A DNA stretch of 64,000 bases. Source: Acidobacteriota bacterium. Its GTDB lineage: Bacteria; Acidobacteriota; UBA890; WLXD01. Under the pieces are notes generated by a model. The model was not told the DNA's origin and ran no database searches. It saw only the letters and a program-made list of their open reading frames with translations. This document shows positions 1 to 64,000 of the stretch, one piece after another. The stretch covers positions 3,904,001-3,968,000 of the forward strand of contig CBDFKD010000002.1 in NCBI GenBank assembly GCA_965248695.1, read 5' to 3'. Position 1 is the stretch's first letter. Every line of letters begins with the position of its first letter. Made by a program: the position numbers and the translations under genes.

Positions 1-2
1 TC

Positions 3-923
3 GATGCCGGGGGGCGCCTGTTCCCAGTGCACGACAAGCACAACCTGGCGAGCCCTAGTCCGGTGACCGACGGTGAGCGCGTGTACGCCTGGTTCGGCAC
101 CGGACAGATCGTTGCCTTGAGCATGAGCGGCGAGCAGGTCTGGCAGCGAGCCCTCGCCGAAGGTGGCGATAGCTTCAACATCGGCTGGGGGCACGCTAGC
201 TCTCCGACGCTCTATGGCGACTCGCTCATCCTGCAGTGCGACCACGGTCCGAGCGCCTACCTGCTGTGGCTCGAGGCGCACACGGGCGAGGAGCAGCGTC
301 GGGTGCGGCGTTCCTCATCGACCACGTCGTACAGCACGCCCTCCGTTGTCCCGGGGCCCGATGGCGACGAGCTCATCGTCAACGCCAGCCAGCGATTGGA
401 AGCCTACGATCCGACCAGCGGCGAGCTGCTCTGGCACACGGGCGCCAACAACAGCTTTCCGATCGGCGTGCCGACATACGCCGACGGCGTCCTGTACACC
501 AGCCGCGGCCACCGAAGCGGCCCCTATATGGCGATTCGGACGGGCGGCCGCGGCGATATCACCGACAGCCACGTGCTCTGGCGTGTTGCCACCGGGGCGC
601 CGTATGTGTCGTCGGTGCTGCTGTACCGCGGACGTGTCTACATGTCGAACGGCAGCGGCATCGTCAGTGCCGTCGAGGCGGCAACCGGCGAGCGCATCTG
701 GCAAGAGCGAGTCGGCGGGGTTTTCTCCGCCTCGCCGGTAGCGGGCGACGGCAAGGTATATTTCGTCAGTGAGGCGGGCGAGACGGTCGTGGTGGCCGCG
801 GGCGAAGCTCCGCGCGTGCTGAGCCGAAATCCGCTCGACGCGCGCGTCATTGCGTCACCCGCGATCTCCAATGGCCAGATCTTCATTCGCGCCGACCGAC
901 ACTTGATCGCGGTCGGCAACTGA
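3..923 (+). CDS. PQQ-like beta-propeller repeat protein (BamB-like), 5' partial
   Basis: Frame is open from the window edge. Repeated ASSP/SPV..DGKVY and 'G..LW' propeller motifs, ending in SPAISNGQIFIR. Confidence 0.85.
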   Translation, partial: DAGGRLFPVHDKHNLASPSPVTDGERVYAWFGTGQIVALSMSGEQVWQRALAEGGDSFNIGWGHASSPTLYGDSLILQCDHGPSAYLLWLEAHTGEEQRRVRRSSSTTSYSTPSVVPGPDGDELIVNASQRLEAYDPTSGELLWHTGANNSFPIGVPTYADGVLYTSRGHRSGPYMAIRTGGRGDITDSHVLWRVATGAPYVSSVLLYRGRVYMSNGSGIVSAVEAATGERIWQERVGGVFSASPVAGDGKVYFVSEAGETVVVAAGEAPRVLSRNPLDARVIASPAISNGQIFIRADRHLIAVGN

Positions 924-1023
924 CCGCGATCGGCGGCCGATCGCCCTCGCGTATCCGGCTTTTTCCCGCCGCGCGGCCCGTGTAATGTCTGCTGCCGTCA
1001 TTCCCTCGACTCGTGAGAAAGCC

Positions 1024-1364
1024 ATGTCGAACGAGCTGCGTGTTCCTGAACAGATCGCTCCACTCCATTTCCACAACGCGGCCCCGACGCCGTTCTTCGA
1101 GTGTCATTAGCGGTGTGCCAGGGCGGCAATCCGGTCGGTACCATCACGACCGGCGCCTGGTCACCGTACCTGGGTCACGGCACCGGCTACGTCCGGTTCA
1201 AGGAACCCGGTGGTTGGCTCGGCGCCACGGTGTCGGTGTCGGACGACGACGGGCAGATGCACGATGCCGAGGTGGTGGCGTTGCCGTTCTACGACCCTGA
1301 AAAGAAGATCTCCCGGGGGCTCGACACGAGAGTCCCGGCCGGACCGATTGCGGCCGAGGCCTAG
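1024..1364 (+). pseudogene. Internally deleted GcvT-family aminomethyltransferase paralog
   Basis: ATG 1024 gives MSNELR..PTPFFECH*, matching RTPFFPC of the next gene. A different frame then gives GAWSPYLGHGTGY..LPFYDPEKKISRGLD, matching the next gene's C-terminus. The catalytic core is absent. Confidence 0.75.
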
Positions 1365-1451
1365 CCGGCCGACCTTTGCGTACGACGTTCGCCGCTTGCA
1401 CCGTCGGGGACGCGTGCAGGCGCGGCCGACAACCATGAGCAGTGAGGAATC

Positions 1452-2639
1452 ATGAACGACCAGGACCGTGCCACCCGAGCCGACCCGCAGCACCTCGAAC
1501 CTGATATCAAGGTGATGGAATGGGGGTTCGCGCGCACGCCGTTCTTCCCGTGCACTTCCACCCCGGACACCGTCTACAGCGTCTACAGCGGCCGTCTCGC
1601 CATCGAGGCGATGGGCGACGATCCGGTAGCCAACTACTGGAAGCTACGGCGCGAGGCGGTGCTGTACGACGTGCCGGAGCACCCGATCGAGATTTCCGGG
1701 CCCGATGCAGAACGCCTGCTGAACCGGGTGTTCGTGCGCGATATTTCCAAGCTGAGGCCGGGACGCGCTAGCTACGGCATCGCCTGTTACCCCGATGGCG
1801 GCATCATGATGGACGGCGTGCTCATGCGACTCGCCGAGGATCGGTTCTGGTATGTCCTGGCGAACGGCGAGTTCTTCAGCTGGGTGATGGCACTTGGCCT
1901 CGAGATGGACGTGACCGTCAGCGACCCGGACTCGTGGGTGCTGCAGGTGCAGGGCCCGCGATCGCTCGAGGTGCTGGATACTGCGTGCGACGGTGGCGCG
2001 CCGGATCCATTCAAGTTCTTCGCCGTCACCGAGTGCACCATGGGCGGACAGCCGCTTTGGCTATCGCGCACTGGCTGGACGGGTGAGCTCGGCTGGGAGG
2101 TGTACACGATCGAGCCCGACGTCGATGGGCCGGCTTTGTGGAACCACATCCTCGAGGCCGGCAAGTCGTTCGACATGGTCGGTACGGCAATGGACTCGAT
2201 GGAGAGCCGCCGCATCGAGGCCGGCATTCTCAGCAACGGCAACGACATGACCCCGGCGCACAACCCGTTCCAGGCCGGCCTCGGCAAGTTCGTCGATATG
2301 GATAAGGAAGACTTCATCGGCAAGCAGGCGCTCGAGACTGCCGATCGAGGCTTGTTGCTCTATGGCATCAAGAGCTTGCAGGCAGCACCCTCCGGGGAGA
2401 TGGCGGTCGAGGGTCGGCGGGTCGGTCGGGTAATGGTCGGTGCCTGGTCGCCCTATCTGCAGCACGGCATAGGCTTCGCGATGTTCGACGAGCCGGGGGA
2501 ATGGCCTGGCACACAGGTCGAGGTGCAGGATCCGCAGGGCGCTTTCCAGGTCGGGGAGATCGTCATGCTGCCGTTCTATGACGCCGACAAGCAGATCCCG
2601 CGCGGTCTCGACCGGAGTATTCCGGAGGTACCGAGCTAG
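1452..2639 (+). CDS. GcvT-family folate-dependent aminomethyltransferase/demethylase (DmdA-like)
   Basis: IEISGPDA..LL, LQVQGPRS, SRTGWTGELGWE, RRIEAG, DKEDFIGK and LPFYD motifs. RBS GAGGA upstream. Confidence 0.85.
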   Translation: MNDQDRATRADPQHLEPDIKVMEWGFARTPFFPCTSTPDTVYSVYSGRLAIEAMGDDPVANYWKLRREAVLYDVPEHPIEISGPDAERLLNRVFVRDISKLRPGRASYGIACYPDGGIMMDGVLMRLAEDRFWYVLANGEFFSWVMALGLEMDVTVSDPDSWVLQVQGPRSLEVLDTACDGGAPDPFKFFAVTECTMGGQPLWLSRTGWTGELGWEVYTIEPDVDGPALWNHILEAGKSFDMVGTAMDSMESRRIEAGILSNGNDMTPAHNPFQAGLGKFVDMDKEDFIGKQALETADRGLLLYGIKSLQAAPSGEMAVEGRRVGRVMVGAWSPYLQHGIGFAMFDEPGEWPGTQVEVQDPQGAFQVGEIVMLPFYDADKQIPRGLDRSIPEVPS

Positions 2640-4144
2640 TCGGGTTCCACCCCCTCGTCCAGCAGTGCCATCAGGGGTTTCTTGACGGCGAACATCGCCA
2701 CCGCAACGAGTCCGCAGCCGACGGCGATCCCGCCGAACACCGCCAGTTCCCCGATCGATTGCGCCAACGCTCCCACCTGACCCGAGAGCCAGATCCCGAT
2801 CCCGCCGAGAAGCAGCCAGAGACCCATCATCGTGCCTGCCAGCCGCTCCGGTGCCTCGGCGCTGATGAACCCCAGCCCGATCGGAATGACCGCCAGCTGC
2901 CCGACGGTGACGATCCAGTAGTAGATCAGGGGCCAGAACAGATGCGTCTGCGTGCCAGGATTCAGTGCATGCTGAGACGCGGCGAAGGCCATACAGACGA
3001 AAGCGAGCGCGGTCATCAGCATTCCGATGGCCATCTTGCTCGGCGCCGAAACAGCTCCCCGTCGGTTCGAGGCCAGCTTCCACGTCCAGATCATGACCGG
3101 CCCCAACAGGATCACGAACAGCGACTGGGCGGAGTGGATCCACAGGGTCGGAACCTCGAACCCCCCAACCGTGCGGTCGGTCTTGTTTTCGACATAGAGG
3201 CTGAACAAGCCGCCCCATTGATCGAAGGCCACGAGGAAGAACAGGTAGCACATCGACAGCACCGCGATCGCGAGCACGCGATTCCGCTCAGGAGGCGTGA
3301 GCGCGAGCGAAAACGACTTTCGTTCGGCGGTCTCCGTCAAGGCTGGCCCCCCGTTCGACTCGAACGAAGCAACCAGCCGTAGCAACGCGGCGAACGCGGC
3401 AGCGGCCATGAAGGCCGTCGACAGCAGGGCCGCTCGCCAGCCAAATCGGGTCAAGAGGCCGCCGGCGATGAGCGCGCCGACGATGAACCCGAGGTTGAGC
3501 GCCATGAAAAACAGCGTGTACCCGGTTTCTCGTCGCGCCGGCTCGTCGGCGTACAGTACGCCGACGAGTGCGTACAGGCTGGGCATCAGCAGGCTATAGC
3601 TCCAGGCGAACAGCGCGATGCTCAGATAGAACGCGACGGTTGTGAGTCGGTAGGCCCGCCGAACCGCAAGCCGCAACGTCTCGTTCGCTTCGGCGGCGCC
3701 CAGCACCCGCTCCAGTCGTGCGTCCTCCTCCGAGCCCAGGCTGATTCTTCCAAGCGATACGTCGGCCTCGATGAGCACCTCCCGAACCGGGGCGTCGTAT
3801 ACGAAGCCCACAAGCTCGGGAATCGAGCTCGCGGCGCTGAACAACAGGATGGCGATCGTTCCGCCGGCCAGTCCCAGAATCGCGGCCCGTCGTTTACCGG
3901 TGAAGACGTCCGCGACCCAGCCGCCGATCATCGGCGCCAGGTGCACCACACCGCCAAAAAGGCCGTAGAGGCGGATCGCTTCGGCGCCCGACCAACCGAA
4001 ACCGTAGTCAAGCGGCGGGGTGGTCAGGAACAGGACGAGGTGTCCGATGATGCCGGCGTAGGCCGCGACGTACCACAGAGCGATGAACGACAAGACGAAG
4101 AGGACGCGCGGGTGGCCATAGAAAACCGTCTTGTCAGCGGTCAC
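2636..4144 (-). CDS. Proton-dependent oligopeptide transporter (POT/PTR, MFS)
   Basis: FYGHPR N-terminus, GGWVAD..GKRRA, GYTLFFMALNLG, DQWGG..SLY, APERLAGTMMG; many TM helices. Confidence 0.9.
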   Translation of the reverse strand: MTADKTVFYGHPRVLFVLSFIALWYVAAYAGIIGHLVLFLTTPPLDYGFGWSGAEAIRLYGLFGGVVHLAPMIGGWVADVFTGKRRAAILGLAGGTIAILLFSAASSIPELVGFVYDAPVREVLIEADVSLGRISLGSEEDARLERVLGAAEANETLRLAVRRAYRLTTVAFYLSIALFAWSYSLLMPSLYALVGVLYADEPARRETGYTLFFMALNLGFIVGALIAGGLLTRFGWRAALLSTAFMAAAAFAALLRLVASFESNGGPALTETAERKSFSLALTPPERNRVLAIAVLSMCYLFFLVAFDQWGGLFSLYVENKTDRTVGGFEVPTLWIHSAQSLFVILLGPVMIWTWKLASNRRGAVSAPSKMAIGMLMTALAFVCMAFAASQHALNPGTQTHLFWPLIYYWIVTVGQLAVIPIGLGFISAEAPERLAGTMMGLWLLLGGIGIWLSGQVGALAQSIGELAVFGGIAVGCGLVAVAMFAVKKPLMALLDEGVEPD

Positions 4145-5061
4145 TAACCGGAGGCCTGACCCGTTGACCCCGGCGTCTCACCGACGCACACGGCGCACGA
4201 CGGGTCGTTGGACTCGGCGAGAGCGCGATCTTCCTCGCTCTGGTACTGCGGGGTGTCGTGGCGTGGCAACCGCTGGTCGGCGCCGCGCTCGGCGGTTTCC
4301 TTCCACGCCTCGTCGTCGGTCCACTTGAACGGCAGCGTGACCGTGCCCGGTTCGCTCAGCGCCGTCAGGCCGGCGAGCGCGCTGGTGAGGATCTCGCGTT
4401 GCAGCTCCGGCTCACCCGGTTTTCCGGCGGTGTGCCCGAGTGGGTAGTCGAGGAAGGCGATGCGTGGCGGCCTGGTGGCCTGGATGATGTCGAGCGCGCT
4501 CGCCATGCACAGCGTGGAGATCCCGGCCGCCTCGATCTCCCGTGCGATCAGTCCGACGGACTGATGGCAAACCGGTCAGACGGGCACCAGCAGCGCCACG
4601 TCGACCTGGTTGGCGACGAGGCGCCGGGCCAGTTCGGGCGCGACCTCATCGCGTGCCCTTCGTGACGAGTAGATGCCGCCCATGAAGGTGTACGCGTTGT
4701 CGGCCAGCGCGCCGACAACGCCGTCCTCCACCAACCCTCGTAGCGTATCGATCGGGAAGACCACGTTCGGATCACGGCGCGCCGGGTCGAGATCGTAGGA
4801 AAAGTGTGTGGCGCGGAGATCCGCCGTGTCGACGTCCGTCGGAATCGTGCGGAACGAGACGTCGTCCTTGTAGTGGAAGGCGCGCTGGCCGGCAATGTAG
4901 ACGCCGCCGGAGGCGATCAATCCGAGGCGGCACTCCGACAGCGGCTTCTCGAGCGGTTGCCAGGGTGGAGGGTCTTCGACGCGGGTCCACTCGTAGATGC
5001 CGTAGCCGAGGGCAGCGTATTTCTCCCCGATGCGTGTTATGTACTCGATCGGCTCACTCAT
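4144..5061 (-). CDS. Selenoprotein of the glycine/sarcosine/betaine/D-proline reductase component B family (GrdB/PrdB-like), Sec at in-frame UGA 4576-4578
   Basis: The two track ORFs (4576..5325 and 4144..4506) are in the same frame. Read-through gives LLVPV-U-PVCHQSVGLIAREIEAAGISTLCM..RPPR..YPLGH. Upstream motifs KPLSECRLGLIASGG and DPNVVFPID..L are typical of the family. 305 aa from ATG 5061. Confidence 0.85.
4540..4578 (-). promoter_or_regulatory. Putative bacterial SECIS element
   Basis: Directly 3' of the UGA: CCG GUU UGC C AUCAGUCC-GUC-GGACUGAU C GCA CGG. Perfect 8-bp upper stem, G-starting loop 18 nt after the UGA, extendable lower stem. Confidence 0.7.
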
Positions 5062-5149
5062 CCGCGCGGCTCCAAGGCGGAGGACCGAAGCGTCACATGA
5101 AACGCGCCGCAAACCCCGCCGGTCGACGACTGCCCAGCGAGCGTATCGC

Positions 5150-6976
5150 ATGAAGCGCGTGAGAGGGGCAGTGTTGTTTGTCGCCACATTGGTGTTGTGC
5201 CCGAGCCACGGCCTGGCATCGTCGCCGGCGGTGACCGCGAGATCATCGGCACAGCGACACTCCGTGGTGGTCGCCAGGAACGTCGAGGCGGCGATGCGGG
5301 ATGGCACCGTACTGCGCGCCGACATCTACCGTCCCGATGCGCCGGGACGATTCCCGGCGCTGTTGCGCCGTACGCCGTACTCCAAGAACAGCGACGGATC
5401 GGCAGCGCGCTTTCGGCGGTTGAGTACGCACGGTTATGTCGTTGTGGTGCAGGATACCCGGGGTCGCTACGCCTCGGACGGAGTCGCGGTGCCGCACGAC
5501 GAGGCGACGGATGGTTACGACAGCATCGAATGGGTGGCGGCGTTGCCGTACGTCGACGGCAAGGTCGGCATGTACGGTGGCAGCTACCTGGCGACGACCC
5601 AGCTGATGGCCGCATCGCTGGCGCCGCCACACCTGACCGCGATCGCGCCGAGCTCGTCGTACTCGAGCCGCCACGACATGGTCTTTCAGGGTGGCGCCTT
5701 CTACCTGTCGGACGGGATGTACTGGAACCTGGGGCAAGCGGCGGACGTCCGTCGCCGGGCGGCCGGCGCGTCGTTCGAGGATCGCGACGGTCCGATCGGA
5801 TTGACCGGCGAAGAGCGTCGCAAGGTGCGCGAGGAGCTCCTCTGGCAGGTACCGCTGGCGTCGATGGGGGCGCTGGGCATCAAGGATCTCGCGCCCGGCT
5901 ATTTCCAGATGCTCGCTCACCCGAGCTACGACACGTTCTGGGAAACCTACGACATCGCCCGTCGCCATGGCAGCTTCGAGACTCCGGCCCTGCATGTTAC
6001 CGGCTGGTACGACACCCTGCTGCGCGGGACGCTGGAGAACTTCAGTGGGTTGCGTGCCAACGCCCGGACTCTGCGGGCCCGGGACGGTCAGCGGCTCGTG
6101 GTTGGCCCCTGGACCCATTCGGGGCCGACAATCGAGAGCACCAGCATCGGCGAGGTCGAGTTCGGTCCGGACGCCGGGATCGACTATGAGCAGCTGCTGC
6201 TGCGCTGGTACGACCATTGGCTCCGCGACGGTGATGCATCGGTTGTGGACGCGGCGCCGGTACGCATCTTCGTGATGGGGACCAATCGCTGGCGCGACGA
6301 AGCCGAATGGCCGCTGTCGCGGGCACGACCAGCGCGCTACTATCTTCACAGCGGCGGCGATGCGGCCGAGCGCGCTGATGACGGAGTGTTGAGCACCGAA
6401 CCCCCGGCTGAGGAGCCTCCGGATCGGTATGTCTACGATCCCTCCGATCCGGTGCCCACCGGTGCCGCCGGCGGATATTCGCGCGCGCCGGCGGACGCCT
6501 CGGCGATCGAGACGCGACCCGACGTGCTCGTATACACCAGCGCCGCGCTCGAACAGGATCTCGAGGTGACCGGCTATATCGAGCTTGTGCTCTGGATATC
6601 GTCATCGGCGCCGGATACCGACTTCACTGGCAAGCTCATCGACGTGGCCCCCGATGGGACCGCGCGGACGCTCACCGACGGTATCGCCCGGGCTCGTTAT
6701 CGCGATGGCAAGACGAGCCCGGAGCTGCTCTCGCCGGGCGTACCGGCGCGGCTGGCTATCGACCTGCTTGCCACCAGCAACGTTTTTCTCCGCGGCCACC
6801 GGATCCGGCTGGAGATCTCCAGCAGCAACTTTCCGCGATTCGATCGCAACCCCAATACCGGTGCTCCGTTTGGCACCGACGGCGAGTTGCGAAGCGCGAC
6901 GCAGAGCGTTTTTCACGATAGACAGCGAGCGTCCTACCTGCAGCTGCCGGTAGTGCCTAGCGACGAGTCCGGCTAG
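5150..6976 (+). CDS. CocE/NonD family serine hydrolase (peptidase S15 / PepX_C), secreted
   Basis: MRDGTVLRADIYRP, RTPY, QDTRGRYASDG, GGSYLA nucleophile motif, GWYD, GPWTH, SSNFPRFDRNPNTG; signal peptide. Confidence 0.9.
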   Translation: MKRVRGAVLFVATLVLCPSHGLASSPAVTARSSAQRHSVVVARNVEAAMRDGTVLRADIYRPDAPGRFPALLRRTPYSKNSDGSAARFRRLSTHGYVVVVQDTRGRYASDGVAVPHDEATDGYDSIEWVAALPYVDGKVGMYGGSYLATTQLMAASLAPPHLTAIAPSSSYSSRHDMVFQGGAFYLSDGMYWNLGQAADVRRRAAGASFEDRDGPIGLTGEERRKVREELLWQVPLASMGALGIKDLAPGYFQMLAHPSYDTFWETYDIARRHGSFETPALHVTGWYDTLLRGTLENFSGLRANARTLRARDGQRLVVGPWTHSGPTIESTSIGEVEFGPDAGIDYEQLLLRWYDHWLRDGDASVVDAAPVRIFVMGTNRWRDEAEWPLSRARPARYYLHSGGDAAERADDGVLSTEPPAEEPPDRYVYDPSDPVPTGAAGGYSRAPADASAIETRPDVLVYTSAALEQDLEVTGYIELVLWISSSAPDTDFTGKLIDVAPDGTARTLTDGIARARYRDGKTSPELLSPGVPARLAIDLLATSNVFLRGHRIRLEISSSNFPRFDRNPNTGAPFGTDGELRSATQSVFHDRQRASYLQLPVVPSDESG

Positions 6977-7022
6977 TGTTTCGGGCAGGGTCGGCCCAAC
7001 TGATTCCGGAGATGCGGAAACG

Positions 7023-8751
7023 ATGACAAGCCAGATGAGGCGGGGCGGAGGGCACGGCGTTCGAGGGTTCGCGTTGCTTGGGGTCGTGCTTGCCGCGGTC
7101 ATGGGTGCCGGCCCAGCTCAGACGTACGACGTCATCGTCCGCAACGGCCGTGTCCTGGACGGTTCCGGCAACCCCTTCTTCTATGCTGACGTCGGCATCC
7201 GCGGCGACGAGATCGTCGCGCTCGGTGACCTCGAAGGGGCGACCGCCGCGCGCGTCGTCGATGCCAGCGGCCACTATGTGACGCCTGGGTTCATCGGCCT
7301 TCACGAACACGTCGACAACGACATTCTCGCCGGCGCCAACCGGGTGACCAACTAACACGACGCAGGGCTTTACCACCCTGGTGATCAACGCCGACGGTCT
7401 GTTCGGCGGCATCTGGCCGCTGCGCGAGCAGCGTGAAGCGTTCGAGCGCATCGGCCATGCGCCCAATCTGGTGCCGCTCGTGGGACACGGTGTGGTGCGT
7501 CGTCTGGTGATGGGCGAGGAGCCCCACGAGGTGATGCGTCATGCCACGGGCGATGAGCTCGAGCGCATGCGGGCGCTGGTTCGCGAGGGGATGGAAGATG
7601 GCGCCTTCGGGCTGAGCACGGGGCTGGAGTACAACCCGATGCGCTACAGCTCCGAGGAGGAGCTGCAGGAGTTGGCCAAGGTGGTTGCCGAGTACGGCGG
7701 CCATTTCCAGGCCCACATGCGCAGCCAGGGGCGCTATTCGAAGTGGCTGCTGCCGAGCCACATGGATCACCCGACCCAGCGCCACGTCGACTGGCTCGAC
7801 GCCATCATGGAGGTTATCAACGTCGGTCGCGTGGCCGGCCTCCCGGTCATGCTCGACCACATCCACCCGAAGGGCCCGCGCGAGTGGGGTCTCAGCAAGG
7901 CGACGACGCAGCTGATCGACGGGGCATGGCAGGCCGGCCATCCGGTCTATATCAACATGCATTCCTACGAGGGCTACTCCGCCTATGTGACGCTGGTGCC
8001 ACGCTGGGCGCTGGCGCGCGAAGAGGTACCGGGGCAGAGCGCCTCCGACGATTTCCCGCCCGTGGACTACACCGACATGCTCGGCAACCTGCAGGAGCGG
8101 CTGCTCGACCCCGAGCTGAGAGAGATGATCCGCGCCGATGCCGAGTACGAGGCTATCCGGCAGGGCGGCGCCGACAACCTGATCATCGTCGACTTTCCCG
8201 ACGCGAGCTTCGTTGGCAAGACACTCGCCGAGGTTGTGGAGGAGCGCGGCGGCGACTTCTTCGAGACCGTCATCTGGCTGCAGATGAACGGTCTGGATCA
8301 GCCGGGCGGCGTGCTGTGGATGGCCAAGGCCGTCGGCATGATCGACATCGAGGAATGGATGCGGCAGGACTACACCGCCGTGTCACTCGACCGCGGCTCC
8401 GACGATGGCAGCCGCACCAGCAAGTCCACCCATCCGGGCGAGTACGGTACCTCGGGGCGCCTGTTGCGAGAGTTCGTGTTCAATCGAGGCACCATCACGC
8501 TGCCGCACGCCATCCGCTCGATGACCGGGCTCTCGGCTCAGATTCTCCGGCTCAGCGATCGAGGCCGCATCGCGGTGGGTCAGAAGGCAGACGTCGTGGT
8601 GTTCGATCCCGAGACGGTGCGCAGCGATGCCACCTACCTGAACCCCTACGTCTATCAGCAGGGCATGAGCTGGGTCTTGGTAAACGGCAGCTTCGTGGTC
8701 GATGAAGGTGAGCCAACCGTGGAGCTGCCGGGAGCGGTGCTCGAGCGATAG
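7023..8751 (+). pseudogene. N-acyl-D-amino-acid deacylase-like amidohydrolase, interrupted by a 1-nt insertion near 7354 (pseudogene or sequencing error)
   Basis: The N-terminal ORF has VRNGRVLDGSG..PGFIGLHEH. Removing one A at 7354 joins it as RVTNYTTQGFTTLVINADG to the ORF with GAFGLSTGLEY, HMRS and DRGRIAVGQKADVVVFDP. Confidence 0.8.
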
Positions 8752-8760
8752 GCTCGAACG

Positions 8761-11382
8761 CTACTCGGAGCGCAGCACCTCAACTGGATCGAGGCGCATC
8801 GCCCGCGCGGCCGGCAGGGCACAGGCCAGGGTCGCAGTCGCCAGCATGAGCAATCCCACTCCAGCGAGCGTTGCCAGGTCTGCTGGCGCGACCTCGAACA
8901 ACAGGCTTGCCGCGGCTCGGCCGGCGACCAGGGCTCCACCGATTCCGAGCGTCAGGCCTGTCACCGCGAGTCGCAAGCCATCGCCCAGCACCATGCGACG
9001 TACGTCACCGGCGTTGGCGCCGAGCGCGATCCGCACGCCGATCTCTCGACGACGCTCGCGAACGGCAAACTCGAGCACGCCGTAGGTGCCGATTGCTGCC
9101 AGGACCAGCGCGATGAGCGCGAAGCTCGACATCATGCGCAGGAAGAAGCGTGGCTTGTCGACCGAGTCTACGAGCGCCTGGGTACCGGTCACCAGCACGT
9201 CGACCGGCACCGCGGGGTCGAGCCCTCGGATGACCCGCCGCACCTCCGGCGCAACATCAGTTGGCGGCCCGGCGGTGCGCATGATCACTGACATGTAGCC
9301 CCAGCCGCGATGGGCTGCCGATGGATAGAACAGGTCCATGCTGCCGCGGCGGTCATCTTGTCCGATGAGCTTCAAATCCTCGATCATGCCAACGACGGTC
9401 AGCCACGGACGGTCGGAGTCGAGGCGAAATCGGCGTCCGACCGCGCTGGTGCCGTTGAACAGGAATCGTGCCAGCGCGCGGTCGACGATAACCTTGTCGC
9501 CGTCGAGGCCATCGGCATCGGTGAAGTTCCGGCCGACCACGATGGGTACACCGAGCGTGGGGAAGAATTCCTCATCCACCGTGGCGCTCGGTAGGTAGTC
9601 CTGTGGTAGTGGCCGGGGCTCGCGGCCGTCTGCCTGCGGCCGCAGCCCGAAGCTGATCGCGGGTTCCGGCGGGACGCCGTTGGCCAGCGAGGCGGAGACC
9701 ACGCCGGGCAGGCTGTGCAACTCGTCTCGCAGCGCCCGGAAGAAGTGCCCTCGTGCAACAGGATCCCCATAGCTGTGCCCCGGTAGCTCGATCGATACCT
9801 GCAGCAGGTTGCGGGCATCGTAGCCCGGGTCTACCGCCGTCAGGCGTACGAAGCTCCGAATCAACAGCCCCGCGACGACCAGCAGCGTGACGGACATCGC
9901 GATCTGCGCCACGACGAGGCTGCCTCGTAACCTGGTCGAGCTGCGTTCGGCCGAGGACCAGCGTGTCGACCGGCCGGCGAGCCCACCACCGGTCGCCCGC
10001 CAGCCGGGTAGGACGCCCAACACCACGCCGACGATGGTCGTTACCCCGAGTGCGAACGCCAGCGCACGCTGGTCGACCGCGACATTCCCTACCAGGAAGG
10101 ACGTGATTTCCGAAGGCAGCAGCCCGGCGATCGCCTGCACGAGGCCGAACGCCAGCACCACGGCGGCGGCTCCGCCGAGCCCCACCAACACGAGCGTCTC
10201 GGTGAGCTCCTGTCGAATCAGGCGTGCGCGCGAGGCGCCCAGTGCGGCACGCACGACGATGTCGGCTGCACGGCGACTGGCGCGGGCGAGCAACAGGTTG
10301 ATTGCGTTGAGCATGGCGACGCCGAGCAGCACGGAGACCGCGGCGGTCATCATCCAAAGGGCTCGCGTCACGTCGGCGTTGGCGCGGAACGAATCCAATG
10401 GTGCGGCGCGCAGTGACCAGCCGGCTGGATCCGGGTCGACCCCCTGGAGCCCATCGCCGATGGCAGCAAGCCGTAGCTCCAACTGATCGATGGATTGCCC
10501 GTCGGGTATCGCGGCGACTATGCGAATCCGATTGAGCCGGTCGCCGCCGACGATCGCGTCGGATGCGAGCGGCACCCAGGCGTCGGTTCGCAGGGTCGGC
10601 GGGAAACGGAAACCTGCCGGCATCACACCGACCACGGTGTGCGGTTGCTGGTCGAGAACGATCACGCGACCGAGCACGTCGGGATCGCCGCCGAGCCGGG
10701 CGCGCCAGAACTCGTGGCTCAAGACGCACACTCGCTCGCGGTCGGGAACCGCGTCCAGCTCGCTGAACCCCCGTCCGCGCTCCGGCGTTACGCCGAGCAT
10801 TCGCAACCAGTTGGTCGACACGGCGTGACCGGCGACTTGGTACGGATCATCGGCACCGGTGTGGACGAGCATCACCTGTGCGCGAAGTGTGATCTCCGCA
10901 TAGCTCGAGGTCGTTCGCTGCCAGGCGAAGGCGCGCTCCGGGCTTGTCCAGTCGGTGGAGCGCCCGTCTTCCTGGTCCACCGGCAACAGCGAAACCAGCC
11001 GATCGGGCGCCGCATAGGGTAGCGGTCGCAGCAACACCGCGTCGGTTACCGAGAACACCGCGACGTTGGCGCCGACGCCGAGTGCGATCGTTAGCACCAC
11101 CGCGGTGCTCAAGCCTGGGGCCTGGCGAAGCGCGCGCACCCCGCCGCGAAGATCGTGCGCTACCGATCCCAGCCAGCGAAGTAGTCTGATTCGCGGCTCT
11201 TCTTCGGCGATCTGATGCAGCGAGCTCCGAACTCGCGACACATTGCCGAAACGACGCCTGGCCTCGCCCATCGCCGCCCGCTCCGACCACCCGAGCTCGA
11301 CGAGCGCCTCGGCGCGCTCGCGAAGATGATGGCGGATCTCCTCGTCGATCCCGTGGTCCAGCAAGGGGTCTCGGGGTCGCAT
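8761..11382 (-). CDS. Acidobacterial duplicated orphan permease (ADOP; MacB/FtsX-type ABC permease)
   Basis: ARRRFGN prefix domain, TIALGVGANVAVFS..LLRPLPY, RAALGASR, LVVAQIAMS, EIGVRIALGA, PAARAMRLDPVEVLRSE. Confidence 0.9.
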   Translation of the reverse strand: MRPRDPLLDHGIDEEIRHHLRERAEALVELGWSERAAMGEARRRFGNVSRVRSSLHQIAEEEPRIRLLRWLGSVAHDLRGGVRALRQAPGLSTAVVLTIALGVGANVAVFSVTDAVLLRPLPYAAPDRLVSLLPVDQEDGRSTDWTSPERAFAWQRTTSSYAEITLRAQVMLVHTGADDPYQVAGHAVSTNWLRMLGVTPERGRGFSELDAVPDRERVCVLSHEFWRARLGGDPDVLGRVIVLDQQPHTVVGVMPAGFRFPPTLRTDAWVPLASDAIVGGDRLNRIRIVAAIPDGQSIDQLELRLAAIGDGLQGVDPDPAGWSLRAAPLDSFRANADVTRALWMMTAAVSVLLGVAMLNAINLLLARASRRAADIVVRAALGASRARLIRQELTETLVLVGLGGAAAVVLAFGLVQAIAGLLPSEITSFLVGNVAVDQRALAFALGVTTIVGVVLGVLPGWRATGGGLAGRSTRWSSAERSSTRLRGSLVVAQIAMSVTLLVVAGLLIRSFVRLTAVDPGYDARNLLQVSIELPGHSYGDPVARGHFFRALRDELHSLPGVVSASLANGVPPEPAISFGLRPQADGREPRPLPQDYLPSATVDEEFFPTLGVPIVVGRNFTDADGLDGDKVIVDRALARFLFNGTSAVGRRFRLDSDRPWLTVVGMIEDLKLIGQDDRRGSMDLFYPSAAHRGWGYMSVIMRTAGPPTDVAPEVRRVIRGLDPAVPVDVLVTGTQALVDSVDKPRFFLRMMSSFALIALVLAAIGTYGVLEFAVRERRREIGVRIALGANAGDVRRMVLGDGLRLAVTGLTLGIGGALVAGRAAASLLFEVAPADLATLAGVGLLMLATATLACALPAARAMRLDPVEVLRSE

Positions 11383-11386
11383 GACG

Positions 11387-11725
11387 TTACCCCGCCGCGC
11401 CGCTCAGCTTGTCGACTGCCGCGACGTAATCCGTCCAGCGGCGCTGGCGTATCTGCAGCTCCTGGCGTCCTGTTTCCGAGAGCGAATAGTACTTAGCTCG
11501 GCGTCCCCTCGGCGAGACTCCCCAAGAGGCGCCGATGAGACCGCGGCGCTGCATTCGGTGCAATGCCGGGTACAGGCTGCCCTCTTCGATTGCCAGGGCC
11601 TCGTCCGTTGTTTCGTAGATCCACTCTAGGATCTCGAACCCATGCATGCACTCGTGGTTACCAAGTGTCTTCAGGATGAGGAATTCCAGCGTCCCCTGAA
11701 CGAGATCGAGAGAACCGGGAGCCAT
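11387..11725 (-). CDS. PadR family transcriptional regulator (acidobacterial type)
   Basis: LVQGTLEFLILKTL, MHGFEI, EEGSLYPALHRM, RRAKYYSL; GGAGG RBS before ATG 11725. Confidence 0.92.
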   Translation of the reverse strand: MAPGSLDLVQGTLEFLILKTLGNHECMHGFEILEWIYETTDEALAIEEGSLYPALHRMQRRGLIGASWGVSPRGRRAKYYSLSETGRQELQIRQRRWTDYVAAVDKLSGAAG

Positions 11726-11741
11726 GCTGCCCTCCAACTAG

Positions 11742-11790
11742 CCTAGATAATCTAGGACAAGAATAGGCGGCTTGACCTAGACGGTCAAGG
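11742..11790. promoter_or_regulatory. Two putative PadR operator boxes CCTAGA-N3-TCTAGG
   Basis: Perfect CCTAGATAATCTAGG at 11742-11756 and one-mismatch CCTAGACGGTCAAGG at 11776-11790, directly upstream of padR. Confidence 0.65.
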
Positions 11791-11809
11791 TCAGTCCCGT
11801 AAGCCTGTT

Positions 11810-12826
11810 TCACGAGCTCGTGCGTGCGGCCGTTTCCCAGCAGCCGGTCTCGGCGGATCGGAACAGCGCCTCGATGAGGCGCATGTTCTGCAGCGACATC
11901 TCCAGCGGGTAGGGGACGTCGCTGTCCTCGAGCACGGCGCGCGAGAACTCGTCGCCCTGAATGCGGTACTGGTCGCAGGTGTCGAATTCGACGGTCTCGA
12001 TGCCGGAGCCGAACCGGTCGCCGTCGGTGTCGACGAGCAATCGGCACGGTCTGTCGTTGGGAGCGTTGAAGGGGATCTCGAGCTCCAGTCGGCCCCGGTC
12101 ACCGAACACCGCTACCCGTTGGTGTGGCAGCAGCCTCGTGCTGCAGGTTCCGACGGCGTGCCCGGAAGGGAAATCGAGCATCATCGAGGTGACGATGTCG
12201 ACGGTGGACTCGGGATCGCGTTCGATCAGCCCCATGACGCGCCGCGGCTCCTCGCCGAAGATCATCCGGGACGTCACCAACAGGTAGCAGCCGATGTCCA
12301 TCAGCGCTCCGCCGCCGGCCTCAGCCAGGTTGCGGATGTTGCTGGGGTCGTCGTTGAAGTAGCTGAAGTAGCCGGTGTAGGAGCGCACCGCGCCCAGTTG
12401 GCCGGAACGGCAGATCTCCATGGCGCGCAGCCATTGCGGGTAGGTTCGCACCATGAAGGCCTCCTGCATCTTCACTCCGGTACGGTTGCGCGCCGCGATC
12501 AGATCTTCGGCCTCGGCGGCGCTCATGCCGATGGGCTTCTCGCACAGGACGTGCTTGCCTTGCTCGGCGGCGGCAATCGACCACTCTCGATGCAGATGGT
12601 TCGGCAGCGGGATGTAGACCGCATCGATGTCGGGGTCTTCCAGGAGCTCGGCGTACGAGCCGTACGACGTCGGGATACCGAGCGCCTGCGCTGCCGCCGC
12701 CGACTTCGCCGACTCGCGCGAAGCGATAGCCGCGATCTCCGAGAGCTCGCCGCCCTGCATCGCAGGGATCACCTTTTCGGTGGCGATCTTGGCCACCCCG
12801 AGTACGCCCCAACGCACCTTGTCCAT
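11810..12826 (-). CDS. Gfo/Idh/MocA family oxidoreductase
   Basis: VRWGVLGVAKIA, DAVYIPLPNHLH, GKHVLCEKP, GGGALMDIGCY. Confidence 0.92.
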   Translation of the reverse strand: MDKVRWGVLGVAKIATEKVIPAMQGGELSEIAAIASRESAKSAAAAQALGIPTSYGSYAELLEDPDIDAVYIPLPNHLHREWSIAAAEQGKHVLCEKPIGMSAAEAEDLIAARNRTGVKMQEAFMVRTYPQWLRAMEICRSGQLGAVRSYTGYFSYFNDDPSNIRNLAEAGGGALMDIGCYLLVTSRMIFGEEPRRVMGLIERDPESTVDIVTSMMLDFPSGHAVGTCSTRLLPHQRVAVFGDRGRLELEIPFNAPNDRPCRLLVDTDGDRFGSGIETVEFDTCDQYRIQGDEFSRAVLEDSDVPYPLEMSLQNMRLIEALFRSAETGCWETAARTSS

Positions 12827-12936
12827 TCGTTCTCCCGATGCCCCATCGTGCCGGCCGTGCCGAGCTCGTTGGCCGGGCGCCGCCCATGGTAGTAGCCTGC
12901 GGCGCGGACCCGCCACCTTTCCGGAGAGACCACGAG

Positions 12937-13515
12937 ATGCTGACGAAGCTACCGATTCCGAGGAACACGCAGGTTGCCATCGCCGTGGCGCTGGGGCTCG
13001 CTCTCGCTGCCCCCGCGACCGGGCCCGCCAGCGCGTTGGCTGCCAACAACGCCCCAGAAGCTGCCGGGAGCGCCGTCGCGGCAGCGCCGACCGGACAGCA
13101 CCCGACGCTGCCCTCGAAGCTGGTACTGACGCTGGAGGCCGCCACGCGGGTCGCTGATGCCGCCGAGTCGGAGGCGCGCCGTAACGGCTGGGCGGTGTCC
13201 ATTGCCGTAGTGGACGATGGCGGCCACCTGCTGCTGTTTCGTCGCTCAGACGGCGCCGTGCTCGTGGCGACCGATATCGCCATGCGCAAGGCACGTACGG
13301 CGGCCTACTTCCAAGGACCGACGGTGGATCTCGAAGAGGAAGTCTCGGGTGGCCGTACGGCGCTGTTACCCATCGACGATTTCATGCCCCTGCAGGGAGG
13401 TGTGCCGCTGATGGTCGATGGCCAGCAGGTCGGTGCCGTGGGCAGTGGCGTCACCGGCGCGCAGGATGAGCAATGTGCGCTTGCCGGTGCCGCCGAGCTG
13501 GCGGGAGGCAGCTAG
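12937..13515 (+). CDS. GlcG/HbpS-like heme-binding protein (DUF336), secreted
   Basis: VSIAVVDDGGHL, IAMRKARTA, LQGGVPL..GAVG..DEQCA; signal peptide. Confidence 0.85.
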   Translation: MLTKLPIPRNTQVAIAVALGLALAAPATGPASALAANNAPEAAGSAVAAAPTGQHPTLPSKLVLTLEAATRVADAAESEARRNGWAVSIAVVDDGGHLLLFRRSDGAVLVATDIAMRKARTAAYFQGPTVDLEEEVSGGRTALLPIDDFMPLQGGVPLMVDGQQVGAVGSGVTGAQDEQCALAGAAELAGGS

Positions 13516-13530
13516 GACAACCGCCAGGCG

Positions 13531-15183
13531 TCAGGCCTGATCTGCGTCCGCCTCCCACTGTTCACGCAGCACGAACTTCTGCACCTTGCCCGACGGGGTG
13601 AGCGGAAACCCCTCGACTCGGATCCAGACCGTGGGCGTTTTCTGTGGCGAAAGATGCTCGCGGCAGTACGCCCGCAGATCGTCGTCGCTGGCCGCGCTGG
13701 CAGGGTCCACGTCACGCACGAAGGCGCCGATCACCTCGCCCCACTTGGCGTCGGGCAGGCCGACGACGGCTACATCCGCGACCGCGGGATGTTCGAATAG
13801 CAACTCCTCGATCTCGCGCGGAAAGATGTTCTCGCCGCCGCGGATGATCATGTCCTTGAGCCGGCCGGTGATTCTGGTGTAGCCGCGCTCGTCCATCGAT
13901 ACGAGGTCGCCGGTGTGCAGCCATCCATCCTCGTCGATGGTCTCGGCAGTCTTATCCGGCATCTCGAAGTAGCCCATCATCACCAGGTAGCCGCGCGTAC
14001 ACAGCTCGCCCTCGACCCCGATCGGCTGGATCTCACCGGTTGCTGGATCGACCACCTTGATCTCGGTTTGCGGCAGCGCCGGACCTAGCGTGTTGGCCTT
14101 GTCCTCGGTGGTGTCGTCGTGACGCATCAGCGTGATTCCCGGCGATGCCTCGGTCTGGCCATAGATGATCTGGAAATCCACGCCGAGCGTTTCCTCGATG
14201 CGGCGCACAAGCTCAGTCGGTACCGTCGCTCCACCCGAACAGACGGTATGGATCGTGGACAGATCGACTTCGGAGAAGTTCGGGTGCTCCATCGCTGCGA
14301 TCAGCATTGTCGGCACCCCGAGCATGTGTGTGGCGCGCTCGCTCTCGACCAACTCGAGCATCCGGCCGGGGTCGAATTGCACCGTGCTGACCAGCGTGGC
14401 GTTAGTCTGCGCCGGCGCCAGCACGCCGATTACGCAACCGGCGGTGTGGAAGAACGGCATCGGGTTGAGGTAGACGGACCCGGACTCGACGCGCAGGCGC
14501 TCGCCAATGAGACGGGCATTGTTGGTGATGCCTCGATGGTGCAGGTAGGCGCCCTTGGGAAAGCCGGTCGTGCCCGACGTGTACTGGATCTGAACCGGGT
14601 CGTCGGGTAGCACCTCGGGCAGCTCGGTGTTGTGGTCGACCCCGGCGAGGAACGAGTCGAAATCCTCGAATTGCAGCATCTCGCGCAGGTCGGGGAGATT
14701 GCCGGCAACCTGGCTGACCGTCTCGTGCATGGGATTGCCGCGGAACTCGCCGGTGTAAAAGACCCCGGCGGAGCGCGACTGACGGAGCACGTATTCGAGC
14801 TCTTTGGCCTGGTAGGAAGGGTTGACGGTTACCAGCACCACCCCCGCCAGCCCGGCGCCGTACTCCAGGAGCACCCATTCCGCGATATTCGGCGCCCACA
14901 CCGCCAGCCGCTCGCCCTTCTCGAAGCGCACCGCGAGCCCGCGGGCGACGCTCTCGGCGTCGCGCAGTAGCTCGGCGTAGGTCCAGCGGCGGCACCCGTC
15001 GGCAGCTCCTTCGACGAAGGCCACGGTGTCGGGTGCCTCTGCTGCGGCGCGCCGCAGCACCGAACCGACCGTCGTTTCGAGGACCTCCGAGCTGGTATCG
15101 GCCGCGACATAACTCGACGTCAGGGGGCCGTCTTCGGCTTCGATGAAGTCGGCGCTGCTCTTCGATGTGGAAAGTACCGTCAT
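13531..15183 (-). CDS. AMP-dependent acyl-CoA synthetase
   Basis: IQYTSGTTGFPKG, YGQTEASP, GWLHTGDL, DMIIRGGENIFPREIE, PSGKVQK. Confidence 0.93.
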   Translation of the reverse strand: MTVLSTSKSSADFIEAEDGPLTSSYVAADTSSEVLETTVGSVLRRAAAEAPDTVAFVEGAADGCRRWTYAELLRDAESVARGLAVRFEKGERLAVWAPNIAEWVLLEYGAGLAGVVLVTVNPSYQAKELEYVLRQSRSAGVFYTGEFRGNPMHETVSQVAGNLPDLREMLQFEDFDSFLAGVDHNTELPEVLPDDPVQIQYTSGTTGFPKGAYLHHRGITNNARLIGERLRVESGSVYLNPMPFFHTAGCVIGVLAPAQTNATLVSTVQFDPGRMLELVESERATHMLGVPTMLIAAMEHPNFSEVDLSTIHTVCSGGATVPTELVRRIEETLGVDFQIIYGQTEASPGITLMRHDDTTEDKANTLGPALPQTEIKVVDPATGEIQPIGVEGELCTRGYLVMMGYFEMPDKTAETIDEDGWLHTGDLVSMDERGYTRITGRLKDMIIRGGENIFPREIEELLFEHPAVADVAVVGLPDAKWGEVIGAFVRDVDPASAASDDDLRAYCREHLSPQKTPTVWIRVEGFPLTPSGKVQKFVLREQWEADADQA

Positions 15184-15207
15184 CCATATGCCCCGTGCAC
15201 GTCGTTC

Positions 15208-16694
15208 CTAGGCCAGCACTTCGTCGATCACTTTGCCGTGCACATCGGTGAGACGCATATCGCGGCCGTTGAATCGGTAGGTCAGATCCTCGAAGTCGAG
15301 CCCCAGGACATGCAGAATCGTGGCGTGTAGCTCGTACATCGACTTACGATTCTCGACAGCGGCGTAGCCGTACTGGTCGGTGGCGCCGACCACCGTGCCA
15401 CCCTTGATGCCGCCGCCGGCGAGCCAGACGCTGAAGCCCTTGTTGTTGTGGTCGCGTCCGTCCAGACGCTCCGAGATCGGCAGCCGGCCGAACTCGCCGT
15501 GCCAGACGATGAGCGCATCGTCCCACATGCCGTGGCTCTTGAGGTCCTTGATAAGGCCGGCGATCGGCTTGTCGGTCTCGCCGCAGTGCATCTCATGGTT
15601 GGCGCGCAGGTCGAAGTGCGCGTCCCAGCTGGGCTGGAAGTTGCCGCCGCCCGAGAAGATCTGCACATAGCGCACGCCGCGCTGCACCAGCCGCCGGGCC
15701 ATCAACGCCTGCCGACCGAAGTAATCGGTGGGCTCCTCGTCGATGCCGTACAGACGCCGGGTGGCTTCCGACTCGGAACGGATGTCGATGGCCTCCGGTG
15801 CGCGGTCCTGCATGCGATAGGCGAGCTCATACGAATAGGTGCGTGCCGAGAGCTCGGTGTCGAGGGGATTCTTGTCGGCGTAGCGCTCGTTCATCGCATG
15901 CAGCATACGCAGCCACCGTTGTTGCTCGTCGCGCGTGCGGTCGGCGTCCGGCTTCAGGTCGACGATCGGTACCGGACCGTCGCGGAGCTGGGTTCCCTGG
16001 TAGGCGGCAGGGAGGTAGCCGCTGTGCCAGTTCGGCGGGCCGTTGATCGGGCCGCCGCGGTAGTCGGTCATGACGATAAACCCCGGCAGATCCTGGCTCT
16101 CGCTGCCCAGCCCGTAGGTAACCTAGCTGCCGACGCTGGGGTGGCCGGCGAGGATGCTGCCGGTGTTCATCTGAAACAGTGCCGGACCGTGCGCTGGGCT
16201 GATGCCGTACATGGAGCGGATGAGCGCGATGTCGTCGACGTGCTCGGCGACGTGCGGGAACAGCGACGACACCTCCATGCCGCAGTCGCCGTGCTGCTTG
16301 AACTCCCAGGGTGACGGCATCAGCCCGCCCGGTGTGCCCATCACCGTAGTCACCTCGCGCCGACCCCCTCCATGGTCTCGCCCTGGTACTCGAGCAGTGC
16401 CGGCTTGGGGTCGAATGTGTCGATGTGGCTGCAGCCGCCATAGCAGAAGATCGAGATGACGAACTTGGCGCGCGGTGTCAGCGGCGGCGTCTTGGGCGCC
16501 AGAGGGCTGTCCAGCTGTTGAGCGTGCGCCGCCGGGGTCAGGACGCCGTCCTGTTGCAGCATGTCGAGAAAGGCGAGCCCCGCTACGCCGCCGCCGAGGC
16601 GTCCGAGCAGCTCGCGGCGCGAGTAGATCTGCTTTTCCTGATGACCGCAGCCGTGATGATGATGGTGGCTGCCATGACGTCGTCGTCGGGTCAT
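15208..16694 (-). pseudogene. DUF1501 family Tat-exported protein with two lesions (2-nt insertion near 16357; in-frame TAG 16123-16125)
   Basis: SRRELL Tat motif; GGCSHIDTFDPKP; SSLFPHVA..DDIALIRSM; HPSVGS*VTYGLGSE..LPGF (Trp expected at *); WDAH; GEFGRLP..GRDHN; RLTDVHG. Confidence 0.8.
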
Positions 16695-19306
16695 GGTCGG
16701 TACAGGAACTCGTTGAGGTTGAAGACCAGATGGCAGAAATCGACCAGGCCGTCGGGGTTCTCGCGGATGAACTCTACGGCGTTGGCGAGCTCGGCGGGCT
16801 CGGCCGGTCGCCCTAATGCGATCTGGATGGCTCGATCGGCCAGCGCGTCGATGTGGTCACCGACCTCGGCCCGCAGGCGCTCGGCGAACCTGGTCGCTTG
16901 GAACGCCACCATCGGGTTGTTCATCAGGATCAACACCTGCGGCGCGATGGTGGTGCGATTGCGGCGGTCGATCGAGTTGATCAGGTTGGGCTGGTCGAAG
17001 GCCTCGAACATCGGATAGCGAATGCTGCGCTTGGAGAACACGTAGAGGCTGCGTCGCCAGGTGGAGGGATCAGTGTCCGGTAGCCCGGCCCAGTCGCGCT
17101 CCGAGCTTGCCTCGAACAGGTCGGGGTCGATGAACGGGAAGATCGCCGGCCCGCCCACAGTGCGATCGAGAGTTCCGGCGGTTGCCAGGATCGCGTCGCG
17201 GATGACCTCCGCCTCGAGGCGGACGCGCGGCATGCGCCACAGGTACAGGTTTTCCGGGTCGATCTCCACATTGCTCGGCTCGTCGGCGCTCGACATCCGG
17301 TAGGCGCGCGAGGTCAGCATGAGACGATGCATCGACTTCATGCTCCAGTCGCGCTCGATGAACTCCAGCGCCAACCAGTCGAGTAGCTCCGGATGCGTCG
17401 GCACGATGCCCATCTTGCCGAAGTTGCTGGGTGTGCGAACGATCCCCTCGCCGAAGTGGTGCTGCCAGAGTCGGTTGACCATGACTCGGGCCGGTAGCGG
17501 GTTGTCGGGATGCGTCAGCCATTCGGCGAACCCGAGTCGACGCCAGCTACTGTCGGCTTCTTCAGGGGCTTCCGCGAAGGGCCACTCGCCGTTCCATGCC
17601 ACGGTCAGCACGCCGGGGGCCATCTCTGAGCCCTTGGCTTGGGGGCTGCCACGATGCAAGAAGTAGGACGGCTCGGGCGTGCGCCCTTCCTCGCCGATGA
17701 CGCGCGCCGCCGGCAGGCGCTTCGGTTTGCTGGCCTCGAGGCGATCGATCTCTGCACGCACGGCCGAGTGTGCCAGGGCGACGTTGTGTGGCATCAACTC
17801 GACCACGTCGTCGGTGGTGATGATCCCCCGAAAGGCGTCGACCCCGAGACTGCGCGTCATCTGCGCTGCGTTGAGCCGCTGGCCCTCGGTGCGCTCGTCT
17901 TCCGGTGTGGACCAGGCCTCCTGAAGGTATTCGGGTAGCTTGACGATCTCGCGCGTGACGAGGACCCGGTGAAACGGCTCTTCGAGCGCTGCCTTGGCCG
18001 TCAGCAGCGGCGCGATCAGCTGCTCGAGTCGCTTGCGCTCCGCCCTGTTGGCCTCGATCTTCGGCGCCGGCGCGAGCGGATACGACGCCCGCACGGTCGG
18101 GTGGAAGATCGCCTGCATGCGGTAGTAATCCCTCTGCGCGATAGGGTCGAACTTGTGGTCGTGGCAGCGTGCGCAGCCCACCGTGACGCCCATGAAGGTG
18201 AGCGAGGTCACGGTGATGAGGTCGTCGAGCTCGTCGAGACGCTGGATCTCGCCGGGGCCGTCGTCCGCCTCGATGATCGCTGCCTCCGGGCCGACGCGCA
18301 GGAAGCCGGTGGCGACCATCGCCTCCTCGGACCCGAGTGCGTACTCGTCGCCGGCGAGCTGCTCCTTGACGAAGACGTCGTAGGGCTTGTCGCTGTTGAA
18401 CGCGTCCACCAGGTAGTCGCGGTAGCGGTACATGTAGGGGCGATCGCTGTCGAACTCGAAGCCGCCGGAATCGGCGTAGCGCGCCAGGTCCATCCAGTGG
18501 CGTGCCCAGCGCTCGCCGTAGTGGGGCGAGGCCAGCAGCCGATCGACGAGATGATCCCAAGCGTTCGGAGCATCGTCGGTGACGAACGCGTCGATCTCCT
18601 CGGGCGTTGGCGGCAAGCCGAGGACATCGAGATAGGCGCGGCGCACCAGGGTGCGGCGGTCGGCCGGGGCAGCCGGCGTGAGGCCGCGGGACTCCATCGC
18701 CGCCAGCAGGAAGGCGTCGATCGGGTTGTCGGCCCAGACCGGGTCACCGACCGCGGGCATCTCATGGCGGCGTGGCTTGACGAATGCCCAGTAGGCGCGT
18801 TCTTCGTCGGTGAACGGGCGATTCTCGAGGCGCTCGAGATCCTCCGGGCTGGCGCCGGCTGCCGGCGCGGCCTCGGGCACCGCCGCGAGCGAGCCGCCCG
18901 ACTCGATCCAGACGCGCACCAGCTCGAGCTCTGCGTCAGAGAGCTTCGTTCCCATCATCGGCATGAACGGCCGAGCAGTGCGGGCCACGGCGCTGAAGAG
19001 CCGGCTTCCCCCCGGATCGTGGGGCACTACCACCCGTCCGTTGTCGCCGCCGGCGAGGAGTCCTGCATCGGAGCGCAGATCCAGCCCACCGGCGAGGTCC
19101 GCACCGTCGCCATGGCAGCGGAAGCAACGATCCGCGAACAGCGAGTAGACCTGTTGCGCGGTGGCCTCGCCGGCCGCGATCGTGCGGCTGTCCTGATCCG
19201 CCGTACCGTTCGGGAGCTGGGCGATTGCGGTCCCATGCCCGAGGGCGGCCGTCACCGCCATCGTGACCAGGAACCCGGTCTGCCTACAAGAACGGTAGAG
19301 CCGCAT
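16691..19306 (-). CDS. Planctomycete-type cytochrome c + DUF1549 + DUF1553 (PSD1) domain protein
   Basis: CFRCHG and [12 protein letters not shown] heme motifs; [71 protein letters not shown]. Start uncertain. Confidence 0.9.
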
Positions 19307-19587
19307 GAAGCCCTCAGTATGGGACGGTTCGCACCGACGCCACATGCTCGCGTGTGCGTTATCTGGAGTCAATCGAAGCTGGCTCGGCGGACCGGCCCGG
19401 GTCACGCCGGGCACGCGCGGTTGCGCGCCACGCCGGGCCGGGAGTACAAAGCAGCCCGACAGGCGGGATATCGCGGCGTGTGATGGCGCCGCGCACCCGG
19501 TCCCGCGACCATGCGGATCGGGACCCGGTCGAGCAACCACGTGGGCGGTCGCTGAACATTGGCCGTGCGCCTTACCGGATAGACGCC

Positions 19588-21234
19588 GTGTGGAATACCG
19601 GACTCCTGATGCTTCTGATCGCCGGCCTGGGGGCAGCGCAGCCTACCGGGCAGACGACAGCCGATCTGATCCTGCGCAACGGCAAGGTGATCACCGTGGA
19701 TACGGCTGGGACGGTCGCCGAAGCGCTGGCGGTCGAGGGAAACCGCATCGTTGCGGTCGGATCCGATGAAGCGATCGGTGCGATGGCCGGATCGGATACC
19801 CAAATCATCGACCTAGGGGGTCGCGTCCTGCTGCCCGGATTCATCGACGCGCACAACCATGTCGAGGGAAGCTCGCATGGCGACGCGTTCCGGCTGCCGG
19901 TGGCGATCCCACCGCTCGAGACGGCGCAGGATGTGCTCGACACGGTGCAGGCGCGGGCGGCCGAGTTGCCGCCCGGTACCTGGATCGAGGGACAGGGCAC
20001 CTACTACCAGCCGATGCCGACGCGCGAGCAGCTCGACGAGGCGGTCCCGGACCACCCGGTACTGATTCGCTGGAGCGCCCACGACGTGGTCGTCAACAGC
20101 AAGGCGATGCAGGTATCCGGGATCACACGCGATACGGTCGCGCCGCCTGGCGGCGTCATCGAGAAGTATGCGAACGGGGAGCCCAGCGGGATCTTCCGCG
20201 ATGCCCGCGAGCTCCTCGACACCCCGATCCCGACCTACGAGGACACCCTGCGGGTGATCCCGCCGACTCTGACGAAGCTGTGGCTGGAGCAGGGCGTCAC
20301 TAGCGTCTACACGATGGACAGCCTCGAGGGCGTGCGCGCCTATCAGGAGCTGCGCGATGCCGGTAAGTTGCCGCCCGTCCGGCTTTCCATCTCGTTCTTC
20401 CTGCGCAGCTTCGACCTCGACGCGCTGCTGGCCACCGGCCTGCGCACCGGCTTCGGCGACGAGTGGTTGAAGATCGGCGGTATCAAGATCCTGTTCGATG
20501 GAGTGTGGGGCACCACGGCAGCGACCTACGCACCGGCGTACGGCACCACCGACAACTTCGGCAACCTGAGCCGCTCGCCCGAGCAGCTGCGCGAGGAGGT
20601 CGAGAAGGCGCATGCTGCTGGCTGGCAGGTCTGGATCCATTGCAACGGTGACCGGGCCCAGAACCTCGCCCTCGACGCGTTCGAGGCGGCGCTGGAGAAG
20701 CATCCACGCGAGGACCACCGGCATCGGATCGAGCACTTCGCCAACTTCATGGTCGACGACAAGATCCTCGACCGCATGGAACAGCTTGACGTCATCCCTG
20801 TACCGCAAGCGTCGTTCATCTGGCGAACGACCAATGAGCTGTTGCAGCAGCCGGGGCGACCGCGCCTCTACATCCTCAAGACGCTCATCGACCGCGGCTT
20901 TCGTCCCCCTGGCAATGCCGACTCGGTGGGTACCCAGCCGTTCTCGATCAACCCGATGTTCTCGTTCACGCGGGCGGTGCTGCGCACTAGCAAGTTCGGC
21001 ACCGAGGTCGATCCGGAGGAAGCCATCTCGGTGATGGATGCCATCAAGATGCACACCATCTGGGCGGCGTATTCGGGCTTCGAGGAGGACATCAAGGGCA
21101 GCCTGGAGGTTGGGAAGCTCGCCGATATGGTGGTCTTGAGCGACGATCCACGCAGCGTGTCACCGGATCAGCTGATGTCGATCAAGGCCGACCTGACGAT
21201 CGTCGATGGCAAGGTGGTGTACGAGCGGCGCTGA
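19588..21234 (+). CDS. Amidohydrolase family 3 (YtcJ-like), secreted
   Basis: ADLILRNGKVIT, PGFIDAHNH, IKILFDG, HCNGDRA, RHRIEH, GSLEVGKLADMVVL. Start uncertain (19483-19609). Confidence 0.88.
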   Translation: MWNTGLLMLLIAGLGAAQPTGQTTADLILRNGKVITVDTAGTVAEALAVEGNRIVAVGSDEAIGAMAGSDTQIIDLGGRVLLPGFIDAHNHVEGSSHGDAFRLPVAIPPLETAQDVLDTVQARAAELPPGTWIEGQGTYYQPMPTREQLDEAVPDHPVLIRWSAHDVVVNSKAMQVSGITRDTVAPPGGVIEKYANGEPSGIFRDARELLDTPIPTYEDTLRVIPPTLTKLWLEQGVTSVYTMDSLEGVRAYQELRDAGKLPPVRLSISFFLRSFDLDALLATGLRTGFGDEWLKIGGIKILFDGVWGTTAATYAPAYGTTDNFGNLSRSPEQLREEVEKAHAAGWQVWIHCNGDRAQNLALDAFEAALEKHPREDHRHRIEHFANFMVDDKILDRMEQLDVIPVPQASFIWRTTNELLQQPGRPRLYILKTLIDRGFRPPGNADSVGTQPFSINPMFSFTRAVLRTSKFGTEVDPEEAISVMDAIKMHTIWAAYSGFEEDIKGSLEVGKLADMVVLSDDPRSVSPDQLMSIKADLTIVDGKVVYERR

Positions 21235-21276
21235 TGGCACCGGATTCGCGAGCCCTCCACCAGGCAGATGCCCCGG

Positions 21277-21387
21277 TTATTGGCGGCGCTTGGTGCCAGT
21301 CGACCGAATCCAGCCGACCACGGTGGCGCAGACGGCCAGATAGACCACTGCGACGGAGACGTAGAAGACGAACCCCCACCAGCTCAT
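21277..21387 (-). CDS. 36-aa single-pass membrane microprotein, putative symporter accessory subunit
   Basis: ATG overlaps the symporter stop (ATGA) with GAGG upstream. MSWWGFVFYVSVAVVYLAVCATVVGWIRSTGTKRRQ* is a TM helix with a basic tail. Confidence 0.6.
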   Translation of the reverse strand: MSWWGFVFYVSVAVVYLAVCATVVGWIRSTGTKRRQ

Positions 21388-22823
21388 CCGGCCTCGACCT
21401 CTTCAGGGCGAAACACGCCGCTGGACGGCCAGTTCCGGGTCACGGCGTGAGCAGCGAACAGCACCACCAGATTGGCGATCACCGCGGCCACGACCGGTGG
21501 GATCCCGAACGGTTCGCCGAGGACTCGCGGACCCCAGACGAAGATCGTCGTCGCGCCGGCGACAATCGCCGGTAGAGCGGCGCGGGGGGCCACGCGCCGG
21601 TCCCGCGGCCCGCCCCACATCAACGCCACCACCAGCGGCGGAACGATGGTGGGGGCCCACAGGGCGTAGGTGTAGAGCAGTAGCTCGAACACGTCCGGGA
21701 GGCTCAGGGCAGCGGCGACTCCGGCGGCCCCGATGACCAGCGTGCTCACCCGTGCCGCCCACAGCATGCTTGCGTCGCTGGCGTCGCGCCGCAGGAACAT
21801 GCCGTAGATGTCGCGCGTGAAGATCACCGAGGCGTTGTTGAGGATCGAATCGCCGGTCGACATCACTGCCGCCAGCAGCGCCGCGAACACGAGGCCCTTC
21901 AAGCCGATCGGCAGGAAGTCGCGCACGATGGTGGTGAGCACGAGGTCGGGCTCCGTATCGCCGAGCAGCACGACACCGGATAGCCCCAGGGCGATCACGA
22001 CGATGGTGTAGAAGCCGTAGTAGCCACCGAAGAGCGTCACGCCCCAGCGCGTGTCAGAGGGGCTCCTGGTGGAGACGAAGCGTTGCACGAAGTACGGCGC
22101 CAGCAGCTCCCCGAGCAGGAAGGCCACGAAGATCGCGATGATCTGCGAGGTGGGCCAGGTTCCCGTGGGGCTCAGCATGGCCGGATCGAGCTGTGCCGTC
22201 AGCGCTTCGACGCCGCCTGCGGCTCGAACTGCCACCACCGCTGCGGTGGTGATACCGAAGGCGAGCACGATGAACTGCAGCAGGTCGGTATAGATCACCG
22301 CCCAGATACCACCGAAGCCGGTGTACAACACGGTCAGCAACGAGCCTGCGATCGTCAGCGGCACCAGCGGCAGGCCGGTAATGCTCTGCAGGATGCGCCC
22401 CATCGCCAGCAGCTGCACGCCGAACAGCGTGACGCTGTAGAGGAACGAGAACACCCCGGTGATCGCACGCCCGGCGCGGCCGTAGTAGAAGCCCATCGCG
22501 CCGCCGACGGTGTACAGCTTGCCGATGGCGCGTATCCGCGGCGCCAGGAGCGACCCTGAGAGGAGTTGCTGCAGCACGAAGCCGATGGTCGTCGTGAAGA
22601 CGACGATGCCGGCGAGATAGGTCTGCGAAGCGCGCCCCACGGTTGCGGCCCCGCCGGTCGAGGTAGCCGCCATGGTTGCGAACAGCAGGACGACCGGCAG
22701 ACGCCGTCCGGCGACCGCGTAGTCGGCGAACTTTCTCGTCTGTCGCATGGCGACGTAGCCCAGGCCGAGGACGACAACGAAGTACAGCATGAGGATCGTA
22801 AGGTCGATGCCACCCAGGCTCAC
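21384..22823 (-). CDS. Sodium:solute symporter family protein
   Basis: DYAVAGRRLP, YTGFGGIWAVIYTDLLQ, YFVQRF, ALLAAVMSTGDS..IFTRDIY; about 13 TM. Confidence 0.92.
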   Translation of the reverse strand: MSLGGIDLTILMLYFVVVLGLGYVAMRQTRKFADYAVAGRRLPVVLLFATMAATSTGGAATVGRASQTYLAGIVVFTTTIGFVLQQLLSGSLLAPRIRAIGKLYTVGGAMGFYYGRAGRAITGVFSFLYSVTLFGVQLLAMGRILQSITGLPLVPLTIAGSLLTVLYTGFGGIWAVIYTDLLQFIVLAFGITTAAVVAVRAAGGVEALTAQLDPAMLSPTGTWPTSQIIAIFVAFLLGELLAPYFVQRFVSTRSPSDTRWGVTLFGGYYGFYTIVVIALGLSGVVLLGDTEPDLVLTTIVRDFLPIGLKGLVFAALLAAVMSTGDSILNNASVIFTRDIYGMFLRRDASDASMLWAARVSTLVIGAAGVAAALSLPDVFELLLYTYALWAPTIVPPLVVALMWGGPRDRRVAPRAALPAIVAGATTIFVWGPRVLGEPFGIPPVVAAVIANLVVLFAAHAVTRNWPSSGVFRPEEVEAG

Positions 22824-23203
22824 GAGCGTCGCTCGTCGGCGGGCGCGGTTGCGCGGAGGGCGATCAGGCCCATGCCGGCGATCACCAGCACCAGCCCACC
22901 GAGCTCACGTCCCTCTTCGACCTCGGAGCCCATCATCTCCCACGATTCGAAGAGGGCCGGGAGCGACGCGCCCACCACCTTCGGCAGGAGAGTGCCGGCC
23001 CACACGAGGGCGACGCTGCCCACGAGCGCTGCCGCGCCGGTGGTCGCAAGATCTCGCAGGGCGGCGAGTGCCACCAGCATCGCAGCCAGATAGATCGCCA
23101 GCCAGGCCCAGGGGTCCGGGTCGTTGATCTGCACGATCGCCGACAGCGCGTAAACCGCTGCCATCGTCCAGAGTGCGATGCGATTTCGGCGATTCTCGGT
23201 CAT
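22820..23203 (-). CDS. Transmembrane family 220 (TMEM220-like) protein
   Basis: VQINDPDPWAWLAIY and VEEGRELGGL motifs. Confidence 0.8.
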   Translation of the reverse strand: MTENRRNRIALWTMAAVYALSAIVQINDPDPWAWLAIYLAAMLVALAALRDLATTGAAALVGSVALVWAGTLLPKVVGASLPALFESWEMMGSEVEEGRELGGLVLVIAGMGLIALRATAPADERRS

Positions 23204-23209
23204 ATGCAG

Positions 23210-24583
23210 CTACTGCTGTGGGCCGCCGTCCCAGTTCTGCACGCTCGAAACGTCGGGCATGCCCCAGGCGGCGCCGCTCCAGCCCTGAAACCCCTCCATG
23301 CGGAAGGCCCAGAATCCGGTGGTCATGTCGCTGATGACGATCAGCCCGTCGGCGTTGCGCACATCGGCCCCGAAGGCCCCGTTGTCGGTCGGGTACACGT
23401 CGGCGTTCTCGGGCCCGATGTAGGTGTCATAGAAGCCCACGGTCACCGGGTTGAACGGGTCCATGATGCTGAATACCTGCAGACCGTCCATGTAGCCGGA
23501 GACGAATACGAACGGCCAGCGAATCTCGTGGTTGTGCACCAGGTACTTCCAGTCGGCGGTCCATGCGGAGATCGGCACCGAGATATTCCTGACCTCACCC
23601 GTCAGCCCCGGCTCGAGATCGAAGATACGCAGTGGCGCGTAACGGTACTCGCTCTCGGCGACCACATAGCTGCCGTCTGGCGTCGGCGTGAACGTGTGGC
23701 CTCCGATGACTCCCTCGATTCCGGTCAACGAGACCAGCAGTGCCGGGTTCTCGAGATCGGTCACGTCGTACACGTAGTAACCGCCAGTGCCGGCGCCGTA
23801 GAAGCGATCCTGCTGGCTGTCGACGTGGTAACCGACATACATGTCGTGATAGCTCGAAAAGGGATCCGGTGAGGGCCCGGCCGGCACCTTGGCCACGAGC
23901 GCATCGGCCATCTTCCCCTCGACCACGTGGCCGAGATCGTAGACGTGTACCGACGAGTCCTCGGTGGTGGCGAACAACAGCACCCGGCCGTTGGTGTGCC
24001 GGTAGATAAAGATGTTGTGGAAGCCGCGTGGCTGGTCGGGAGCTCGGATCCGCGCTATTTCGCGCACCGTTGCTGGATCGGGAAGACCTGTGACGTCGAG
24101 AACGACGGCACCGAGATCGGTGTTCGGGCCACCCTGGCCGAACTGCAGGGACTGCACGACGTAGTAGCGGTTGTCCCATTTGAAGTACTTCACATCCATA
24201 CCGCCGGTATCGAGATGCAGGTCCTGATCTTCGATGCGCCAGCGATAGAGGACCTCGGGGTGCTCGGGGTTGGCGATGCTGATGATGTCGGTGCCCTTCT
24301 CCCCGACGTCTCCGTAGACCATGCGGGCGACGTAGGCGTAGGGGCGCGACAGCTCCTGTTCGAGCTCGATGTCGGCGACGCTGATGCGCGGTCCGAGCGG
24401 CAAATGCGACACGACGTGGACGTTGTCGCTGCCGCGTTTCAGCGGCGTCCACTGCTGGCCTCCGGGTCTCATGGCCGACGCCGATGCCGACGGCAGCGCG
24501 GCGCTCAACGCCAGGCCGGAGCAGGCGATCATCGCGCCGATCAATCCGAGTCGCCAGGCGCGCTCGGTGGTCATGGTGGGCAT
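23210..24583 (-). CDS. Secreted LVIVD-like beta-propeller protein
   Basis: Signal peptide; repeated VLDVT/VYDVTD..NP/IFDL/VFSIMDPFNP units; His motifs FHNI, YHDM, GHTF, VHNH; IVISDMTTGFW. Confidence 0.7.
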   Translation of the reverse strand: MPTMTTERAWRLGLIGAMIACSGLALSAALPSASASAMRPGGQQWTPLKRGSDNVHVVSHLPLGPRISVADIELEQELSRPYAYVARMVYGDVGEKGTDIISIANPEHPEVLYRWRIEDQDLHLDTGGMDVKYFKWDNRYYVVQSLQFGQGGPNTDLGAVVLDVTGLPDPATVREIARIRAPDQPRGFHNIFIYRHTNGRVLLFATTEDSSVHVYDLGHVVEGKMADALVAKVPAGPSPDPFSSYHDMYVGYHVDSQQDRFYGAGTGGYYVYDVTDLENPALLVSLTGIEGVIGGHTFTPTPDGSYVVAESEYRYAPLRIFDLEPGLTGEVRNISVPISAWTADWKYLVHNHEIRWPFVFVSGYMDGLQVFSIMDPFNPVTVGFYDTYIGPENADVYPTDNGAFGADVRNADGLIVISDMTTGFWAFRMEGFQGWSGAAWGMPDVSSVQNWDGGPQQ

Positions 24584-24763
24584 CGCAGTCCACTTCCAGG
24601 ACGTCTTGACGAGCCCGACCCACGTGCCGGTCGGGCATCCGTTGTCGGACGGAACCGAGAGGCTACTCGCGCGTGGCGTGAAAGTCACCGCCCGCCTCAC
24701 CGCCGCCGGCGAAGTCTGGCAGACTCCGAGCAGCTCTGATCCGTATCACTCGGGGACCACACC

Positions 24764-25708
24764 ATGATCAAGCGCTTTCCAGGCCGGGCCGCAGTTACCC
24801 TGTTCTTGCTGACCGCCACCTTTGCTCCCTTCGCCGTGGGCTCATCAATGCTCGACGAAATGAAGATCGATGTGGGCGGCTTGGTGTTCGATGCGCTGGT
24901 GGCGGGACCCGAAGATGGACCCGTGGTGTTCATGTTGCACGGCTTCCCGCAGGCGGCGTTCGAGTGGCGTCACCAGTTGCCGGTGCTCGCGTCGATGGGT
25001 TTCCGCGTCATTGCGCCGAACCAGCGCGGTTACTCGCCGGGCGCGCGGCCCGAAGGTGTGGATGCCTACACCATCCCGAACCTGGTTGCCGATGTCGTCG
25101 GCCTGGCCGACGCGGTGGGCGCCGACACGTTCCACGTCGTCGGTCACGACTGGGGCGCGGCAGTGGCGTGGTTCGTGGGGTTGATGCAACCGGAGCGCGT
25201 GCTGTCGCTGGTACCCATCTCGGTGCCGCATCCGTATGCCTTCGGACAGGTGCTGGCGGACCCCGAAGGGCAGCAGGCGCAGATGTCCGGTTACATGGAG
25301 GTGTTTCGTTCCGAGGGGGCGGAAGACATGTTCTTGGCCAACGATGCCGCCATGCTGCGGGGTATCTACGGCGGTGCCGGGCTGTCGCCTGACGAGGTCC
25401 AGGAATACGTCGACGTGCTCGGTACTCGTGAGGCGATCGGGGCGGCGCTGAACTGGTACCGCGCCATGAACCTGCAGGCCGGCGCCGGGGAGGTCACGCC
25501 GATCTCCATGCCGACGATGTACGTGTGGAGCACTGACGACATGGCGCTTGGTCGTGAGGGTGCAGAGCTCACGGCCGACTTCGTGGAGGGGCCGTATCGG
25601 TTCGAGGTCATCGAAGGTGTGAGTCACTGGGTGCCGGAGGAGGCCGCCGAGCGCCTCAACGAGCTGCTGCAGGAACACTTTGCGCCGTTTGCCGCCAGCG
25701 ACTCGTGA
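24764..25708 (+). CDS. Alpha/beta hydrolase (epoxide hydrolase-like)
   Basis: LHGFPQ, NQRGYS, VGHDWGA, ALNWYRA, SHWVPEE. Confidence 0.9.
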   Translation: MIKRFPGRAAVTLFLLTATFAPFAVGSSMLDEMKIDVGGLVFDALVAGPEDGPVVFMLHGFPQAAFEWRHQLPVLASMGFRVIAPNQRGYSPGARPEGVDAYTIPNLVADVVGLADAVGADTFHVVGHDWGAAVAWFVGLMQPERVLSLVPISVPHPYAFGQVLADPEGQQAQMSGYMEVFRSEGAEDMFLANDAAMLRGIYGGAGLSPDEVQEYVDVLGTREAIGAALNWYRAMNLQAGAGEVTPISMPTMYVWSTDDMALGREGAELTADFVEGPYRFEVIEGVSHWVPEEAAERLNELLQEHFAPFAASDS

Positions 25709-27435
25709 ACGGCCGCAACATGAAGCGTCGCTTGGCGCTGCTCCTGACCGTGGCGCTGGCCATCACCAGCAGCGGCCCGTCGATCGCTGCTGAGGGCTAC
25801 GACCTGCTACTGGTCGGTGGACGGGTCCTCGACGGCACCGGCAACCCATGGCGCTACGCCGACGTCGGTATCGAGGACGGGCGCATTGTTGCGGTAGGGA
25901 GGCTCCGTGATGCGGCTGCCGATCGCGTAGTCGACATCGCGGGCAGCATCGTCGCCCCCGGCTTCATCGACATGCACTCGCATGCCGACGGTCCCGGCGG
26001 GGAGCGGAGCGGGCTACGGGCCGCCGATCCACACAAGCGCAGCGCGCCGAACCTGGTCAGCCAGGGCATCACCACGGTGGTAGTCAATCAGGACGGCGGC
26101 AGCCCCCTGTCGATTGCCGGCCAGCGGGCGACCCTGGAAGAGCTCGGCATCGGTCCCAACGCCATCCTGCTGGTGGGGCACAATAGCATTCGCCGTGAAG
26201 TGCTTGGTCCCGAGTTTCGACGCCTGGCGACCGATGCCGAGGTACAGCGCATGGCTGCCATGGTGCGCCGGGGGGTCGCCGAAGGCGCCTACGGCCTGTC
26301 AGCGGGGCTGGAATACGTACCAGGGCGCTGGAGCGACACTGCCGAGGTACGGAGCTTGGTGTCGACGCTGGCGGACACGGGTGGGGTGTACATCGTCCAC
26401 GAGCGTGCCTCCGGCGCCGACCCCATGTGGTACCTGCCGAGTCAGCACGAGCCCGGTCCGCCGACGATGCTCGACAACATCGTCGAGACGATCGATATCG
26501 CCGAGTCAACCGGTGTGCCCACCGTCGCCACGCATATCAAGGTCAAAGGTGCCGACTACTGGGGCTCGAGCGGCGCGATCATCAACCTGATGCGAACCGC
26601 GCGCGCGCGTGGTGTCGAGGTGTGGCTGGACCAGTACCCGTACGCAACCACCGGAAGCGACGGCAGCACCGTGCTGATCCCGCCCTGGGCGCTGGGCTAC
26701 GACCGCTGGGGCGAGGGAGGCGGCGAGTCCCGCGCCGACCCGGACTTTGCCGCCGCCTTGCGCAACGTTCTCGACGACGATGCCCTGCGGGTCGACCTGG
26801 TACGCGATATCCGCCGTGAGATCGCCCGTCGCGGTGGCGCCGAGCAGATCTTCATCTTCGAATACTCGGACCCGACGCAGGTGGGAAAGTCGCTCGCGCA
26901 GCTCGCCCGCGAGCGGGGGCTCGAACCGATCGAGGCGGCAATCGTGCTGCAGCTCGAAGGGTTCCCGTCGCGCCCGGGCGGGGCCCGCCTGCGCGGTTTC
27001 TCGCTCGCCGAGGTCGATGTCGAGGCCCTGTCGGCCGAGCCCTACACGCTCACCGCCTCCGATGCCGGCATCGCTGTGGTCGATGAGGAGCTTCCGGTCC
27101 ATGCCCGCTACTACGGGACCTTCCCGCGCAAGATCCGTCGTTATGCCATCGAGCTGGGCAAGCTGAGCGTGGCCGAGGCGGTACGCACGTCGACATCGCT
27201 ACCGGCGCAGGTCCTCCGGCTCAACGATCGCGGCCTGGTGCGCGAGGGCCTGGTAGCGGATCTCGTGGTCTTCGATCTCGACAGGATTCGTGATCGGGCG
27301 ACGTTCAGTGAGCCGCACCAGTTCTCCGAGGGCGTCGAGTGGGTGCTGGTTGGTGGGGAGCCGGTTGTCGAGGCAGGTCGGCTGACCGGGGCGCTTCCGG
27401 GCCGCGTGATCACGCTCGCCGATAGTGCGTTCTAG
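25705..27435 (+). CDS. N-acyl-D-amino-acid deacylase-like amidohydrolase, secreted
   Basis: GRVLDGTGNP, PGFIDMHSH, QGITT, GLSAGLEY, THIK, DQYPY, YGTFPR, DRG..ADLVVFD. Confidence 0.9.
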   Translation: MNGRNMKRRLALLLTVALAITSSGPSIAAEGYDLLLVGGRVLDGTGNPWRYADVGIEDGRIVAVGRLRDAAADRVVDIAGSIVAPGFIDMHSHADGPGGERSGLRAADPHKRSAPNLVSQGITTVVVNQDGGSPLSIAGQRATLEELGIGPNAILLVGHNSIRREVLGPEFRRLATDAEVQRMAAMVRRGVAEGAYGLSAGLEYVPGRWSDTAEVRSLVSTLADTGGVYIVHERASGADPMWYLPSQHEPGPPTMLDNIVETIDIAESTGVPTVATHIKVKGADYWGSSGAIINLMRTARARGVEVWLDQYPYATTGSDGSTVLIPPWALGYDRWGEGGGESRADPDFAAALRNVLDDDALRVDLVRDIRREIARRGGAEQIFIFEYSDPTQVGKSLAQLARERGLEPIEAAIVLQLEGFPSRPGGARLRGFSLAEVDVEALSAEPYTLTASDAGIAVVDEELPVHARYYGTFPRKIRRYAIELGKLSVAEAVRTSTSLPAQVLRLNDRGLVREGLVADLVVFDLDRIRDRATFSEPHQFSEGVEWVLVGGEPVVEAGRLTGALPGRVITLADSAF

Positions 27436-27444
27436 CACGGCCAG

Positions 27445-27525
27445 CTAGCGCGGCATGACCGGCAGGACGATGTGGCTCGGGTGCTCGGGCGTATGGTGCA
27501 CCACCATCGTGCCGGCACGGTAGCC
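27445..27525 (-). pseudogene. 3' remnant of a CocE/NonD-type hydrolase gene
   Basis: TMVVHHTPEHPSHIVLPVMPR* resembles the PepX_C terminus (compare SVFHDRQRASYLQLPVVP of the gene at 5150). Upstream sequence is the iron-permease promoter. Confidence 0.5.
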
Positions 27526-27545
27526 GATCGCGAGGCAGCCGTCCC

Positions 27546-27597
27546 TTGACGGGCGGGGAGTAATGGCCATATCCTGCAATTGAGACGCGATCTCAAT
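27546..27597 (+). promoter_or_regulatory. Sigma70-like promoter plus Fur-like 19-bp operator upstream of the iron permease
   Basis: TTGACG(27546)-N18-TATCCT(27570), followed by the perfect inverted repeat ATTGAGA-CGCGA-TCTCAAT (27579-27597). Confidence 0.65.
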
Positions 27598-27687
27598 AGT
27601 GACCCGTTCTCGATAGCGAATCGCAACAGAAGCCAAAACGCGGCCGGAATCGACTCGCCGCCAGGCTCGTAGGCGGGCAGGACGCGA

Positions 27688-28449
27688 ATGCTGAGTTCCT
27701 ATGTCATTACCCTCCGGGAAGGCCTCGAGGCCTTTCTGATCATTGCGATCAGCCTTGCGTACCTGCGCAAGAGCGGGCGGGCGAAACTGGTGCCTGCCAT
27801 CTACTGGGGCGTTGCAGCATCAGTGGTCGTCAGCATCATCGCCGGGGTGCTGTTTGCTCGTGCCGCAAACCAGGCCCTCTGGGAAGGGGTCCTGGCGCTG
27901 ACGGCAGCGGTGATGGTGGCCTCGTTGACCGTCCACATGTGGCGCACTGCGCGGCATTTGAAGGGCGATATCGAACAGCATCTGGGCGACGCGGCCCGCA
28001 CCCAGGGCCGCGGTGCGCTGCTAGGCGTGTTCCTCTTCACCCTCTTCATGATCACCCGCGAGGGCATGGAGACGGCGTTGCTCATGAACGTGCTGTTCCG
28101 TCAGATCCAGTCGATACCCGTGATCGCCGGAGCTTTCGCCGGTCTTCTCACAGCCGCGGGTGTTGCCTGGCTGTGGTCGCGCTACGGCCATCGCGTCAAC
28201 CTGGGCCTGTTTTTCCAGGTCACCGCCGTGTTCCTCCTGGTGTTCGTGGCGCAACTGGTGATCTACGGATTTCATGAGCTTACGGAAGCGAACGTCTTGC
28301 CTTACAGCGAGCCGTTGCACTGGGCGACCGAGCCCTATGGCCCCGACGGCCGCTACGGTCAGTACATCACCTACATGCTGGTGGCCATGCCGCTCGCCTG
28401 GCTGACGTACGCCTCCCTGCGGCACCGCCGAACGACGCCGACGGTCTGA
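27688..28449 (+). CDS. FTR1/EfeU family iron permease
   Basis: Two RExxE motifs (LREGLEA, TREGMET); FFQVT..GFHEL. Confidence 0.92.
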   Translation: MLSSYVITLREGLEAFLIIAISLAYLRKSGRAKLVPAIYWGVAASVVVSIIAGVLFARAANQALWEGVLALTAAVMVASLTVHMWRTARHLKGDIEQHLGDAARTQGRGALLGVFLFTLFMITREGMETALLMNVLFRQIQSIPVIAGAFAGLLTAAGVAWLWSRYGHRVNLGLFFQVTAVFLLVFVAQLVIYGFHELTEANVLPYSEPLHWATEPYGPDGRYGQYITYMLVAMPLAWLTYASLRHRRTTPTV

Positions 28450-28605
28450 TTCACGGGCCCTGCTCGGGTAAGCCACTGCCGAGCCTGCCGGCCGAGACGG
28501 GCACCTCGGAGTTACGGTGAACGTGGGTCGTTAAGGAGCAGTAGCTCTCCCGCCGACGCCGGGTCGCTAGAATAGCCGTTTCGGGCTCGAGCTCCGCGCC
28601 GGGCC

Positions 28606-29700
28606 GTGCAATCGGAGGGCGAGGTGGATCGGCGGCTGTTCGTTCGCTGGGGATTTGCCGCGCTGCTGTTGATCAGCGTCGCGCAGCTGGGCTGGTGGAT
28701 GCTGGATCAGTGGTGGTTCACGGCCGACGTGCGCGCTCAGATCTTGGAACTCCACCAGGAGCGCCTCGCGATCGCTGCCACGCTGCTCGAGGCTGGCGTC
28801 CCGGCGGCGGAGGTCGAGCGTCTCATCGATGACGTTAGCGTTCGCGACGGTCTGGCCGAGCTCGACGACGCGGTGCTGACGCGCCTCGACGCCGAGCGCC
28901 GAAGCCGTCTGAACCGTTATTTCTGGGAGGGCGCGTTCTTCCTCGCTGTGCTGCTGACGGCGCTGTCGGTGATTGCGCGGGTGTTGCGCCAGGAAGCGCT
29001 GCTGCGCCGCCGTCAGGACAACTTTCTGGCGGCGGTGAGCCACGAGCTCAAGAGCCCGCTCGCTGCAGCACGCGTGGCCGCCGATACCCTGGCGCTCCGC
29101 GACCTGGATCAGCAGGGAAGAAAGCAGAACGTCGATCGTGTCTTGCGCGGATTGGGGCGTCTACAGGCGATGGTCGACAACTTGCTGGAGAGCGCGCGCA
29201 TCGAAGCGGGAGCGGTCTCTTTGGTGCCGGGGCGCCTGCCGCTCGGCCCGACCCTAGGGCCCGTCCTGACGAGCATCGCCGAAAGGGCCACCGCGCGGGG
29301 AATTGCGTTCGAGGTGCGAATTCCGGATGGGCTCGACATCGTCGCCGACGAGACGGCATTTCGCATGGTGGTGAGCAATTTGCTCGAGAACGCGCTCGAA
29401 GCGGTCCGTGATACCGCGGTGGATCCGGCCGTGAGGCTAACCGCGCGCTCCACAGCCGCCGCGGTCATCGTGCAGGTGGACGACAACGGTTGCGGATTCG
29501 AGCCGGGCGCCGCGGAGCGCATGTTCGACAAGTTCTATCGACCGGGCGACGAGCTCCGGCGCTCAGGACGAGGCGCTGGCCTGGGGCTCCACATCGTGCG
29601 CGCCCTGATGCGCTCGTCGGGCGGGCGTGTGGAGGCGCGTTCCGAGGGTCCCGGCGAGGGCGCCGAGTTCCGCACCTATTGGCCCCCGGTGGCCGGATGA
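28606..29700 (+). CDS. Sensor histidine kinase
   Basis: Two TM helices; FLAAVSHELKSPL, NLLENA, DNGCGF, FDKFYR, GAGLGLHIV. Confidence 0.92.
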   Translation: MQSEGEVDRRLFVRWGFAALLLISVAQLGWWMLDQWWFTADVRAQILELHQERLAIAATLLEAGVPAAEVERLIDDVSVRDGLAELDDAVLTRLDAERRSRLNRYFWEGAFFLAVLLTALSVIARVLRQEALLRRRQDNFLAAVSHELKSPLAAARVAADTLALRDLDQQGRKQNVDRVLRGLGRLQAMVDNLLESARIEAGAVSLVPGRLPLGPTLGPVLTSIAERATARGIAFEVRIPDGLDIVADETAFRMVVSNLLENALEAVRDTAVDPAVRLTARSTAAAVIVQVDDNGCGFEPGAAERMFDKFYRPGDELRRSGRGAGLGLHIVRALMRSSGGRVEARSEGPGEGAEFRTYWPPVAG

Positions 29701-30428
29701 GCGCGTCTCTGTTGCGCATCCTCGTGGTAGAGGATGACGCTGACCTGGGAGCCGGAGTGCGCGACAACCTCGTCGCCGAGGGATATCGCGTGCGTCTGGC
29801 CGAGACCGGTGATGGCGGGCTGGATATGGCGCTGCGGGAGGACTTCGACCTCGTCATCCTCGACGTCATGCTGCCCGGCATGGACGGATTCACCGTCTGC
29901 CGCGAATTGCGCCACCGCGGATGCGAGGTTCCGATTCTGTTCCTCACTGCACGTGCGGACTCCGAGGACCGCGTGCGAGGACTGGAAGAGGGCGGTGACG
30001 ACTACCTCCCCAAGCCGTTCGACCTGCGCGAGCTGCTGGCGCGGGTCGCGGCGATCTTGCGACGCGCCCAGTGGTACTCGGGTGAGGGCGGCGACGCGCC
30101 CCTGTGCTTCGGTGGCAACGAGGTCGACCTACGGCGATACCGGGCCGTCGACCGTCAGGGTCGGACGCACGCCATGACGCACAAGGAGGCACAAGTACTC
30201 AAGGTTCTGGCCGAGCGCGAGGGCGAGGTGGTGTCTCGCGACGAGATCCTCAATCGGGTGTGGGGCTATGGGGCGTTTCCGTCGGCCCGCACGATCGACA
30301 ACTTCATCGTCCGGCTACGACGGCGTTTCGAGATCGACCCCGGCAGTCCCGCCCACATTCACACGGTGCACGGGGCCGGCTACCGCTTCACTCTCCAGCC
30401 GCAGGATCGACCGACGGCAGCGCCGTAG
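29697..30428 (+). CDS. OmpR-family response regulator
   Basis: ILVVEDD, ILDVMLPGMDG, FLTAR, DDYLPKPF, VWG..RTIDNFIVRLR, TVHGAGYRF; ATGA overlap with the kinase. Confidence 0.93.
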   Translation: MSASLLRILVVEDDADLGAGVRDNLVAEGYRVRLAETGDGGLDMALREDFDLVILDVMLPGMDGFTVCRELRHRGCEVPILFLTARADSEDRVRGLEEGGDDYLPKPFDLRELLARVAAILRRAQWYSGEGGDAPLCFGGNEVDLRRYRAVDRQGRTHAMTHKEAQVLKVLAEREGEVVSRDEILNRVWGYGAFPSARTIDNFIVRLRRRFEIDPGSPAHIHTVHGAGYRFTLQPQDRPTAAP

Positions 30429-30435
30429 CAGGCGG

Positions 30436-30603
30436 TTACTCCGGAGTGCGGCGGTCCTGTCCCGAACGCCGGTCTTCGCGGCTCCGGCGGTCGCTTTCTC
30501 GGCGGTCTGGAAAGTCGATGGAGATGTCGGCCTTGCGACGCCCTGCGCGCCGTCGATCCGCGGCTCGCCGGTCCGACGCGGCTCTTCGTTTCTTGTCGTC
30601 CAT
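30436..30603 (-). CDS. 55-aa DRR-repeat microprotein (candidate c-di-GMP-binding peptide)
   Basis: MDDKKRRAASDRRAADRRRAGRRKADISIDFPDRRESDRRSREDRRSGQDRRTPE*. Six DRR units are encoded by different synonymous codons. It fills the gap downstream of the PilZ-like gene on the same strand. Confidence 0.7.
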   Translation of the reverse strand: MDDKKRRAASDRRAADRRRAGRRKADISIDFPDRRESDRRSREDRRSGQDRRTPE

Positions 30604-30768
30604 GTCGTGCTCTGCTCGTGCCCGTTGTGTGCCGGGTCCGAATGAACGGCAGGAGCGTGCCGTTGACGCGAGGGTAACTCCAAATAGCGGCCACGTCGCC
30701 GGCGTGACCGAGCCGACCTTCGCTTCCGTATTCGTGGCAAAGACCGTCGATCGGGCGGCCGTGCGCAG

Positions 30769-31140
30769 CTACGGCCCGTCGATGACGTCGAGCAAGGTGG
30801 CGAATTCAACCGCGGCGGTGAGTCCGTCATAGACGCGAGTCACGCGTCCCCGCACCGTTTGACCGGGAATCGTGCGCGAATGGGCGTTGCCCTGGCCGCT
30901 CGGTTCGTCGGACCTCTTTCGAACCGACAACTCGACGCCGGGGGCGGTGAAGCGGACCACACAAGTGTCGTGAACAGCCATCGCGGACTCGAGGTTCACC
31001 AGCATGCCGCCGCGTCCCAGAGTCACCGTGGTCCCGTGTATCACCTCGGGCGAGTCGTCGGGCACGATCTCGATCGGGATCGTCGCTTCGACACGGCGGT
31101 GGGCCCGCCTCCCGGTGAACTGTCGTGCAGGCTGGCTCAT
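30769..31140 (-). CDS. PilZ-like single-domain protein (degenerate second motif)
   Basis: GRRAHRRV (RxxxR), then GTTVTLGRGGMLV in place of [D/N]xSxxG; ends GRVTRV..AAVEF. Confidence 0.7.
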   Translation of the reverse strand: MSQPARQFTGRRAHRRVEATIPIEIVPDDSPEVIHGTTVTLGRGGMLVNLESAMAVHDTCVVRFTAPGVELSVRKRSDEPSGQGNAHSRTIPGQTVRGRVTRVYDGLTAAVEFATLLDVIDGP

Positions 31141-31240
31141 GTTGACAACCCCTGGCAATCAGGAAGCGTTCATGGAGTCATCTAAGCAAGTGCTGGCCCG
31201 AGGTCTTTCCGAGGTACGCCAAGAATTTTCTGATGAGGGC

Positions 31241-31298
31241 AGCAGGCCGTGGCGGAACCCGCAACCAGGCCCGCCACACTTTCACCACGGCCTGCTAG
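31241..31298. repeat. Short inverted-repeat element (MITE/IS-end-like)
   Basis: AGCAGGCCGTGGCGGAA (31241-31257) and TTTCACCACGGCCTGCT (31280-31296) are 15/17 complementary; the right end lies in CTAG. Confidence 0.55.
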
Positions 31299-31391
31299 GG
31301 TTAGAGGAGGCAGAGATCACTGGGCAGAGGAGCCGGTTCGCACGGGTGACCGTTCAACCTGCTACACCGGTCTTTTGGATCGAGGAGAACC

Positions 31392-32576
31392 GTGATGATC
31401 CGTAGACGCGTTACGCCAGCTGCTGCGCTGGTGCTTCTTTCGGCGCTGCTTGTCGCCCGTCCGCCTCAGGCCATTGGGCAGTCGACGGTCATGCGGTCCG
31501 CCTACCACGACTATCGGGTGGTCGCCGTGGCCCAGGGTCTCGAACACCCGTGGTCGATTGCCTTCCTGCCCGGAGGCGACACGCTGGTCACCGAGCGCGC
31601 CGGCCGTCTGCGCGTCATTCGGAATGGAACGTTGCTCTCCGATCCTGTCGCCGGGGTCCCGGAGGTGCTCTATCAGGGACAGGGCGGGCTGATGGAAGTG
31701 CTTCCACACCCCGACTTCGCATCCAACCGTCTGCTGTACCTGAGCTACTCCAAGCCCGTCGGGGACGGTACCGAGGCCACCAGCGCCGTCATCCGCGGTC
31801 GCTTCGAAAACGATCGGCTGACCGACGTCGAGGAGATCTTCGAGGCAGTCAGCCGGGGCCGCGGCCACTACGGTTGCAAGCTGGCGTTCGATGCCGACGG
31901 CTACCTGTTCATCACCGTCGGCGACCGCCAGGTGCCGTCGCGCGGGGATCTCGAGGCGCACCCGGCCCAGGACGTCTCCAACCACCATGGCACGACGAAC
32001 CGGGTTCACGATGATGGCACCGTGCCCGAGGACAACCCGTTCGTCGGCCGCGATGGAGCCCGTCCGGAGATCTGGAGCTACGGACATCGCAACCCGCAGG
32101 GCCTGGTGGTCCACCCCGACACCGGCGACGTGTGGGTCAACGAGCACGGGCCCCAGGGCGGCGATGAGGTAAACCTCATCAGCCCCGGATCGAACTACGG
32201 CTGGCCAGTGATCGGTTATGGCGTCAACTACGGAAGCGGGTCGGCGATTCACGAGGGCACGATGCGCGAGGACATGGAGCACCCGACGCATGTCTGGGTT
32301 CCGTCGATTGGGGTTTCGGGCCAGATGATCTATACGGGCGACCGTTTCCCGGAGTGGCGCGGCAGCATGTTCAACGGCGGCATGTCGGGCGCGCAGCTGG
32401 CGCGACTGAGCATGAACGGTACGGACATCGAGCTCGAGGAGACGCTGGTCGCCGGGCTGGGTCGCATCCGTGATGTGCGTCAGAGCCCGGATGGCTACAT
32501 TTATCTCGCCATCGACGGCGAAGAAGACGAGGACCTGACCCCGGTGTACCGGCTCGAGCCGGCCGACGACCGCTAG
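31392..32576 (+). CDS. PQQ-dependent sugar dehydrogenase (GSDH/YliI-like), secreted
   Basis: GLEHPWSIAFLP, TERAGRLR, GQGGL, IWSYGHRNPQG, EHGPQGGDEVN, NYGWP, RIRDVRQSPDG. Confidence 0.92.
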   Translation: MMIRRRVTPAAALVLLSALLVARPPQAIGQSTVMRSAYHDYRVVAVAQGLEHPWSIAFLPGGDTLVTERAGRLRVIRNGTLLSDPVAGVPEVLYQGQGGLMEVLPHPDFASNRLLYLSYSKPVGDGTEATSAVIRGRFENDRLTDVEEIFEAVSRGRGHYGCKLAFDADGYLFITVGDRQVPSRGDLEAHPAQDVSNHHGTTNRVHDDGTVPEDNPFVGRDGARPEIWSYGHRNPQGLVVHPDTGDVWVNEHGPQGGDEVNLISPGSNYGWPVIGYGVNYGSGSAIHEGTMREDMEHPTHVWVPSIGVSGQMIYTGDRFPEWRGSMFNGGMSGAQLARLSMNGTDIELEETLVAGLGRIRDVRQSPDGYIYLAIDGEEDEDLTPVYRLEPADDR

Positions 32577-32667
32577 CTGAACGACCGATAGGCAAAGCGC
32601 AGCTGGCGCGGCTCGAGAGGGCGAGCGCCGAGAGCGGCAGCCCGACCGTTGCGGGGCGGGCCGACGG

Positions 32668-33321
32668 TCAGACGGAGAGACCGGTGTCGGGGCGCAGCGG
32701 ATCTGAGAAGAATTGCAGCTCGCATCGCATCGCGTAGCGGTAGTTCTTGCGTACGGCTGGACTATCGACGCCAAGCTGGTCGACGATCGACTCGAGCTCG
32801 TCGACCAGCTCGATGAACCCGGCGCCCGAATACGTCTCCACCCACTCCCGGTACGGGTTGTCGGCCAGATCGGCGCGAGCCAGCTCCCGACCGAGGTAAC
32901 TGTAGAGCCGCATACAGGGCGTCATCGCGGCGACGATCTCGGCGACGGTGCCGGTCCAGGCGGCGCGGGCAAGGAAATCGGTGTACGCGCGTGCCGCCGG
33001 TGATGGCTCGACTGCGGCCAGATCGATGTCGAGCGTCGCGGCGAAGCGCGCGTGCAGCTCCAGCTCGTCGAGAACACCGCCCATGAGGCGGTGGAAACGG
33101 CGCATGAGCTCGAGGTTGTCGGAGCACTTGGCTGCGGCGAGCGCATAGGCTCCCATGAAGGCACGCAGAAAGAACGCATCCTGGGCGACGTACCGCCGGA
33201 AGGCCTCCACGTCGAGGGTCCCGTCGCCGAGCCCGCGCACCAATGGATTCTCCAGGCAGGCGCGCGCCAGATCGGAACTCTCCTCCCACAACGACTCGTG
33301 CAGGGGCGTATCGGGCGTCAT
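32668..33321 (-). CDS. tenA: TenA family (thiaminase II / aminopyrimidine aminohydrolase)
   Basis: FRRYVAQDAFFL, ELELH, YTDFL, AMTPCMRLY, NPYREWVETY, ELQFF. Confidence 0.88.
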   Translation of the reverse strand: MTPDTPLHESLWEESSDLARACLENPLVRGLGDGTLDVEAFRRYVAQDAFFLRAFMGAYALAAAKCSDNLELMRRFHRLMGGVLDELELHARFAATLDIDLAAVEPSPAARAYTDFLARAAWTGTVAEIVAAMTPCMRLYSYLGRELARADLADNPYREWVETYSGAGFIELVDELESIVDQLGVDSPAVRKNYRYAMRCELQFFSDPLRPDTGLSV

Positions 33322-33425
33322 CGGTGAGGCACCCGTGGCTTGCCGGTCGTCTGCTTGATTCGCATCGATACGCCCCGCCTGAGGTCGATAGACACCTGCG
33401 TCCCGATGGCAGAGTCTAGGGGGTC

Positions 33426-34742
33426 ATGGACGAATCGGACACTCGCACCGCATCCGACGAGGTCGCGCTCCAGGCAACCAACGACGAGATCGAGCTGCTG
33501 TTCCGGCATGAGTCGCGACGACTGATCTCGGTCCTCACGCGCATCCTCGGCCCGCATAACCTGGCGCTGGCCGAGGACGTCGTGCAGGAGTCGTTCGTAC
33601 GCGCGGTGGACAGCTGGGCCCGCAAAGGCATCCCCGACAACCCTGGCGCCTGGCTGCTCACCACGGCACGAAACCGTGCTATCGATGTGATTCGCCGCGA
33701 GCGTACTCGCCGCACGTTCGCCAGTGACCTGGCCGTTTACCTGGATAGCGAGTGGACGCTCTCGCCGACCGTCGACGAGGCCTTCGCCGAAGACGGTATT
33801 CGCGACGATCAGCTGCGCATGATCTTCATGTGCTGCCATGAGTCACTGACGCCTGAGAATCGCACCACCCTCATTCTCAAGACCCTGTGCGGGCTCAGTG
33901 TCCCGGCGATTGCCCGCGCATTGCTCACCACCGAATCAACGGTCAACAAGCGACTGTACCGAACGCGGCAGCAGGTGCGCGGCCTGGAGTTCGCCATACC
34001 GCCCGAAGAGCGGCGCGCAGCGGCGCTGGCTACGGTGCATACCTCGTTGTACCTGGTGTTCAACGAGGGATACCTGTCGACCAGCGATCAACCGATTCTA
34101 ACGGAGCTCTGTCGAGATGCGCTGGCGCTTGTAGCTCTCCTGGCGGAAAGCTCGTCGCTGGCCAGCAGCGACACGATCGCGCTACTGGCGCTGATGCGAT
34201 TCAACACGGCGCGGCTGCCGTCACGCCTCGACGAGGAGGGGCGTCTCGTACCGCTGGATCAGCAGGATAGGCTGCTCTGGGACACGGAGCTCATTCGTCT
34301 CGGTTTCGTGGACCTCTCCCGTGCTTCGGGCATGGAGGCGGTCGCGGCCAGCCGCTACCACCTCGAAGCGGCCATCGCCGCCCGCCACTGTTCGGCGTCG
34401 ACGTTTGCGGCGACGGACTGGGAGTCGATCTGCCGGCTCTACGACCGCTTGCTGGAGGTGGAACCATCGCCGTTCGTGGCGCTTAACCGCGCCGTGGCGA
34501 TCTCCTACCGCGACGGTCCGGAGGCGGCGATTCCGCTGGTCGATCTCATCCGCGAGGAAGGCAAGCTGACACACAGTCACGCCGTCGCCGCCGTGCTGGC
34601 CAACCTGTATGCGCGAGCCGGCTACGAGGAACCGGCTCGCGCCTTCCTGGATGAGGCGTTGTCGCAAGCACGCACCGAGCACGAACGTGAGTTCATCGCC
34701 CAGCAGGTTCGGCGCGCTGGCACCGGCCTGGGGCCAACCTAG
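33426..34742 (+). CDS. ECF sigma factor with C-terminal TPR-like extension (ECF42-like)
   Basis: AEDVVQE, IPDNPGAWL, DDQLRMIFMCCH, LYLVFNEGY, LDQQDRLLWD, YHLEAAIAARH, TDW..I..LY, ALNRAVA. Confidence 0.9.
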   Translation: MDESDTRTASDEVALQATNDEIELLFRHESRRLISVLTRILGPHNLALAEDVVQESFVRAVDSWARKGIPDNPGAWLLTTARNRAIDVIRRERTRRTFASDLAVYLDSEWTLSPTVDEAFAEDGIRDDQLRMIFMCCHESLTPENRTTLILKTLCGLSVPAIARALLTTESTVNKRLYRTRQQVRGLEFAIPPEERRAAALATVHTSLYLVFNEGYLSTSDQPILTELCRDALALVALLAESSSLASSDTIALLALMRFNTARLPSRLDEEGRLVPLDQQDRLLWDTELIRLGFVDLSRASGMEAVAASRYHLEAAIAARHCSASTFAATDWESICRLYDRLLEVEPSPFVALNRAVAISYRDGPEAAIPLVDLIREEGKLTHSHAVAAVLANLYARAGYEEPARAFLDEALSQARTEHEREFIAQQVRRAGTGLGPT

Positions 34743-35104
34743 CCCTTCGGCATCTCCATGATCGGCCTGACACCCACCGTGCCTTCGGGGTGGTAGCTGA
34801 GAAACGGGCAGCCTTCGGCCAGGCGGGTCGCTTCTTCGAGAGAGTCGGCCGCAACCACTGAATAACCGCCGATCAGCTCCTTGACCTCCGCCATCGCCGT
34901 ATCGGTGGCGAAACCGTCGCCGTCGCGGCGCAGCGTCGCCCCCTCGGGCAGCAGCGCTGCTCCCGGATTGCGCAAATGGCCGGAGGCCTCGAGCTCCTTG
35001 AACCAGTCGTTCCACTCCTGCATCACGGATTGCATCTGCTCCGGCGTTCGCTTGTCCTTCCAATCAGGATCGCCGCCTTGATAGACCAACAGGTAGTCCG
35101 CCAT
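34739..35104 (-). CDS. YciI family (DGPF-like) protein
   Basis: DTAMAEVKELIGGYSVV (variant of DGPFAETKE..GGY), A.SLEEA..A..CP, VRPI. Confidence 0.85.
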   Translation of the reverse strand: MADYLLVYQGGDPDWKDKRTPEQMQSVMQEWNDWFKELEASGHLRNPGAALLPEGATLRRDGDGFATDTAMAEVKELIGGYSVVAADSLEEATRLAEGCPFLSYHPEGTVGVRPIMEMPKG

Positions 35105-35155
35105 TTGGTGTCTCCCTCGGTGTCCAGTCGGTGAAATCCGATCCCATACCCGAAT

Positions 35156-35182
35156 GACGGCCGGAGGCGTCCGGTTAGGACA
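35156..35182 (-). promoter_or_regulatory. Putative ECF-type promoter of the yciI-like gene
   Basis: Minus strand TGTCCT-N17-CGTC, about 50 nt upstream of the ATG. Confidence 0.5.
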
Positions 35183-35293
35183 TGGTGCGCTCCAAGTCGT
35201 TCACATAAAGTACGGCCGCTGCCGCGTCGTCGACTGGTGACCCGCGGCATAGCTACCGATAGCAACGGTTCGATACGAACACTGGAGGCGGCG

Positions 35294-37702
35294 GTGAGAC
35301 CATGCCACGAGCGCGGCGCGACGCGCATGGGGATCATGCTGCTGACGCTCCCCCTGCTACTCGGGGCGGCGCAGTCGAGCGACGACAAGGTCACGCGCGA
35401 GGACTACGCGCGTGCGGAGCGCATGCTCGGCTGGAACGCGACGAAGCTCGTGTACCACTACCCGGTATCGCCGCAGTGGATCGACGACACGGACCGATTC
35501 TGGTACCGCAAGCAGATACCGTCCGGCCACGAGTTCGTTTACGTCGACGCGACCACCAACCTGCAACGCTCGGCCTTCGACCACGTACGACTGGCGGCGA
35601 CGCTGTCGGCTGCTTCCGGGCATGCTTACGAGCCGTATCAGCTGCCATTCCAGAGTATCGAGTTGCTCGACGATGCCAAGACGCTTCGCTTCTGGGAGAC
35701 CTTGAAACGAGCCGAGGCCGATGAGGGCGACGGCGACGATACGACGGCGACCGACGCGGACTCGGAGCCTCCAGCGCGACGCTGGACGTGCGATCTGACC
35801 GCCTACGAGTGCATCGGACCAGAAGACATCGCCGCCGACCCCGAGAACGAGGTGCGCTCGCCCGACAATCGCTGGGCGGCGTTCACGCGCGACGAAAATC
35901 TCTGGGTACGGGAGCTGCAGTCCGACGAGGAGATCCAGCTCAGCCACGACGGCGAGGAGCACTGGGGCTACGGTCAGATCGGCGAGGGCTGCTGCGCGGA
36001 GGTGACCTCCCGGCGCCAGGAAATCAAACGGCCCCCGGCACTCGTCTGGTCGCCCGACTCGTCGAAGATCGCTACCATTCGCCTGGACGAGCGCGAAGTG
36101 CGCCAGATGCATCTGATCGAGACCCACCAGGGGCGGCCCTTATTGCATAGCTACCGCTACGCCCTGCCGGGCGACGAGATCGTGCCGACGTTCAGAGTCT
36201 GGGTTTTCGACGTTGGCGCCGGCGCGGGAGTAGAGATCGAGACGCCGCCGATCGAGGAGTTCTGGCCGCGGGAGCTGGATGTTCGTTGGGCTGCCGACAG
36301 CAGCAAGGTCTTCGTTCCGCATGAGCACCGTGGCCACAAGCGCATCACGCTGTACGGCGCCGACGCAACGACCGGCACCAGTCATGTCGTGCTCGAAGAA
36401 ACCAGCGACACCTTTGTCGACCTCAACATCAGCTTCAGCCCCGACGGCGGTGACTGGCAGGTGGTGGGCAACGGCGAGCAGGTCGTGTGGTGGTCGCAGC
36501 GAAACGGTTGGGGGCACTTCTATCGTTTCGATGGCTCCGGTGAAGGTCTGTTGAACCAGGTCACCAGCGGCGCCTGGACGACAGCGCGTATCCACCATTT
36601 GTCGGACGACGGCTGGCTGTATTTCGAGACCTACGGCAAGGAACCGGGTCTGTATCCCTACGCGGCGCAGCTGTATCGCGCTCGCATCGACGGGTCGCAG
36701 CTGCAACGGCTCACTCCCGAAGACGCGCACCACGCTATCGGCATGTCCGCATCGGGCAATTTCGTGGTCGACACGTACTCGATGCGCGACACCGCGCCGG
36801 TCACCGTGCTGCGGCGGGCCGACGGGCAGGCAGTGCGAACCCTGGAAGAAGCGGACATCAGCGCGCTGGAGGCGACGGGTTGGCGCCCGGCCGAGCCGTT
36901 CACGGTGAAGGCGCGCGACAACACCACCAATCTCTACGGGTTCCTCTACTTTCCGTCCGACTTCGACCCCGAGGCGAGCTACGCACTGATCGACTACATC
37001 TATCCAGGTCCCCAGATCGGTGCCGTCGGAGCGCGTGGATTTACCGCCAATCCGCGTGGCTTCGCACAGGCTCTGGCCGAGGTCGGCTTCATCGTCTTCC
37101 AGATCGACGCCACCGGCACCCCGTTCCGTTCCAAGTCGTTCCACGATGCCTACTACGGCGACATGCGTGACAACGGGCTGCGCGATCACATCGAGGCGAT
37201 CAAGCAGCTGGCGGTGCAGCGTCGGCAGATCGATCTCGACCGGGTGGGGATCTACGGGCACTCTGGCGGGGGGTTCTCGTCCACCGACGCCATTCTCAGC
37301 TTCCCGGACTTCTACAAGGTCGCGGTGTCGGGAGCTGGCAACCATGATCAGCGCAGCTACTCATGGGGCTGGGGGGAGAAGTACCACGGCTTGCTGGCGG
37401 AGACTCCCGGAGGCGGGGACAACTTCGACGCGCAGGCAAACCATCTGATCGCCGACCAGCTCGAGGGCAAGCTGCTACTGACCTACGGCTCACTCGACGA
37501 CAACGTGCATCCCAATGCCACGCTGCTGCTGGTGGACGAGCTCATCAAGCAGAACAAGGATTTCGACATGCTGGTGATGCCGAATCGGAACCACGGCTAT
37601 GCCAGCGAGCCCTACGTCGTCCGACGTACCTGGGACTACTTCGTCGAGCATCTCCTCGGCCAACAGCCGCCGACCGGATTCGAGATCCGGCGACCGGAGT
37701 AG
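35294..37702 (+). CDS. S9B dipeptidyl peptidase IV family protein, secreted
   Basis: WSPDS, IYPGPQ, GIYGHSGGG, DDNVHP, NRNH, WDYFV; GGAGG RBS before GTG. Confidence 0.92.
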   Translation: MRPCHERGATRMGIMLLTLPLLLGAAQSSDDKVTREDYARAERMLGWNATKLVYHYPVSPQWIDDTDRFWYRKQIPSGHEFVYVDATTNLQRSAFDHVRLAATLSAASGHAYEPYQLPFQSIELLDDAKTLRFWETLKRAEADEGDGDDTTATDADSEPPARRWTCDLTAYECIGPEDIAADPENEVRSPDNRWAAFTRDENLWVRELQSDEEIQLSHDGEEHWGYGQIGEGCCAEVTSRRQEIKRPPALVWSPDSSKIATIRLDEREVRQMHLIETHQGRPLLHSYRYALPGDEIVPTFRVWVFDVGAGAGVEIETPPIEEFWPRELDVRWAADSSKVFVPHEHRGHKRITLYGADATTGTSHVVLEETSDTFVDLNISFSPDGGDWQVVGNGEQVVWWSQRNGWGHFYRFDGSGEGLLNQVTSGAWTTARIHHLSDDGWLYFETYGKEPGLYPYAAQLYRARIDGSQLQRLTPEDAHHAIGMSASGNFVVDTYSMRDTAPVTVLRRADGQAVRTLEEADISALEATGWRPAEPFTVKARDNTTNLYGFLYFPSDFDPEASYALIDYIYPGPQIGAVGARGFTANPRGFAQALAEVGFIVFQIDATGTPFRSKSFHDAYYGDMRDNGLRDHIEAIKQLAVQRRQIDLDRVGIYGHSGGGFSSTDAILSFPDFYKVAVSGAGNHDQRSYSWGWGEKYHGLLAETPGGGDNFDAQANHLIADQLEGKLLLTYGSLDDNVHPNATLLLVDELIKQNKDFDMLVMPNRNHGYASEPYVVRRTWDYFVEHLLGQQPPTGFEIRRPE

Positions 37703-37748
37703 TCGCTGCCTCGACGACGGCGCGCCGAGAGACGCCCAGAGATCGACT

Positions 37749-38915
37749 ATGGCACTGCACTTCACGATCGAGGAGTTCGAGGCGCGGCGCGGTGCGCTGA
37801 CAGGCCGGCTGACCGCCGCCGGACTCGATGGGTTGCTCATCTTCCGGCAAGAGTCGATGTTCTGGCTCACGGGCTACGACACCTTCGGCTACGTGTTTTT
37901 CCAGTGTCTGGTGCTCACGGCGGATGGCCGCATGGCGCTGTTGACCAGGGCGCCGGACCTTCGCCAGGCGCAGAACACGTCGATCATCGAGGACATCCGT
38001 ATCTGGGTGGACGGTGACGACGCAAAACCGGCCGCAGGGTTGCGTGATCTGCTCGATGAGCTCGGTCTGGCCGGGACTCGGCTCGGGGTGGAATACGAGG
38101 CCTACGGGCTCACCGGTCGCAATGCCCTGAGGCTCAACGCGGTACTGGCCGACTTCGCTACGTTGGAGGACAGGTCCGAGCTGGTGTCGGAGCTCCGACT
38201 GGTGAAATCACCGGCGGAGGTCGAGTACGTGCGCATGGCAGCGAAGCTCGCCGACGACGCCCTCGAGGCGGCATGGGAGCTGGCACGGCCTGGAGGCGAC
38301 GAGGCGGAGATCCTGGCCGCCATGCAAGGTGCGGTGTTCCGCGGCGGTGGCGACTATCCGGCCAACGAGTTCATCATCGGTTCGGGGCCCGACGCCTTGC
38401 TCTGTCGCTATTTCTCCGGTCGCCGCAGACTCGATGCCGAGGATCAGCTGACACTCGAATGGGCCGGCGCTTATCGTCATTATCACTCCGCGATGATGCG
38501 CACCGTGCCGATCGGACGGGTGCGCCAGGAGCATGAAGCGATGCACGCTGCCTGTGCCGAGGCGTTGCAGGCGTGTCGCGAGGCGCTGGCTCCTGGGCGG
38601 ACCCTCGGTGCGGTGTTCGACGCCCACGCGCGCGTCATGGACGCCCGCGGTTACGGGCATGCGCGCCTCAACGCTTGCGGCTATTCGTTGGGTACCACGT
38701 TTGCACCGAACTGGATGGACTGGCCGATGCTCTACCACGGCAACCCCGTCGTTTTGCGGCCGGGCCAGGTGTTCTTCATGCACATGATCCTCATGGACAG
38801 CGATCGCGGCCTGGCGATGACGCTGGGTGAGACGTTCCTGGTGACCGACGCTGGCAACGAGCGTCTGGGCCGGCTGTCGACGGATCTCATAACCGGGAGA
38901 CAATCCGATGCGTGA
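37749..38915 (+). CDS. M24 Xaa-Pro peptidase/creatinase-fold protein (ectoine hydrolase-like)
   Basis: QESMFWLTGYDTFGY, LRLVKSPAE, HYHSAMMRT, CGYSLG, FFMHM, GETFLVT. Confidence 0.85.
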   Translation: MALHFTIEEFEARRGALTGRLTAAGLDGLLIFRQESMFWLTGYDTFGYVFFQCLVLTADGRMALLTRAPDLRQAQNTSIIEDIRIWVDGDDAKPAAGLRDLLDELGLAGTRLGVEYEAYGLTGRNALRLNAVLADFATLEDRSELVSELRLVKSPAEVEYVRMAAKLADDALEAAWELARPGGDEAEILAAMQGAVFRGGGDYPANEFIIGSGPDALLCRYFSGRRRLDAEDQLTLEWAGAYRHYHSAMMRTVPIGRVRQEHEAMHAACAEALQACREALAPGRTLGAVFDAHARVMDARGYGHARLNACGYSLGTTFAPNWMDWPMLYHGNPVVLRPGQVFFMHMILMDSDRGLAMTLGETFLVTDAGNERLGRLSTDLITGRQSDA

Positions 38916-39318
38916 TTTCTCGATGCTGCTGCTGCGCGTGACGATGGGCGGTCTGACGGTGTTCTGGGGACTCGACAAGCTGGTGAACGTCGAGCATTCG
39001 GTGGCCGTCGCCGACGCCTTCTATCTGGGAATCGGGGCCAGTGCCTTCTTCCTCCAGGCCTTCGGTGTGGCGCAGACGGCGCTCGGCGTGCTGATCGTCG
39101 TTGGCCTCTACAGGCGCTACGCCTATCCGCCGCTGGTGCTGATCTCACTCGCCACCGCACTGGGAGTTTGGCGGTCGATCGTCGATCCGTGGGGCTGGGC
39201 CCTGGAGGGCACCAACGTCCTCTTCTACCCGTCGATCATCATCCTGGCGGCGTCGCTCGTGCTGCTCGGATTCCAGCAGGAAGACGCCTGGTCAATGGAT
39301 GCCTCGCGCCGCGGCTGA
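38908..39318 (+). CDS. DoxX-like membrane protein
   Basis: LLLRVTMG..WGLDKL, four hydrophobic segments, C-terminal WSMD. Confidence 0.7.
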   Translation: MRDFSMLLLRVTMGGLTVFWGLDKLVNVEHSVAVADAFYLGIGASAFFLQAFGVAQTALGVLIVVGLYRRYAYPPLVLISLATALGVWRSIVDPWGWALEGTNVLFYPSIIILAASLVLLGFQQEDAWSMDASRRG

Positions 39319-39429
39319 GGCAGCCGATTCGAACATGGCGCGCATGCGTTTGCCTCGCGGACATCCGCCGGATAGCCTTGCCGCGCCTCGTTCTTCCGTC
39401 CTTTGAGCACGACATCTGAGGAGCACCGC

Positions 39430-40752
39430 ATGTCTCGCAAGCGCGTCATCATTCTCGGCGCCGCCGGCCGTGACTTCCATAACTTCAATACCTACTTCCG
39501 CGGTAATGACGGCTACGAAGTGTTGGCGTTCACGGCGACGCAAATCCCCGACATCGACGGCCGCACCTATCCGGGCGAGCTGGCAGGCGATCTCTACCCC
39601 GACGGGATCCCCATTCGCCCCGAGGACGAGTTCGAGGAGCTGATCCGGGAGCACAACATCGATGAGGCCGTGTTCGCGTACAGCGACGTTTCGCACGAGA
39701 CCTTGATGCACCTCGCCTCCCGCACCACGGCAGCCGGCGCCGACTTCCGCTTGATGGGCATGAAAACCGGGACCGTCAGTTCAGCCGTTCCGGTGGTGTC
39801 GATCTGCGCCGTGCGCACCGGCTGCGGCAAGAGCCAGACGACCCGACGAGTGGTCGAGATCCTGCAGGGACTGGGCAAGAAAATCGTCGTGATCCGCCAT
39901 CCGATGCCCTACGGCGATCTCGTGAAACAACGCGTGCAGCGCTTCGAGACGCTCGAGGACATGGACAAGCACGAGTGCACCATCGAGGAGCGCGAGGAGT
40001 ACGAGCCGCACGTTCGCCGTGGAGCGATCGTTTATGCCGGCGTGGATTACGGTGCGATCGTAGCGGAGGCTGAAAAAGAGGCAGAGATCATCGTCTGGGA
40101 CGGCGGCAACAACGATCTGCCGCTCATCGCGCCCGACCTGGAGATCGTCGTCGTCGATCCGCACCGGCCGGGCCACGAGGTCTCTTACTATCCGGGCGAG
40201 CCCAACCTGCGCCGGGCCGACGTGGTGGTGATCAACAAGATGGACAGCGCTGACCTGGAGAACATCCAGGAGGTGCGCGAGAACATCGCCGCCTGCAACC
40301 CCGGTGCGATGGTGATCGACGCCGCATCGCCGCAGTTCATCGATGGCGCCGAGGAGATCGCCGGCAAGCGCGTGCTGGTCATCGAGGATGGCCCGACGCT
40401 GACCCATGGCGACATGGAATACGGCGCCGGCGTGATCGCGGCGATGAAATACGGCGCCGACGAGCTCGTGGATCCGCGTCCGTTCGCGGTTGGCAGCATT
40501 GCCGAGACCTTCGAGAAGTACGACCAGACCGAGATGTGCCTGCCGGCGATGGGCTACGGCGACGAGCAGATCAAGGAGCTGGAGGAGACGATCAATGCCA
40601 CGCCGTGCAACCTGGTGCTGATCGCCACGCCCATCGACCTACGCCATTTGGTCGACATCAACGTTCCGGCGCTGCGGGTGACCTACGAGCTTCAGGAGCT
40701 CGGTACGCCGACACTCCAGCAGCCACTGGAGAAGTTCGTCGCGGATCGCTGA
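39430..40752 (+). CDS. COG2403-type P-loop NTPase (cyclic 2,3-diphosphoglycerate synthetase-like; possible arginine synthetase ArcE)
   Basis: ILGAAGRDFHNFN, AFTATQIP, AVRTGCGKSQT, RHPMPYG, CTIEEREEYEPH, WDGGNND, EDGPTLTHG, PAMGY. Confidence 0.85.
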   Translation: MSRKRVIILGAAGRDFHNFNTYFRGNDGYEVLAFTATQIPDIDGRTYPGELAGDLYPDGIPIRPEDEFEELIREHNIDEAVFAYSDVSHETLMHLASRTTAAGADFRLMGMKTGTVSSAVPVVSICAVRTGCGKSQTTRRVVEILQGLGKKIVVIRHPMPYGDLVKQRVQRFETLEDMDKHECTIEEREEYEPHVRRGAIVYAGVDYGAIVAEAEKEAEIIVWDGGNNDLPLIAPDLEIVVVDPHRPGHEVSYYPGEPNLRRADVVVINKMDSADLENIQEVRENIAACNPGAMVIDAASPQFIDGAEEIAGKRVLVIEDGPTLTHGDMEYGAGVIAAMKYGADELVDPRPFAVGSIAETFEKYDQTEMCLPAMGYGDEQIKELEETINATPCNLVLIATPIDLRHLVDINVPALRVTYELQELGTPTLQQPLEKFVADR

Positions 40753-40847
40753 GCGCGCCGACGTCGGCCGGAAGCCTCGTAGCGGCTGTCCATCTCACTC
40801 TGGGAGCAGAAGGACGGGCGCTCGTCGAGTTGAGCATGATGGAGAAA

Positions 40848-40875
40848 TGCTGTTAGTGCGGTCACAATGCCAGCA
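40848..40875 (+). promoter_or_regulatory. Putative fit-like TA operator with a -10 element for a leaderless transcript
   Basis: TGCTGTTA-N12-TGCCAGCA imperfect inverted repeat ending on the A of the ATG. CACAAT lies 6 nt before the ATG, with no properly spaced RBS. Confidence 0.5.
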
Positions 40876-41111
40876 TGGGAGTGCAAATCACGATTCGCGA
40901 CGTTCCCGAAAGCGTCAGGAACACGTTGGCGGGCCGGGCTGCTAGCGAGGGCAAGTCGATGCAGGAGTTCCTTCGCAACGAGCTCGTGCGGTTGGCCGGG
41001 AAGCCCACCATCGAGGAATGGTTGCGGGAGGTCCGCGCTCGCAAGAAGGCCACGGGTACGCGTATCAGCGCCGAAGAGATCGTCAATGCGGTGCGAGCCG
41101 ACCGCCGCTGA
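40875..41111 (+). CDS. FitA-like ribbon-helix-helix antitoxin
   Basis: QITIRDVPESVRNTL..RAA..GKSMQEFLR; ISAEEIV..VRADR. Confidence 0.85.
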   Translation: MGVQITIRDVPESVRNTLAGRAASEGKSMQEFLRNELVRLAGKPTIEEWLREVRARKKATGTRISAEEIVNAVRADRR

Positions 41112-41500
41112 TGCCCGTCGTCGATGCCACGGTGCTGGTAGCGGCGACCGCTGACCTGGGTGCCCGGGGTGATTGGGCCGAGACCACGCTCTCCGGATAC
41201 CTTGCCGCGCCGCAGATCGTCTATGCGGAGGCGGCCAACGCACTCCGACGACTCGAGGGCAAGGGCACGCTGACACCCTCCGAGGCAACCGCTGCGCATC
41301 GAGGCCTCTTCCGGGTTCCGCTCATGCTGTTCCCCTTCGAACCTCTTGCCGAGCGGGTATGGGAGCTGCGACCGAACCTCACGTGCTACGACGCCTGGTA
41401 CGTGGCGCTTGCCGAGGCTCTCGAATATCCGCTCGCCACGATTGACCGTCGGCTTGCGCGCGCACCTGGGCCGACCTGCGAGTTCCTGATCGCCGAGTAG
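41111..41500 (+). CDS. vapC: PIN-domain VapC toxin
   Basis: MPVVDATVLV, YAEAANALR, NLTCYDAWYVALAE, LATIDRRL; TGATG overlap with the antitoxin. Confidence 0.88.
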   Translation: MPVVDATVLVAATADLGARGDWAETTLSGYLAAPQIVYAEAANALRRLEGKGTLTPSEATAAHRGLFRVPLMLFPFEPLAERVWELRPNLTCYDAWYVALAEALEYPLATIDRRLARAPGPTCEFLIAE

Positions 41501-41509
41501 GGGTTGCGG

Positions 41510-42295
41510 TCAAGCGTCGGTGGCGAGTGCAGACAATCGCAGGATGGTTACCGTGCCCGCGGCTCGATAGCCGAGACGCTCGGCGAGTCGCTGTGACACC
41601 GGGTTGGCCGCATTCCACTCCGGCGTGATTCCGCGCCTCAGACAGTGAAGTAGCAGGTGCGCTGCCGTGACCGTTGCCAGGCCGCGACCTCTCCAGGACT
41701 CCGCGGTCGAGATCGCCACCTCGACGCGTTCAGCGCTGGCACCGTAGGAGCTCGCCACGCAGGCTAGCTGATCGCCGCTGGCGGCGACGTAGCCGACGCC
41801 GCGATCGATGAGCGCCTCCGCAGAATCGTAGACCTGCATGCCGTGCGGCGAGAGCTCGGGTCCCAGACTCTCCGCGTCAGCGAGGCTCATGCGACGCAGA
41901 TCGAAGCCGGCGGGAACTTCGTCCGACATGCGCGCAAGGGCCGCCTTGTCGAGCCGAGATGCATCAAAGCCCTGCATCGGGTCAGGGGTCGCGTTGTCGC
42001 CGTGAATCGCGACGATGAGGCGTCGCCACGGCTCGCCGGCGTAGACTATCTCCGTCGGCCGGTCGGCCTCGCGCACCAGAATCTCGGCGGTCGGGCTTTC
42101 TGCCTCCCCACCGAGGATGTGGTAGCAGCCCACCCGGAGCACTGCGGCTGTCGGTGCTTGGTCCGCAACGAGGTCAATCTCTCCGGCACGTCCTTCCAGG
42201 ACTGCGTCGATTACGGCTCGCAGCTCGGTATGGTGGTCGAACAGCGCCCAGACCTGGTCTGCTGCACGGTGCCCGCATGCCGGTTGAGCGCTCAT
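41510..42295 (-). CDS. GNAT family acetyltransferase
   Basis: GVGYV..CVASS, EVAIST..WRGRGLA, PEWNAANPVSQRLAERLGY. Confidence 0.85.
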   Translation of the reverse strand: MSAQPACGHRAADQVWALFDHHTELRAVIDAVLEGRAGEIDLVADQAPTAAVLRVGCYHILGGEAESPTAEILVREADRPTEIVYAGEPWRRLIVAIHGDNATPDPMQGFDASRLDKAALARMSDEVPAGFDLRRMSLADAESLGPELSPHGMQVYDSAEALIDRGVGYVAASGDQLACVASSYGASAERVEVAISTAESWRGRGLATVTAAHLLLHCLRRGITPEWNAANPVSQRLAERLGYRAAGTVTILRLSALATDA

Positions 42296-42481
42296 TGTGG
42301 GAGTCACCGAGGGCCGAAGAAACGAACGACACAACGTCAAGCCGCGATCTCTGTCATCGACAGGCTCGACCTAGTCAGGGGACAGACCGTACCATCGCAA
42401 AGCTGGCCGCCGACACGAGCCGAAGCCTCCCACTAGGCCCCCCGACACGGTGCCGGCGGCCACTGTAACCGACGTGCGGGA

Positions 42482-43327
42482 GTGAGTGAATTGAGCCAGC
42501 TAGCGATGCAAGTAGACGCCGTTACGCCGGTGATCGGTGCCGAGATCAGGGGCGTGGACCTGTCGGCAACGCTCGACGACGCCACCGTCGATGCGGTCTA
42601 CGACGTCCTGATGAAGCACCTGGTCATCTTCTTTAGCGATCAGCAGTTGTCGCCGCAGGACCATCTTCGCTTCGCCGAGTGCTTCGGCGAGCTCGACACG
42701 CCGCATCCCGTCTATCCGAGCGTCGAAGGGTTCCCTGGCATCACGCTGCTGGAGAACGATGCCGGGCGCCCACCCGACACCAACGATTGGCACACCGACC
42801 TGACGTTCAAGCCCGAGCCGCCGTTCGCCTCCGTGCTGTTCGCGCACACCGTGCCGCCCACCGGCGGAGACACGCTTTGGACGAACATGTACGCCACCTA
42901 CGAGGCGCTGTCGGAGGGCATGAAGACTCAGATCGACGGTCTCTCTGCGGTGCACGACATGGGCGGGTTCCGCAACGACTACGTGGCGAAGGGCGGCGTC
43001 GAGAGCCTCAACGCGGCCATGGCAAGCGTCGGCTCGGCCGTCCATCCGCTCGCGCCGACGCACCCGGTTACCGGCAGACGGTTTCTGAACGTCAACCAAT
43101 CGTTCACCCGCCAGGTACTGGGGCTGCTTCAGAGCGAGAGCGACCGCCTCTTGGCGTACCTGTTCGATCACATGAACCGGCCGGAGTTTCAGCTCCGCTT
43201 CCGCTGGCGTCCGTCCTCGATGGCGATGTGGGACAACCGCGTAACGCAGCACTACGCGGTGGCGGATTATCTGCCGCACTACCGACGCATGCACCGAGTC
43301 ACAGTGGTCAAGGACCGGCGCGCATGA
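42482..43327 (+). CDS. tauD: TauD/TfdA family alpha-ketoglutarate-dependent dioxygenase
   Basis: IGAEIRGVDL, WHTD, GGDTLW, HPVTGR, WDNRVTQHYA..DY..RRMHR. Confidence 0.9.
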   Translation: MSELSQLAMQVDAVTPVIGAEIRGVDLSATLDDATVDAVYDVLMKHLVIFFSDQQLSPQDHLRFAECFGELDTPHPVYPSVEGFPGITLLENDAGRPPDTNDWHTDLTFKPEPPFASVLFAHTVPPTGGDTLWTNMYATYEALSEGMKTQIDGLSAVHDMGGFRNDYVAKGGVESLNAAMASVGSAVHPLAPTHPVTGRRFLNVNQSFTRQVLGLLQSESDRLLAYLFDHMNRPEFQLRFRWRPSSMAMWDNRVTQHYAVADYLPHYRRMHRVTVVKDRRA

Positions 43328-43431
43328 CTCCCCAGTTCGCCACCACACATTGGAGCCAGGTTCTGGCTGCCGGCGACTCGTCGGCACCCGACTCTCGCGC
43401 CGCACTCGAGTCGTTGTGCAGCGCCTACTGA
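43324..43431 (+). pseudogene. Truncated N-terminus of a planctomycete-type ECF sigma factor
   Basis: MTPQFATTHWSQVLAAG..ALESLCSAY* stops (TGA) where the conserved YW would continue; ATGA-coupled to tauD. Confidence 0.65.
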
Positions 43432-43711
43432 ACGTGCTCGTCGCGGTAGCCATCGAAGTGGACGTTGTCGAGGCCCCACGATTCCAGCTGTTCCTTGGCC
43501 CAGACGGCGGCCTCGTAATAGGCCGGGCTGCCGGTGAGCCGGGGGCCGAGACCATTCGCGTGTCGAGCGCTTCCGCTTCGGCTACCTGTTCGGGAGCGGC
43601 GCCCGATTCCTCGCCGAGCCCCGTCGGCAGCGCGGCCACACTCGAGGCGGTTGCCGCCAGCAGGGCGGCCGTGGTGGTTGCGAGGAGCAGCGATGGCTGT
43701 CGCCTATTCAT
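43425..43711 (-). pseudogene. Truncated, frameshifted N-terminus of a secreted M28/carboxypeptidase Q-like peptidase
   Basis: Signal peptide MNRRQPSLLLATTTAALL..; after a frame change near 43560, GLGPRLTGSPAYYEAAVWAKEQLESWGLDNVHFD, then stop. Confidence 0.6.
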
Positions 43712-45407
43712 GGCTCTGCTCCAGGGCACTGATCTCGACTCCGTACACGGTTGCTGCCTCCTCCACGGTGATGAATCCATTCAGAACGTCGTCACGTACG
43801 CGTTCTGGATCGCGCTCCCTCGGGTTGCCCCAGCCGCCGCCGCCGCCGGTGCGCACGCTGACGCGATCGCCTCGGTTGAACGGGCCCAGGTCGGCGAATC
43901 GTCCCGACGTGATCTCTTCACGATCGCTGCCCTCCCAGAGAACGATCGTGCTGGGGCCGGCGCGTTTGCCGCCGAACAGGCCCCAGGGCGGGCAGACGCT
44001 GTTCTCGTTGGCGGTTTGCACCAGGATCTCGTCTTCGGTCATCTCGTAGTCCCGGATCACCCCGAAGCCGCCCCGGAACTTGCCGGCGCCGGCGCCCTCG
44101 GGATTGAACGTGTAGCGCCGCATGAGGATCGGAAAGCGGCCCTCGATCACCTCGATCGGCGTGTTCGGGGCGTCGCCGTCGCCGACGAAGATCGTGCCGC
44201 TGGGCCCGTCGTCGTGGGGCAGCGCGCCCCCGCCGCCGTCGACGGGCTCGCCGCAGATGAACGGCTTGCCGGCGCGCGGATCCATGCGGTAGAAACTGGC
44301 GGCGCACAGCTGGTAGGTGCAGGCTGGGCAGAGTTCGGGAATTGCCTGCGCCAGCGCCCGTACCGTCAGGTGGATGACCATCTCGCCGACGTAGCCGTAG
44401 GAGTCGGACGGTGCCGGGTAGGAAGGGTTGACCACTGTGTCGGGCGGCATGGACACCGTGATCGGTCGAAGGTGTCCGTGGTTCATCGGTTCCATCGGCA
44501 TCAGCAGCGACTTGATGGCCACTTCGCCGAGGGCTTCGGTGCCCGGGCCTGGGTGGTTTACCGGTCCCTTGGTCACCGGGTCCGTACCCTCCCAATCGAC
44601 GAGAAGCTCGTCACCGTCCACCGTTACCGTGACTCGCATCGTGTAGGGCTCGTCGACACGGACCCCGTCGTGATCCATGACGGTCTCGGCGCGGTAAGCA
44701 CCATCGGGGATGGCGGTAATCTCGCGCCGCATGCGCTGCTCCGACTGATCGAAGACGATGGCCATCGCCGCGCGCAGCGTGTCGGCACCGTAGCGGTCAC
44801 AGAGGGCCCGGTAACGCAGCGCCCCGGTGCGACAGGAGGCGATCATGGCGTTGAGATCGCCCTCGACCACGCTAGGGAACCTGACGTTGGCTAGCACCAG
44901 GCGGTGTAGCTCACCGTTGAGCTGGCCGGCGTCATGAAGCTTGAGATGCGGGAAGATGAGCCCCTCCTGGTGGACGTCCGTCGACGTCGGGCACCACCCA
45001 CCGGGCGTTATCCCACCGATGTCGGCCCAGTGCGCCATGATGGCGGAGAATGCCTCCAGGCGGCCGTCGTGGAAGATCGGCATGTACACCACCGTGTCGC
45101 TGATGTGGGTGCCGGTGTCGTAGGGCTCGTTGCTGAGCACGATGTCGCCGTCGGCGAAGTTGTCCGCCCCGATGACCTGCAGACCGCTCCGTACCGTGCG
45201 CGGCAGGCAGCAGATGAACCCGGGCAGCCCGGATCCGTCGGCGAGCAGGTGGCCCTGGTGTGAGCTCAGGCCGACGCCGAAGTCCTGTACCTCGTAGATC
45301 AACGGGTTATGGGCCGTCTTGATGAGGCTGATCATCATCTCCTCGGCGACCGCCTTGATCGCACCGCGTATGACCTGGATGGTGATCGGGTCGAGCTCTG
45401 TCTTCAC
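43704..45407 (-). CDS. Hydantoinase B/oxoprolinase family protein
   Basis: DPITIQVI, NEPY..GTHISD, HWADIGG, QEG, GDLNAM, NTPIEVIE..FP, GAGKFRGG, GGGGWGNP.ER. Confidence 0.92.
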   Translation of the reverse strand: MKTELDPITIQVIRGAIKAVAEEMMISLIKTAHNPLIYEVQDFGVGLSSHQGHLLADGSGLPGFICCLPRTVRSGLQVIGADNFADGDIVLSNEPYDTGTHISDTVVYMPIFHDGRLEAFSAIMAHWADIGGITPGGWCPTSTDVHQEGLIFPHLKLHDAGQLNGELHRLVLANVRFPSVVEGDLNAMIASCRTGALRYRALCDRYGADTLRAAMAIVFDQSEQRMRREITAIPDGAYRAETVMDHDGVRVDEPYTMRVTVTVDGDELLVDWEGTDPVTKGPVNHPGPGTEALGEVAIKSLLMPMEPMNHGHLRPITVSMPPDTVVNPSYPAPSDSYGYVGEMVIHLTVRALAQAIPELCPACTYQLCAASFYRMDPRAGKPFICGEPVDGGGGALPHDDGPSGTIFVGDGDAPNTPIEVIEGRFPILMRRYTFNPEGAGAGKFRGGFGVIRDYEMTEDEILVQTANENSVCPPWGLFGGKRAGPSTIVLWEGSDREEITSGRFADLGPFNRGDRVSVRTGGGGGWGNPRERDPERVRDDVLNGFITVEEAATVYGVEISALEQSHE

Positions 45408-45485
45408 GGGAGCCTCATGTGAGATTCTCTGGGTCGTTCGTCTGGCGTAGCGCATCGACGCGCCACTATTGCTAAGGGTTCAGCC

Positions 45486-47102
45486 GTGCTCAGGTCAAGC
45501 CGAGGACACCGGTTAGTGCGCCAGGCTGGCTGGCTGGCGGCGAGTGTGGTCGCGATCGGGTGGCCGCTGCTGGCCCAAGGCTGTGCCCCTCCTGCCGAGG
45601 GTTCGCGAGCCGTGGACCCGGCGGTGTTCAACATCGCGTCGGTTACCGAGGTGATGATCGGCTGGGACCCGGCGACGCACCCGTCCAACGAGGTCAAGGT
45701 GATGCCCCTGATGTACGAGGGGCTGACGCGCTACGACCCGGTGGCGGACTCCGTGCAGCCGTTGCTGGCCGAGAGCTACTCGTCTACGGCCGACGGCCTG
45801 CGCTGGACGTTCACGCTGCGAGAAGGGGTGACCTTCCACAGTGGCAGGCCGATGACTGCAACGGCGGCCAAGGAGGCGCTCGACCGAACCATCCAGATGC
45901 GGCAGTCGGCCGCCTACATCTGGGATGCGGTAGCGAGCATCTCGGCACCGGACTCGCGCACGCTGGTGTTCCAATTGCACTATCCAGCGCCCATCGATCT
46001 GATCGCTGCGGCTGCCTATCAGGCGGCGATCTACGACGTACATGCGGCGCCGCCGGACCGGCTGGCCGCCTGGTTTGCGGCAGGCAATGACGCCGGTACA
46101 GGCCCCTACACGGTGGACACATGGGACCGCGGACAGGAGATCGAGCTGCGGATAAAAGCGTACGACGGGTACTGGGGCGGATGGGAGCCGCGCCATTACC
46201 GCAACGTCGTCTATCACGTCGTGCGTGAGCCGAACACGGCCGCTCAGCTGCTTCGCGCCGGGAAGCTGCACTGGGCCGAGAAGCTCACGCCTCAGCTGTG
46301 GGCCTCGTTCGCGGACGTGCCGGGATTTCGGGCCACTTCCACTGCCTCGTTCCAGAACCTTTTCATGCTGCTCAACATGAAGCGTGGCGCGCTCGCCGAC
46401 CGGCGCGTGCGTCAGGCGATCTCCTACGCTATCGACTACGACGGCCTGGTGGCCGCATCGCATGGGGCGCTCACGCGGGCGCACGGGTTGCTGCCGCACG
46501 GCATGGTCGGCGAGTCGCACGACCTGCCGCTGTACGAATACGAACCGGATCGAGCGCTGGAACTGCTGCGGCAGGCGGGTTTAGGACCGGGTGGGGAGAC
46601 GCTCCATCTGCAGCTCGGCTATTTGCCCGAGGAGGCGGATGAAGCGCTGTCGGCGATGGTTATCAAGTCGAACCTTGCCGCGCTCAACATCGTTGTGGAG
46701 ATCCGCCCGATGATCTGGGAGATGATGTGGGCGCAGGCGAAAGCGCCGGACCCGGATCGGGCGATCGACATGATGCTCATGATCTGGTGGCCGGACTACC
46801 CTGGCCCGCCCAACTGGTTCGCGCCGCTCTTCGGTACCGAGGATCCGCCCCACTACAACGTGACGCGATTCTCCGATCCCGAGCTCGACGAAGTCATGGC
46901 CGAGGCACAGCGTCTCCTCGGAATCGATCGCGCGGCCGCTACTGCGCTGTATCGGCGGGCGCAGATCCGCCTCCTCGAAGAAGCGCCAGCGGTCCTGCTG
47001 GGGGACATAGCTTACCAGCGCGTGATGTCGGACGCGGCGGCCGCGTTCGTCGACAATCCGGCCTACCCACACGTGGTCGCAGTGCGCGAGCTCAGCCGCT
47101 GA
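45486..47102 (+). CDS. ABC transporter substrate-binding protein, peptide/nickel family 5 (DppA-like lipoprotein)
   Basis: LAQGC lipobox-like, YEGLT, LAES..DGLRWTFTLREGVTFHSG, GTGPY, VRQAISYAID. Start uncertain. Confidence 0.9.
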   Translation: MLRSSRGHRLVRQAGWLAASVVAIGWPLLAQGCAPPAEGSRAVDPAVFNIASVTEVMIGWDPATHPSNEVKVMPLMYEGLTRYDPVADSVQPLLAESYSSTADGLRWTFTLREGVTFHSGRPMTATAAKEALDRTIQMRQSAAYIWDAVASISAPDSRTLVFQLHYPAPIDLIAAAAYQAAIYDVHAAPPDRLAAWFAAGNDAGTGPYTVDTWDRGQEIELRIKAYDGYWGGWEPRHYRNVVYHVVREPNTAAQLLRAGKLHWAEKLTPQLWASFADVPGFRATSTASFQNLFMLLNMKRGALADRRVRQAISYAIDYDGLVAASHGALTRAHGLLPHGMVGESHDLPLYEYEPDRALELLRQAGLGPGGETLHLQLGYLPEEADEALSAMVIKSNLAALNIVVEIRPMIWEMMWAQAKAPDPDRAIDMMLMIWWPDYPGPPNWFAPLFGTEDPPHYNVTRFSDPELDEVMAEAQRLLGIDRAAATALYRRAQIRLLEEAPAVLLGDIAYQRVMSDAAAAFVDNPAYPHVVAVRELSR

Positions 47103-49122
47103 GGATCAGGTTGCCGTAGGTGTCGACTTCGAGCTGCTGGTCCGATCCGACCAGGGTCGTCGAGGTCCACTCCTGCACGATCGCGGGACCCGGCAGGCGG
47201 GTTCCGGGGCCGAGCGAGGTGCGGTCATACACCGGACAGTCGCAGGCGCTGTCGGCGCCGGCTAGCAGGACGCGGCGTGAGGCGACCGGTTCGGCGACCA
47301 CCTCGCGGGTCGCTAGAGCCTCGATGCGCGGCGGCGATGTCGGCACGGTGGCCTGAACACGCAGGTTGACGAGCTCGACGTCGTGGTTGGGCAGCGCGTG
47401 GGCGTAGGCTTGTTCGTGCAGGGCGTCGAAACGATCCCGGAGGGCGGAGAGCCCGTCGCTGGCCGCATCTGTATCCAGAATGGGCACCTTGACGGTGTGC
47501 TCCTGGCCGGCGTAGCGTATATCTCCGAAGTGGTGGAATCGGCAGTCGGCAGTGTCGATTCCCTCGGTGCCCAATCGCTCTATCGACTCCTTGTCGAGGT
47601 CGGCCAGCAACCCGGACAGCGCAGCTGCTCCGAGGTCCGCGAGCGGGCGGACGATCGTTCGGACCGAGTCCTCGCGGTAGGCGGCGGTCAGCAAGCCCCA
47701 GGCGGAAAATGTCGCCGGGTCGATGGGGATGATCGCGCGTGGCATTGCCAGCTCGCGCATCAGCTCACCCGCGACCAACCCACCGCCGCCGCCATAGCAC
47801 AGCAGGACGAAGTCACGCGGATCGTGACCGCGCTCGATCGTGCTGCGACGAATGGCGTGGGTCATGTTCATGTTCGTCAGGTGCACGATTCCGCTCGCCG
47901 CCGCGGAGGTTTCCATTTCGAGCGGCTCCGCGATACAGGAGCGAATAACGGTCTCCGCGGCGGCGCGGTCGAGCACCATGCGGTTTCCCAGGTAGAAATC
48001 CGGGTCGAGGTATCCCAGTACCAGCTGAGCGTCGGTTACTGTCGGCTCGGTGCCACCGAGGCCGAAGCAGGCTGGTCCGGGCTCTGCCTCGGCGCTTCTC
48101 GGTCCGACCTGCAGGCCACCCTCGTCATCGATCCAGGCGATGGAGCCGCCGCCGGCGCCGAGCGAGACGATGTCGATCGTCGGCTGCAGCACCGGCCTGC
48201 CACCGATCGCCGTCTCCCCCTTCTCCAGAGGTTGGCCGCCTACGATCAGCGCCACGTCGAACGTTGTACCGCCCACGTCGGCGGCGACCAGATTCGGGCA
48301 GCCGAGTTCGTCACCCAGCGCGGTGGCGGCGATGACCCCGCCTGCCGGCCCCGATTGCATCGTGCGGATCGGCGCGCGTACGGCGCCACCCACGAAGGTC
48401 ATGCCGCCGGAGGACTGCATGATGGTGAACGGTCCGTCGAAATCGCGCTCCCGCAAGCCACGCTCGAGGCCTGAAAGGTACGCGCTCATCCGCGGTTGTA
48501 CGTACGCATTGAGTGCCGTGGTCGAGGTGCGCTCGAACTCCCGATGCTCGCGAACCAGGTCGGAGGAGACGCTGACGGACACGTCGGGCATGGCGTTGCC
48601 GACGATCTCGGCCATGCGCTGCTCGTGGTCGGGGTTGGCGTACGCGTGCAGGAAGGCGATCGCGATCGCGTCCACTTCCTGGGGCCGCAGCGCTTCCACG
48701 ACTTTGGCCGCTGCGGTCTCGTCGAGCGCTTCGATCACCTCGCCGCGAAAGTTCATGCGCTCGGCGACCTCGTGGCGGCGATAGCGGGGTACCAACGGTG
48801 GGGGCGGCTTGTAGAACAGGTTGTAGATCTCGGCGCGATTACCGCGTCCGAGCTCGAGCACGTCCCGGAAGCCGGCGGTGGTGATCAGGCCGACCCGTGC
48901 ACCGGACTCCTGCACGATGGTGTTGATCACCAGCGTCGAGCCGTGGATCAGCATGTCCAGATCGGAGGCGCGCAGATCCAGTCTCTCGATGCCCTCGTAG
49001 CTCCGATCCTGCAGCCGACCCGCCGCATGGACCTTGTTGATACGCGTGCGGCCAGACTCGTCGACGAGCACGAAATCGACGAATGTTCCACCGACGTCGA
49101 TGCCCAAGCGATTGTGCGCCAT
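47092..49122 (-). CDS. Hydantoinase A/oxoprolinase family protein
   Basis: GIDVGGTFVD, HGST, GFRDVLE, REFERTSTT, SGPAGG, DVGGTTFD, GAGGGSIAW, PTVTDA, RGHDPRDF. Confidence 0.93.
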   Translation of the reverse strand: MAHNRLGIDVGGTFVDFVLVDESGRTRINKVHAAGRLQDRSYEGIERLDLRASDLDMLIHGSTLVINTIVQESGARVGLITTAGFRDVLELGRGNRAEIYNLFYKPPPPLVPRYRRHEVAERMNFRGEVIEALDETAAAKVVEALRPQEVDAIAIAFLHAYANPDHEQRMAEIVGNAMPDVSVSVSSDLVREHREFERTSTTALNAYVQPRMSAYLSGLERGLRERDFDGPFTIMQSSGGMTFVGGAVRAPIRTMQSGPAGGVIAATALGDELGCPNLVAADVGGTTFDVALIVGGQPLEKGETAIGGRPVLQPTIDIVSLGAGGGSIAWIDDEGGLQVGPRSAEAEPGPACFGLGGTEPTVTDAQLVLGYLDPDFYLGNRMVLDRAAAETVIRSCIAEPLEMETSAAASGIVHLTNMNMTHAIRRSTIERGHDPRDFVLLCYGGGGGLVAGELMRELAMPRAIIPIDPATFSAWGLLTAAYREDSVRTIVRPLADLGAAALSGLLADLDKESIERLGTEGIDTADCRFHHFGDIRYAGQEHTVKVPILDTDAASDGLSALRDRFDALHEQAYAHALPNHDVELVNLRVQATVPTSPPRIEALATREVVAEPVASRRVLLAGADSACDCPVYDRTSLGPGTRLPGPAIVQEWTSTTLVGSDQQLEVDTYGNLILSG

Positions 49123-49250
49123 GCCATGCTCCCTGCGCCAGGAAGCGGCGATCCTAGCACGGTGATCGGCCCGCCAATGGGCCGCCGCTGTTGACGTAAG
49201 CTGCCAGCCGTGGGAAATGCCCTGCCGTGAAAGGCGACCGAACAACGATC

Positions 49251-50264
49251 ATGCGCACCGTCGCACGCCGTCTGTTTGCCGGGGTGTTGGTGGTTCTCGG
49301 CGTGGTCGTCCTGACGTTCGTCATCTCTCGCGTCATCCCCAGTGATCCGGCGGCGGCATGGGTAGGCGGGCACGTCCCGGCTGACGTCCTGGAGCAGGTG
49401 CGACAGGAGCTGGGATTCGATCGCCCGCTGCGTGTGCAGCTGTGGGGCTACCTGAGCGGCCTGGTGGTGGGCGACTGGGGCACCTCGATCCGCACCCGGC
49501 GCCCGGTGCTGTCGGACATCGCGACGGGATTGCCCGCGTCGCTCGAGCTTGTAGTGGTTGCTCTGTTGCTGGCGCTGGCGGTGGGGATACCGCTGGGCCT
49601 GGTATCGGCGCGCTGGAAGGGGCGCTTGCCGGACGTCGTCGTCCGGCTGATCTCGGTGATCGGGGTGTCGATGCCCGTCTTCTGGCTGGCGCCGATTCTC
49701 CAGGGCATCTTCTTCGAGCAGCTCCGGCTGTTGCCGGTGGCTGGTCGCTACGACCCACAGCTGTACTACACGAGCCCGCTGACCAGCTACACGAACATGA
49801 CGCTGATCGACGCTGTCATCGGCCTCAACGGGCCGGTGCTACAGAGCGCCCTGCTGCATTTGATACTGCCGGCCGGCGTCCTGGCGATCTACCCGCTGGG
49901 CGTGGTCGCGCGCATGGTTCGAGCCTCGGTGCTGGAAACGCTCGGAGAGCCACACATCCAGATGGTCCGCTCGCTCGGTTTTTCGGAGGCGGTGGTCTTC
50001 GGCCGCTTCGCGTTGAAGCCGGCGCTCAACCCGGTCATCACCGTGACGGCGTTGATCTTTGCGTACTCGCTGGCCAACACCTTCCTGGTCGAAGCGATCT
50101 TCAACTGGCCCGGACTCGGAAGCTACGCGGCGCTGTCGGTACAGTCGCTGGACACGCCGGCGATCGTCGGTGTCACCATCGTGGTGGCTCTCGCCTATGT
50201 GCTCGGCAACCTGTTGGTCGACCTGGTGCAGGCGGCGATCGATCCGCGGATCCGGCTGCGATGA
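49251..50264 (+). CDS. Peptide ABC transporter permease (DppB-like)
   Basis: PSDPA, GDWGTS, PASLEL, SMPVFW, HLILPA, VEAIFNWPGLG, DPRIR. Confidence 0.92.
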   Translation: MRTVARRLFAGVLVVLGVVVLTFVISRVIPSDPAAAWVGGHVPADVLEQVRQELGFDRPLRVQLWGYLSGLVVGDWGTSIRTRRPVLSDIATGLPASLELVVVALLLALAVGIPLGLVSARWKGRLPDVVVRLISVIGVSMPVFWLAPILQGIFFEQLRLLPVAGRYDPQLYYTSPLTSYTNMTLIDAVIGLNGPVLQSALLHLILPAGVLAIYPLGVVARMVRASVLETLGEPHIQMVRSLGFSEAVVFGRFALKPALNPVITVTALIFAYSLANTFLVEAIFNWPGLGSYAALSVQSLDTPAIVGVTIVVALAYVLGNLLVDLVQAAIDPRIRLR

Positions 50265-51129
50265 GCGCCAGAAGAATCACGCCCGCGATCACCGCCACAT
50301 GGATCGCAATGCGGCACAACCCGTTGCTGGCGCTGGGATCGGCGATGGCCACGGTGATCTTGCTTCTGGCGCTCTCAGCACCGCTAATCTCGCCGGCGCC
50401 GGCCGATGCCGTCGCGGCCGTGCACCTGGAGGAGACGTTGCAGGCGCCGTCCTGGAGTCATCCATTCGGGACGGATCAGCTCGGGCGCGACGTCATGACC
50501 CGGGTGTTGTACGCCGCCCGCGTCTCGGTGCGCATCGCGGTGCTCGTGCTGCTGCTTGCCTGTCTGGTTGGCGTTCCCCTGGGAATCACGGCGGGGTACT
50601 TCGGCGGTGTCATCGACGACGTGATCATGCGCGTCGTCGACGTGTTCCTGGCGTTCCCGCCGTTGCTCCTGGCGCTGGCATTGGTGGCGGCGCTGACCCC
50701 CAGCGTGGAGTCGGCCACCCTGGCGCTGGCCGTCGCCTGGTGGCCGTGGTACGCACGCCTGGCTCGAGGTGAGGCTTCCTCGGTGGCCGGGAGGCAGCTG
50801 ACCGAGAGCTGTCGCGCCCTGGGCTTGACCGACGTTCGCATCATTGCCCGGCATGTGCTGCCCAACGCGGTGACCCCGATCATCGTGCAGTTGTCCCTGG
50901 ATCTCGGCGGCGTGATCCTCGTCGCGGCGGCGATGTCGTTCCTGGGCCTGGGAGCGCAGGACCCGACGCCCGAGTGGGGCCTCATGCTGAGCCAGGGTCG
51001 CTCGTACTTCACCACCCACTGGTGGGTCGTGACGTTTCCGGGAGTCGCCATCCTGCTGTCGGCGATGGCCTTCAACCTGATCGGCGACGGGCTCCGTGAG
51101 CTTCTCGACCCGAAGCGCCTGATGAGCTC

Positions 51130-51133
<4 letters not shown>
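50261..51133 (+). CDS. Peptide ABC transporter permease (DppC-like)
   Basis: HPFGTDQLGRD, RVVDVFLAFP, HVLPN, SFLGLG..PTPEWG, FNLIGDGLR; real start ATG 50261. Confidence 0.92.
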
Positions 51134-51935
<802 letters not shown>

Positions 51936-51939
<4 letters not shown>

Positions 51940-52904
51940 GCTCACTGTTGGAGGTGCGCGATCTTCAGGTGCGGTTCGGAGACGTTCGCGCCGTCGACGG
52001 GGTGTCGTTCGAGCTCCCTCGAGGGCCCTTCGGACTCGGCCTGGTGGGCGAGAGCGGGTCGGGCAAGACGACCATCGCTCGCGCCGTGGCACGTCTGGTG
52101 TTGCCGGCGGGCGGCACGATCCGACTCGACGGTGAAGAGGTGCAGCATCTGCGCGGTGGGCCGTTGCGCCAGTATCGGCGTGCCGTGCAGATAGTCTTCC
52201 AGGATGCCGACTCCAGCCTCGACCCGCGGATGACCGTCGAAGCGACGCTGCGCGAGCCCCTGATCGCCCACCGGATCGTCGGTCGCGATGAGCTGGCGGC
52301 GCGCGTGCGAAAGCACCTGGCGGAGGTAGAGCTCGATCCGGAACACGCCGGCCGATACCCGCATCAGCTGTCCGGTGGACAGCGGCAGCGCGTCTCGCTG
52401 GCGCGGGCTTTGGCCGTCGGTCCGCGGCTGATGGTGCTCGATGAGCCGACCAGCGCTCTCGACACCACTGTGCAGGCGCGGATGCTCGAGCTCATCGGCG
52501 AGTTGCGCCACCGGAAGGATCTCGCGTATCTGCTCATCTCCCACAATCTCGCGGTGGTCGCCCGACTGTGTGAGGAGACGGCAGTCCTGTACCTCGGCCG
52601 GATCGTCGAGCGCGGCCCGACCGCAGCGCTACTCGCGGCGCCGGTGCACCCGTACACTCAGGCGCTGCGCACCGCCGTGCCGCAGTTGGCCGGGAGGCGG
52701 ACCAACAAGCCATCGGCGCTGGCCGGCGTCCTGCCGGATCCGGCTCAGGTGCCGGCGGGGTGTGCTTTCCACCCACGATGCCCGCTGGCACAGGAGCGCT
52801 GTCGCGTGGAGCGCCCGCTGTTGCGCGCGCTCGGGACCGATCACACCGTTGCCTGCCACTTCGCGGAAGACGCCCTTGCGGAGTGGGCTGCAGCACCCTG
52901 CTAG
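51936..52904 (+). CDS. Peptide ABC transporter ATP-binding protein (DppF-like)
   Basis: GESGSGKT, LSGGQRQR, DEPTSALD, HPYT, GCAFHPRCP..C..VACH. Confidence 0.93.
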
Positions 52905-53073
52905 TGCGCAGTGCCTTCTGACGCGGATCGAAGTGAAGCTGCTGCTTGGCTAAATAGCAGGTAGAGATATTACATGCTTGCGTAGGTACGTAATAATCAG
53001 TTAAACTTATTTCCAGATAGTAATGGCCTTGATTGGCCGCCAAAAGCTACTCCTAAAGAGGTAGTTAGCCGCG

Positions 53074-54885
53074 ATGAGCGAACCGACAGAGCGTCAAGGG
53101 GATGCGGCGACACCGCCCCTGCTGGTCGTCGACGACGCAGCCTCGATCCGAGTGATGGTCCGGGTAGCGATGGAGGCTATGGGCTTGCGCGTCGAGGAAG
53201 CGGCGAGCGGCGACGCGGCGCTCACCATGCTCGATGACCTGAGACCCGAGCTAATCCTCCTCGACGTGTCGATGCCTGGCACCGACGGTATCGAGGTCTG
53301 CCGCCTGCTGCGCTCGAGAGAGGTCTTCGAGCGCTTGCCGATCATCATGATGACCGGGCACGACGACGGCGATTCGATCGCCCGGGCCCACCAGGCGGGT
53401 GCGACCGACTTTATCGTCAAGCCGCTGAACTTGGAGCTACTGAAGCACCGCGTGCGCTATGCGATACGCGCGAGCAAGGACTCCCGGGCTCTTGCTAACG
53501 CTCAGCGGGCTGCGACCCATCTGGCACTTCACGACACTCTCACCGGTCTGCCGAACCGCAGGCACTTCGATCAGAGTCTGTCGCAGGCGATGGCGGATGC
53601 GAGGCGAACCGATCGGTGCGTCGGGGTCCTGTACTTCGACCTCGACGGCTTCAAGCGGGTCAACGACAACTTCGGACATGATGTCGGCGATCAGGTGCTC
53701 GAGACGGTCGCCGCGCGGGTTCGCAGATGTCTGAGAATCACCGACGGTGTGAGCCGGGTCGGGGTGGGCGAGAAGTCGAGCGTATCGCGGCTCGGGGGTG
53801 ACGAGTTCACCGTACTTGTCGAGGACATAGGTCACCGCCGCGACTTGGTGGAGATCGTCCGACGGGTGCAAACCGTGGTGGCCCAACCGATCCACATAAG
53901 TGAGGCTCAAACTGTGCAGCTGACGCCCAGCATCGGGATCAGCGTGTACCCGCACGACGGCGATACAGTCGAGGCGCTACTGAAGAACGCCGACTTGGCG
54001 ATGTACCACGCCAAGCGCGAAGGATGGAACAACGTACAGTTCTTCACCGAGCATCTAAACGCCGATCATCTGGATCGCTTGCAAGTGGAAGCTGCGCTTG
54101 TCCGCGCACTCGAGCGAGAGGAGTTCGACCTCCACTACCAGCCGATCTTCGATCTCGCTACCGGTGGCCTCGACGCCATGGAGGCGCTGATCCGGTGGCA
54201 GAGCCCGAAGCTGGGTCGGGTACCCCCCGGTCGGTTCGTGCGCGTGGCCGAAGAGATCGGCCTCATGGTGCCGATTGGCGAATGGGTGGTTCGATCGGCG
54301 TGTGCGCAGTCCCGAGCATGGCGAGATCAAGGCCACGGCGAGATCTGCGTTGCGGTGAACCTCTCCGGCGCGCAGGTCCGCCACCCTCGCTTGGTCAAAA
54401 CGGTACGCGAGATCCTCGAAGAGCACGCTCTCTGTCCGGGCTCCTTGCAGATCGAGATGACCGAGGGCGTGCTCATGGACCACATGGAGTTCGAGGGCGG
54501 CGCGCTCGACGAGCTGAGGGATTACGGTGTGCGCCTGGCGCTCGACGACTTCGGCACCGGGTATTCTTCGCTCAGCTGTTTGCACCGTCTGAAGCCAGAC
54601 ATTGTCAAGATAGATGGCTCCTTCATTCGCGACATCGACACCGACGAGGACGGTCGGTGCATCGTGTCGGCACTCTTGATGATGGCCAGGACGCTCGGGC
54701 TCCGGGTGGTTGCCGAGGGTGTGGAACACCGTTCACAGCTTGACTACTTGCGCGGTCAAGGCTGCCATGCGGCCCAGGGATTCCTGCTGGGACGTCCTCG
54801 GCCGGCTTCCGCTCAGCTCAGGGCCGAGTTGGGTGACTGGGATGCCGGCCGCGGGCGACCCAAACAGGGTGTGGTGGCCGCCTGA
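53074..54885 (+). CDS. REC-GGDEF-EAL diguanylate cyclase/phosphodiesterase
   Basis: LVVDD..LLDVSMP receiver; HDTLTGLPNR, DLDGFKRVND, RLGGDEF; YQP, EALIRW, DDFGTGYSSL, VAEGVE, QGF. Confidence 0.95.
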   Translation: MSEPTERQGDAATPPLLVVDDAASIRVMVRVAMEAMGLRVEEAASGDAALTMLDDLRPELILLDVSMPGTDGIEVCRLLRSREVFERLPIIMMTGHDDGDSIARAHQAGATDFIVKPLNLELLKHRVRYAIRASKDSRALANAQRAATHLALHDTLTGLPNRRHFDQSLSQAMADARRTDRCVGVLYFDLDGFKRVNDNFGHDVGDQVLETVAARVRRCLRITDGVSRVGVGEKSSVSRLGGDEFTVLVEDIGHRRDLVEIVRRVQTVVAQPIHISEAQTVQLTPSIGISVYPHDGDTVEALLKNADLAMYHAKREGWNNVQFFTEHLNADHLDRLQVEAALVRALEREEFDLHYQPIFDLATGGLDAMEALIRWQSPKLGRVPPGRFVRVAEEIGLMVPIGEWVVRSACAQSRAWRDQGHGEICVAVNLSGAQVRHPRLVKTVREILEEHALCPGSLQIEMTEGVLMDHMEFEGGALDELRDYGVRLALDDFGTGYSSLSCLHRLKPDIVKIDGSFIRDIDTDEDGRCIVSALLMMARTLGLRVVAEGVEHRSQLDYLRGQGCHAAQGFLLGRPRPASAQLRAELGDWDAGRGRPKQGVVAA

Positions 54886-54920
54886 TCTCGCAGCCAGGGA
54901 CGTCCACAACGCCTCGCCTG

Positions 54921-57650
54921 CTATAGGCCATTGGCGCGTAGCGCCTTGATCGGATTGACGCTTGCGGCACGACGGGCAGGCAAGTAGCTGGCGATGAAGA
55001 CGATCACGCCAAGCGCGGGCGCCACTGCGACGTAGGTCAATGGATCGAGCGGGCTCACTCCGTACAGCACGGCGCTCATCAGCCGTGTCAGCCCGACGGC
55101 GCCGACGAGCCCGATCGCCGCGCCAATCGCCACGACGCTGCCACCCTGCCAGAGGATCATCCGGCTCACATCGCCCGCCTCGGCTCCCAACGCCATGCGT
55201 ACACCGATCTCACCCACACGCTGGCTGACGACGTACGACAGCACGCCGTACACACCGACGGTGCCGAGAGCCAGCCCCACGACACCCGCCGCGACCAGAA
55301 GAACCATCGCAAACGCCGTCGGTGCGCTTGCCTGGTCGACTACCGCCTGCATGGTTCGCAGGTTGGCGACCGGCACGTTCGGATCGAGGTTGCGGACCGC
55401 GCTCCGGACGGCAGGCGCCAGCGCCAATGGCGCCACGTCGGTACGCACGACGAACGTCAGCGCGTGCGGCGGAGCCACGTACGCGTAAGGGCCGAGGAAG
55501 GAAACGTACATGAACTCGGGCGGCGTTTCGGTGAGCCCGTAAGCAATCGTGTTGCCGGCGACGCCGACAACCGTGTACGGATCTTCGTCCGGATAGTCGG
55601 GATGGATGCGTTTCCCGATGGGGCTCTCGCCAGGCCAGATACGTTGGGCAAAGTTAAGGCTGATGACGGCGGCGGCCGGCTTGCTGAGCGGATCCGTCGC
55701 CTGCAGCGCCCGGCCCTCGACGATGGGTATTCTCAGGGCACGGAAGTAGCCGGCGGTGGTGCCGCGGACGTCAACCGATGGTGGAGTTTCGCCTGCTACC
55801 ACCGGGATATCCTCGGCATAGACCGGAGTCCGATTGTCGCAATTGTCAAGCGGCAGGCAGCGGGTCGCTCCGACGGCCAACACGCCCGGAAGCGTCGAGA
55901 TGGTGTCGATGATGCGTTGCTGGAACTGGAACGCTTCCACACGGTCCGGGAATAGCGCCTCCGGTAGCCCCACCTGGAACACGAGCGCCGCGCTGGGGTC
56001 GAAGCCCGGCTCGATGGCCCGCAAATACCAGAACGTCCGAACCATGAGGGCGGCGCCCACCAGCAGGATGAGGGCGAGTGCGACCTGCGCCACCACCAAT
56101 GTGTTGCGTGCCCGATGTCGCTTGCGCCCCGAAGTCGCGGTGCGGCCACCATCCGAGACAAGCCGCGCGACCGGGCCGTCGCGTCGTAGGACGGGTATCA
56201 ATCCGAACACCAGGCCGGCGCCCACGGAGATAGCAGTGGCGAACGTGAGTACGGGGCCGTGGATTCCCACCTCGTGCAATCGCGGGATTGCGCTCGGGAC
56301 CCAGGCGACCGCCCAGCGGATTCCTACGACGGCAAGTGACACGCCGCCGACACCACCCAACAGTCCAAGTAGGAGACTCTCCGCCAGATGATGCCGGATG
56401 ATCTGTGCACGGCTGGCCCCCAGAGCCGCCCGTATCGCTACCTCGTGGCGCTGCACCTCCGCCCGCGTGAGGAACAAGTTGGCAACATTGGCGCAGGCCA
56501 CCCCGAGTACGAATACGACCGTGCCGAGCAGGATCCAAAGCATCCGCTCGACGTTGCCGACGATGGTCTCTCGCAGCGGAGCGACGATCGTGGTGAGTCC
56601 TCCGCCGGTGACGATGAGATCGAACGCCACGGGATTGAATCGCTCCGCCATCGTCGGTATCAGCCGTTCCAGGTCAGCATGAGCTTGCGCCGGCGTGACG
56701 CCTGGCTTTAGCCGACCGATGCCGCCGCGTCCGAAGCCGCCGAGTCTCACGCCCTAGGTGTCGAGCTGCTCCGGTAGCCACACCTGGGTCCGGTCTGACG
56801 GCATGTCGAACGCTGCCGGTAGGATGCCGACGACTTCGACGGGCAGCCCATCGAGCTGTATTGCGCGTCCGACGATGTCCGGGTCGCTGCCGTAGCGGGA
56901 ACGCCACAACTCGTCGCTGATCATCGCAACCCGCGGTGCACCAGGCGCTTGGTCGGAGTCGGCTAGCGCTCGTCCGAGTGCCGGCGGCCCATCGAGGAAG
57001 ATCTCGAAGAAGCCCTGCGTCACCACCGCGCCAGGAATCCGCTGCGCTCCCGCGTCCTCGAGCAATGCGACCGAGCGGTTGGTGTAGAGGGTGATCTCCT
57101 CGAAGGACTGGTTGAGCTCGCGATAGTGCACGTAGGTGCCGTGCGAGATACCCATTAGCGGCAACCCGGCACCTTCCGCGGAGTGTCGGATGGCGACCAG
57201 TCGCTCCGGTTCCGGGTACGGCAGCGGATTGAGAACGACCCCGTGCACCAGGCTGAAGATCGCGGTGTTGGCACCGATTCCAAGCGCCAGCGTCACTACC
57301 GCAGCGGTGGTGAACCCGGGGCTGCGCCGAAGGCGGCGTTGAGCGTAGGCGATATCTGTAAGCAAGCCGTGGCGCCAAGACCCCGCCTCGTCGCGCGGCG
57401 TGAATCGTTCTAGGGCGGCGTAGACGAGGATGTGCGCCACACTGCGGCACCAGAACGCCGCGAACGGGAGTCGTCCACGGGCGCGCGTCTCGGCCGCCTC
57501 GGTAGCGAATGCGAAACGGATACTGGGGCCGAACCGCTGGCGGAAGCGCCCCGGATAGAGTCGCAGCAGCGCCGTATGAGCGCGTTCCGCCCATGATCGT
57601 GGCGCCATTCGAGGGGCCTCGGGGATCTGTTTCGGCCGCGGGCGCCTCAT
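54921..57650 (-). pseudogene. Second ADOP permease with an in-frame TAG at 56754-56756 (pseudogene or sequencing error)
   Basis: The two track ORFs are in the same frame: LYP..FR..FG prefix, TLALGIGANTAIFS..PLPY ... WLPEQLDT*GVRLGGFG ... ACANVANL, EIGVRMALGA, PARRAASVNP. Confidence 0.85.
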
Positions 57651-58015
57651 CGCGACGAATCCCTGTCGGTCAACCCCAGCGCACGGCTTGCCGACAGCAC
57701 CAGCGAAAGACGCTCGGTTTCTGCCGCGAGCACCTCCCGACCGAAGCTCGTCAGCCGATAGTAGGCGCCGCGACGAGGGTCGTCGTCCGCCGGCCGCGAC
57801 GAAGTTTCCTGGACGATTCCGTCATCGATAAGCCTGCGAAGATGCCGGTAGAACGGCCCGGTCTGAAGGCGGATGCGACCGTCGGAGTTCCCACGCACGG
57901 CCTGGATCGCGCCGTAGCCGTGCAGGTCACGTTGCGCCAGCGCCAGAAGGATGTGGAACACCACCGGCTTGAGCGGTAAGTGGCGGTCGACTGGCTGCGA
58001 GGTGCCGTTGGTCAT
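57647..58015 (-). CDS. PadR family transcriptional regulator
   Basis: PLKPVVFHILLAL, LHGYG, TGPFYRHLRRL..G, DPRR..YYRLT..GR..L..E. Confidence 0.9.
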   Translation of the reverse strand: MTNGTSQPVDRHLPLKPVVFHILLALAQRDLHGYGAIQAVRGNSDGRIRLQTGPFYRHLRRLIDDGIVQETSSRPADDDPRRGAYYRLTSFGREVLAAETERLSLVLSASRALGLTDRDSSR

Positions 58016-58061
58016 TGTTGCCTCGAGCGGGTGATTGTTTCGAGGACCGTGCGTGTCATCA

Positions 58062-58089
58062 GTACGTTTCATACAGGTACGAAACGTAC
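58062..58089. promoter_or_regulatory. Putative operator palindrome upstream of the second padR
   Basis: GTACGTTTCATAC-AG-GTACGAAACGTAC, arms 12/13 complementary, in an AT-richer divergent intergenic region. Confidence 0.6.
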
Positions 58090-58172
58090 CTAAGCTAGTT
58101 TCATCGATCATTAAGCGCAAGTCCGTGCGGTGGTAGCCTGGCGCACGAACCCGGCGGGCCGATCTCGCCACC

Positions 58173-59390
58173 ATGAAAAGCACCACCATCTACTCCAGCC
58201 CTCTCGGAGACGCCGTGCCTGACTCGATCCGCTGGTCCCGACACGTCCTTGGCCTTGCAGTAGCGCTGGTCACCGGGGCGGCTGCCCTGGGAGTAGCGTC
58301 GCAGGACGGCCGGGACAACGGTCTCGACTGGGACCGGCGGGGCGCCGCAGAGTACCTGGACGCGCGCATGGAGATCTGGCTGGACGGCGGGACGCCGCTG
58401 CAGACCGGCGAAGCGACCACGAACTGCGTCTCGTGCCACACGACCTTGCCTTATGCGATGTCCCGCCCGGCTCTCCGCCACGCCATGGGCGTGCAGGCGC
58501 CGACGCCCCAGGAACGTCGACTACTCGAGCAGGTTGTCGCGCGCGTCGAGAGCTACGCGGACCACGAGCTTCTCTACGAGTTCAACGAGATCAAGAAGGT
58601 GGAGTCACGCGGCACCGAGGCGGTCCTCAACGCGGTGATCCTGGCTTCCGCCGGCCGCGGGTTGAACCAGGCCGCCACAGCTGCAGCGTTGCGGCGGCTG
58701 TGGGAGACGCAGCGCGCCGACGGCGCTTGGGACTGGCTGCAGTTCGGGCTGGAGCCGTTCGAGACCGCCGATGCTGTCTACCACGGCGCTGCACTCGCCG
58801 CCCTGGCGGTCGGCAGAGCGGGAACAGACGCGGCGCGCGCGGTACCCGGGGCGGTGGCCGGCGTCGAAAAGCTACGCGGATATCTGCGGGAGACGCTCGA
58901 CGAGCGCACGCTCTTCAACCGTACGTGGGTGCTGCTCGCCTCGACGCAGCTCGACAACTTGCTCACGAAGGCAGAGCAGGAACGTCTGAAGGAGGAGCTG
59001 CAGAAGCGCCAGCGCGACGACGGTGGCTGGTCGCTGTGGTCGCTCGGCGAGTGGCGCTGGAGTGGATCGGCCGCTCCGTACGAGTCTCCCGGCGAGCTGA
59101 ACTACGCATTGCTGGCGGGGTCCGACGGCTACGCCACCGGATTGGTGGTGCACGCGCTTCGAGAAGCAGGCGTGTCGGACAGCCACGCGGTGGTCGACCG
59201 AGGGGTGACATGGCTGCTTGCCAATCAGCAGGCGGTGGCGGTCAACGAGCAGTCGCCGCTTGCCTGGCGGGCCCACTCGCTGAACTTCGATCGAGAGAAC
59301 GGTGGTGAGAAGGGCGAGGCGGTGCGCCGCCTGTTCATGTCGGATCTGGCGACCAGCTTCGCGGTGCTGGCGTTGGCGGGACCCGACTGA
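58173..59390 (+). CDS. Prenyltransferase/squalene cyclase-like repeat protein with a CxxCH motif
   Basis: QW-like repeats LWETQRADGAW, LQKRQRDDGGWS, WLLANQ; SDGYATG; CVSCHT; N-terminal hydrophobic segment; no DxDD. Confidence 0.7.
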   Translation: MKSTTIYSSPLGDAVPDSIRWSRHVLGLAVALVTGAAALGVASQDGRDNGLDWDRRGAAEYLDARMEIWLDGGTPLQTGEATTNCVSCHTTLPYAMSRPALRHAMGVQAPTPQERRLLEQVVARVESYADHELLYEFNEIKKVESRGTEAVLNAVILASAGRGLNQAATAAALRRLWETQRADGAWDWLQFGLEPFETADAVYHGAALAALAVGRAGTDAARAVPGAVAGVEKLRGYLRETLDERTLFNRTWVLLASTQLDNLLTKAEQERLKEELQKRQRDDGGWSLWSLGEWRWSGSAAPYESPGELNYALLAGSDGYATGLVVHALREAGVSDSHAVVDRGVTWLLANQQAVAVNEQSPLAWRAHSLNFDRENGGEKGEAVRRLFMSDLATSFAVLALAGPD

Positions 59391-59445
59391 GCGTCATGTC
59401 AGGCCACTAGGCCTCGTAGCCGTTGGGACTGTGCGTGACCAGAGC

Positions 59446-61944
59446 CTACTGTCCAGCGTCTCCACCACCCTCCGAGATCTCACCGCGGGGCGGCCCGTGC
59501 AGGACGTGTCGATCGAGGAACTCAGACTGCTCCCAGAGCATGTGCAGGATCGACTCGCGGGCGCGATAGCCGTGGCTCTCGTGCGGCAGCATCACCAGCC
59601 GCGCGGAGGCGCCGTGCCCCTGAAGGGCGGCGTAGAAGCGCTCGCTCTGCACCGGGAACGTGCCCGAGTTGTTGTCGGCCATTCCGTGGATCATCAGGAT
59701 CGGCTCGTCGACCTTTTCGGCGTGCATGAACGGTGACATGGCGAAGTACACCTCCGGTGCCTCCCAGAAGGTGCGCTCCTCCGACTGGAAGCCGAACGGC
59801 GTCAGCGTCCGGTTGTAGGCGCCGGACCGTGCGATCCCGGCGCGGAACAGGTCGGAATGGGCCAGCAGGTTGCCAGTCATGAAGGCGCCGTACGAGTGCC
59901 CGCCGATGGCGATGCGATCGGGATCGGTGATGCCGCGATCGACCATCGCCTTGACGGCGGCGGCGGCGCCGGCGACGAGCTGGTCACGATAGCCATCGTT
60001 GGGCTCCGCGTCGCCCTCGCCGATGATCGGTAGCTTCGGATCGTCGAACACCGCCCACCCCTGCGTGAGCATCGGCAGGGCGCCCCAGTAGCTCATGCGG
60101 GTGAACTCGTAGGGCGAGTCCTGTACCTGGCCGGCGAAGCTGGCGTCCTTGAACTCGATCGGGTAGGCCCACATCAGCATCGGCAGCGGACCGTTGCCCT
60201 CGTCGTGGCCCGGCGGAAGGTAGAGCGTGCCGGTGAGCTGCACGCCGTCGGCGCGCTCGTAGTGCACCAGCTCCTTGGTGACGCCGGCGAGCTGCGGTGT
60301 CGGGTGCGGGAAGTTGGTGACGCGCTCCAGGCTGTCGGCGTCGAGGTCCCTGACGAAGTAGTTGGGCGGCTCGTCGATCGATTCACGACGCGTGAGCAGG
60401 CGGTTGCCGGTGCCGTCCAGCAGGGCCACCGGTACCTCGTAGTAGGGTGCCTCGGAGCGCCACAGGCGCGTGCTCTCGCCGCTGCCCAGGTCGAGGCGGT
60501 CGACGAACGGGCGGTTGCCTTCGGCAGAGGCGCCCTGTCCGACCAGGAATAGCGCCGCGCCGTCGTCGGAAGCCGACAGCACCCAGCCCCGGTCGGTGCG
60601 CTCAGTCAGCGGCCGCCCGCGGTCGCTGTAGCGGTCCTCAGAGGAGCGGCTCCAGAGAAGCTCCGGGGTCGCGTCCGAGTCGGGCCGTACCACCCAGGTC
60701 TGCATCTGGCGATTGCGTCGCCAGTACTCGGTCACCAGCGCCAGGTTGCCGCTGCCCCACTGCACGTCGCGAACGCGCGCCCCCAGATCGGCCACCGGGC
60801 GCGGGTCGCCCTCGAACGGTGCCGACAGGGTCAGCAATCGGTCACGCACCGGGCTGTCCACCCGGGAGTCGCCGCCGTCCTGGGCTTCCACCCAGTGGAG
60901 CGTGGCATCGGCGCCATCGCGCCAACCGACCGAGCGCGGGCCGGCGGTTACGGAATCGAACCCCGGGGGCACTTCGTCGGCCAGGGGTAGATCAGCGACG
61001 GTATGTACCCCGGTTCCGTCCTTCGCCCACACCTCGATGCGGCGCGCGAAGCGACGCACCGGCACGGTGTACGAGAACGGTCGCTGGATGGTCTCCACCA
61101 ACAGAAACTCTCCGTCCGGCGACGGCTCGGCGCGGCTGATCAGACCTCCGGCGCCTATCTCCTCGAGGCCACCATCGAGCCTGACGATCGCCACCCGGGC
61201 GCTCAGGAAATGCTCGAAGAGCGCCTCGTCGTGGGCGTCGGCGAGAAGGTCCTGATAGGTGCGTGCCTGCGCCTCGCGGCCGCTGCTCTGCTGGATCACC
61301 GGTCCCTTGGGAGCGAGCGCACGCTCGGGCGCGGCGCCGCGGTCTGCGGGGATCACGCGTGCGATCAGCGCGCTGCTGGTGTTGTCCCACAGGAAGGGCC
61401 GCCCGTACGCGCCGTTGAGACGCGGCCCGACGAGTCGTCGCGCCGTCGCCTGAGTCACATCCGCAAGCCACAGCTCGATGCCGCCGGCGGCGCGATGGGT
61501 GAAGGCGATCCAGGCGCCGTCCGGGGACCACGACAGGTTCCCCAGGTGGGCGGCCGCCGGCAAGCCGCTGACCGGTATCTCAGCACCGTCCGACAGACGG
61601 CGGATTGTCAGACCCGCGTAGTAGCGGTCGCGGCTGGGGCCGTTGGTGCGCGGGTTGATCCGCAATCCGGCGATGCGCAGCTCCGGCTGCGCCATGTCGG
61701 CGATTGTCCCCAGCGAAGGGACCGACATGAGGACGATGTGATCGCGGTCAGGGCCGACTGCCACCAGCGGGGTGTTGGGAGCGTCCACCAGCGCCGCCAG
61801 CTCGGGCGCCGGCGTTTGGTAGACGGCATCGGTCGACATCTGCTGCTGGGCGCTGGCGGCGACAGCGAGACCGGCCGTCAGCAGCAGCGCGAGTGACGCT
61901 ACCCGGATCGTCTCAACTACTCGGAGCGGGTGTATTGGACGCAT
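59446..61944 (-). CDS. S9 family peptidase (glutamyl endopeptidase-like), secreted
   Basis: ELRIAGLRINP, RTYQDLL, WAYP.EF, GGHSYGAFMT, RSGAYNRTLTPFGFQ, DNNSGTFP, ESHGY. Confidence 0.92.
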   Translation of the reverse strand: MRPIHPLRVVETIRVASLALLLTAGLAVAASAQQQMSTDAVYQTPAPELAALVDAPNTPLVAVGPDRDHIVLMSVPSLGTIADMAQPELRIAGLRINPRTNGPSRDRYYAGLTIRRLSDGAEIPVSGLPAAAHLGNLSWSPDGAWIAFTHRAAGGIELWLADVTQATARRLVGPRLNGAYGRPFLWDNTSSALIARVIPADRGAAPERALAPKGPVIQQSSGREAQARTYQDLLADAHDEALFEHFLSARVAIVRLDGGLEEIGAGGLISRAEPSPDGEFLLVETIQRPFSYTVPVRRFARRIEVWAKDGTGVHTVADLPLADEVPPGFDSVTAGPRSVGWRDGADATLHWVEAQDGGDSRVDSPVRDRLLTLSAPFEGDPRPVADLGARVRDVQWGSGNLALVTEYWRRNRQMQTWVVRPDSDATPELLWSRSSEDRYSDRGRPLTERTDRGWVLSASDDGAALFLVGQGASAEGNRPFVDRLDLGSGESTRLWRSEAPYYEVPVALLDGTGNRLLTRRESIDEPPNYFVRDLDADSLERVTNFPHPTPQLAGVTKELVHYERADGVQLTGTLYLPPGHDEGNGPLPMLMWAYPIEFKDASFAGQVQDSPYEFTRMSYWGALPMLTQGWAVFDDPKLPIIGEGDAEPNDGYRDQLVAGAAAAVKAMVDRGITDPDRIAIGGHSYGAFMTGNLLAHSDLFRAGIARSGAYNRTLTPFGFQSEERTFWEAPEVYFAMSPFMHAEKVDEPILMIHGMADNNSGTFPVQSERFYAALQGHGASARLVMLPHESHGYRARESILHMLWEQSEFLDRHVLHGPPRGEISEGGGDAGQ

Positions 61945-62010
61945 GGCGGAGCCTCCACGGTAGCAAGAGTCTGGCGTGTTCTGACTGTGAGGAGCGCGGC
62001 GCATGTCACC

Positions 62011-62859
62011 TTACTCGCTGTGGCTCACGAGGACCCGGTGAATCGCCTTGACCGTGACCTTGGTGCGGAATTCGATCAGCCGACGACCATGTTCGAGCGC
62101 TTTGCCGAGCGGCGAGATGCTGATGTCGTTGATCGTCGCCTTGCCGGCCTGCAGGCGCTGTTCGAAGCGCACGTGTTGCGGATCATCGTTCATGATGATC
62201 GTGGTGATGAAGTAGTCGTCGTGCAGGCCTTCAAGCCTGGGATCCTCGTCGACCCCGAGAACGTCACGCTGGTAGGTCTCCACGTCACCGTAGTTGTAGT
62301 ACTCGGGGATGTGGGCAACGACCACGCCGGCACCAGCCCAGTCAGCCGACAGCTCTTCCGCCACCGCCGCCATGCCACGCGTGTTGCCGCCGCTGTCGCC
62401 CAGAATGAAGATGCGGGTGAATCCCTGCGCCTTGAGGCTGGTGGCGTAGTCGCGTAGCACGGCACGGTAGGTTTCCTGCGAGTAGCGAATGCCACCAGGA
62501 CTGCTAGCAGTCTCCGGGTTGCCGGGCTCGATGGTCACGATCGGAGCCACCAGCGTGTTGCCCAGACGCCGTGCGATGGCGTCGCCCATGACGCGCAATA
62601 CGTGGTTGTGCTTGCCGGTGGTGAGATAGGGCCCGTTCTCTTCGATGCCGCCGGTGAGGATGAGCGCGGTGTCGGTGCCGGTTGCAAGCAGGTCGCGCAC
62701 CTCGAGCATGGTCAGCTCCTCGATCCAGACGCTGTCGAGCATCGCGATCGGCCGCTCAAACGTCATCATGTCCTTGCGGTTGTCCTGCTGCGCAGAAAGC
62801 GTCGCTGTCAGGCCCAGGCAGATGACCAGCGTGGTCGAGGTGGAAAGCTGTGTCCTCAT
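62011..62859 (-). CDS. Creatininase family protein, secreted, divergent metal motifs
   Basis: WIEELT..EVRD, GGIEENGPYL..GKHN, SPGGI, GFTRIFILGDSGGN, GLHDD; signal peptide. Confidence 0.8.
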   Translation of the reverse strand: MRTQLSTSTTLVICLGLTATLSAQQDNRKDMMTFERPIAMLDSVWIEELTMLEVRDLLATGTDTALILTGGIEENGPYLTTGKHNHVLRVMGDAIARRLGNTLVAPIVTIEPGNPETASSPGGIRYSQETYRAVLRDYATSLKAQGFTRIFILGDSGGNTRGMAAVAEELSADWAGAGVVVAHIPEYYNYGDVETYQRDVLGVDEDPRLEGLHDDYFITTIIMNDDPQHVRFEQRLQAGKATINDISISPLGKALEHGRRLIEFRTKVTVKAIHRVLVSHSE

Positions 62860-63061
62860 CGGGAGTCCTCCTGCGGTGTCGACAGACGGGATTGTGCTGC
62901 GCAGATTATCGCGACGTTGAGTTGATCAGGTTATCGTGGTCGCCGGCGGATTACCCGCGAGGGCGGGCTGGCTGGTTAGCGCAGGCGGCACACCTGTACC
63001 GGGCCGACCGGTGCAGCACGAATCGGCCGTCCCCGGCCTCGATCTCTGCAGGAGGCAGAAA

Positions 63062-64000
63062 ATGGGAAACCGGCACTCACGATTCCTCGTCGTCGCGCTG
63101 GCGGCCGTCGGCCTCAGCGGGTCACTCGCCGCTCAGACAGGCACGATCCGCGTTGTACAGACCAACGCCGCCGGCGACAACGTGCATCTCATCGACCCGG
63201 CGTCGAACGAGGTCGTGGACGTCATCCACGGCATCCCGATGGCGCACGGAGTGACGTCGGCCCCTGACGGCAGCGCCCTCTACTTCAGCAACGAGGTCGA
63301 CCACACCCTGGACGTGGTCCCGACGAATACGCTGAAGGTGACCAGGCAGATTCCGCTATCCGGCCGGCCGAACAACATCGCCGTCACCCCCGACGGCAAG
63401 AAGGTCTATGTGGCGATCACTCGGGCTGACGCGTTCGTCGATGTGATCGACATGGCGGCGGGCGAGGTGATCAAGGCGATCCCCACGTTGGGCGGCGTGC
63501 ACAATGTGTTCATCACCCCTGACGGGCTCTTCATCGCCGCCGGCATGATCGGCGCCCGAACCTTGACGATCATCGACACCGAGATCGACGAGCCAGTGTG
63601 GTCGCTTCACTTCAGCGGCCGTTCCACCAGCGGGTACGCTGACGGCGGGGTGCGGCCGATGGCGTTCGAGACCAACGCCGACGGTTCCACGCGTCGGATA
63701 TTCGTCCAACTGTCCAACTTCCACGGCTTCGTCATCGTCGACTTCGCCACCCGGACGGTCGTTGGACGGGTCGAAATGCCGACGCTGCCGATCTCGCGGG
63801 TGTCCAACGATGCACTGCAAGGCTCGCCGGGCCACGGGCTGGCGGTATCGCCGGACGGTAGCCAGGTGTGGTCCACCAGCAAGCCCAACGATCACGTCTA
63901 CGCCTGGTCGCTTCCAGACCTGGAGTTTCTCGGTGGCGTGCCGGTGGGTCATCACCCCGATTGGCTGACGATGACGCCCGACAGCCGCTATCTGTACGCC
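63062..64000 (+). CDS. YVTN/YncE-type beta-propeller protein, secreted, 3' partial
   Basis: GGAGG RBS, ATG 63062: MGNRHSRFLVVALAAVGLSG..VVQTNAAGDNVHLIDP..SAPDG..RPNNIAVTPDGKKVYV..HGLAVSPDG..PDWLTMTPD. The frame is open to the window end and absent from the ORF track. Confidence 0.85.
   Translation, partial: MGNRHSRFLVVALAAVGLSGSLAAQTGTIRVVQTNAAGDNVHLIDPASNEVVDVIHGIPMAHGVTSAPDGSALYFSNEVDHTLDVVPTNTLKVTRQIPLSGRPNNIAVTPDGKKVYVAITRADAFVDVIDMAAGEVIKAIPTLGGVHNVFITPDGLFIAAGMIGARTLTIIDTEIDEPVWSLHFSGRSTSGYADGGVRPMAFETNADGSTRRIFVQLSNFHGFVIVDFATRTVVGRVEMPTLPISRVSNDALQGSPGHGLAVSPDGSQVWSTSKPNDHVYAWSLPDLEFLGGVPVGHHPDWLTMTPDSRYLYA

Follow-up and report, generated by a model that had tools for sequence, protein, structure and literature searches.

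A gene for a selenoprotein related to the B subunits of Stickland reductases overlaps the start of a POT-family transporter gene in the 64,000-nt stretch of acidobacterial DNA analysed here (the window), among genes for hydrolases and a GcvT-like demethylase. A first-pass annotation had proposed a new pathway, in which a stand-alone selenoenzyme is coupled to the transporter and the hydrolases. This raises the questions whether the selenoprotein is truly an orphan, and whether the arrangement extends beyond this locus. The first-pass interpretation turned out to be partly supported. The best explanation, with a probability of about 0.6, is that the window encodes a self-contained PrdB-like redox enzyme, which lies beside a genus-level catabolic island and is not part of one conserved pathway.

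Organization of the locus

The following features were identified:

1125..1346 (+), remnant of a second GcvT-like paralog, 74 aa aligned; full-length in genomes G003 and G002
1452..2639 (+), GcvT-like folate-dependent aminomethyltransferase/demethylase (PF01571, 156 bits)
2636..4144 (−), atypical POT-family transporter POT1, 502 aa, GTG start (PF00854, TIGR00924)
4144..5061 (−), PrdB-like selenoprotein gene, 305 aa and TAG stop; U162 and C165 in LVPV-U-PVCHQ
4186..4197 (−), C-terminal tail motif C289-A-V-C292
4544..4568 (−), SECIS-like hairpin, 8-bp core CAUCAGUCC-GUC-GGACUGAUC and two further outer pairs
4576..4578 (−), in-frame TGA, selenocysteine codon 162 (TGA at 78 of 80 ortholog loci, sel genes, tRNA-Sec)
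5030..6976 (+), CocE/NonD family alpha/beta hydrolase, Peptidase_S15 and PepX_C (TIGR00976, 476.3 bits, cut-off 66.3)
7023..8751 (+), amidohydrolase (PRK09061-like), split by a 1-base insertion at 7354/7355

Once the TGA is read as selenocysteine, the minus strand holds a single 305-aa frame from the ATG at 5061 to the TAG at 4146-4144; this reading of TGA 4578-4576 joins ORFs 4576-5325 and 4144-4506. The TAG and the GTG at 4144-4142, which is the earliest start codon of the POT frame, have base 4144 in common (...GGT TAG TGA CC...), as the first-pass annotation had described. A one-base stop/start overlap is a classic sign of translational coupling. The gene order given earlier was also correct: the selenoprotein-POT1 pair is divergent from the CocE/NonD and amidohydrolase genes and convergent with the GcvT-like gene, and the stop codons of POT1 and the GcvT-like gene overlap by 4 bases.

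With a start at 5030, the CocE ORF overlaps the beginning of the selenoprotein gene; 5150 is the likelier start, with M41 preceding a signal-peptide-like stretch. What the first-pass annotation called 'D-aminoacylase-like' is one amidohydrolase, split by an extra A at 7354/7355 that is missing in the same-genus genomes G003, G002 and G004. None of the TMAO-demethylase, DmdA and GcvT models matched the GcvT-like gene above its cut-off.

An atypical POT transporter

POT1 scored 108.3 bits with PF00854 (cut-off 27) and 148.7 bits with TIGR00924 (cut-off 130.2). Its best PDB match was 4w6v_A (YePEPT, E = 1.8e-44), and the TM7-TM12 half is well conserved. The absence of a clear ExxER motif, noticed in the first pass, was confirmed by alignment with YePEPT and with canonical and atypical POT sequences. 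Where YePEPT reads E-M-W-E-R, POT1 reads A-L-W-Y-V(-A-A-Y-A), and the helix-1 motif ExxERFxYY was found in none of the 13 atypical sequences covering the region and in all five canonical ones. The helix-4 lysine (Lys126 of PepTSt) is replaced by Met in POT1; it is present in 0/14 atypical and 5/5 canonical sequences. The helix-10 glutamate (Glu400) is Gln in all 13 atypical sequences covering the site and Glu in the five canonical ones. POT1 also has an insert of ~65 aa after TM3. The same genome keeps a canonical POT with all of these residues.

Conservation of the neighbourhood

Pattern matches across species genomes numbered 588, and 580 of them were confirmed as members of the selenoprotein family. 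The flanking 8 kb on either side were compared for the best 80 of at least 580 ortholog loci. No POT gene was found within 8 kb at any of the 80 loci. GcvT, CocE and amidohydrolase genes occurred near an ortholog at a single locus, in a same-genus genome without a POT there, and unbiased clustering of the flanking ORFs revealed no neighbour family at more than 24 of the 80. The POT/CocE/GcvT link is thus not conserved in relatives. The selenoprotein-POT arrangement is restricted to one genus of soil Acidobacteriota, and the proposed new pathway is therefore not supported.

Four genomes of the genus carry an ortholog: the host genome (G000), G003, G002 and G004. All four keep the order Amido-CocE-PrdBl-[POT1]-GcvT. 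Of these, G000 and G003 have an intact POT1; the G002 copy is interrupted by two in-frame stops, and G004 lacks the gene. The selenoprotein gene stays intact in G002 and G004, and its dN/dS against the three same-genus orthologs is 0.14-0.19. The selenoprotein-POT1 junction is young and dispensable. In G000 and G003, both of which have the one-base TAG/GTG overlap, POT1 is probably co-transcribed with the selenoprotein gene. POT1 is under purifying selection (dN/dS 0.225 against G003). The coupling-type overlap and the purifying selection on both genes between G000 and G003 (dN/dS 0.18 for the selenoprotein, 0.23 for POT1) count against the explanation preferred here and leave some room for a real functional link in this lineage.

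The recurrent partner of the POT is the GcvT-like demethylase, not the selenoprotein. In five genomes of the genus, eight of ten places with a GcvT-like gene lie within ~2 kb of an atypical POT, and paralogs of the POT are again found beside GcvT-like and hydrolase genes where no selenoprotein gene is present. The POT3 locus, for example, contains a GcvT-like gene 68% identical to that of the window, Abhydrolase_10 and three amidohydrolases, and no selenoprotein. Because the genus genomes are kin, part of this recurrence stems from common ancestry and from duplication in place.

A genus-restricted form of the first-pass model would make the locus a young, lineage-specific operon: POT1 would import a modified amino acid or peptide, the selenoprotein would cleave it reductively, and CocE, amidohydrolase and GcvT would process precursors or products. 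The overlap kept in G003, the two intact genes under purifying selection and the gene order shared by four genomes argue for such an operon, as does the loss from POT1 of the residues binding free peptide termini, which fits an unusual substrate. However, descent alone predicts synteny inside a genus, the POT is missing from all 80 ortholog loci sampled, POT1 is broken or absent in two genomes in which the selenoprotein is intact, and its paralogs accompany GcvT-like and hydrolase genes where there is no selenoprotein. We consider this model unlikely.

Search for Stickland reductase partners

With PF07355 (GRDB) the selenoprotein scored 41.2 bits, above the gathering threshold of 22. The first-pass statement that the window lacks Stickland partners and thioredoxin held for grdA, grdE/prdA and thioredoxin within the 64,000 nt; our partner search covered GrdA, GrdE/PrdA and PrdC. 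In the whole genome (96.4% complete) PF04723 (GrdA) had no match, PF09338 (GrdE/PrdA) had none at E ≤ 1, and PrdC stayed below its cut-off (best 43.6 bits, cut-off 490). PF07355 matched the window gene only, so that there is no second GRDB-family gene in the genome. PF09338 was also absent in four of five other ortholog-bearing genomes tested. All thioredoxin matches of the host genome, one strong (112.4 bits) and three weak, lie outside the window. The genome also encodes a haem-copper oxidase.

Two assignments were rejected. As an equivalog of the D-proline reductase subunit PrdB the protein falls short of the TIGR04483 cut-off (172.2 bits, cut-off 300) and lacks PrdA and PrdC. As protein B of glycine, sarcosine or betaine reductase it scored 56.1 bits with TIGR01917 (cut-off 602.2), 56.7 with TIGR01918 (cut-off 65.45), and 62.7 and 56.3 with NF040794/5, all under the cut-offs, and PF04723 and PF09338 were not found in the genome. 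As first proposed, the window gene encodes a true B-type selenoprotein that stands alone (an 'orphan'), in a genome that has a haem-copper oxidase and lacks the Stickland partners searched for.

Alternatively, the protein could act as B subunit in a Stickland-like reductase whose substrate-binding partner (pyruvoyl or other carbonyl) has its gene at another place and shares no homology with PrdA/GrdE. This would agree with its homology to PrdB over the whole PrdB length, with the shared U/C-x-x-C-H site, and with true Prd, where PrdA holds the substrate that the selenocysteine attacks (PMC11229817); the extension conserved at the C-terminus might serve as a docking peptide. Against it stand the neighbour families, which reach at most 24 of 80 loci, the lack of fused forms among longer proteins, and the absence of PF09338 from G000 and four of the five other genomes. 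We regard a hidden partner as quite improbable. PrdB proper depends on a pyruvoyl partner for holding the substrate, and an orphan without one counts against the self-contained enzyme that we prefer.

Conserved residues and structural model

In the selenoprotein family 1995 cluster representatives scored at E ≤ 1e-3. The invariant alignment columns are G53, R71, P103, G128, U162, C165 and R200. The PQYQ motif was found in 77 of 79 complete orthologs, and a CxxC within the last 30 residues in 66; the CxxC tail is not essential, because it is missing from 13, among them the closest ortholog (L016). In a quick tree the window gene fell within a 20-row clade (SH-aLRT 95), and the single true PrdB was separated from all 52 PrdB-like rows (SH-aLRT 96). 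The clade is large and cross-phylum, its members are ~290-305 aa long, and its hallmarks are LVPV-U-PVCHQ, a C-terminal extension with P-Q-Y-Q-x-E-E-D-R and, usually, a terminal CxxC.

The AF2 model of the selenoprotein (pLDDT 92.3, pTM 0.92) places U162 between strand 155-159 and helix 163-178. A PDB sequence search gave no match at E ≤ 1 and a Foldseek search with the model none at E ≤ 1e-3, so that neither search provided a GRDB-family structure for comparison.

The position of the UxxC at a helix N-terminus in the model, the CxxC tail of most orthologs and the scattered, house-keeping-like genomic context would also suit a general selenol/thiol-disulfide oxidoreductase, an antioxidant or protein-disulfide reductase without a small-molecule substrate, and Table 3 of PMC1088965 places the family among 'thiol-dependent redox selenoproteins'. 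Yet Foldseek found no thioredoxin-fold match, and true PrdB retains the invariant R71 and R200 as well as many conserved residues beyond the redox motif; these shared residues argue for a defined small anionic ligand. A role as general oxidoreductase is, in our estimate, improbable.

Decoding of the in-frame TGA

The Sec column reads TGA at 78 and TGC at two of the 80 ortholog loci, which represent at least nine phyla. Coding sequence continues past the TGA, and the PVCHQSVG behind the codon is 100% conserved. Among full-length database homologs 11 of 12 have Cys at this position; five truncated ones in the same alignment stop at LVPV. The host genome encodes selD (319.1 bits), selB (330.4 bits) and selA (521.8 bits), all above curated cut-offs, and tRNA-Sec.

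The bacterial SECIS element is a stem-loop just 3′ of the UGA, subject to a rule on spacing and on a G in the loop. The core of the hairpin begins 13 nt past the U of the UGA. In 79 sequences the loop is always GUN, and one pair covaries (U-A in 51, C-G in 24, broken in 4). The folding energy of the hairpin on its own was not significant (z = -0.71), and an Rfam search with it had no match. The genome has the capacity to decode selenocysteine, and TGA, hairpin and motif are conserved; incorporation of selenium itself is predicted from the sequence. That the TGA is a true stop, leaving two separate ORFs or a pseudogene, has next to no chance: gene callers do end many homologs there, and matches of ~167-173 aa span 52% of the query, but the TGA recurs in the same column before an invariant motif, Cys homologs exist, the hairpin covaries and the full machinery is present.

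Proposed function

In the self-contained enzyme favoured here, the selenolate of U162 would lie at the N-terminus of the helix that follows a β-strand, as in redox CxxC proteins. It may attack a small substrate, probably one with a carboxylate, at an electrophilic centre, with R71 and R200 holding the substrate in place. C165 would then resolve the Se-adduct to a selenenylsulfide, which thioredoxin could re-reduce, either directly or via the flexible C289xxC292 tail. The chemistry, the reductant and the redox-relay role of the tail are what we infer, the mechanism by analogy alone.

The neighbouring island is a genus-level cluster in which a rare POT subfamily is combined with folate-dependent demethylases of the GcvT-like type, amidohydrolases and alpha/beta-hydrolases. 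Its POT has lost the proton-coupling ExxER/Lys and the Glu that binds peptide N-termini (for the roles of these residues see PMC3419923). The most likely task of the island is uptake and breakdown of an amino-acid or peptide-like compound that is N-methylated or has its ends blocked in another way; POT1 would have come to sit directly behind the selenoprotein gene in G000 and G003.

Comparison with known systems

PrdB (TIGR04483; PMC11229817; see also Kabisch 1999) is the selenocysteine subunit of clostridial D-proline reductase. Homology of the selenoprotein to PrdB spans the full PrdB sequence; against P0174, a true PrdB by its TIGR04483 score (453.2 bits), the identity is 39% across 198 aa. 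UPVCH aligns with CGTCH of P0174, and FMGG, R71 and R200 are kept in both. It is longer than PrdB by ~30 residues at the N-terminus and ~60 at the C-terminus, and also differs in its score below the TIGR04483 cut-off, in its separate branch in the quick tree and in a host that has a haem-copper oxidase and no PrdA, PrdC or GrdA. With GrdB/GrdF/GrdH (protein B of glycine, sarcosine and betaine reductase) it shares the Pfam family, but the match is limited to the C-terminal third (model positions 221-345 of 347), and it is ~130 residues shorter.

POT1 shares the MFS/PTR2 fold and sequence with the canonical bacterial peptide/H+ symporters (PepTSt, YePEPT 4w6v, DtpA-D). These keep ExxER, Lys126 and Glu400 and have no ~65-aa insert, and POT1 differs in all of these respects. 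According to Solcan 2012 (PMC3419923, in the part dealing with these residues) ExxER, Lys and Glu are conserved in all POTs studied and required for proton-driven uptake. The plant NPF proteins with degenerate ExxER/K, as outlined in PMC6288477 and PMC4675897, have the POT family and a varying proton-coupling motif in common with POT1, but are eukaryotic and belong to another clade; a limited literature search found no bacterial counterpart. The rare POT subfamily, which lacks the residues for proton coupling and for binding peptide ends, is mildly new.

The selenoprotein family was already known as the environmental 'proline reductase PrdB' UxxC family, with which the window protein shares the pfam07355 domain, a UxxC Sec motif, the existence of Cys homologs and an occurrence outside Stickland fermenters. 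The passages on this family record 42 Sec sequences from the Sargasso Sea (Zhang, Fomenko & Gladyshev 2005, PMC1088965) and 235 Sec and 110 Cys sequences from GOS (Zhang & Gladyshev 2008, PMC2398784), in aerobic, non-clostridial communities, and list it by enzyme name, without function. Beyond those passages, the lack of PrdA is shown here genome-wide, and the clade is bounded by the PQYQxEEDR extension and the frequent CxxC; this C-terminal tail, carried by most orthologs, is a mildly new feature.

Gene layout at the selenoprotein locus

The window spans G000:C2:3904001-3968000 in the Acidobacteriota genome G000 (2 contigs, 5.89 Mb, 96.4% complete) and has a G+C content of 64-68%. The genes in and around the locus are the following.

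Genes of the selenoprotein locus (window positions)
to 923: PQQ-like beta-propeller gene, 3' part
1125-1346: GcvT-like remnant of 74 aa, second paralog
1452-2639, plus strand: GcvT-like gene
2636-4144, minus strand: POT-family transporter (POT1)
4144-5061, minus strand: PrdB-like selenoprotein gene
5030 or 5150 to 6976, plus strand: CocE/NonD hydrolase
7023-8751, plus strand: amidohydrolase, split by one extra A
8761-11382: ADOP-family permease (736.1 bits, cut-off 622.3)

The TAG stop of the selenoprotein gene (4146-4144) and the GTG start of POT1 (4144-4142) overlap, as read from the sequence, and coordinates place the same TAG/GTG junction in G003, a genome of the same genus. A scan of positions 1200-5500 returned no promoters and two terminator-like sites, both on the wrong strand and at chance level; bases 1-12000 gave no Rfam match at E<=1. 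The longest CocE/NonD frame (start at 5030) overlaps the selenoprotein start by 32 bases. M41 of this frame (5150) is the beginning of a signal-peptide-like stretch, which suggests an exported hydrolase and a divergent intergenic region of 88 bases.

The extra A in the amidohydrolase gene lies at 7350-7359 (AACTAACACG versus AACT-ACACG in the genus genomes G003, G002 and G004) and creates a TAA at 7353-7355. In a DNA alignment of four genus genomes the frameshift was present in the window genome only; it may be genuine or an error of the assembly. Where the window has the GcvT-like remnant (1125-1346), G003 and G002 carry the paralog in full length, 62-64% identical.

Decoding of TGA as selenocysteine

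Reading TGA 4578-4576 as selenocysteine yields a single 305-aa frame containing LLVPV-U162-PV-C165-HQS. The decoding genes selD (319.1 bits, cut-off 125), selB (330.4 bits, cut-off 242.25) and selA (521.8 bits, cut-off 267.9) are present in G000, as is tRNA-Sec. ARAGORN called two tRNA-Sec genes (C2:4678307-4678404 and C2:5559422-5559519), which agree at 84 of 98 positions overall, with identity restricted to the 3' 74 nt; to judge from this, the first is apparently a partial duplicate and may be the scar of an old integration.

In the ortholog loci, 80 in number and the best among 580 that were confirmed in species genomes, the codon aligned with the TGA is TGA in 78 and TGC in two, and the PVCHQSVG segment 3' of it is nearly invariant. 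Database homologs form two groups: proteins of about 300 aa, which have Cys (11 of 12) or Thr (one, P0001) in the selenocysteine column, and proteins of about 167-173 aa whose last residues are exactly LVPV. P0001, a full-length protein of 347 aa with 58% identity, reads VTPVCHQ around the catalytic Thr.

A hairpin of 8 bp begins 13 nt past the U of UGA. Its loop is GUN in 79/79 sequences, and at one stem position 51 of them have a U-A pair, 24 a C-G pair and 4 no pair, these sequences being relatives and the counts not independent events. In the C-G form, an Ile of the protein becomes Val. By folding energy, the 91 nt that follow UGA were unremarkable (z = -0.71; 41 of 200 shuffles were as good), so the case for a SECIS element rests on conservation and covariation. 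We infer from the sequence that the selenoprotein is real and that its TGA is decoded as selenocysteine.

Family assignment and orphan status

The match of the selenoprotein to PF07355 reaches 41.2 bits (cut-off 22) and is confined to the final third of the model. The PrdB model TIGR04483 aligned end to end (14-235 of 238) with 172.2 bits against a cut-off of 300, and the GrdB, GrdF and GrdH models scored 56-63 bits, far under their cut-offs. In a quick tree of 54 rows, for which SH-aLRT was the only support measure, P0174, a true PrdB used as reference, was separated from all 52 PrdB-like rows (support 96). The selenoprotein fell in a 20-row clade (support 95), in which Acidobacteriota, Tectimicrobiota, Methylomirabilota, Binatota, Myxococcota, Gemmatimonadota, Chloroflexota, Pseudomonadota and Thermodesulfobacteriota are intermixed. 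Particular to this clade is a C-terminal extension, with a P-Q-Y-Q-like motif in 77 of the 79 complete orthologs (loci L016-L095) and a CxxC among the last 30 residues in 66 of them. The window protein carries C289-A-V-C292 (4186-4197); neither the closest relative (L016) nor the Entotheonella group nor either of the two Cys forms has the tail CxxC.

Relatives found in an exhaustive search of 1.84 billion representatives numbered 1995 at E<=1e-3; of these, 837 reached E<=1e-10 and 73 reached E<=1e-30. More distant PrdB-like genes (28-49% identical) occur in 15 of 36 genomes outside the genus, mostly as open frames of about 250 aa and in some genomes in two or three copies; every match listed contains exactly one in-frame TGA. 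Weak evidence against longer fused forms of the selenoprotein is that none appeared among 8000 candidates that were scored. Fusions were seen in distant PrdB-like paralogs only, to AMP-binding (adenylating; P0184, P0185), HTH (P0212) and alpha/beta-hydrolase (P0080) domains, and these proteins are too distant from the clade for their function to be transferred. Another database protein, P0232, has a weak overlapping match to UGSC (PF24696), another marine UxxC selenoprotein family.

The first-pass annotation had reported that grdA, grdE and prdA were missing from the window, and the absence extends to the whole genome: neither PF04723 (GrdA) nor PF09338 (GrdE/PrdA) had a match at E<=1 in G000. 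The best PrdC score was 43.6 bits (cut-off 490), and the selenoprotein gene is the sole PF07355 match. Thioredoxin is encoded outside the window, and haem-copper oxidase subunit I is present. Among five other ortholog-bearing genomes, four lack a PF09338 match and the fifth (Entotheonella) has such matches megabases away from the ortholog. Judged by these searches, the selenoprotein is an orphan.

The family itself is not new. In the available text of Zhang, Fomenko and Gladyshev 2005 (PMC1088965) it appears as 'proline reductase PrdB' with a UXXC motif and 42 Sargasso Sea sequences, and that of Zhang and Gladyshev 2008 (PMC2398784) counts, for pfam07355 in the GOS data, 235 selenoproteins and 110 Cys homologs, among the most abundant families there. 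Reviews from 2022 and 2026, in their available parts, still place it under D-proline reductase, and our literature search turned up nothing on what orphan PrdB homologs do. The window gene is a further member of a catalogued but biochemically uncharacterised family.

Conservation of the neighbourhood

The overlapping genes had been interpreted as a candidate new pathway coupling the orphan selenoprotein to the POT transporter and to peptide/D-amino-acid hydrolases. The window neighbours were compared by tblastn with the 80 ortholog loci, with 8-kb flanks where available. POT was found in none of the 80 loci. GcvT, CocE and both amidohydrolase halves were found in a single one, L016 of the genus genome G004, where the selenoprotein gene directly meets the convergent GcvT gene with no POT between them. 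All-against-all clustering of 3209 flanking ORFs revealed no neighbour family in more than 24 of the 80 loci; the larger clusters, named from their representatives (NADH-dehydrogenase subunits, glutamate synthase, exonuclease III, short-chain dehydrogenase), look from sequence like lineage synteny. This is clean negative evidence: the 80 loci come from at least nine phyla and have no conserved neighbour in common.

The gene order in the genus is amidohydrolase, CocE, PrdB-like, (POT1), GcvT, (GcvT2), PQQ, (POT2), amidohydrolase, CBM9/DUF5916 protein. G000 and G003 have an intact POT1 (95% identical); that of G002 (68% identical) contains one TGA and one TAA, and G004 has none. G001, the fifth genus genome, has only a distant paralog of the selenoprotein (41%). 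The dN/dS of the selenoprotein is 0.14 (G002) and 0.19 (G004), which indicates purifying selection.

The first-pass observation as a whole was borne out; the pathway built on it was not confirmed, its prediction of a shared neighbourhood in relatives having failed. On the simplest reading, the transporter belongs functionally with the demethylase and the hydrolases, and the gene of the selenoprotein is their neighbour. In oceans and soils few selenoproteins are as abundant as the PrdB-like UxxC proteins, and their database name is that of an enzyme whose partners they lack. Their reaction, once known, would fill a real gap in selenium biology; the window locus does not supply it, since what looks like an operon partner became a neighbour recently and in this genus only.

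An atypical POT subfamily paired with GcvT-like genes

The POT1 subfamily is small, with only 14 cluster representatives at least 42% identical to POT1 in a set of 5.8 billion clustered proteins. One of them is POT2, a G000 paralog; the next matches are canonical POTs with E-values at least 65 orders of magnitude weaker. The lack of a clear ExxER motif, pointed out earlier for POT1, proved to be a property of the subfamily: the motif is absent from all 13 rows covering helix 1 (consensus x-L/A-W-[HYFS]-x-[AG]-x-Y-A-G). The helix-4 Lys is found in none of the 14 rows, Gln replaces Glu on helix 10 in 13/13 rows covering it, and all rows have an insert of about 65 aa after TM3.

G000 has three paralogs of the subfamily. 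POT3 (C2:2907068-2908345, in the region C2:2899001-2917000) is broken, its N-terminal part lying in another frame and ending at a stop. It adjoins a GcvT-like gene 68% identical to that of the window, in a cluster with an Abhydrolase_10 protein, three amidohydrolases, an FAD oxidoreductase, an MR/MLE enzyme and an aldehyde dehydrogenase, and no selenoprotein. Of 10 GcvT-like places (E<=1e-60) in the five genus genomes, 8 have an atypical POT no more than about 2 kb away. This is to be read as a pattern rather than as a statistic, the genomes being kin and some pairs local duplicates. The exceptions are in G004, a genome lacking such a POT, and in G002, where the place is a fragment.

We found no description of this subfamily or its pairing with GcvT-like genes, and it deserves modest follow-up. 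A rare subfamily in which none of the residues believed necessary for proton coupling and peptide-end recognition is left, and which is nevertheless under purifying selection, is a natural experiment on the workings of the transporter family.

A more far-reaching reading joins the two findings. The subfamily and its GcvT-like partner would form an undescribed uptake-and-demethylation module for an end-blocked or N-methylated amino-acid/peptide-like compound, with a transporter no longer proton-coupled, and the orphan selenoprotein would have been recruited, in this genus only, as a reductive C-N (or C-S) cleavage step. We consider this unlikely (probability roughly one in eight); if true, it would be the first physiological setting found for a family that was listed in 2005 and has been biochemically uncharacterised ever since.

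Structural model and comparison with known systems

The AlphaFold model of the selenoprotein (pLDDT 92.3, pTM 0.92) places U162 between strand 155-159 and helix 163-178, and such a strand-helix junction is the usual place of a redox-active CxxC. Residues G53, R71, P103, G128, U162, C165 and R200 are invariant in 36 diverse family members. A PDB sequence search gave no match at E<=1, and Foldseek of this high-confidence model against the PDB gave none at E<=1e-3 (best TM about 0.3), so the fold offered no functional lead. By analogy, the selenolate could attack a small anionic substrate, C165 would resolve the adduct to a selenenylsulfide, and thioredoxin might re-reduce it, possibly via the C289xxC292 tail.

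Canonical POTs differ from the POT1 subfamily at each of the three sites, keeping EMWERF, LLKPN and GELCLSP in five aligned rows and in the canonical POT of G000. The available text of Solcan et al. 2012 (PMC3419923) describes ExxERFxYY in all POTs studied, Lys126 as absolutely conserved and required for proton-driven uptake, and Glu400 as strictly conserved, with a role attributed to binding of the peptide N-terminus.

In true Prd, according to the available text of PMC11229817, selenocysteine attacks the alpha-carbon of D-proline held on the PrdA pyruvoyl group, PrdC regenerates the enzyme, and a U151C variant is inactive. P0174, which passes TIGR04483 (453.2 bits), is 39% identical to the selenoprotein over 198 aa, its CGTCH aligning with UPVCH, and FMGG and the invariant R71 and R200 are common to both. 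The testable features are these two arginines shared with true PrdB and the conserved C-terminal extension with its frequent CxxC tail.

Follow-up and report, generated by a model that had tools for sequence, protein, structure and literature searches.

Organization of the locus

The window, a 64,000-nucleotide stretch of a genome assigned to an Acidobacteriota bacterium (96% complete, 2 contigs), contains near one end a minus-strand gene whose translation from 5061 to 4144 yields 305 residues with a sole internal stop, the TGA at 4578-4576, before the frame closes at a TAG (Table 1). The initial annotation had described two apparent open reading frames at this place as one frame broken only by that TGA; our analysis bears this out and supplies the strand, which the earlier description had left unstated. 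The ATG at 5061 is backed as the start by three orthologues, which begin at the same first residue (one of them with GTG) and are preceded by unrelated sequences. These orthologues are 81–94% identical to the query, with alignments that span residues 1–305, 2–299 and 2–295. Around the internal TGA the protein reads DVALLVPV-U-PVCHQSVGLIAREIE, and the motif centered on residue 162, LLVPV-U-PVCHQ, places U162-P-V-C165 in a UxxC arrangement.

ORF calling splits the gene into two minus-strand frames, 4576..5325 and 4144..4506, as had been anticipated of standard gene callers. The databases contain the same kind of truncation: 93 of the 120 best matches are N-terminal fragments covering 51–63% of the query, most of them 167–220 aa long, consistent with gene calls that end at the UGA.

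Table 1. Positions of the gene, its sequence elements and its neighbors in the window
Feature	Position	Strand	Details
PrdB-like selenoprotein CDS (predicted)	4144..5061	minus	305 residues; ATG 5061-5059; TAG 4146-4144; one internal TGA
UGA codon predicted to be read as selenocysteine, residue 162	4576..4578	minus	TGA/Cys conservation in homologues
Cys165 codon, putative resolving cysteine of the U-P-V-C motif	4567..4569	minus	invariant column in homologue alignment
Putative SECIS-type hairpin	4547..4565	minus	5' arm 4565-4558; loop GUC 4557-4555; 3' arm 4554-4547
POT/PTR2-family peptide transporter	2636..4144	minus	PF00854, PF07690; downstream in 3/4 species of the genus
S15-family hydrolase (X-Pro dipeptidyl-peptidase / CocE-NonD type)	5150..6976	plus, divergent	PF02129, PF08530
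GcvT-like aminomethyltransferase	1452..2639	plus, convergent	PF01571, PF08669

The peptide transporter's GTG start and the selenoprotein gene's TAG overlap by one base, and the two genes are therefore probably co-transcribed. On the other side, the S15 hydrolase adjoins the selenoprotein gene in all four species of the genus. Its frame opens at 5030, and we placed the start at 5150, which gives a hydrophobic, signal-peptide-like N terminus. Among the species of the genus, one has the GcvT-like gene immediately beside the selenoprotein gene.

Conservation of the UGA codon and the selenium machinery

Across 41 related genomes, 19 contain homologues, and each of the 25 homologous matches has exactly one in-frame TGA. 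The same TGA is present in three congeneric species. In a species-wide genome collection (genome_contigs), the codon is TGA in 78 of the 80 best loci and TGC in the other two. Among 27 full-length database homologues the selenocysteine column holds Cys in 25 and Thr in two (P0002 and P0008), so a redox-active residue at this column is not universal; Trp does not occur there. The neighboring residues P163, C165, H166 and Q167 are invariant in the homologue alignment.

TGA otherwise acts as an ordinary stop codon here, ending 13 of the 27 long frames of high GC3 that the window contains. The initial annotation had also raised the possibility that sequencing reads would have TGC or TGG in place of TGA. 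We observed no variant at 4576-4578 in the covering contigs of public runs from two studies; these are contigs rather than raw reads, from which rare variants may escape. The only common variants nearby in these contigs fall at 4570 and 4573, both third codon positions, and are synonymous.

All components sought for selenocysteine incorporation were found in the genome, with selB at 330 bits, selA at 522 bits and selD at 319 bits, each above its curated cut-off, together with a tRNA-SeC with anticodon TCA. Of the 19 related genomes with a TGA-containing homologue, 18 yielded selA and the remaining one is 69% complete; neither of the two complete genomes that lack selA has a homologue. Taken with the conservation of the codon, these comparisons indicate that TGA 4578-4576 belongs to a real selenoprotein gene.

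A conserved hairpin downstream of the UGA

Ten nucleotides after the UGA (spacer 4575-4566), the message can form an 8-bp hairpin in which AUCAGUCC pairs with GGACUGAU around a GUC loop. The hairpin alone folds at −10.3 kcal/mol. Folding of the single sequence is unremarkable, with z = −1.05 for the 76-nt stretch and 28 of 200 shuffles folding at least as well, and it is the comparison with relatives that marks the hairpin as more than chance. In an alignment of 20 relatives from the phylum, 90.6% of the cells in the 8-bp helix pair, six of the eight helix pairs show compensatory changes, and none of 500 shuffles reaches the observed score; registers slid along the same alignment pair only 17–38%. 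Among the 80 best loci, 74 of those with Sec form all eight pairs in register and the other four form seven of eight, whereas the two Cys loci retain only four or five of eight. These two Cys-form loci lack both the stem pairing and the HQSVGL peptide.

Codon usage in the 78 Sec loci points the same way. Synonymous-site entropy is 0–0.49 in the stem codons and 1.22 in the Val codon of the loop. The stem codons are nearly fixed (Ser TCC 100%, Leu CTG 95%, Gln CAG 96%, Gly GGA 91%), whereas synonymous choice is free in the Val codon of the loop and in the four-fold codons that flank the hairpin, with entropies of 1.2–1.9, such that the suppression of synonymous change is confined to the stem. 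This pattern indicates that the hairpin is under selection at the RNA level. The SECIS-like stem that the initial annotation had noted directly after the UGA is therefore present, covarying and synonymously constrained.

As a basis for comparison we used the features of bacterial SECIS elements as they are reportedly captured in the bSECIS model of Zhang & Gladyshev. Like the elements of the E. coli fdhF type, which lie within the coding sequence about 10–11 nt after the UGA, the hairpin here is an internal stem-loop. Its loop opens with G followed by U in 18 or more of the 20 aligned relatives, where columns G31 and T32 are conserved to at least 90%. The hairpin differs in its very small loop, of 3 nt, which widens to 5 nt when the closing pair does not form, and in that no bulged U was identified. 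An Rfam scan of 4100-5100 at E values up to 10 gave two chance-level matches and no SECIS family. We treat the SECIS-type role as putative.

Relationship to PrdB and GrdB

The initial annotation had proposed a GrdB/PrdB-like gene with an in-frame UGA in a U-P-V-C motif. The family search that it recommended places the protein in the GRDB superfamily, with a match to Pfam PF07355 at 41.2 bits (gathering cut-off 22) that covers residues 39–159 on model positions 221–345 of 347 and ends three residues before Sec. The best NCBIfam match is TIGR04483 (PrdB), which aligns residues 28–248 to model positions 14–235 of 238, but at 172.2 bits it remains well under the 300-bit equivalog cut-off. The GrdB models TIGR01917 and TIGR01918 score 56.1 against 602.2 and 56.7 against 65.45 bits, both below cut-off, and these alignments cover no more than model positions of about 261–425. 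An ESM Atlas search with a natural Cys-form homologue recovered only GRDB-family clusters. The superfamily assignment, its PrdB-like character and the UxxC motif are thus confirmed, but the protein does not qualify as a true PrdB or GrdB, since it scores under the equivalog cut-offs and neither PrdA/GrdE nor GrdA was found in the genome.

The similarity to PrdB of Clostridioides difficile and Clostridium sticklandii (Sec151) spans the whole length of that protein and extends to the Sec in a UxxC motif and the SECIS within the coding sequence just after the UGA; U162 would correspond to C. difficile U151 as judged from the offsets in the TIGR04483 model. Relative to PrdB, the protein here has about 27 extra residues at the N terminus and a C-terminal extension of about 55 residues, in which W247, W253, R267, D278 and A282 are invariant within its own branch. 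We considered a C-terminal CAVC motif as a functional element and discarded it, as the closest orthologue has CAVG. GrdB, GrdF and GrdH (TIGR01917, TIGR01918) share the superfamily with the protein but match only in their C-terminal half (model about 218–427 of 431–435, 56–63 bits, under every cut-off). Sec162 shares its column with the UGA in a reductase B-type gene that a relative carries beside a Gly_reductase-family gene; the motif there is UxxCxxC rather than the UxxC seen here.

The partner subunits are a further point of difference. A search for the PrdA/GrdE family (PF09338, Gly_reductase) gave no match in the 96% complete genome. Among 41 relatives it matched in one, at a site beside the GrdB-type gene, and this match acts as the positive control; of the 19 related genomes that have a homologue, 18 gave no match. 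A search for GrdA (PF04723) likewise returned nothing from the genome, although no control genome gave a match either. There is no prd operon at the locus, and the genomic context of the gene is variable.

Predicted structure

The AF2 model (pLDDT 88.3, pTM 0.90) places Sec162 between a β-strand (155–159) and a helix (163–178) in a Rossmann-like α/β domain, with Cys165 one turn further along. We found no match in the PDB by sequence with the family profile at E values up to 1, nor by Foldseek at E ≤ 0.001. A wide VIA-align search reached a best Z of 8.1 and returned only generic Rossmann-like, LacI-type and SDR folds, which lie within the stated background.

Genomic neighborhood across the family

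Beyond the genus we found no neighbor gene that is conserved across the family. When seven neighbors from the window were compared by tblastn with the 80 loci, only the closest relative matched, plus one weak amidohydrolase match. The only candidate partner to emerge from de novo clustering of 708 flanking ORFs from the same loci is a luciferase-like monooxygenase, present at 11 of the 80; two large clusters with no Pfam match overlap the gene itself and were taken as shadow ORFs, and another cluster consists of the gene's own halves. None of the 26 largest neighbor clusters belongs to a prd-type or grd family. In 15 loci from phylum relatives, no peroxiredoxin or glutaredoxin partner was present among the 37 ORFs (of 216 raw) that passed a composition filter in the 1.5-kb flanks, a filter that may have lost small genes. 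In one relative, a paralogue is flanked by an M24 creatinase/prolidase-type peptidase on one side and an amino-acid permease on the other.

Discussion

We consider it highly probable that 5061..4144 on the minus strand constitutes a single gene whose 305-residue product is a selenoprotein in a stand-alone, PrdB-like branch of the GRDB superfamily. Judged by gene content, this product does not serve as the B subunit in a canonical reductase of D-proline or glycine, because neither a PrdA/GrdE-family gene nor a GrdA gene was found in the genome.

The most serious competitor to the stand-alone assignment is that the gene encodes the B subunit of a genuine D-proline (or glycine, sarcosine or betaine) reductase whose pyruvoyl subunit is encoded elsewhere or is too divergent to detect. 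The end-to-end alignment with TIGR04483 would fit such an enzyme, as would the label of "proline reductase" that the family bears in two selenoproteome catalogues (PMC1088965, PMC2398784), and the neighbors in the genus (an S15 hydrolase of the X-Pro dipeptidyl-peptidase family and a POT transporter) and around the relative's paralogue (an M24 peptidase and an amino-acid permease) could indicate a proline-linked role. We nevertheless regard this alternative as improbable, given scores under the equivalog cut-offs of both the PrdB and the GrdB-type models, the distribution of PF09338, whose one occurrence accompanies a GrdB-type operon, and the lack of any prd or grd gene among the neighbors in 80 loci; GrdA was not found either, in a search that matched no control genome. 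In C. difficile, moreover, activity needs PrdA and PrdB together, according to PMC11229817.

That the TGA is a true stop, leaving either a 161-residue N-terminal protein and a second one starting at ATG 4506 or a pseudogene, is very improbable. The split ORF calls, the many database fragments of about 167–173 aa and the normal use of TGA as a stop in this genome would all agree with it. It leaves unexplained, however, why the reading frame stays conserved over the 24 codons that separate the TGA from the following ATG, among them those for the invariant P163, C165, H166 and Q167, and why Cys-form homologues are continuous proteins. Retention of the TGA in 78 of 80 best loci from many phyla is unlike the behavior of a pseudogene, and the Sec machinery and covarying hairpin also argue against termination. 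We give equally little credence to explanations of the TGA other than Sec insertion, such as reassignment of the codon, near-cognate insertion of Trp or Cys, or a TGC or TGG that was missequenced. Nothing speaks for it specifically apart from the reliance of the sequencing check on contigs; against it stand the frames in the window that end in TGA, the homologues with Cys and never Trp at the column, the invariance of the codon in two studies and in three congeneric species, and the tRNA-Sec with anticodon TCA.

For the selenoprotein reading, the established bacterial mechanism offers a model of decoding, in which SelB-GTP carrying Sec-tRNA(Sec) would bind the hairpin while the ribosome stands at the UGA and insert selenocysteine at position 162. 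By analogy with PrdB and GrdB, Sec162 would then attack an electrophilic carbon or heteroatom of the substrate, Cys165 would resolve the adduct to a selenenylsulfide, and a thiol system such as thioredoxin would reduce it again; the PrdB mechanism is described for the C. difficile enzyme in PMC11229817.

The gene is a further member of a known, stand-alone PrdB-like branch and is not surprising as such. A family named proline reductase PrdB, defined by pfam07355 and a UxxC Sec motif (PMC2398784), appears in selenoproteome catalogues from 2005 onward (Zhang, Fomenko & Gladyshev 2005, PMC1088965; Zhang & Gladyshev 2008, PMC2398784), and the gene described here has both of these features. These catalogues place it with the most abundant selenoprotein families of the ocean surveys: the Sargasso Sea data contain 42 Sec genes, and GOS has 235 homologues with Sec and 110 with Cys. 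As presented there, it is abundant outside Stickland fermenters, and its Sec form outnumbers the Cys form, as in our count of 78 to 2 among the best 80 loci. Domain and motif suggest that our gene lies in the same branch as the catalogue entries. The catalogues name the family D-proline reductase, a name that the missing PrdA makes doubtful here. Within the library searched, literature on "PrdB-like" or "GrdB-like" proteins concerned only fluoroacetate metabolism in Synergistota, and the stand-alone branch was not found as a family of its own.

For annotation, one 305-codon selenoprotein gene should replace the split calls, and the truncated entries among the best database matches illustrate how widely the problem extends. 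At the DNA level the UGA–hairpin module is conserved across phyla strongly enough that the family could be probed with it. The gene also adds a further clean example to the widespread "PrdB" selenoproteins of non-fermenting bacteria that have no PrdA and that, because PrdA is missing, cannot be canonical D-proline reductases. We tentatively suggest, as a minority possibility, that the stand-alone branch is a self-sufficient selenoenzyme that works with no pyruvoyl partner and catalyzes a hitherto undescribed reductive cleavage, whose substrates might be di- or tripeptides that contain proline or another imported amino compound; the POT and S15 genes that flank it in the genus, and the M24 and permease genes around the relative's paralogue, hint weakly at a proline-peptide substrate. 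If this is true, a selenoprotein family that ranks with the most abundant in the environment would have been mislabeled as "proline reductase" for twenty years.

Reading frame and decoding of the UGA

Translation of the minus strand gave one frame of 305 residues that is broken internally only by the TGA of codon 162, around which the protein reads DVALLVPV-U-PVCHQSVGLIAREIE. The single interrupted frame proposed in the initial annotation is thus correct, and its strand, absent from that annotation, is minus. The ATG at 5061 is the start: alignments with the three orthologues from the genus begin at residue 1 or 2 of the protein (with a GTG there in one of them), and the stretch upstream is dissimilar from species to species.

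Features of the PrdB-like selenoprotein gene and its surroundings (window coordinates)
Feature	Position	Strand or orientation	Remark
PrdB-like gene	5061..4144	minus	
Sec codon (TGA)	4578-4576	minus	codon 162
Hairpin	4565-4547	minus	10 nt past the UGA
Stop codon (TAG)	4146-4144	minus	closes the PrdB-like frame
POT/PTR2 peptide transporter	2636-4144	minus	GTG start overlaps the TAG by one base
S15-family hydrolase	from 5150 (start inferred)	divergent from PrdB-like gene	
GcvT-like gene		convergent, from below PrdB-like gene	

Genes for SelB, SelA and SelD, scoring 330, 522 and 319 bits and each exceeding its curated cut-off, occur in the genome carrying the window (5.89 Mb in two contigs, 96% complete), along with a tRNA-SeC with anticodon TCA, so that the Sec machinery on which the initial reading depended is present. 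The selD match (G000:C2:1557914-1558828; 311 model positions) sits inside a 794-codon open frame, so this SelD may carry an additional, fused domain. A reassigned genetic code is ruled out, since 13 of the window's 27 long high-GC3 frames terminate in TGA.

A PrdB-like homologue occurs in 19 of 41 genomes ranging from the same genus to the phylum, and all 25 matches from these 19 genomes contain exactly one in-frame TGA. A selA gene was found in 37 of the 41 genomes; of the 19 that carry a TGA-containing homologue it was found in 18, and the remaining one is 69% complete. The two complete genomes that lack selA also lack the PrdB-like homologue. In the one-genome-per-species collection (genome_contigs), relatives are encoded on at least 560 stretches, and at the best 80 of these loci the Sec column holds TGA in 78 and TGC in 2. 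One contig of the collection, with a bacterial-type gene, a TGA and a hairpin within the coding sequence, is assigned to a Nitrosopumilus (archaeal) MAG; it was probably misbinned, and the gene is then not archaeal. Sequencing-run contigs (contigs, not reads) show no variant at the TGA; they comprise window-identical ones, probably from the sample that yielded the window, and a diverged relative sequenced in a different study. Variants are frequent at 4570 and 4573, where they are synonymous changes in third codon positions.

The best 120 protein-database matches fall into 27 that span 90-96% of the query and 93 N-terminal fragments that span 51-63%, mostly 167-220 aa long with one of 443 aa. 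These fragments are consistent with a stop called at the UGA, the splitting by gene callers that had been anticipated. In the alignment of all 27 full-length homologues, the Sec column holds Cys in 25 and Thr in 2. The two Thr proteins (P0002 and P0008) retain the peptide HQSVGL[IM], whose codons form the SECIS stem in Sec forms, and may represent a recent Sec loss or an inactive form. In the 443-aa protein (P0081), alpha/beta-hydrolase domains (PF12697, PF00561, PF12146) are combined with a PrdB-like N-terminal half that ends at the would-be UGA; this may be a natural fusion.

A conserved hairpin downstream of the UGA

The mRNA can form the pairing AUCAGUCC-GUC-GGACUGAU (-10.3 kcal/mol alone). 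In the single sequence this hairpin is statistically unremarkable (z = -1.05 for a 76-nt stretch), so the case for it rests on comparison with relatives. The alignment of the UGA region comprised the 20 phylum matches with assigned loci, out of 25 in all. Across these 20 relatives, 90.6% of the cells of the 8-bp helix are paired, compared with 17-38% in slid registers; six of the eight pairs have changed on both sides, and the observed covariation was reached by none of 500 shuffles. Several of the compensatory changes recode residues while pairing is retained, as in Ser-Val-Gly to Val-Val-Asp. Among the best 80 of at least 560 loci, the 78 Sec loci have all eight in-register pairs in 74 cases and seven in 4, whereas the two Cys loci have four and five, with HQATAI or HQAAAI in place of HQSVGL.

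Synonymous-site entropy over the 78 Sec loci (from the best 80 of at least 560)
Codon	Location	Entropy	Codon usage
Gln+5	stem	0.24	CAG 96%
Ser+6	stem	0	TCC 100%
Val+7	loop	1.22	dominant codon varies
Gly+8	stem	0.49	GGA 91%
Leu+9	stem	0	CTG 95%
Flanking four-fold codons	outside hairpin	1.2-1.9	codons vary

Selection at the RNA level is thus restricted to the stem of the hairpin, and together with the pairing and shuffle results it bears out the SECIS-like element of the initial annotation. In accord with this, metagenome-run contigs from many other organisms stack solely on about 4541-4592 at 85% identity or more, with a summed contig depth of hundreds there versus about 4-8 elsewhere; the UGA-hairpin module is the most DNA-conserved portion of the gene across taxa. 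No Rfam model matched the hairpin region. The spacing of 10-11 nt and the loop-initial G-U fit the fdhF-type bacterial SECIS.

Protein family and case against a canonical reductase

The Pfam GRDB family (PF07355) matches residues 39-159, ending three residues ahead of the Sec, and the PrdB equivalog TIGR04483 aligns residues 28-248 with model positions 14-235 of 238. The assignment as GrdB/PrdB-like holds, but the protein is no bona fide PrdB or GrdB, since TIGR04483 scores 172 bits where its cut-off is 300 and the GrdB, GrdF and GrdH models match under cut-off via their C-terminal halves only. In alignment, Sec162 falls on the UGA of a B-type reductase gene from a relative (TST-U-GTCSRC), where a Gly_reductase-family (GrdE/PrdA) gene adjoins it, so the Sec column is the catalytic column of the family. 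That phylum relative (G039:C20, about 80.5-82.5 kb), with its U-G-T-C-S-R-C motif and directly adjoining partner, looks like a genuine glycine-reductase-type operon. In a confident AlphaFold2 model from a 28-sequence alignment (pLDDT 88.3, pTM 0.90), Sec162 follows strand 155-159 and precedes helix 163-178 in a predicted Rossmann-like alpha/beta domain. Sequence comparison linked the protein to no solved structure, and the matches from fold searches were all generic alpha/beta folds with scores at background level.

In C. difficile, the PrdB selenocysteine attacks D-proline held on the PrdA pyruvoyl group; both subunits are required, and a U151C variant is inactive (PMC11229817). The gene studied here is the sole GRDB-family gene of its genome. 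PrdA/GrdE (PF09338) was not found in that 96% complete genome, and 18 of the 19 relatives with a PrdB-like gene likewise gave no match, in a search that did detect the Gly_reductase family in the relative with the GrdB-type operon, a positive control; GRDA was also not found in the window's genome, in a search without a positive control. On these searches of a 96% complete genome, it is very unlikely that the protein belongs to a canonical proline or glycine reductase.

Genomic neighbourhood

Within the genus, the S15 gene lies beside the PrdB-like gene in four of four species and the POT gene in three. In the fourth, the POT gene is missing and the GcvT-like gene follows directly, making POT a recent gain or loss within the genus. 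Across the best 80 of at least 560 loci no neighbour is conserved: the window's neighbours are common only to the closest relative, the largest real neighbour cluster is a luciferase-like monooxygenase (11 of 80), and the remaining clusters track synteny of related genomes. The best genome_contigs match, among the matches listed, has 82% identity and shared flanks and is labelled Acidobacteriota, which makes this phylum the probable origin of the window. No peroxiredoxin or glutaredoxin was found among 37 filtered ORFs at 15 loci of shorter phylum paralogues. At one such paralogue with a TGA (G014:C128), the flanking genes encode an amino-acid permease and an M24 creatinase/prolidase-type peptidase; together with S15 and POT in the window, this makes two peptide-linked neighbourhoods in unrelated contexts, a peptide/proline flavour that is a weak hint to function.

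Proposed mechanism and place among selenoproteins

The single gene, its conserved UGA, the hairpin under selection, the Sec machinery and the UxxC motif at the modelled strand-helix junction are shown here. From the established bacterial pathway we infer that SelB and Sec-tRNA(Sec) bind the hairpin and would deliver Sec at UGA162. By analogy with PrdB and GrdB, Sec162 would attack the substrate; resolution of the adduct by Cys165 of the U-P-V-C motif would then leave a selenenylsulfide, to be re-reduced by a thiol system.

Selenoproteome surveys list a "Proline reductase PrdB" (pfam07355, UxxC; PMC1088965, PMC2398784), whose 42 genes made it third in selenoprotein family abundance in the Sargasso Sea (PMC1088965) and which has 235 sequences with Sec and 110 with Cys in GOS (PMC2398784). 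A "Proline reductase" is also included in the Anaeromyxobacter and Geobacter selenoproteomes (PMC1794560), and recent reviews retain the D-proline reductase label (PMC9312934, PMC13188914). Our literature search found no paper treating the stand-alone PrdB-like branch as a separate family. The observation behind the initial annotation is confirmed and its interpretation as a PrdB-like selenoprotein gene is supported; the gene is a further member of a known, routinely mis-annotated selenoprotein family.
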